28,603 bases of DNA, from contig NW_021833525.1 in the NCBI RefSeq assembly GCF_006345805.1, forward strand, positions 1 to 28,603, written 5' to 3'. A program made the translations under genes and the position numbers. Position 1 is the stretch's first letter. Every line of letters begins with the position of its first letter. This document shows positions 1-28,603 of this stretch, piece by piece. Under the pieces are notes generated by a model. That model was not told the DNA's origin and made no database searches. It saw only the letters and a list, made by a program, of their open reading frames with translations. The DNA is from Octopus sinensis (lineage: Eukaryota).

Positions 1-1028
1 AGGACCATCATGGTTTCTTGTTCTCTTGTTCTAAAGGTTCTAAGAATCCATCCAGCCAGCCGTCTACATTTCATTGCCAGTTTAGCAACATGTACATGAA
101 AGGTCGCGTCATCATTCATGTGAATACCCAGGTCACGCACTGATTGTGCTCTGGGATTGCAATCCCTCCGGGTCCAGTGTATTCATTGGGTATTGCATTC
201 AGTTTTGCATGCTGATAGTATAAAGCTTGAACTTTCCAGCATTGAACTGCATGCTATTCTTTTCAGCCCACTTGTATATTTCGTCCAGCTCACATTGCAG
301 GTGCTTAGTGTCTTCAGGGTTCTGTATTGCCTGTGAAACTTTTGTATCATCTGCATAACTTGTGATCGTGGCTCTCTGCGTGGCTGAGGGAATGTCTGAG
401 AGGGCCATTATGAACAGTAGTGGTCCCAAAACAGTGCCCTGCGGAACACCGCTCACTATTTGCGTGTTAATGGAAGTGGCCACATTGGCTGCTATCACCT
501 GACTTCTATTCTTCAGAAAGTCATGAAGCCATTCTCCCAATTTTCCAACTATGCCAAGATCACGCAGTTTGTGACATATCATTCCATGATCGACCTTATC
601 AAAGGCCTTTGCAAAGTCGAGATATATGACTTCCATATTTGAGTGGTTGAGCAGTTGTTTCAGCACCCAGTCATAGTGTTGTAGGAGCTGAGTTAAGCAG
701 CTTCTTCCTGGTCGGAAACCATGTTGGGTGTCAGGCAGCAAGTCATTTTCTTCAAGGAAGATGATTAGTTTCCTTCTGACTATTCGTTCCATGCCTTGCT
801 GATGTGTGAGGCTAGAGAGATAGGTCTGTAGTTCTTGGCCTCCGCTCTGCTACCTCCTTTATGAATAGGGCATATTTTACCTTCCTTCAGTTTTCTTGGA
901 AGTTTGCCAGTTGCAAGGAAGCTCTGAAAGAGAGACCGCAGTGGCCTTGCTAGGACCCTCTTACATACTTTTAGAAGGATTGCTGGGAATCCATCGGGGC
1001 CAGTAGCTGAGTTTGTTTTCATCTCATC
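1..1028 (-). pseudogene. Fragment of non-LTR retrotransposon ORF2 (reverse transcriptase), CR1/L2-like clade; frameshifted, cut at its 5' side by a (TA)n tract, runs off the window edge
   Basis: Minus-strand translations give SATGPDG, PIHKGGSR..KNYRPISL, QHGFRPGRSCLTQLL, IYLDFAKAFDKVDH, SGVPQGTVLGPLLF, YADDT and, after further shifts, SVRDLGIH..TF..HV. Frameshifts near 790 and 140-225. Confidence 0.93.
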
Positions 1029-1073
1029 TATATATATATATATTATATATATATACATGTATATATATTATAT

Positions 1074-1119
<46 letters not shown>

Positions 1120-1231
1120 ATATATATATATTAATATATATACATATATATATAACATAATATATATATATATATATATACACATATATATATATATTCA
1201 TATATATATTATACACATATGTACATATATT

Positions 1232-1281
<50 letters not shown>

Positions 1282-1300
1282 AATTATATATATATATATA
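1029..1300. repeat. (TA)n microsatellite, representative of many similar tracts (e.g. 1806-1865, 6620-6720, 9416-9735, 10980-11080, 12375-12680)
   Basis: Direct reading. Confidence 0.97.
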
Positions 1301-1809
1301 GTAGCAGTATTGCTCGGCTTTGCAAAATGGTAACATTTAATTCAAAGCGTTAAAAATGTTATGAAAACAATTGGTATGTGTTCACAAAGTCCAAACGATT
1401 AATATGAAAAAAAAAACCCAGGCTACATCCCGAAAATTCATTTCTTTGCCGAATTTCTACGATTTGTTTTTATATCTTGATTTTTTACTTTTCATGCAAT
1501 TTACGCATGCTTGCACGCGTGGTGAACACAGTTCACGTCAAACAGCTGACTGAGTAAAGTTCACTAATCAATGCATGGGATAAGGCCTAAACAAACACAT
1601 TATCGAATTTTGAACTTGCGAGATGAATTTCGGAACAGAAATAGCGCAGTTCAATTTTCATTCGCCTAAACTTTAAGGGACCCATATTTGGTGGTTCTAC
1701 GATTTGTTGGCTGGGGATGTGCCGGGAAGTTAAACACACAGACACACACACAGCACACGCACAATCACACACACAGATACACACACAGACACACAAGTTG
1801 AGTTTATAT

Positions 1810-1810
<1 letters not shown>
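1301..1810 (+). mobile_element. Possible non-autonomous Helitron-like (Lep1/HINE-type) element
   Basis: Begins TAGCAGTATTGCTCGGCTTTGC, like the ACTAGC..CCCGGC.TTGC 5' ends of such elements. Ends with an (AC)/(ACAG)-type microsatellite then TTGAGTTTATATAT. Architecture only, no coding evidence. Confidence 0.35.
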
Positions 1811-1853
<43 letters not shown>

Positions 1854-2669
1854 ATATATATATTATATTTGTTTGTGTTGTGTATATATGTATATGTATA
1901 TTGAAATATATATATATATCGAGAGAGAGAGAGAGAGACAGATTGAGAGAGAGAAGGAAGAGAAGGAGAAAACATATTTGTAATTTCAGGTGTTTCCAGA
2001 TTTGTAAAAGAATATTCCACATCTACCAAGACGTTACATACGCTTTCATCCTCTTCAGATCTGATGACATCTAAGATGCAGTTCTTATATCACGCAAAAT
2101 CTCTGTTAAAGTCATTAAATTTGAGAAGGTAATAGAACGTCGGTGGTTGTGTCAGGCCAGAACAGCATGAGGCAGGTGGGGAAAGTCAGAATAAGTTTAC
2201 GATTTTGAAGTGGGTAGATTAGCAAGGGTGGGGAGGCTACTTCACTTGTTAGAAGCAAAGGTAGACCCTTTGATATAGAATTATTATTTTTTTTTATATA
2301 TAAATCGTTCAAGTTCTTTTGTTCTGCTTTGTTACTAGTAAGTACATCATGTACCCTACGTGTACACGTATATATATATATATATATATATATATACTCA
2401 TAACCCGTACATAATCATATGTATTTTGGAAAAGAATGCTAAAGTACTTTGTCAGTACTTTAAAATGAAGCCTACAAGTTTTCACCTGATATTGGGTCTA
2501 TCAACAATTTTGTGCAAGTCACGACTGTATATGGTGATGGTTGTACCTTCGCTGCCGCCACCACCAACCTCGCGGCTACTGCTACAGTTGTTATTATTGT
2601 TCTTTTAGCACCAGATAATTCCTAAGGAAACAGACACATCAGCAATAGAAAACGCCTAATTAACAGAGT

Positions 2670-3290
2670 CTTTAGAGCGTTGAACAGAATGCTTCGCAAT
2701 GTTTGTTCCGACGAAGCTGGCAGAATCGTTAACACGTCGGGTAAAATGCTTTGCGGCATTTCGTCTGTCTACACGTTCTGAGTACAAATTCTGCCGAGGT
2801 CAACTTTGCCGTTTATCCTTTCGGGGCCAATAAAATAAGTACCAAATGATTATAACAACTGATATAATCGACTTACTCCTTCTATAAAATTGCTAGCTCC
2901 GTCCTAAAATTTGAAACTAATAGTTGTCCTGAAAGTCTGAGTTCAAATTCTGCTGATGTCAACTTTGCTTTTATTCTTCCGGGATCGATAATAAAATACC
3001 AATCCAAGAGGGGAAATTGCTGGAATTTTTAAAAATTATTTTAACTCATGTTATTTTCCCAGAAATCTTTTGTCACACGTCTGTGACCTCTTGTTTGTGA
3101 GCAGTAAAGAAATAAGAATCGTTAGCACGACGGGCAAAATGTTTAGTGACATTCCGTCCGTCTTTTTGTTCTGAGGTCAAATGCCGTCAGGGTCGGTCGA
3201 TAAAATAAGTACCAGTTGAAACTGGTGTTGATTTATCGACTTAACCCCTTCCTCGAAATTAGTCGTCCTGTGTTAATATTTGAAACAATC
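2670..3290 (+). mobile_element. Cluster of 3-4 decayed or partial copies of tRNA-derived SINE family B
   Basis: Repeated GCTGGCAGAATCGTTA..GGGYAAAATGC..TTCTGAGTTCAAATT..GAGGTCRACTTTGC..GATAAAATAAGTACC, matching copies at 3991-4227 and 20062-20425. Confidence 0.8.
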
Positions 3291-3599
3291 ATATACTCTT
3301 TTACTCTTTTACTTATTTCAGCCATTTGACTATGTTCCTTTCCGCAGTCATTTTTGCATGTATGTGCGTGTATGAGTGTGAATGTGTGAGTGCGTGTGTG
3401 CGCGTATGTATAAATGTGTGTGTGTGTGTGCGTGTGCATGCGTGTGCGCGCGTCCATCCAAAGGTGAGCTTGTCTGCTACTAGAAAAATCCATTCTGCAC
3501 AATGATGGAGCTACTGTTGTGACATGATCTTCGAGTAAATTACGTGTTACATTTGTCACAAAAAAATATTTGAAATGAAATCAGAGCTAAGTAATCATA

Positions 3600-3936
3600 T
3601 GAGGGCCCATGGCAAAAATACTATGAAATCTGTTTAAGCTTTTCTCCACTCTGGGCTGTCTTTTCCCCTTTTTGGTTCCTTGTTTTTTCATTTCTGCTTC
3701 AGTCATGTATTTACCCGATGGAAGCTTTTTTGTCCAAAGTCCTTTTGGTTTTGAATTGCCATCAAAGTTTCTGAAATCTTTCTTTTCTTTTCTTCTGGTA
3801 AGAGGAGGTCCATATTAGTTTGGTCTCCAAGTTTGGGAGGTTTAATCAGGAGTTTGGGCTATGCTGGCATAACTCTCAGGGTCATTGAGGCACACAAGCC
3901 TCCACACCACAACAAAGGCTGGACCTTGTGCTCAAG
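3600..3936 (-). mobile_element. RTE-clade LINE 5' UTR remnant
   Basis: Minus strand reads CCTTTGTTGTGGTGTGGAGGCTTGTGTGCCTCAATGACCCTGAGAGTTATGCC...GGAGACCAAACTAAT, resembling the conserved leader of RTE/BovB/Expander elements. It is closed by a 7-bp stem AGGTCCA/TGGACCT. Confidence 0.55.
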
Positions 3937-3967
3937 TAAAGAATCCCATAAAAATACTTGGTATATA

Positions 3968-4618
3968 GGTACAGCCGTGGCTGTGTGGTAAGGCGGTGAG
4001 CTGAGCTGGCAGAAACGTTAGCACACCGGGCGAAATGCTTAGCGGTATTTTGTCTGTCTTTATGTTCTGAGTTCAAATTCCGCCGAGGTCGACTTTGCCT
4101 TTCATCCTTTCGGGGGCGATAAATTAAGTACCAGTTTCGTACTGGGGTCGATGTAATCGATTTAATCCCTTCATCTGCCTTTGTTTGTTCCCTCTATGTT
4201 TAGCCCCTTGTGGGCAATAAAGAAATGTGAAGTTTGCTTCCAAACCACATGGTTTCGGAATCAGTCCCACTGCGTGGCGCCTTGAGAAAATGTCTTCTAT
4301 AATAGCCTCGATCCGACCAAAGCCTTGTGACTGGATTTGGTAGACGGAAACTGAAAGAAGCCCGTTGTAACATAAATATGAGTCTGTCTGTCTGTCTGTC
4401 TTTGTGTAAATGTTTGTCTCCCACCACCGCTTGAAAACCGGTGTTGGTGAGTTTACGTCCTTGTAATTTAGCAATTTGGCAAAAGAGAGCGATAAAATAA
4501 GTACCAGGCTTTACAAAAAAAAAACAGTACTGGAGTTGATGAGTTCGACTAAAATTGTTCGTGTTACCCCAGCATGGCCACAGTCTAATGACTGAAGCAA
4601 GTATAAGATAAAAGATAT
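3968..4618 (+). mobile_element. tRNA-derived SINE family A, interrupted by a family B SINE; includes an internal microsatellite and 3' module
   Basis: Head GTGGCTGTGTGGTAA (A box) at 3968-3990 resumes at ~4228 with GAAGTTTGCTTCC..AGTCCCACTGCGTGGC..CTTGAG. The 3' module ..CCAGCATGGCCACAGTCTAATGACTGAA..GATAAAAGATA recurs at 18180-18402. Confidence 0.75.
3991..4227 (+). mobile_element. tRNA-derived SINE family B, full length, nested in SINE A
   Basis: GGCGGTGAGCTG..GCAGAAACGTTAGC head, B box GAGTTCAAATTCC, tail CCCCTTGTGGGCAATAAAGAAAT. Confidence 0.85.
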
Positions 4619-4967
4619 AAATGTGCTGTGTACACTCTCTTTGCATATTCTACTGCTACTACAACGTTGTCTGCTCTTACGATCTATGAAGACATCATTA
4701 CCCCTCCTGTCACCTCTAGTTATTTTCTCCATCATGTTTTTCCAAGACCACCAGCTGTCTAGAAATTCCATTAAAGGTTTTCTATTCATATCAACCGCCA
4801 GATGTCTGAACTGAACATCACCCACATCAATCTCACTAGTTTGGGATGGTTTGTAAAGGTCATCTCTTTGGCTAACTTATTAAAAATAACATGTATATAT
4901 ATATATTAAGAATGATGATGAATGAAGTCGGTATATGTCGTGTGTGTGTGTGTTTGTGTGTGTGTGT

Positions 4968-5020
<53 letters not shown>

Positions 5021-6446
5021 TATGTCTATTCTACTTTCAGTATTTCCTGCTCTTTCTTCATGTAGTGTGTGAGTGTAATTTTGAAAAAAGAATGATAGTA
5101 TGAAAGGCAGAGGAGTACATACACGCATACATACATACACACACACACACACATACACACGCATAAACACAAAAATCCATCCATCAATCTATCCATCTAT
5201 ACATACAAGCATAATTCAAATATGCGTACATACATGCGCATATACATACATAAATACATTCATATTTACATGACATGTTTTTCGCGTATGTGTGTGTTTT
5301 GTGTGTGTATATGTGTCTGTGTGTGCGTGTGTGAATATACGGTTGTGTATGTATGATTGCATGTATATGAGTTTGTGTGTGCGCGAGTGTGCATCTGTCT
5401 ATATGAGTATGTGTGTGCGTGTGAGGGTGCATCTGTCTAAATGTGTGTGTGCGAATGAGTGTGCATCTGTGTGTGTATGTATGTGTGAATGTGTGTGCGC
5501 GCGGATGGGCATCTATCTGTATGCATGTGTGCATCTGTGCGTGCGTGTGTGTGTATGTGTGTGTGCTTGTGCACATGTGAGTGAATAACATCGGAGTGAA
5601 CTTTCAGCGTCGAACACACACACACACACAGACAGACAGACACACACACACACTTACAATATCTAATGTGTGAGGCACACGCATAGCTGGAGGTAAACAA
5701 ACTGATGAAATCCATCTTCAAGTTGGTTTCGGTTCAAATCTTCCGTTAGCGAATTCCCATCTGACTGGGATACATCTCTTAAAGGTCAGATGTTGCACAA
5801 GTTCACGTCTTCAACGGACCTTGTTCTTTGAAGTCAATATCTTGTTCGACGTCTGGAGATTACTTACGATTACCGAAACCTCTAACAACATATTGCATAA
5901 TTTGTAATCGTTTATAGCTTACATATATCTATAAACACTTGTTTCCAAACATAGCACAAGCTACATTTGAAGGCACTCCGTGGGTTTTTAACAGACTTTT
6001 ACTTTTCATACTTCACATTACTGAACTTTATTTACAATTTTCAATCTTCCGCGATTATACGTATCTACACGCGCATAAATGTTTCTTATGATCGAATTTC
6101 ATCATTATATACTAGAATAGAATGTCTTCATTTAGATTTTATTTGAATTATTTTAATATCTACATGAGTTTATTGATCCTAAAAAATACATGAATGGAAC
6201 AACGTATCATGCCCAATCACGTCTTATAAATAATAAGAAACATGATTTCGTTTATCTGGATGTAAATTACTGACAACTGAAGTTTTTATATTCTACTAAA
6301 AATTTATATATATATATATATATATATGAGTGTGTGTGTGTGCGCGCGCGCGCGCGTGTGTGTGCGTGTGTGTGTATGTGTTATCTCCCCTTCTTCCTAG
6401 CTCTCCTGTGTGACTCTTCTGTCCGGCCTTCGCCATGATAGATCGC

Positions 6447-6620
6447 TAGCCACTACACATTCTTTATTTTCCCTCCTTGTTTCTTTCTGTGTTCCTTTCT
6501 GTGGAAGAGCGTAGGCTCGAAACGTTAAAGACTTTTCACTTCCCGAGCGTTATACTAATACATCTGTTTTTTGTCTACACCACCTGTCTTCGACTTTTGT
6601 TTTTCTTGTGAATTCTGCCT
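6447..6620 (+). mobile_element. Short non-coding Penelope-like repeat (family HH-A) carrying a minimal hammerhead motif
   Basis: Homologous inverted copy at 8452-8621; ends in (TA)n. Confidence 0.65.
6495..6530 (+). ncRNA. Minimal type I hammerhead-like motif (variant core)
   Basis: CTTT-CTGTGGA-A-GAGC-GTAG-GCTC-GAAA-C-GTT-AAAG: stem I CTTT/AAAG, stem II GAGC/GCTC, palindromic ACGT helix III. Core has T at conserved A6. Confidence 0.55.
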
Positions 6621-6680
<60 letters not shown>

Positions 6681-7714
6681 ATATATATGTACTTATATAC
6701 ATACGCGCATATATATATTTGTAAGAAGTTGGTGATTCACTATGTTACTATTAAGTTACTCTCTCGACGCTATACTCTAAAATATACTTTTGAGTACTTT
6801 ATCTAACGATTGTTAAAACTAAGACGTGTATAGCTTGCCCCCACCTCTGTCGGGTACTAACTACGAACTGAAAAAAAATTCCCAGAAAGCAAAAGAAAAC
6901 AAAAGCCTAAAAATTAAGTGACTTCCACTCATTCACTCCACAAAAAGCATCACTACTACAATAAAAGTTGTATATAAAACGCCAGACAGGAAAACCTCAA
7001 AGTGTTACAGGAACAAGCGTTTTTTTTTTGCGATTATAACAGAAAAGCCACTCCTGTAGTTAATAAGCTTGGCTTCAGAACAAACACCCATGCACAAATT
7101 ATATGAATTAAACATCTGTATACTTACATACACACGCACTCATTCTCCAAATTACTATCAGATAATATCATACAAACATAAAAAGAACCAAGCCCTAACA
7201 TTTGTAACATGATAACCAACGAGGTATAAAGGTAAGTGCAACAAACGAAATCCGAAATATAAAAATTACTTCGTCGTGAAATTTAAATATTTGAAATAAC
7301 AGATGATTTAGCATTGTAATAACTTAAGTTTTACAGAGTATGAAAACACGATTGTTGGGGGCTCAGTATTCTGAGAGCTGAAAGATGATTGTCATTAGCT
7401 AATGAGCTAATTTTGCACTCATTGTTCAGTTTGGATCACTTGCTCGAATCGATATGTCGGTGATTGATGATTAAATGGGGATAACATTGGCACGTTTAAC
7501 AGGAATACACTTCTTCGCTCGTGTTAGAAATTCTTGTGAAATTGAATTTTAATAAAATTTATAGAATAATGTTAATAACCAGTGACTTAAAATTAGCTAA
7601 CAGCAAGCTCCATTGATGGCATTATTATGACAGTTCATTTTTTTTGTTTTGTTTTGGGATACACTACGCTGTTGGAATATGCAAATATTTTCCAAGAAAC
7701 AGACAACAGTTACG

Positions 7715-7960
7715 ATCTTAGGATGAGTAAAGAAGATATTTTTGAAAATTTTCCAGATTTACAGTGGGCAGAAAAATTTCTCGTAGTCTCCAATAAAACT
7801 TTAAAGGAATTGGGGATTCCCCTGTGCCTGAACGAGAAGGGATGCATATGATGAATGAATCTCCCCCTTGAGGTCATTTACAGTGCGCCCTGTGTAGTGT
7901 TTTGAGAATGTCATCGGATGGAGCAAGAGTTGCTCTATAGACCTCAACCTAGGTAAAGCA
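7715..7960 (+). pseudogene. Possible decayed Helitron RepHel fragment
   Basis: Translation RMSKEDIF..LQWAEKFLVVSNKTLKELGIP..LPLEVIY resembles the MSEDI..KTL..LG(L/I)P..E..Y region upstream of Helitron helicases. In-frame stops present; weak similarity by eye only. Confidence 0.3.
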
Positions 7961-8451
7961 GAATCTATGCTGTAGAAAAGTAATTTCGTTACCATAGTTG
8001 CATGTTGATGTTTGGAGTAAACTAGCGTAGATGAAGCCTTTTTTTTTTCGTTCGCAGTATGCGATGTCAAGTGATATTAGGTACTTAATTTCATTCCGTA
8101 AAATTAGCTGTTAATACCATTCCATAAAATTCATTGAAATGTTAATTTCTCTAGAATTTTAACAGAAATCAACGAACGCTATTCTTATTCATCACAGTAG
8201 AGTTACTCTATACCCAGCGGTGGAATCCTCAGCCACTTGCACGTTAACTTGAAGAGCAGGTTGTTCCGAATATGATTTTTGCTTCTGTGAAATTTGAAGT
8301 AAACCGATTGTGAATGAAAGTGTTTATTTAAATACACACACACACACACACACACACACCACACACACACACACACCCACACACACCACACACACACGTA
8401 ATATATAGATATGTGTGAGTGAGTATATGTATGTATATATATATATAATAT

Positions 8452-8621
8452 ATAGGAGAGTTTACGAAAAACAACAAAAGACGAAGACAGGTGGTGTACA
8501 AAACAAATAGATGTATTAGTATAACGCTCAGAATAGAAAAAGTCTTTTACGTTTCGAGCCTATGCTCTTCTACAGAAAGGGACACAGAAAACAAGGAGAG
8601 AAAAAATGTGCCTAGTTGGCT
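8452..8621 (-). mobile_element. Second HH-A repeat copy with minimal hammerhead motif at 8544-8579
   Basis: Minus strand CTTT-CTGTAGA-A-GAGC-ATAG-GCTC-GAAA-C-GTA-AAAG, then GAGCGTTATACTAATACATC..CACCACCTGTCTTCG as in 6447-6620; (TA)n on both sides. Confidence 0.65.
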
Positions 8622-8841
8622 ATATATATATATATATATATATATATAGATATATATATAATATATTATATATATACATACATATATGCGTAAAATGAAG
8701 AACGGTGTCGAGTGAAAATTCTGTGAATAATAATAATAATAATTATTATCTGTAAACTTATTATTTATAATATATATATACATACATATATACAACATAC
8801 ATACATACACACACACACATATGTATATATGTATGTGTGTG

Positions 8842-8882
<41 letters not shown>

Positions 8883-9094
8883 ATATATATATATACATAC
8901 ATTACATATATATACCACATTTTTTATGCATTTTACTATATATATATTGCAAAATGTTGCACAGAATGACGACGAAGGGATATACGGAGAACAGGAAAAA
9001 ACCAGGACGAAGGTTGAATGTGTTATGTGAGTATTTCTGTTGGTATTTCACCCTGGTCAAAAGGGATAACTCTCTGTTAAACATCCATTAATGT

Positions 9095-9226
9095 TATCTT
9101 GCCTGAAGAAATGACTCCATAAAGATGATCTGTCCGATGCACACTACGGACAACAGAGTAATCATCGTAGGAATACGGACTATGATCTTAAAAGGCATCT
9201 GATTTGTGGAAACGTGCGTAGCGATA
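9095..9226 (+). ncRNA. Type I hammerhead-like motif with large branched stem II, inside a ~470-bp element (~8945-9415) flanked by (TA)n
   Basis: CTGAAGA (9103-9109), GAAA (9209-9212), near-palindrome ACGTGCGT, GTA site (9218-9220). Stem I TATC-tt-GC/GC-GATA; internal hairpins TGTCCG/CGGACA and ATCAT/ATGAT. Confidence 0.5.
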
Positions 9227-9415
9227 CTTTAAATGTTTACAAATTCCAATCCAGGATTATGTTATGCTACAATATTTATCTTACATCATATCGGTACAGC
9301 TCGATGCAACCCCCAAAGCTGGTTCATCCGTCAGCATCATTAGCTGGGTCTAGCATAATGGGAGTAGGAACTTTATATGCATATTCAAAACGTTTCCCCG
9401 TAACAAATTAAAAGC

Positions 9416-9463
<48 letters not shown>

Positions 9464-9963
9464 TATATATATATATATATAATATATATATATATATTAT
9501 ATATATATATATATACATATGTATATATATATTATATATATATATATATATATGTAATATATATACATATGTTATATAATATATATATGTATATATATAT
9601 ATACATATGTATATATAAATATATATATACAATATAAAATATAGAATATATATATACATATGTATATATAAATATATATAATAAATATATATATATATAT
9701 ATATATATCAATAAATATATATATATATATATATAATGATCAATTAGTCATTTAGGGTAGCAAAAAATTCAATAGAAATTTATCGCTACCAGCGGCTAGT
9801 GGAAAGAGAAAATAGTCAAAGACTAATATATAAATATAACAATTTAGGAGTGACCTTAACAGGCCATTCGTCCACCAAAAGAGCAGCCATAACTCACACG
9901 ACCGCCAAGTAGTAGTAAGATCTAAATTAGGTGAAAATTTAAAACCATTTACCCTATTTCATC

Positions 9964-10063
9964 TTTTTAGACGATGCATCGTTTTGTGTTATAATATGAT
10001 TTAATTAGCTTAATTAAATTAAATTAAGCCAATCTACCATAGGTCACACTTCATCAGTAAAAA
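9964..10063 (-). ncRNA. Type I hammerhead ribozyme motif, left arm (G12 reads as A)
   Basis: Minus strand TTTTTA-CTGATGA-A-GTGT...ACAC-AAAA-CGATGCATCG-TC-TAAAAA: 6-bp stem I, GTC cleavage triplet, 12-nt palindrome ACGATGCATCGT. Confidence 0.75.
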
Positions 10064-10563
10064 CCTGGAGAGACAAATATACACGAGGCGTCTGTATCGA
10101 TGCCTCCGAATATCTGTCCTTAAAATTTTCAAGACCGACGTATTCGCGCCAAACTTATCAGCAAGTAAATATAACCTGCCGATTCAATCTCAGAATTAAT
10201 TCAAAAATTATCAATTAGTCATGTCATTTAGGGTAGCAAAAAATTCAATAGAAAATTTAATCGCTACCACGGCCTGGTGGACGAATGGCCTGTTAAGGTC
10301 ACTCCTAAATTGTTATATTTATATATTTAGTCCTTTGACTATTTTCTCTTTTCCACTAGGCCGCTGGTAGAGATAAATTTCTATTGAATTTTTTGCTACC
10401 CTAAATTGACTAATTGATAATTTTCTGAATATTCTGAGATTGAATCGGCAGGTTATATTTACTGCTGATAAGTTTGGCGCGAATACGTCGGTCTTGAAAA
10501 TTTTAAACAGATATTCCGGAGGCATCGATACAGACGCCTCGTGTCTATTTGTCTCTCCCAGGT

Positions 10564-10659
10564 TTTTACCGATGAAGTGTGACCTATGGTAGATTGGCTT
10601 AATTTAATTAATTAAGCTATTTAATCATTAATAACACAGAAACGATGCATCGTCTAAAA
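10564..10659 (+). ncRNA. Type I hammerhead ribozyme motif, right arm (U4 reads as C); predicted cleavage after 10654
   Basis: TTTTA-CCGATGA-A-GTGT...ACAC-A-GAAA-CGATGCATCG-TC-TAAAA; stem II extended by GCTTAATT/AATTAAGC. Confidence 0.75.
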
Positions 10660-10851
10660 TGATTAGGGTAAATGTTTTTTAATTTTCACCTAATTTCTGA
10701 ATTACTACTACTTGGCGGTGTGAGTTATGGCTGCTCTTTCTGGTGGACGAATGGCCTGTTAAGGTCACCTCCTAAATTGTTATATATATATACATATGTA
10801 TATATAAATATATAATATATATATATTATATATATATTATATAATATATAT

Positions 10852-10977
10852 AAGTTTTAAATAATCCAAACATGAAAACACAAAGAGAAAAACACACAAC
10901 GCGAGGACGTGGAACAAGTATAGTATTATGGACGCTCAAAAAAAAAAAAAAGAAGGAGGGTTTAACGTTTCCAGCGT
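10852..10977 (-). mobile_element. Truncated HH-B repeat, broken within hammerhead stem II
   Basis: AATCCAAAC..GAGGACGTGGAACAA.TATAGTATTA..GAAGGAGGG.TTAACGTTTC matches 26423-26566. Confidence 0.7.
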
Positions 10978-11425
10978 ATAATGTATATTCATATATATAT
11001 ATATTATCTATATATATATATATATAGATATATATATATATATATATATATAATCATATATATATATCTATATATATCAGATCATAGGTCAATGCAATAT
11101 CATATACACAATGTTAACGCACTGTAATATTGCTTATCGTATCATTTATATGCATAAATATTTAAACATTCGTGTAAACATTCTTGTACATATTAGTGTT
11201 AACATGTTTAATATTGTAAGTATAAGCAAAAAGAGAACTACAAATATTTATACGATGAGGATGGTGGTCTGCGAGCAATTTTCTTGAGTGGCTTATGTTT
11301 TTAATTCGTGTATAAGTGTTTGCGATAACAAAACTTAACGTACACATATGTAAGTGCATATGCGTATATATACATGCGCAAACACGCACGCACACACACA
11401 TGTATGTTTCTATGTATGTATGTTA

Positions 11426-11851
11426 GGATCTTTTCGGGTTGAACGGCAGTTTTTAACATAATTTCTAGTACTAAAAATTTTAAACTTCGTATACTGGTAG
11501 AATTGTTTAAACCATCTTTTTTCTCTTGACTTTAATTGAGAAAATTCTATAGTTTGTAGATATTTTGTTGTTTTTTTCCTTCAATTTCTGCAATTTCAAC
11601 CAATCAAATACGTCCATTGAGTAAACAACATCTTTGCCGTATCAATATGTCTCTCGTTTAAGAAACAGATTGGTTTAATTTACATTTGTGAAGAGAAAAA
11701 GATACCTCCCCCCCCGCACACCTAACCCTAACCCTAACTAACCCTAACCCTAAAATAGATTGAAATGCAATAGATCGATACTATGGGTCAATTTATGGTG
11801 ACAATTCAAATGACAACCGCTAGAAAAACTGCCGTTCAAATCGAAAGATCC
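11426..11851. mobile_element. MITE with ~28-bp TIRs and internal (CCCTAA)n, copy 1; Merlin-like by termini and TSD
   Basis: GGATCTTTTCGGGTTGAACGGCAGTTTTT ... AAAAACTGCCGTTCAAATCGAAAGATCC; imperfect TSD GTATGTTA/GTATGTATA; colinear with 17673-18090. Confidence 0.85.
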
Positions 11852-12021
11852 GTATGTATACATTTTCTTTTTCATATTCAAGCCGGTCACTGACAAGGCA
11901 ACAAGTTCTTGCTTTAGTTAAGACGACTCTTACGGTTTGTGGATATCTAAATTAGTTGGTGTGTTTATATATGTGTGTCTGCATATGTATGTGAATAAAC
12001 TTGCATTCATGTTGTGGATAT

Positions 12022-12360
12022 GCTGAGACCTCCCCTTCGGTCATGACTGACCATGGGATTGCACCTAGAAAGTTACCCTCCTAGGCACAAGTCCGGGCAA
12101 GGTTGTTTATAGAAGACCAGCAGTCGCCCATACATATCGGTCTCACTTGTACACGCCACCGATGTTATTATCCAAGGGAAAGGCAAAGGGGCCGATACAG
12201 CTTGGCACCTTGTGACGTCCTCAACTCATTTCTACAGCTGAGTGAACTGGAGCAACGTGAAATAAGTGTCTTGCTCGAGAATACAACACAGAGCCCTGTC
12301 CGAGAATCGAACTCACAACCTCACGATCGTAAACTCGATGCTCTAACATTGAGCCATGCG
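12022..12360 (-). mobile_element. tRNA-derived SINE family C
   Basis: Minus-strand head TGGCTCAATGTTAGAG (A box) and GAGTTCGATTC (B box), central GAGCAAGACACTTATTTCACGTTGCTCCAG; second copy at 19730-20017. Confidence 0.85.
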
Positions 12361-12385
12361 AAATCTGTGATGGATATATATATAT

Positions 12386-12423
<38 letters not shown>

Positions 12424-12428
12424 TATAT

Positions 12429-12495
<67 letters not shown>

Positions 12496-12525
12496 ATATA
12501 ATTATCTATATATATAATATATATA

Positions 12526-12648
<123 letters not shown>

Positions 12649-12991
12649 CTATATATCTATTATATATTATTATATATGCTTTTGTACTTTATTGCTGTTT
12701 ATATGTGTGTGTGCGTCTGTGTGTTTCTGTGCGCGTGTATCTGTGTGTGCGTATTCTGTATGTACATTTGATTGTGTGTGCTTGCGTAGAATTCAAAGGC
12801 TTGAAATGGAGACTCCCTGGGATGTTTTATAGAATTTCACTCTTCCCTAATCGATTGCATTTGGAGAAATCGAATCAGTTTGCTTTGTTCCTAAGACCAG
12901 TGCGCTTATCATAAAAAATGCAAATGAAAATTTAAGGCCTGACCATAAGAGCTATACGTTTCCATACCTGTTTTCTTCTCCACCAATTTTT

Positions 12992-13780
12992 GACGAGGCA
13001 TTCACACTCACCGGGCAGGTGAAATGACCTTTCCGGACTTCTTAAGAATGGCTGGCTCAAGGTATTCAGTCATACTTGAGGGTGGCCCCACCAAGTGTCA
13101 CTCGTGCCTGGAGTCAGGCCACATTAAGAAGGACTGGCCTCGGGGCCGTGGTAAGGTCCCGGAGCAGGGAAAGGTGAAGGTGCCCTCCGCTCTCCCATTG
13201 CAGGGAGAAACGGAGGAAGTCGTCAAGGTGTCGGCCTCAACGAAAAGGAAGAGAAAGGTGAACAACGGTGGTTGCTCATCAGAAGAAGTGCAGGTTGCGG
13301 GAGAGGAGGAGGACCTCCCGGGTGTGCCGACTCCCGCAACCACAAAAAGAAAAAGGAGAAAGAAGAGAAACGGGAGACGGTCGGCGGATGTCGCTGTGCC
13401 GCCGAACCCGAGGCTCCTCGGTGGGAAGTGTGCCACTGGAGCTAGAGGCTCTGTCAGTGGGGATTATGCCACTGACAGAGCAGATTGAGGCCCCTCCCCG
13501 TGAGGAAGAGGTGGAACTTTTCCTTTTCTACATCAGGGGAGGGTCTGTTGAGCTGTACTTGGACAGTCTTCTAGACCGAGAACGATATGACTCAGTCTGT
13601 ATAGACTGTTCAAGTTGGCCTCCGCAGGTGGCTGCAGAGGTCATTACCCAGGAAGAATTGATTGAGGTCAGGATGACCTGCAATAATGAGGATTTTGTGT
13701 CACTCCGTCTGGGCCTGCCAATGCAGGCTTTCCTGCAGGTGGCAGGAAACTTACTTGGAGGCTCGGACGAGGAAGATTAA
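12992..13780 (+). pseudogene. ORF1/gag-like unit 1, 5' truncated and frameshifted: zinc knuckle, K/R-rich tracts, C-terminal domain
   Basis: FPDFLRMAGSRYSVILEGGPTKCHSCLESGHIKKDW (CX2CX4HX4W), TKRKRK twice, frameshift ~13400 into LFYIRGGSVELYLD..CIDCSSWPPQVA; paralogous to unit 2. Confidence 0.75.
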
Positions 13781-14510
13781 TGAAAGGTGAATTTTTGTTT
13801 TATCTTTGAATTTTAAAATTGAACAGTGTTTTCGAGGGGTTATCGGTCGGCGGACGCCAGTGCTCCACCAATTTTTATGCATTTTTGTCGTTATCATCCT
13901 CATCACATTAATGTCTGTCCAGCCCGCAGCTACTCTGTGTACTGCCCTTGTGGCAAACTATGTGAATAAAAGTAGCTCGCTTACTGCTACTAAGCTGTCG
14001 CGTTGTTTTTCGTCGCGGTGGAAGTCACGTCGTACGTGAAAAATTGATAGGTATTGATGGGAAGAAGGTATTTGTTGTTTTGGGAGCTTAGTGAAGTCTG
14101 TTGTCCGTATGGTTATTATTTTTTCGAACATGGGTCTCCACTGAGTTCCAGACATTTCTTTGACGGTAGTCGTACTAAAAGACTCACATTTTAGTGAGAA
14201 TTGTGTGTGTTTTCGGGAGGTGTGCCACTCCGAAATTTTTTTGAAATTTCTATGACTGTGTTTATGCCCTTTCAAGTGGAGTTTTACCATAAAGGATAGG
14301 AGTACAGCCAGAGTTGGACGGAACACTATTTGTGCTGCGGAGGACTACCAGAGTAGCAGAATTATGTGTTGTGTTGCCATTTTGGACTATCTTCTTTCGC
14401 TCTTTCTTTTCTTGTCTGTCTTTCTGATCTTTTTTGAGTTTCTTTATAGACTTTCATTTGAACATTTTTATTTTTGTTTGTGGATTTTTATTTTTGTTTT
14501 GGCTATCAAC

Positions 14511-15767
14511 ATGGCAACTGTGAAATCCGCTTTGGAGTGGCAAATTCTGTCCCCCAAAGAATGGTTGAAAAATTATACGGAGAGAACGGTGGTGTTAAGG
14601 ACCTATTCCAGGGTCCTTGACACCATTAAGGTCTTCTCTGAGGAAGAAATTGAGGAGGAGTTGGCAGACTATCTGCCAACTGTTAAGTTTATCCGCAGGG
14701 ATGTGAAGTATGGAACTGTGTGTGTACTTTTTGACACTCCAGCGGAAGCTCGTGATTTTGCGAGCATGCCTTTGGAGGGGGAGAAAGTTTTGTTTCTCCC
14801 TACTTATGGGGGCAGAAAGTTGACAAGAGCCTGGGCGTGTGGGCTGCCACCCGGTATAGAGGCCGAGTGCATAGAAGACACTATACGTCGGGGCCTGGGT
14901 GGCGGTCCTGCCAGGCTCTTAAATGTAAAAATGTTGCCTGCGGTTGATTGGTCGGGTCAAAAGCAATTTTGACCCTATGGACCCAATCAGCCTATGATCT
15001 GGTTTTACCAGATTTTTTAACATTGGCCGGGTCCAGGTACCCGGTGATGGTTGAGGGACGTACCCCAAGTGTCAGCTGTGCATGGAATCGGGTCATATAA
15101 AGAACTTTGGTAGGGACCAGGCAAATGTCTTGGAACAGTTAATTGAAAAGGTGTCCCCTGCTCCCCCAGTGGAAGAAAAAATCGAGGAGGAGGTAACCTC
15201 CTCGAAAACAAAGGGGAAGAAAAGAAAGAAGGTGGGCAACAATGACTGCCCACCGATGGATCCTGAGACGGCGGAGGGGGAGGGGTGTCCTCCGAAGATG
15301 CCAGAGGAAGTCCACCCTCCTGTCGTAAAAGGAAAAAAGAAGAGAAAAAAAAGAAAAACGGGGCACTGCCGGCGACAGCATGTCCCGAAACCTCTTCGGT
15401 GGGATGTGTGCCACCGGAGGGGAGGAAGAAGATAACCTCGTCAGTGGGATGTGTGCCACCAAGCGAAGGAGTTGAGACCCCTCCCAGTGAAAGTGGTGAA
15501 GAATATATGTTCTGCTATCTCAGGGGTGGGGCTATTGACAGTTTCGTTGAGAATGATATGGATAGTCGGGTCTCTCAGGACCCGACTTGTATTGACAACC
15601 CAGAGTGGCCTTCGCAGGTGGCTGTTCTGGTGCTGGAAAGAAAGTACTGTGATGTTACAATTGACTCGTATAAAAACGAGAATTATAGAATTCTTTTTTG
15701 GAGCCTCGGTTCGCGGTTGCAGGAATGCCTGCAAGTTGCAAGAAAATTACTCGGGGAAGGGTTGTAG
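14511..15767 (+). pseudogene. ORF1/gag-like unit 2, full length with ~3 frameshifts: RRM-like N-terminus, zinc knuckle, basic tract, C-terminal domain; L1/Tx1 ORF1-like
   Basis: ATG at 14511; ERTVVLRTY..KYGTVCVLFDTPAEARDF..FLPTYGGRKLTRAWACGLPP; LPDFLTLAGSRYPVMVEG; KCQLCMESGHIKNFG; FCYLRGGAIDSFVE..CIDNPEWPSQVA; stop at 15767. Frameshifts ~14968, ~15065, ~15385. Confidence 0.78.
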
Positions 15768-16289
15768 ATATTTATCGCCTCCAATTTGTGTATAAATTGT
15801 GTTTTATAATTGTGTGGACTTTTTAGTCCAAATATATTGTATTTTAAATTGTAAGAGGGTTAATACCTCTGTATATGTGTTTTCAAAGAACAATGTTTTA
15901 GAGAAGCAGAGGGTCGGCAGGCACTTTCTGTCTTCTCCCATCTTTATCATTTTTAATTCGTAATCATTCGCTTCATCAATGTCTATGTCCAGCCCGCAAA
16001 GCTACCTTATCTATGTGCTGCCTACATGGCAAATTTAATGAATAAAAATAGCTTGCTTATGTGTCTCGTGGTTAGACGTGTTTTTTTGGCCGTGAGTCAA
16101 ACATTTTGTTGAACGTTGGATTATTTTTCTGTTGGAATTAGTTATTGCTGAACATTTTCGAACTGTTGAACATTGTTGAACTGTTAAACTTTGAAAATTT
16201 TTGTGCTTTTTCCCGGTGACGGGAGAAAGTAATTGTTTGTGTAAAGCCATTTTTGCAGGTGTGAATTGTTGAAATACTGAACTTGTTAA

Positions 16290-16722
16290 AGCCGTTGTAA
16301 GCTTTATTGTCGTACCTCCCCACCCAGTGGGGGTGGGATTTGAACTGTCATCCTCATTAAGAGATAAAAAATATAGGTTTACCGTTTTTTGGGATAATCA
16401 ATTTATTATTGTGTGACAAATTTAATTTTAGCCGTTGTAGGCTCTATTGTAGCGGTGGTGAGATTTGAACTGTTGTCCTCGTTGTGAAGAAAAGAGAAAA
16501 AAAAAACATATCATAGGTTTCCCGTTTTTTGGGATACCGTATTTTTATTATTGTGTGAAAAATTTAATTTCGACCGTTATAAGCTTTGTTGTTACGTCTC
16601 GCCCGCCCCCCCCCCCAGCGGGGTAGGGATTTGAACTGTTGTCCTCTTTGAGAGGGGAAAAAAAAGTAAAAAATTATAGGCTTCCCGTTTTCTGGGATTA
16701 AATTGTGTATAAATTTATTTCG
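16290..16722 (+). repeat. Three tandem ~140-150-bp monomers in the 5' UTR of unit 3
   Basis: Each reads CCGTTRTA.GCT..GATTTGAACTGT..CCTC..ATAGG.TT.CCGTTTT.TGGGAT..ATTGTGT..AAATTTA; starts ~16290, ~16431, ~16573. Confidence 0.9.
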
Positions 16723-16729
16723 AACGAAT

Positions 16730-17165
16730 ATGTCGGTCGAAATAATTTCATAGAAAAATTCACTGGAAGAGCCAGTTAAGAAATTTTCAGCAGTTACCGC
16801 GGTGGCTACTGAAAACGTCGAACTACCAAAGGAAAAGCTCTCCCAGCTTTTTGAAAAAAATGAAAGAAGAGTGGGGGGGGTGATATAAAAATATCACCCT
16901 CACCCTCGTGTTGAAAAATTGAAAAGAAGGACAGTTGTTTTCAAATCATACTGTCCTTCAACAAAGAAATTGAAGCACTTTGAGCAGTGCAAAATTGAAA
17001 AATGTCTCGCTCCCATATGGGAAGACATAAAGTATACAGCGAGGGACTGTACTTATGGCACAGTAGAGGCCAGATTTGAAATAGAAGTAAAAGCCCAAGA
17101 GCACTCAGTGAGTCCCCTGAAAACGAAGGAGTTGGTACACACACCCACCCACACGCCTACCTTTT
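16730..17165 (+). pseudogene. ORF1/gag-like unit 3, N-terminal part only (stop and frameshift, 3' truncated)
   Basis: ATG at 16730; KRRTVVFKSY..IEKCLA..IKYTARDCTYGTVEARFE..A..S..PLKTKELVHTPT aligns with unit 2 ERTVVLRTY..IEEELA..VKFIRRDVKYGTVCVLFD..PLEGEKVLFLPT. Confidence 0.72.
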
Positions 17166-17414
17166 GCCGTTTTTCGTGCTATATATATGTACACGCATAA
17201 ACACACATATATATATATAACCAGCCGAAATTGCAAAGATAATCTGGAACTCGACTGAGGAGAGAAAACTCGGAATGACCCGTCCTTGTTTTCTTTGTAT
17301 CGTCTATCTGGATGTTTTGTTGTCCCCTTTTTTTGTATCACCTAGCTGTCTGGATGTTTTGCGTTCTTGCCCCATTTTGTATGTGTATATATAGATATAT
17401 ATATATATATATAT

Positions 17415-17513
17415 ATCCAAGAATTAAGGAATAAAGTAGATAAAGATCCGGGCTGCATAAGTTTCACGGCGAGCAGCACGGTTTTTATCCACTCCGTTCC
17501 TTAACTCTTGGAT
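17415..17513. repeat. ~100-nt imperfect hairpin (34-bp arms)
   Basis: ATCCAAGAATTAAGGAATAAAGTAGATAAAGATC versus reverse complement ATCCAAGAGTTAAGGAACGGAGTGGATAAAAACC (7 mismatches, all transitions); inner GCTGC/GCAGC. Confidence 0.8.
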
Positions 17514-17672
17514 TTTTGTTCGCCTACTCAGCAATCCTGGCTGCCAACCGTGAAATATAAGATAATTTTTTCAGCTTGTCGCACTTCGAAGCGGGAAAAA
17601 TTCACAAACGTCTACACCAATAAACCACTAGTTGTTTTTTTGTCATTTTCTGCGGATCGTTTAAAGCTCACT

Positions 17673-18090
17673 GGATCTTTTCGGTTTGAATGGCAGTTTT
17701 TAGTATAATTTCTAGGTAACTAAAAAATTTTAAACTTCGTATACTGGTAGAATGTGTTTATAAAACATCTTTTTCTCTTGGCTTTATTGAGAAAATTCTT
17801 TAGTTTGTAAGATATTTGTTGTTTTTTCCTTCAATTTCTGCAATTTCAACCAATCACTGACGTTCATTGAGGTAAAAAAAAACCCATTCTGTGCCGTATG
17901 AATATGTCCCTCTTTTAAGAAACAGATTGGGTTTATTTACATTTGTGAAGAAAAAAGATACCCTTCACCCCACCCCTAACCCTAACCCTAAAACAGATTG
18001 AAATGCAATAGATCGATACTAGGGTCATAATTATGGGTGACAATTTCATGACACCGCTTGAAAAATTTGCCGTTCAAACCGAAAAGATCC
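17673..18090. mobile_element. MITE copy 2 with perfect 8-bp TSD
   Basis: TIRs GGATCTTTTCGGTTTGAATGGCA / TGCCGTTCAAACCGAAAAGATCC; AGCTCACT at 17665-17672 and 18091-18098; internal (CCCTAA)3. Confidence 0.92.
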
Positions 18091-18131
18091 AGCTCACTTT
18101 CTTCCCACACCTTAATTCTTGGATCTTACCC

Positions 18132-18179
<48 letters not shown>

Positions 18180-18180
<1 letters not shown>

Positions 18181-18402
18181 TGGGTGTGCATGTGTCTTTG
18201 TGTTTGTCCCCCAACCTACCACTTGACAACCGGTGCTGGTATGTCTAAGTCCCCGTAATTTAGCAGAGACCGATAGATTAAGTACTCGGCCTAAAAACAA
18301 TGTAAGTGCTGGAGTCGATTCATTCGACTAAAAATACTTCGAGGCGGTACCACAGCATGGCCGCAGTCTAATGACTGAAACAAGTTTAAAGATAAAAGAT
18401 AA
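18180..18402 (+). mobile_element. SINE family A 3' module (a further partial copy lies at ~19095-19225)
   Basis: Matches 4400-4618: CTTGACAACCGGTG.TGGT..CCCCGTAATTTAGC..AAGTAC..CAGCATGGCCGCAGTCTAATGACTGAAACAAG..GATAAAAGATA. Confidence 0.8.
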
Positions 18403-18941
18403 CGATGAAACTCGACTGGAATGTCTTTGATCATAGGTTTGTTTGATCTGCGATGACCTGGGACGAAACATTTACAACAAACTGGAATCCATTTTTGCTG
18501 CTTTTCGGTTTTTATTTACTAACGATGCTTTTTCTAGTTTTTGTCTTGTTTTTGTTTTGATTTCTGTGTAATCGTGCTGCCAACTTTGGCAAGCAGGTAG
18601 CAAAGATTTAAACACACACACATACACACATACACACACATACTCACACACACAAACACACACATACGCACACGCACACATACACACACACTTTCTCTCT
18701 CTTTTACACATACATACACGCGCGCGCACACATACACACTTTCTCCCTCTTTCATATATATACACACACACACTCTTTTTCTCTTTTACATACGCCACAC
18801 ACGCACGTACACACACACGCACACACACTCATATACAAACACACACACTCCTTTTCTTTTTTGCATACGCCACACGCACACACACACTCTCTTTCATATA
18901 CAAACATACACACACTTTCTCTTTTACATACGCCACACGCA

Positions 18942-18973
<32 letters not shown>

Positions 18974-19271
18974 CACACACACGCACACACTTTCTCTCTT
19001 TCACACATACGCATACAAACACGCATATACACAGGCACACGTAACAGCGGAATTTTGGAACCGCTCTCTTTCAAAGTCGCATACCGATGTTTGTTAGTTT
19101 ACGTTCCCATATTCTAGCGGTTCGGCAATAGAAACCGATGGAATAAGTACCAGACTTACAATATAAGACTGGGTGGGGTAAGTCATTTTGCTCGACCAAA
19201 CCCTTCAAACCAGTGCCTCAGCATAATCCCTATAAAAATCAATATTACTCTTCCTGTTCCCCTCTGCTTAC

Positions 19272-19350
19272 TTTCTGCAGACGGCGGCGTGTGTTTGCCT
19301 AATTTTCTCCCAGAAGGAAATATCTCACTTGTAGAAACATGTATTTTTGA
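19272..19350 (-). CDS. Candidate host coding exon (79 nt), SKIHVSTSEIFPSGRKLGKHTPPSAE
   Basis: Acceptor CCCCTTTTTAG, donor AA|GTAAGC, open in phase 0 and compatible with the candidate exon at 21749-21895. No homology recognised. Confidence 0.33.
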
Positions 19351-19400
19351 CTAAAAAGGGGTGGTGGTGGTGGTGGTGGGGGTGCATGTTCATGTGAATA

Positions 19401-19562
19401 TAGTTAAGTTAATTTTTTTGGCGCAAAAAGCAAAAAGCAAGGCCATGTAGGGGGGACATGGAGTTATGTACCGGGAGGGTGTTCATGCAAAGAGTTCAGG
19501 CCATTTCTGGTCGAGAGAGACTTTGAACCGAGCAGTCGTCGGCATCTTCACTATCTCGTCCG
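19401..19562 (-). mobile_element. 3' end of a CR1/L2-type LINE (ORF2 C-terminus, short 3' UTR, tail)
   Basis: Minus strand DEIVKMPTTARFKVSLDQKWPELFA* (stop 19483-19485) fits the LPxEVV..FKxxLD C-terminal motif; followed by a short UTR and A-rich tail. Confidence 0.7.
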
Positions 19563-20017
19563 ATACAGTTTGTTACTAGTGACGTCACAACTCATTTCTA
19601 CAGCTGAGTGAACTGGAGGTACGTGAATTAAAGTACCTTGCTCAAGAACACAACACACAGTCCGGTAATCGAATATACATACCTTATTTATTTCCCAGGT
19701 GGCATTTTGTTTAGACCATTATATATATTGTGAATGATCATGGGATTGCACCTAAAAAGTTCCCCTCCGAGGCACAGGTCCGAGCAAGGTTGTTTATGGA
19801 AGACCAGCAGTCGCCCATGAATACCGGCCTCTCCTCTCCACACCACTGATGTTTACCCAAGGACAAGGTAAAGGTCGATACAGCTTGGTACTAGTGACGT
19901 CGCAACTCATTTCTACAGCTGAGTGAACTGGAGGTACGTGAAGTAAAGTACCTTGCTCAAGAACACAACACACAGTCTGGGAATCGAACTCACTGCGTCA
20001 TGATTATGAGCCTGACG
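19561..20017 (-). mobile_element. SINE family C copy (19730-20017) with partial duplication (19561-19675)
   Basis: Matches 12022-12360; CAACTCATTTCTACAGCTGAGTGAACTGGAG occurs twice. Confidence 0.85.
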
Positions 20018-20056
<39 letters not shown>

Positions 20057-20061
20057 TATAT

Positions 20062-20425
20062 TGGTTTTCAATTTTTAACACAAGGCCAGCCAGTTTGGGG
20101 CAGGGGACCAAGTCGATTACATCGAACCCAGTTCTCAATTGGTACTTATTTTATCAAACCCCGAAAAGATGAAAGGCAAAGTCTACATCGGTAGAATTTG
20201 AACTCAACGTAAAGACGGACAAAATATCCTTTTCTACTCTAAGCACAAGGACCGAAATTTTCGGGGAGGAGGCCAGTCGATTAGTAACTGGTACTTAATT
20301 TATCGACCCCGAAAGGATGAAAGGCAAAGTCGACCTCGGCGGAATTTGAACTTAGAACGTAATGACAGACGAAATCCTGCAAAGCATTTCGCTCGGTGTG
20401 CTACCGTTTCTGCCAGCTCACCGCC
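20062..20425 (-). mobile_element. Two tandem SINE family B copies
   Basis: Reverse complement of GGCGGTGAGCTGGCAGAAAC..GTTCAAATTCCGCCGAGGTCGACTTTGCCTTTCATC at 20223-20425; partial copy at 20062-20222. Confidence 0.85.
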
Positions 20426-20844
20426 TTAATACGTGTGTGTGTGTTTGTGTGTGAGTGTGTGTTAATGCTTGTTTTTTTTTTTATGTCAAGTTATATATTA
20501 AAAACAATTTAACATCAAACTGAGGAATTACTCAATATTTTTTTTTACCAGAATACATGTGAATTAAACTTCTACAGGAGGGGAGACAGTGACTCCGAAG
20601 TTTCAACCTGCTAGTTTTCGTTTGTGCGTATACATACATACATACATATATACATACATACATACATACACACACACACATATATATATACACGCACACA
20701 TACATACACAGGCAGACACACGCACACAGTCACACACACGTACACACAAAACGCACGCATTCATATACACACAATCGTAGCACAAACACAAACATATACG
20801 CATTCATATACACACATATACACTTGCACATACACTCACACGGC

Positions 20845-21004
20845 TGGCTTATACACTTCTCCCTCTACCAAATCCCAGTCACACGAAACTGGCCTGTTTG
20901 AAACTATGGTACAACGCTCTTCCTTAAGTTGCCGTTCTGTGGGATCGAACTCAAATACGATGTGGCTGTTGGACAGCTCTCTTAACCACATACCCGTGCT
21001 CGCA
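20845..21004 (-). mobile_element. Decayed SINE family A head
   Basis: Minus strand GTATGTGGTTAAG..CCACAT..GAGTTCGATCCCAC..GATTTGGTAGA, similar to 3968-4370. Confidence 0.6.
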
Positions 21005-21289
21005 TCCATATCATCCCAACTTTTACGTATATCCAGGACTAAATCGGGCAGTGTTTCTTTCTTTTTATAAAAGTATAAAGTCGGTAGAGTGTGATTTGAA
21101 GGAGATTAGCTGCTTTTTCTCGCATTTGAAGTGACTGCGTTAAGGTCCCGTCGTTGATTTGGGAGTGTTTTTTGACGCGAAGTGAACGACCTTAAATTTG
21201 ATTGGTTCCTTACTGACAACTGCATGCACGTGTAATATCCTTCCTTCATAAGCGCATTACTCACACTATCTTTACTTTCTCTTTGGTTT

Positions 21290-21653
21290 ACTACTACTAC
21301 TACTACTACTACTACTGCGACTGCTACTGCTGCTGCTGCTGCTACTGCTACAATTTCTCTAGGTCTGTATATGCCGGTGTAAACGACAAAAACGTGTTTG
21401 AAGCGTTTGCATTGACAGAACAACGAAAGCTCAGATGGTTGTAGTAGTAGTAATAGTAGTAGAAGTAGTAGTAGTAGTAACGGTGGTGGCGGTGGCGGTG
21501 GCGTTGTTGATGATAGTTGTGGTAGGTTTTCAGCGAGCAGCAACCAACCACCCTCGGATATACCTCATTAGCTGTAAGGATACCGCCTCCGTGGTGGTAG
21601 TAGTTGTGGTTTTGGTGGCGGCGGTGGTGGTGGTGGTGGTGGCGGCGGTGGCG

Positions 21654-21688
<35 letters not shown>

Positions 21689-21791
21689 TAATGGCAAAGT
21701 AAAAAAGAACGCGTGTCACATTCTGATAATAAAACCATCCACACTTACTTCGCAAACATTTCCCACGTGACGCGTAGAGAAAGTTGTAAAA

Positions 21792-21830
<39 letters not shown>

Positions 21831-22030
21831 GCTACTGCTACTACTACTACCACCACAACCGCTACTACTACTGTTGCGAAAGTCATCGCCATCAACTGAA
21901 ACAAAAAAAAATAATTTAAAAAGTTTCAGAAAAATACAAAAACGAATAATAATAATAATAATAATAATAGTAATAATAGTAATAGTAATAATAATAATAA
22001 TAATAGTAATAATAATAATAATAATAATAA
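21290..22030. repeat. Compound trinucleotide microsatellites (CTA/CTG)n, (GTA/GTG/GCG)n, (AAT)n
   Basis: Direct reading. Confidence 0.95.
21749..21895 (-). CDS. Candidate host exon (147 nt) encoding a signal-peptide-like poly-Val stretch, MAMTFATVVVAV..VFTTFSTRHVGNVCE
   Basis: Strong acceptor TTTTTTTTGTTTCAG, consensus donor AA|GTAAGT, length divisible by 3, ATG 3 nt into the exon. No homology recognised. Confidence 0.38.
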
Positions 22031-23360
22031 AAGGAACGGTAGTCATTCACACACATACGCAGATGCACATACATGTTTATATATACTCATACATAGTCAT
22101 ACACCCGTGAGTGCGCATGACCATACACAGTCCTAAGTACGTATTTATGCTTTCACACATATACATAGACACGTGCGCACAAGTACTCATTTGTTCAGAT
22201 ATATATACACACAAACATACATACGTACGCATATATACGTGCGCGTATATACGCAAATACGTAGATACACATACGCATGCACATCACACGGCGCATACAT
22301 ACGCATATGCATAGGTACACAGATACACAAACGCACACACGTGAGTACACATTACGCATATAAATACACATACGCACACGTCTTCACATAGAAGTTGGAG
22401 TATGAAAAAAAGGATAAAATTATTAAAAAAACAAAACAAAACAAAGGAAAGCAAGCGAACCTTTTTTCTTTCACAAGAACTTCTCAGTGGAAGACACAAC
22501 AATATTAGAATATTTCTATAAATTCTTTCTTAATTGTTGTTCATGTTGTTGTGTCGTTGATTCATTAGTGAAAAATTAACAACAAATATTAAAAAAAATA
22601 ACTGTAGTTAAATGATGAAATGAAACAAGAAAAGAGAGGGATTATTAAGGAAACAAGTTTCGAAATACCTTGCGACATGGAATTTTACCATTTGCCGGCA
22701 GTTTTCTTTTTTCTCATTCATTTATACCACACGGAAGCAAGTAAGGAAAAACTATTTAATTTTTTTTTTTCACTGCTGTACTTTTTGTAGGCTTTTTCTA
22801 TCAGTAATTACCGCCTTTTCATTCTTTATCATTCTTCTCTGTTTTTATAAAAATGTTCCGCCAGCATTCATTATTTTTAAGTGTAGTTACATTCTGGTTT
22901 TGATGTGCCTTTGGTATGACCATTTGCACAATCCTTTCAACTATTTAGAAGCTATATCCTGTTCCTGAGTAGCAAAGGTATAGCCTTCTAGGTGAAACGT
23001 TCTTCTCATGTTAACGTGATGAGCGATTTGTGTTACATTTCTAAAATTCACATCTTTCTACCGATGGATCGATCTAACTATATTTGTATATTATTTCGCA
23101 CACGCATAATGATACTAATAACATGGTGTTAGAACTCAATATATATTTGTTTCAGAACAAAGGTTTAGTCGAGTATAGAACAATAACAAGAAGTTAAAAT
23201 GATAAAAGGAAAACTATAGATTATGTTGTGTACTTCATTAGCTTACAGCTGCTTCTGCAATAAGCTGCAATGCATTCAGTTGAATGCTTGTGTATCACGC
23301 TACAGCTTCATCAGAGCTTAAACTATGGAGTACAATTTTATTTGGAAAAGCATTTAAAGT

Positions 23361-23361
<1 letters not shown>

Positions 23362-23451
<90 letters not shown>

Positions 23452-23535
23452 GTGTGTGTATGCATATATACATACACACATACAACACAAACACAAACAC
23501 TTTTTATATATGTATGTATTTACACACACACACAC

Positions 23536-23583
<48 letters not shown>

Positions 23584-23610
23584 TATATGTATATATATAT
23601 AATATATATA

Positions 23611-23641
<31 letters not shown>

Positions 23642-24054
23642 AGTATATATAATGTATATATAATATATATATGTATATATATATATGTAATATATATGTA
23701 ATATAAGTATATAGAATATATGTATATATATATAAGTATATATATGTATATATATATAAGTATATATATGTATAATATATATGTATATGTATATATGTAT
23801 AATTGATGTATATTATATATATGTGTGTATATGTATATATGTTATATATATGATATATATATGTATATATATATATGTATATATATAATGTATATATATA
23901 TGTATATATAAATGTATATATATATTATGTATATATATATTATATATATGTATGTATATATATGTATATGTATGTTATATATATGTATATATATGAATAA
24001 TGTAAGTATATATATGTATATATATATGTATATATTATATGAATATAGATATAT

Positions 24055-24085
<31 letters not shown>

Positions 24086-24165
24086 GTATATATATATATG
24101 TATATATATATGTATATATGTATATATATGTATATATATGTATGTATATATATGTATATATATAT
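23362..24165. repeat. (TATC)n followed by a long degenerate (TA)n/(TATG)n tract; similar tracts at 24476-24920 and 26015-26422
   Basis: Direct reading. Confidence 0.95.
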
Positions 24166-24167
24166 GC

Positions 24168-24472
24168 ATATTGTTATATTTCGGAATGATCATTTTGCCA
24201 GTTTAGCCAATAAAAACACACGCACTATATATTTGGTGTTACTTTGCTTCAGTGTTATTTATTTTTTACATTAATCTTAATTCTTTCGTCACACTCCTGT
24301 GACCGCATCAGTGGTCCTTTGTTTTCTTCTTTCTTATTTGTGTCTCTCCTTACTAACCGTCGGCCATTTTGTATTTATTGGCTAAACTGGCAAAATGACC
24401 ATTCCGAAATATAACAATATCTGTTTCAACACACGACTTCACATAAAAAATCTTGCACAACAAATATATAAA
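24168..24472. mobile_element. Small element with 47-bp inverted repeats and an internal degenerate hammerhead-like core
   Basis: 24168-24214 versus 24374-24420 (one mismatch). Minus strand 24311-24284 reads CTGATGC-G-GTCACA-GGAG-TGTGAC-GAAA; (TA)n flanks. Confidence 0.65.
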
Positions 24473-24489
24473 CGTATATATATATATAT

Positions 24490-24566
<77 letters not shown>

Positions 24567-25013
24567 CATATATACGTTTATATATATATGTATATACAAG
24601 TATATATATGTATGTATATAAGTATATATATGTATGTATTTATATGTATATATGTATGGATATATATGTTATATATATAATTATATGTATATATATGTGT
24701 ATATATGTGTGTGCATATATGTGTATATATATATGTGTATGTATATATGTGTATATATATATGTGTATGTATATATGTGTATATATATATATATGTATGT
24801 GTGTATATATATATATATATATATGTATATGTGTATATATATATATGTGTGTGTATATATATGTATATATATATGTGTGTATATATATGTGTATGTATAT
24901 ATATATGTATATATATATATAATTTTAATCCAAACGGGAAACAAAAAAACAACAACAATGGAACAATTACAGTATTATTATTAATAGGCGCTCAGGAAAA
25001 GGAAGCAGATATA

Positions 25014-25083
<70 letters not shown>

Positions 25084-25117
25084 GTATATATATGTATATA
25101 TATATATATGTATATAT

Positions 25118-25388
25118 GAGGCACAATGGCCTAGTGGTTAGGGCAGCGGACTCGCGGTTTCGATTCCCAGACCGGGCGTTGTGAGTGTTTATTGAGCGAA
25201 AACACCTAAAAGCTCCTCGAGGCTCCGGCAAGGGGTGGTGATTCCTGCTGTACTCTTTCACCGCTCTTTCTTCTGTTGGCCTGCTCGCTTAGCCAGCGGG
25301 GTGGCGTCATTCGAAGGCTAAAACAATGCGAACGCATTGTGACCAGCGATGTGTAACTACATCTGATGGACTGGTCGGTCACGTGATA
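25118..25388 (+). mobile_element. tRNA-derived SINE family D
   Basis: A box TGGCCTAGTGGTTAG and B-box-like GTTTCGATTCC; inserted in (TA)n. Confidence 0.7.
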
Positions 25389-25693
25389 TGTATATGTATA
25401 TGTATATATATGTGTATATATACAAATTGAGATAGGGGTTGTAGATGCAACCCTCCATGGGATAACATATATCCAATCTACCGCTATTGTAATTATCACA
25501 ATATTAAGCTGAATGTGGAACATATATATGTTTATTGATCTATATTATTTATATTATTTATATCATTATGTATATGTATATTTATATGTATAGGAGTGCG
25601 AGTATATGCACTCATATGTATATGTATATGTTTTATTATGGGTATGTACCCACACCTATATATATGTGTATGTGATCTGATTTGTATCGCATA

Positions 25694-25783
25694 ATCTCTG
25701 AAGAGGCCTTAGGATATTTTTGTAAATGTCTCATTTATAACTACGAGACATACTTATCTGCATGGCCGAAACAGCTGTAAGAT
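25694..25783 (+). ncRNA. Type I hammerhead ribozyme with canonical core; predicted cleavage after 25779
   Basis: ATCT-CTGAAGA-GGCC-(55 nt with ATGTCTC/GAGACAT hairpin)-GGCC-GAAA-CAGCTG-TA-AGAT: stem I ATCT/AGAT, palindromic helix III ACAGCTGT, GTA triplet. Confidence 0.85.
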
Positions 25784-26183
25784 GTAGACTATATCTATAC
25801 TTATATTACTTATTTTTTTATATTATCTTATACATATTGTACTTACGTATAACATTACTCTTTATGTACACTCCTTTATGTACACTATTTTGTTCTACTT
25901 TATTATGTTTGTCCTTACAGTTTCTTATGTGGTGGTTTAATAAAGTATGTGATTGAGTATTATCTGGTAATCGATATTTGATTTAGATGTATTTCTCCAT
26001 TTTCTTATTTTATATTATGTGTATATATATATATGTATATATACGTGTGTATATATGTATATATGTGTGTGTATATATATATGTATATGTATATATATAT
26101 GTGTATATATATGTATATGTATATATATGTATATGTGTATATATATATGTGTATATGTATATATATATATGTGTGTGTATATA

Positions 26184-26214
<31 letters not shown>

Positions 26215-26422
26215 GTGTGTGGTGTGTATATGTATATATATATATATGTGGTGTGTGTATATATGTATATATATGTGTGTGTGTATATGTATATATATTG
26301 GTGTGGTGTGTGTGTATGTTATATATATGTGTGTGTTGTGGTATATATATATATATGTGTGTGTGTGTGTATATGTATATATGTGTGTGTGTGTGTGTAT
26401 ATGTATATATATATGTGTATAT

Positions 26423-26566
26423 AAAGTTAATCCAAACTTGAAAGCACAAAAAACACAACAACACGAGGACGTGGAACAAATATAGTATTATTGGATGCTC
26501 AGAAAAGAAGGAGGGCTTAACGTTTCGAGCGGAGCTCTTCATCGGAAACATAGAAGAAGGAAAGAT
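26423..26566 (-). mobile_element. HH-B repeat with minimal hammerhead motif at 26515-26549 (degenerate relative at ~24921-25008)
   Basis: Minus strand GTTT-CCGATGA-A-GAGC-TCC-GCTC-GAAA-C-GTT-AAGC; homologous to 10852-10977. Confidence 0.68.
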
Positions 26567-26571
26567 ATATA

Positions 26572-28202
26572 CAGTTGCGGCCAAAATGTTCAGAACGGCA
26601 TGGTTTTTGTCAGAAAAGTACGTATAAGTTTTTATCAAAGTTGTTTTATATTCTATAATTTTCACAGACAATAAATACAATATTAATTGGTATTGTCTTA
26701 GATTTTGGTGTAATTTGACAGGATAATACAAAAGGTATGGATGATTTAGTGATTTACTGCAAAACCCATGGTGGCCAAAATGATCAGAACGGTTGAAAAA
26801 ATAACAAAATAATCAAAAAGTGACAGAGAATGCTGGAATTATTTCATATTTAGTGTGAAGCCCTTTAGCTTCAATCAAAGTTTGACATTTTCGACTGCAT
26901 GGGGAAATTAAATTTTCATTTTCTTGCTGGGTGATCTTATTCCATTCTTCCTGAAGGGCATTCCATAATTGCTCGGTTGTTTTTAGGATTTCTGGCTTTC
27001 AAACGTTCTCCTAGAATATTCCACACATTTTCAATAGGATTGAGGTCTGGGCTTTGAGCAGGCCAATCCATAACAATAACCTTTTCAGCCTTGAGAAAGT
27101 TCATGACCACCTTAGCCTTGTGACATGGGGCATTGTCCTGCATGAATATGGGTGGTCGCTTAGTTGAATTTCTCAGCACAGGCAAGACATGATCTTTTAC
27201 AAGTTGTTTATAAACTCCTGCATTTACCTTTCCATGTAATCGTACCAAAGGGCCCACACCATCTCCAAATATCATCCCCCAAACCATGACACTTCCTCCA
27301 CCGGATTTAACACTAGTCTTAAGGCATTTAGGTGACAATTTTTCACCTGCTTTTCGACGAACGTACCTTTTCTCATCTGAGCCAAATAACATAAACTTAG
27401 ATTCATCACTGAAATGCACCGTTTGCCATTTTTCTTGAGACCACAACACATGTTCGGTTGCAAAGGTAAGACGACACATTTTATTCTTGGAGCTGATCAG
27501 TGGCTTCACTGCAGGTGCTCTTGCTTTTAGGTCATGTTCAACTAAAGGACGAGACACAGTTTTTCGAGATAAAGTTTTCTTCAGTACAATGCTCTTTTCC
27601 CGAAAAACAGCAACAGCAGTTTTAAATCTGTCCTTTTTAACCAACTGTACCATAGCACGATCTTTTCTTTTGGTGGTTTTTCTTGGCCTACCTATAGACT
27701 TTCTTGCTTCACACGAACCACAATCATCGTAGACCTTAAGAATACCGTGAACAACACTTTTTGACTTGTTAACAATCTTTGCAATAGATCTAATACTTAA
27801 ATTATCCTTCTTTCGAAGCTTAATAATCTGCTGACGAATTGGTAACGGAGTAAGTGGCATTATATTAACAAAGTACACTGCAGATATTCTTACTAATGTT
27901 TAGTAAATGAACCATCACGTAAACAAATTCAAAACATTAGAGTTCGACGGTTAAACATACTAAAACATGGAGTAAAACCAACCGTTCTGATCCTTTTGGC
28001 CGCCATGGGTTTTGCAGTAAATCAGTAAATCATTCATAACTTTTGTATTATCCTCTCAAATTACACCAAAATCTCAGACAATAACAAATGATATCGTATT
28101 TATTGTCTGTGAAAATTATAGAATATAAAACAACTTTACTAAAAACTTATACCTACTTTTCTGACGAAAACAATGCTGTTCTGAACATTTTGGCCGCAAC
28201 TG
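26572..28202 (-). mobile_element. Tc1-family DNA transposon, IR/DR type, 1631 bp
   Basis: TA TSD at 26570-26571 and 28203-28204; CAGTTG termini; 224-bp TIRs at 26572-26795 and 27979-28202, each with two GGCCAAAA.G.TCAGAAC direct repeats. Confidence 0.97.
26937..27860 (-). CDS. Tc1 transposase (DD34E) with one C-terminal frameshift
   Basis: ATG at 27860; paired-like HTH, GRPRKT, FSDESKF, MQDNAPCH, SPDLNPIENVW with 34 residues between D and E. Removing one A in the run at 26980-26984 restores PKTTEQLWNALQEEWNKI..EAKGLHTKY. Confidence 0.93.
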   Translation of the reverse strand: MPLTPLPIRQQIIKLRKKDNLSIRSIAKIVNKSKSVVHGILKVYDDCGSCEARKSIGRPRKTTKRKDRAMVQLVKKDRFKTAVAVFREKSIVLKKTLSRKTVSRPLVEHDLKARAPAVKPLISSKNKMCRLTFATEHVLWSQEKWQTVHFSDESKFMLFGSDEKRYVRRKAGEKLSPKCLKTSVKSGGGSVMVWGMIFGDGVGPLVRLHGKVNAGVYKQLVKDHVLPVLRNSTKRPPIFMQDNAPCHKAKVVMNFLKAEKVIVMDWPAQSPDLNPIENVWNILGERLKARNPKNNRAIMECPSGRME

Positions 28203-28558
28203 TATGTGTATATATATATGTATATGTGTATATATATATATATGTATATGTGTTTATATATATGTATATGTATATATATATATGTATATATACTCAGAAA
28301 TTCGGATGGTTTTATATTTACAGATATTTATTTGTATATTACATGTTTTTATACATCATATAACTTATATCATAGATCATATATTAGCGCTTTCTCCCAT
28401 TCTAGTGGGGTTTTCCAATCCAACTAAGTTCCTGTGAAAAGGTTTAGACCATTTTACAGTGTTATTGAGTGTGTAGTGGTGGGGAGGGATATAAGATAGT
28501 ACAAGAGGGTGATGAATGCTAAAGGGATAAAAAGAAGTGTGTGAATGGGGAGAAAGTG

Positions 28559-28591
<33 letters not shown>

Positions 28592-28603
28592 CATGTGTGT
28601 GTT

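What the first reader, a model, noticed from the sequence alone, without database searches (positions are those of the whole stretch)
9739..10785. Hammerhead-bearing ~470-nt monomer inserted twice, back to back, in two different circular permutations: candidate circular-RNA retrozyme
Seen: each arm is one monomer plus a short terminal redundancy (periods 471 and 466). The arms start and end at different points of the monomer, have no ORF, and each carries one internal type I hammerhead. Known: non-LTR retrozymes and Penelope pLTRs use type I hammerheads, and retrozyme RNAs accumulate as circles. Inference: reverse transcription of a circle from different start points, running slightly past one turn, would give this pattern. 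This may be an undescribed cephalopod retrozyme family mobilised in trans by a Penelope-like RT.
Basis: partly seen in the sequence, partly recalled or inferred. Interest (0 to 1): 0.85.

Follow-up and report, generated by a model that had tools for sequence, protein, structure and literature searches.

The report
Octopus-type ribozyme repeat, Penelope-style inverted insertion
This is a protein-free, ribozyme-carrying jumping element, apparently from an octopus, inserted in the mirrored layout already known for Penelope-type retrotransposons; a circular RNA template is possible but the sequence does not require one.

Summary
The structure is real. Two arms (9739-10274 and 10275-10785), each about 1.1 units of a 466-471-nt repeat, are joined 5'-to-5' inside a (TA)n array. 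Each carries one type I hammerhead and no ORF. Neither hammerhead is intact as assembled, but contigs of 4 of 4 laid runs restore the CUGAUGA core, cover the whole unit and show its head-to-tail joint, so this is an abundant family. The hammerhead fits the Penelope-type consensus. Partial tandem, adjacent inverted 5'-truncated copy, a one-sided tail and a (TA)n target are all published Penelope-like-element (PLE) insertion hallmarks. The arms meet exactly at a 7/8-matching RNA stem, which favours one insertion event over two. A circle is not needed: both arms nest inside one linear 1.3-unit RNA. No circular RNA, multimer array, autonomous partner or read across the inversion was shown. Other PLE-type hammerhead elements sit in (TA)n in the same window. 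Verdict: a new, probably octopus, non-autonomous PLE/retrozyme-like family. Its value is as a footprint of PLE mobilisation on an ORF-less unit. Circular template about 30%.

The parts
9416..9738 (.). Left (TA)n target array
   Evidence: TRF 9416-9735, 165 copies of TA; element begins at about 9739
9739..10274 (-). Left arm: inverted copy, unit p85 to 466 to ~p144, 3' end at 9739; period 471; terminal redundancy about 65 nt
9739..9830 (-). One-sided 3' extension ('tail'): the left arm ends about 99 nt further along the unit than the right arm (230 versus 131 nt downstream of the cleavage site)
   Evidence: PLE tails of 30-40 bp in PMC8557442
9964..10063 (-). Type I hammerhead of the left arm: CUGAUGA at 10057-10051, G12 missing as assembled, GUC triplet at 9972-9970
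10268..10282 (.). 5'-to-5' inversion junction at 10274/10275 with a 7-of-8 overlap between the two arms
   Evidence: chance 180 of 217,156 breakpoint pairs
10275..10785 (+). Right arm: unit p1 to 466 plus about 45 nt redundancy (partial tandem); 3' end in a UA-rich patch that matches the (TA)n target over about 5 nt
10275..10740 (+). One 466-nt unit; folds better than shuffles (z -3.45; left-arm unit z -6.04; circular fold z -3.1)
   Evidence: covered in 30 of 30 bins by 4 of 4 runs, head-to-tail joint in 4 of 4
10275..10358 (+). Predicted multibranch domain closed by the stem 10275-10281 / 10352-10358, the two points at which the arms are joined
   Evidence: pair probabilities 0.68-1.0; a family variant turns the G-U of this stem into A-U (tables 5c and 7; one-sided change, few contigs)
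10563..10659 (+). Type I hammerhead of the right arm: AU-only stem I (5 bp), core 10569-10575, unpaired A at 10576, long stem II (10577-10637, G10.1-C11.1), GAAA 10639-10642, 12-nt palindromic stem III 10642-10653, cleavage after 10654
   Evidence: family T at 10570 and a palindrome-keeping G-C to A-U change in stem III in 2 contigs of run X6
10786..10852 (.). Right (TA)n target array
   Evidence: possible target duplication not established

Best explanation
One insertion of a non-autonomous Penelope-type element: an ORF-less, hammerhead-bearing 466-nt unit, like a pLTR that has become its own repeat. SHOWN: the geometry, the target, the family and its hammerhead. INFERRED: a PLE RT/GIY-YIG protein acting in trans nicked both strands of a (TA)n array. 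Each 3'-OH primed reverse transcription at an internal site of the RNA, 131 and 230 nt downstream of the hammerhead cleavage site. Each cDNA ran a little over one unit, through an uncut hammerhead. The two cDNA 3' ends then annealed through the 8-nt stem (p1-7 with p78-84) and were filled in, giving the head-to-head junction. The template needs head-to-tail continuity only. An uncleaved linear partial-tandem transcript of about 1.3 units (p1-466-p144) contains both arms, and I rate it more likely than a circle, about 60:40 within this model.
For: Layout equals the published PLE layout: partial tandem, adjacent inverted 5'-truncated copy, tail at one end, (TA)n preference (PMC8557442, passages); two direct plus one inverted pLTR, head-to-head, overlap or palindrome at the junction, and trans-mobilisation by pLTR alone (PMC3846280, passages). 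The anole PLE protein cleaves and extends both strands at AT-rich DNA, starts at two internal RNA sites and uses unprocessed RNA (PMC11167929). The hammerhead fits the PLE consensus (U-rich, CUGANGAH, G...C, GAAAN, palindrome, NUH, AU-rich; PMC4209133 text and supplement), and that paper notes opposite-strand hammerhead pairs 100-700 bp apart. Junction overlap is rare by chance and sits on a well-predicted stem. Both arms carry the same allele at 13 of 13 other family-variable sites checked. Family is abundant: 1231, 577, 468 and 52 contigs laid, with a head-to-tail joint in 4 of 4 runs. O. vulgaris has 190 PLE families covering 6.83% of the genome, 31 recently active (PMC13282606). Other PLE-type hammerhead elements end in (TA)n in this window.
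Against: No autonomous partner found: six short motifs gave no relevant hit in the Naiad/Chlamys/Hydra sequence file, and by eye the Octopus Naiad ends share only chance-level words. The tail is about 99 nt, not 30-40. In the anole system priming is at a non-homologous site, whereas the right end here has about 5 nt of match to (TA)n. No strand-change joint was listed in the 4 runs, so the inversion is known from the assembly only (contigs drop rare forms). No target-site duplication established. Fixed ends could not be tested: no start or end piles, and 148 loose ends not shown.
Confidence: 0.7

Rival explanations
1. One reading: a true non-LTR retrozyme. Multimer transcripts self-cleave, the 466-nt monomer is circularised, and a PLE RT copies the circle slightly more than once from two start points. 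This overlaps the best explanation and differs only in the template.
For: Unit is closed head-to-tail in 4 of 4 runs (X2 joint depth 7713). Family core is intact and stem III covaries in one variant. Both arms cross the cleavage site. Circular fold z -3.1. Coral, mussel and axolotl retrozymes accumulate circles (PMC7229834). More-than-unit copying of circles was proposed for PLEs (PMC4209133).
Against: This locus has no two same-strand hammerheads, so it cannot release a monomer itself. The joint does not tell long arrays from single partial tandems. Arm lengths of 1.1 units follow from the start sites and the position of the joining stem, so they are not independent evidence. Stem I is AU-only, PLE-type hammerheads cleave poorly in vitro, and the anole PLE uses uncleaved RNA. 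Only 57% of the circle is paired.
Confidence: 0.3
2. Fold-back (self-priming): one cDNA ran 1.1 units, folded back on its own copy of the 8-nt stem and copied itself to make the inverted arm.
For: Gives exactly this junction. Self-priming was proposed for Penelope inverted junctions (PMC3846280). Arms share family-variable alleles.
Against: The left arm runs about 99 nt past the point where the right arm ends, which needs a further template jump. No variant private to both arms was seen: at 4 of 4 sites where the right arm departs from the commonest family base, the left arm has the family base, though sequencing error blurs this.
Confidence: 0.13
3. Two separate insertions, or 5'-truncated ends of an autonomous PLE whose pLTR region is internally repeated.
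For: PLE-type hammerhead; most PLE copies are truncated. Relatives in run X2 share the 3' half of the hammerhead but differ upstream for 94-138 nt, and could be an autonomous parent.
Against: No target DNA between the arms and a rare junction overlap. The unit closes on itself without an ORF; 0, 0, 2 and 14% of laid contigs run on into unlike sequence.
Confidence: 0.1
4. Assembly or library artefact (fold-back long read or chimera).
For: Indel-rich differences between arms, unlike other repeats in the window. No strand-change joint in the laid runs. Both flanks are (TA)n, where assemblies can mis-join.
Against: Unique flanks are not mirrored. The arms end at different unit positions. Each arm continues correctly along the family unit. 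The layout is the one biology predicts for PLEs.
Confidence: 0.07

Closest known systems
Metazoan non-LTR retrozymes (Cervera and de la Pena 2020, PMC7229834; Li, Clavereau and Pollet 2026, bioRxiv 10.64898/2026.07.22.740005)
   Same: ORF-less, AT-rich unit of a few hundred nt with one type I hammerhead; head-to-tail continuity; abundant; occurs in a mollusc (mussel units 350-390 nt); proposed to be pLTR-derived and PLE-mobilised.
   Different: Unit is 466-471 nt (above the 170-400 nt of the 2020 paper, inside the 51-972 bp of the 2026 preprint). Hammerhead is PLE-type with a ~60-nt stem II, not the canonical 4-bp helix II. No array of two or more units or circular RNA shown. Head-to-head inverted insertion was not described in the parts I read.
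EN+ Penelope-like elements and their pLTR insertions (Penelope/Poseidon, Neptune, Naiad, Hydra; PMC3846280, PMC8557442, PMC11167929)
   Same: Partial tandem, adjacent inverted 5'-truncated copy, overlap at the junction, one-sided tail, (TA)n target, hammerhead upstream of the RT start region.
   Different: No RT/GIY-YIG ORF; tail about 99 nt; no homology found to the Octopus Naiads, which lack canonical hammerheads.
PLE minimal hammerheads (Cervera and de la Pena 2014, PMC4209133)
   Same: Unpaired base between positions 9 and 10.1, G10.1-C11.1, short helix I, palindromic helix III, U-rich and AU-rich flanks; opposite-strand pairs 100-700 bp apart.
   Different: Helix III is 4 bp with a tetraloop (12-nt palindrome) and helix II is much longer than 7-8 bp.
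Non-autonomous Chlamys elements such as MRC1 (PMC8557442)
   Same: ORF-less PLE derivatives that form pLTRs and head-to-tail insertions.
   Different: Green-algal; no canonical hammerhead in that clade.
L1 twin priming (recalled, no call)
   Same: Two target ends prime two cDNAs joined 5'-to-5' by microhomology.
   Different: No poly(A); the second start site does not coincide with the first cDNA's end; arms overlap almost fully in sequence.

Membership tests
Non-LTR retrozyme | Type I hammerhead in each unit | tested here: met
   One per unit; core lesions in both assembled copies, but family contigs have U4 in 4 of 4 runs. No Rfam hit.
Non-LTR retrozyme | Small, AT-rich, non-coding unit | tested here: met
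   466-471 nt, GC about 0.30-0.35, no ORF.
Non-LTR retrozyme | Tandem arrays with two or more consecutive hammerhead units | tested here: inconclusive
   Not at this locus. Head-to-tail joint in 4 of 4 runs, but contigs are too short to show two full units. No genome held.
Non-LTR retrozyme | Self-cleavage of the transcript | not testable with these tools
   Only folding and one compensatory variant.
Non-LTR retrozyme | Accumulation as circular RNA | not testable with these tools
   All 24 listed runs are contigs, which cannot show ends, strand or circularity.
Non-LTR retrozyme | Target-site duplication longer than 4 bp when present | tested here: inconclusive
   29-nt exact match of the right flank in the left array (9597, 9650) versus at most 23 nt in 12 other arrays, but alignment score 100-101 is no better than controls, up to 105.
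Autonomous Penelope-like element | ORF with PLE RT and GIY-YIG endonuclease | tested here: not met
   No ORF in the element. The RT fragment at 199-849 is 9 kb away and LINE-like.
Non-autonomous PLE derivative | Partial tandem forming a terminal direct repeat | tested here: met
   Both arms.
Non-autonomous PLE derivative | Inverted 5'-truncated copy adjacent at the 5' end, head-to-head | tested here: met
   seen in the assembly only, no strand-change joint.
Non-autonomous PLE derivative | 3' tail on one arm only | tested here: met
   About 99 nt, longer than the 30-40 bp in print.
Non-autonomous PLE derivative | (TA)n or AT-rich target | tested here: met
   Octopus Naiads also list (TA)n.
Non-autonomous PLE derivative | PLE-type hammerhead consensus | tested here: met
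   Matches the consensus in PMC4209133 except for the A at 10638 of the right arm; a relative in X2 has C directly before GAAA.
Non-autonomous PLE derivative | Sequence homology to the pLTR of an autonomous PLE in the same host | tested here: inconclusive
   No match to the Naiad set by six motifs and by eye; Repbase, Dfam and the 190 O. vulgaris PLE families could not be searched.
Plant LTR retrozyme | Type III hammerhead in LTRs, with PBS and PPT | tested here: not met
   The hammerhead is type I, stem I open; PBS and PPT were not searched.

The most novel reading that the evidence does not exclude
A very abundant octopus retrozyme with an extended-stem-II hammerhead accumulates as a ~466-nt circular RNA. 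This locus records a PLE RT copying that circle from both target ends and joining the two cDNAs at a conserved RNA stem. That would be a direct footprint tying animal retrozyme circles to PLE machinery, and a tractable system for explaining how PLE partial tandems, tails and inversions arise. The UA-rich loop at one start site might act as a built-in target-pairing patch for (TA)n.
Probability: 0.25. Interest if true: 0.7.

Novelty: new member of a known kind. Interest (0 to 1): 0.42.

Why it matters
That animal retrozymes are mobilised by Penelope-like elements is so far argued from shared hammerheads, co-occurrence and pLTR phylogeny. An ORF-less retrozyme-like unit carrying the full PLE insertion signature is more direct evidence. 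An abundant family with a fixed unit lets one map RT start sites and inversion points genome-wide, and so test circle against linear template, an open point in PLE biology. I found no report of cephalopod retrozymes in the held library. The family may still sit unnamed or as a SINE or Penelope entry in repeat libraries I could not see. The circle itself, and the idea of more-than-unit copying, would not be new in kind.

Tried and rejected
No genome held, so copies could not be mapped. Rfam: no hammerhead match in the window (105 weak hits listed, none a hammerhead) or in 9700-10820. Exact-pattern scans found 0 hits in metagenome and viral contigs. A gapped hammerhead pattern gave 12 metagenome loci; 0 of 12 resemble the unit by BLAST and none forms both stems I and II, so they are chance. 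No RNA holder listed among the 24 runs; X6 is only guessed to be RNA, so nothing is said on expression. Only 4 of 24 runs were laid, and only one unit (10275-10740), not the whole locus. Contig depth peaks at 10355-10418 in all four runs and falls after it in three, which would fit a common 3' end near p144, but contig depth cannot rank parts and I do not count it. Summed depth is not a copy number. Target duplication not established. Short shared words with Octopus Naiad 3' UTRs judged chance (by eye). A 68-aa frame at 7645-7848 tested as a host exon found no homologue, so genic context is unknown. Four look-ups of earlier findings returned nothing. Unseen supplements that may bear on novelty: PMC7229834 (too large), file 1 of PMC4209133, the 2026 bioRxiv tables, and the O. 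vulgaris library on Zenodo.

Full report
1. Observation. The right arm (10275-10785, + strand) is one 466-nt unit plus about 45 nt. The left arm (9739-10274, - strand) is one 471-nt unit plus about 65 nt. They align at 414 of 455 columns. With 10275 as p1, the right arm reads p1-466-p45 and the left arm p85-466-p144. In hammerhead sense the arms are joined 5'-to-5', with 3' ends running out into (TA)n arrays. There is no coding frame of note. The host is probably an octopus: the best named relative of an RT fragment in the window is an Octopus protein at 70% identity, with other named hits near 50%.

2. The hammerhead. Rfam does not detect it. A descriptor scan of both strands gave 3 hits in the window, the right-arm site having the longest stems. 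It has a 5-bp AU stem I, the core at 10569-10575, an unpaired A, a 61-nt stem II opening with G-C, GAAA, a perfect 12-nt palindrome as stem III and GUC, with cleavage after 10654. Neither assembled copy is intact: the right has C for U4 and the left lacks G12. In family contigs 10570 is T in about 100% of depth in 4 of 4 runs. Two contigs of X6 swap a stem III G-C for A-U and keep the palindrome, and a relative in X2 has C directly before GAAA. These traits match the PLE hammerhead consensus of PMC4209133 (parts 1-2 of 4 and one supplement file read) better than the canonical retrozyme motif. Activity is untested.

3. The family. No genome is held. Twenty of 24 listed runs, labelled as four organisms, hold 7-19% of the sampled words. 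I laid 4 of them on one unit: 1231, 577, 468 and 52 contigs fit, all 30 bins are covered in each run, and summed depths reach 1e5 to 1e6 in the three large runs. This shows an abundant family but is not a copy number. A joint from the unit's end back to its start appears in 4 of 4 runs (3, 1, 2 and 1 contigs; depth 7713 in X2). So the unit is closed on itself in the family, without an ORF between. No strand-change joint and no start or end pile was listed, and 148 loose ends were not shown. The inversion and fixed ends are therefore neither confirmed nor refuted. X6 is only guessed to be RNA.

4. The junction and ends. The arms abut with no target DNA between them, at a 7-of-8 inverted match that 180 of 217,156 breakpoint pairs offer. 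The two sites form the stem p1-7 / p78-84 of the RNA, with pair probabilities 0.68-1.0. The right 3' end falls in a UA-rich loop that matches (TA)n over about 5 nt. The left 3' end lies 99 nt further on (131 versus 230 nt past the cleavage site). A target duplication is not established. The arms differ by 10 substitutions and 20 internal indels, unlike two control repeat pairs (17 and 0; 10 and 0), which suggests base-call error and a young age (inference). At 4 of 4 sites where the right arm departs from the commonest family base, the left arm has the family base; at 13 other variable sites both arms agree.

5. Mechanism. PLE insertions are described as partial tandems with an inverted 5'-truncated copy at the 5' end, a tail at one end, and often (TA)n targets (PMC8557442, passages, one section and parts of the supplement). 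[quoted passage not shown] The purified anole PLE protein cuts and extends both strands at AT-rich DNA, starts at two internal RNA sites that define the tail, and uses uncleaved RNA (PMC11167929, parts 1-2 of 4). This locus fits: two primers, two internal start sites, two cDNAs joined at a stem. I give that 0.7. The steps are inferred from geometry; none was observed.

6. Circle or line. They need only a head-to-tail template. One linear RNA of 1.3 units (p1-466-p144) contains both arms, and the 1.1-unit lengths follow from where the start sites and the stem lie. The locus has no two same-strand hammerheads and cannot excise a monomer itself. For the circle: the closed unit, the conserved core, stable folding (z -3.45, -6.04, circular -3.1), and precedent in coral, mussel and axolotl (PMC7229834, parts 2-4 of 6; PMC7761336, passages). 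I put a circular template at 0.3. Fold-back priming (0.13), truncated autonomous PLE or two events (0.10) and artefact (0.07) remain. The circle rival overlaps the best model, so the figures do not sum to one.

7. Comparison and novelty. It works like a non-autonomous PLE and resembles non-LTR retrozymes, which a 2026 preprint derives from pLTRs (parts 1-3 of 5). Membership in retrozymes is incomplete: arrays, cleavage and circles are unshown. It is not an autonomous PLE. No partner was found among the published Octopus Naiads. PLEs are plentiful in O. vulgaris (PMC13282606, parts 1-2 of 3 and supplement search; PMC8967140, passages). Four searches found no paper describing cephalopod retrozymes (listings only for papers not named above), but repeat libraries were out of reach. 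The same 28.6-kb window holds three more PLE-type minimal hammerheads in microsatellite-flanked elements and a fourth cut copy, so hammerhead elements in (TA)n look ordinary in this genome.

8. Verdict. Real, correctly described, and best filed as a new member of a known kind. The useful point is an ORF-less retrozyme-like unit bearing the complete PLE insertion signature, with the inversion placed on an RNA stem. Interest 0.42; 0.7 if the circle is shown.

Noticed in passing
window 6447-6620 (+), about 8415-8622 (-), 26420-26560 (-), 10862-10976 (-): Small (~180-nt) elements with PLE-type minimal hammerheads (cores at 6499, 8575, 26545; the 10862-10976 copy is cut inside the motif), ending in (TA)n about 93-111 nt past the motif. 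Two sequence types, unrelated to the 466-nt unit. The cut copy's 3' end abuts the (TA)n on the right of the finding.
   Followed up: partly
window about 24270-24311 (-): Another hammerhead-like core with a 6-bp stem II and one core mismatch, inside a short element with inverted ends between (TA)n arrays.
   Followed up: no
runs X1 and X2, loose ends before 10619 and 10639: Relatives that share the 3' half of the hammerhead and what follows but differ upstream (median 94-138 nt in X2): a sister family or a possible autonomous parent.
   Followed up: no
window 26569-28205: Tc1-like DNA transposon: 227-nt terminal inverted repeats (93%) and a 320-aa transposase frame at 26937-27899 with DDE_3 and HTH_Tnp_Tc3_2.
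   Followed up: partly
window 199-1067 (-): Frameshifted LINE-type reverse transcriptase fragment (RVT_1); best named hit an Octopus protein.
   Followed up: partly
window 12994-14050 and 14511-16060 (+): Two diverged neighbouring copies (66-70% DNA identity in parts) of a broken ORF with a CCHC knuckle and lysine-rich tract, like a retroelement ORF1; no Pfam hit, Atlas hits are unnamed eukaryotic clusters with a weak RRM lead.
   Followed up: partly
window 11721-11753, within repeat 11426-11851 (second copy 17673-18090): Interstitial telomere-like (CCCTAA)n run inside a dispersed repeat.
   Followed up: no
window 2715-3003, 4002-4169, 20104-20420; 12044-12327, 19561-20004: Several copies of two SINE-like dispersed repeats; the SINE label is recalled, not tested.
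   Followed up: no
window 9739-10785: Any read-through transcript would fold into a ~430-bp duplex, a possible RNA-editing or small-RNA substrate; transcription not shown (inference).
   Followed up: no
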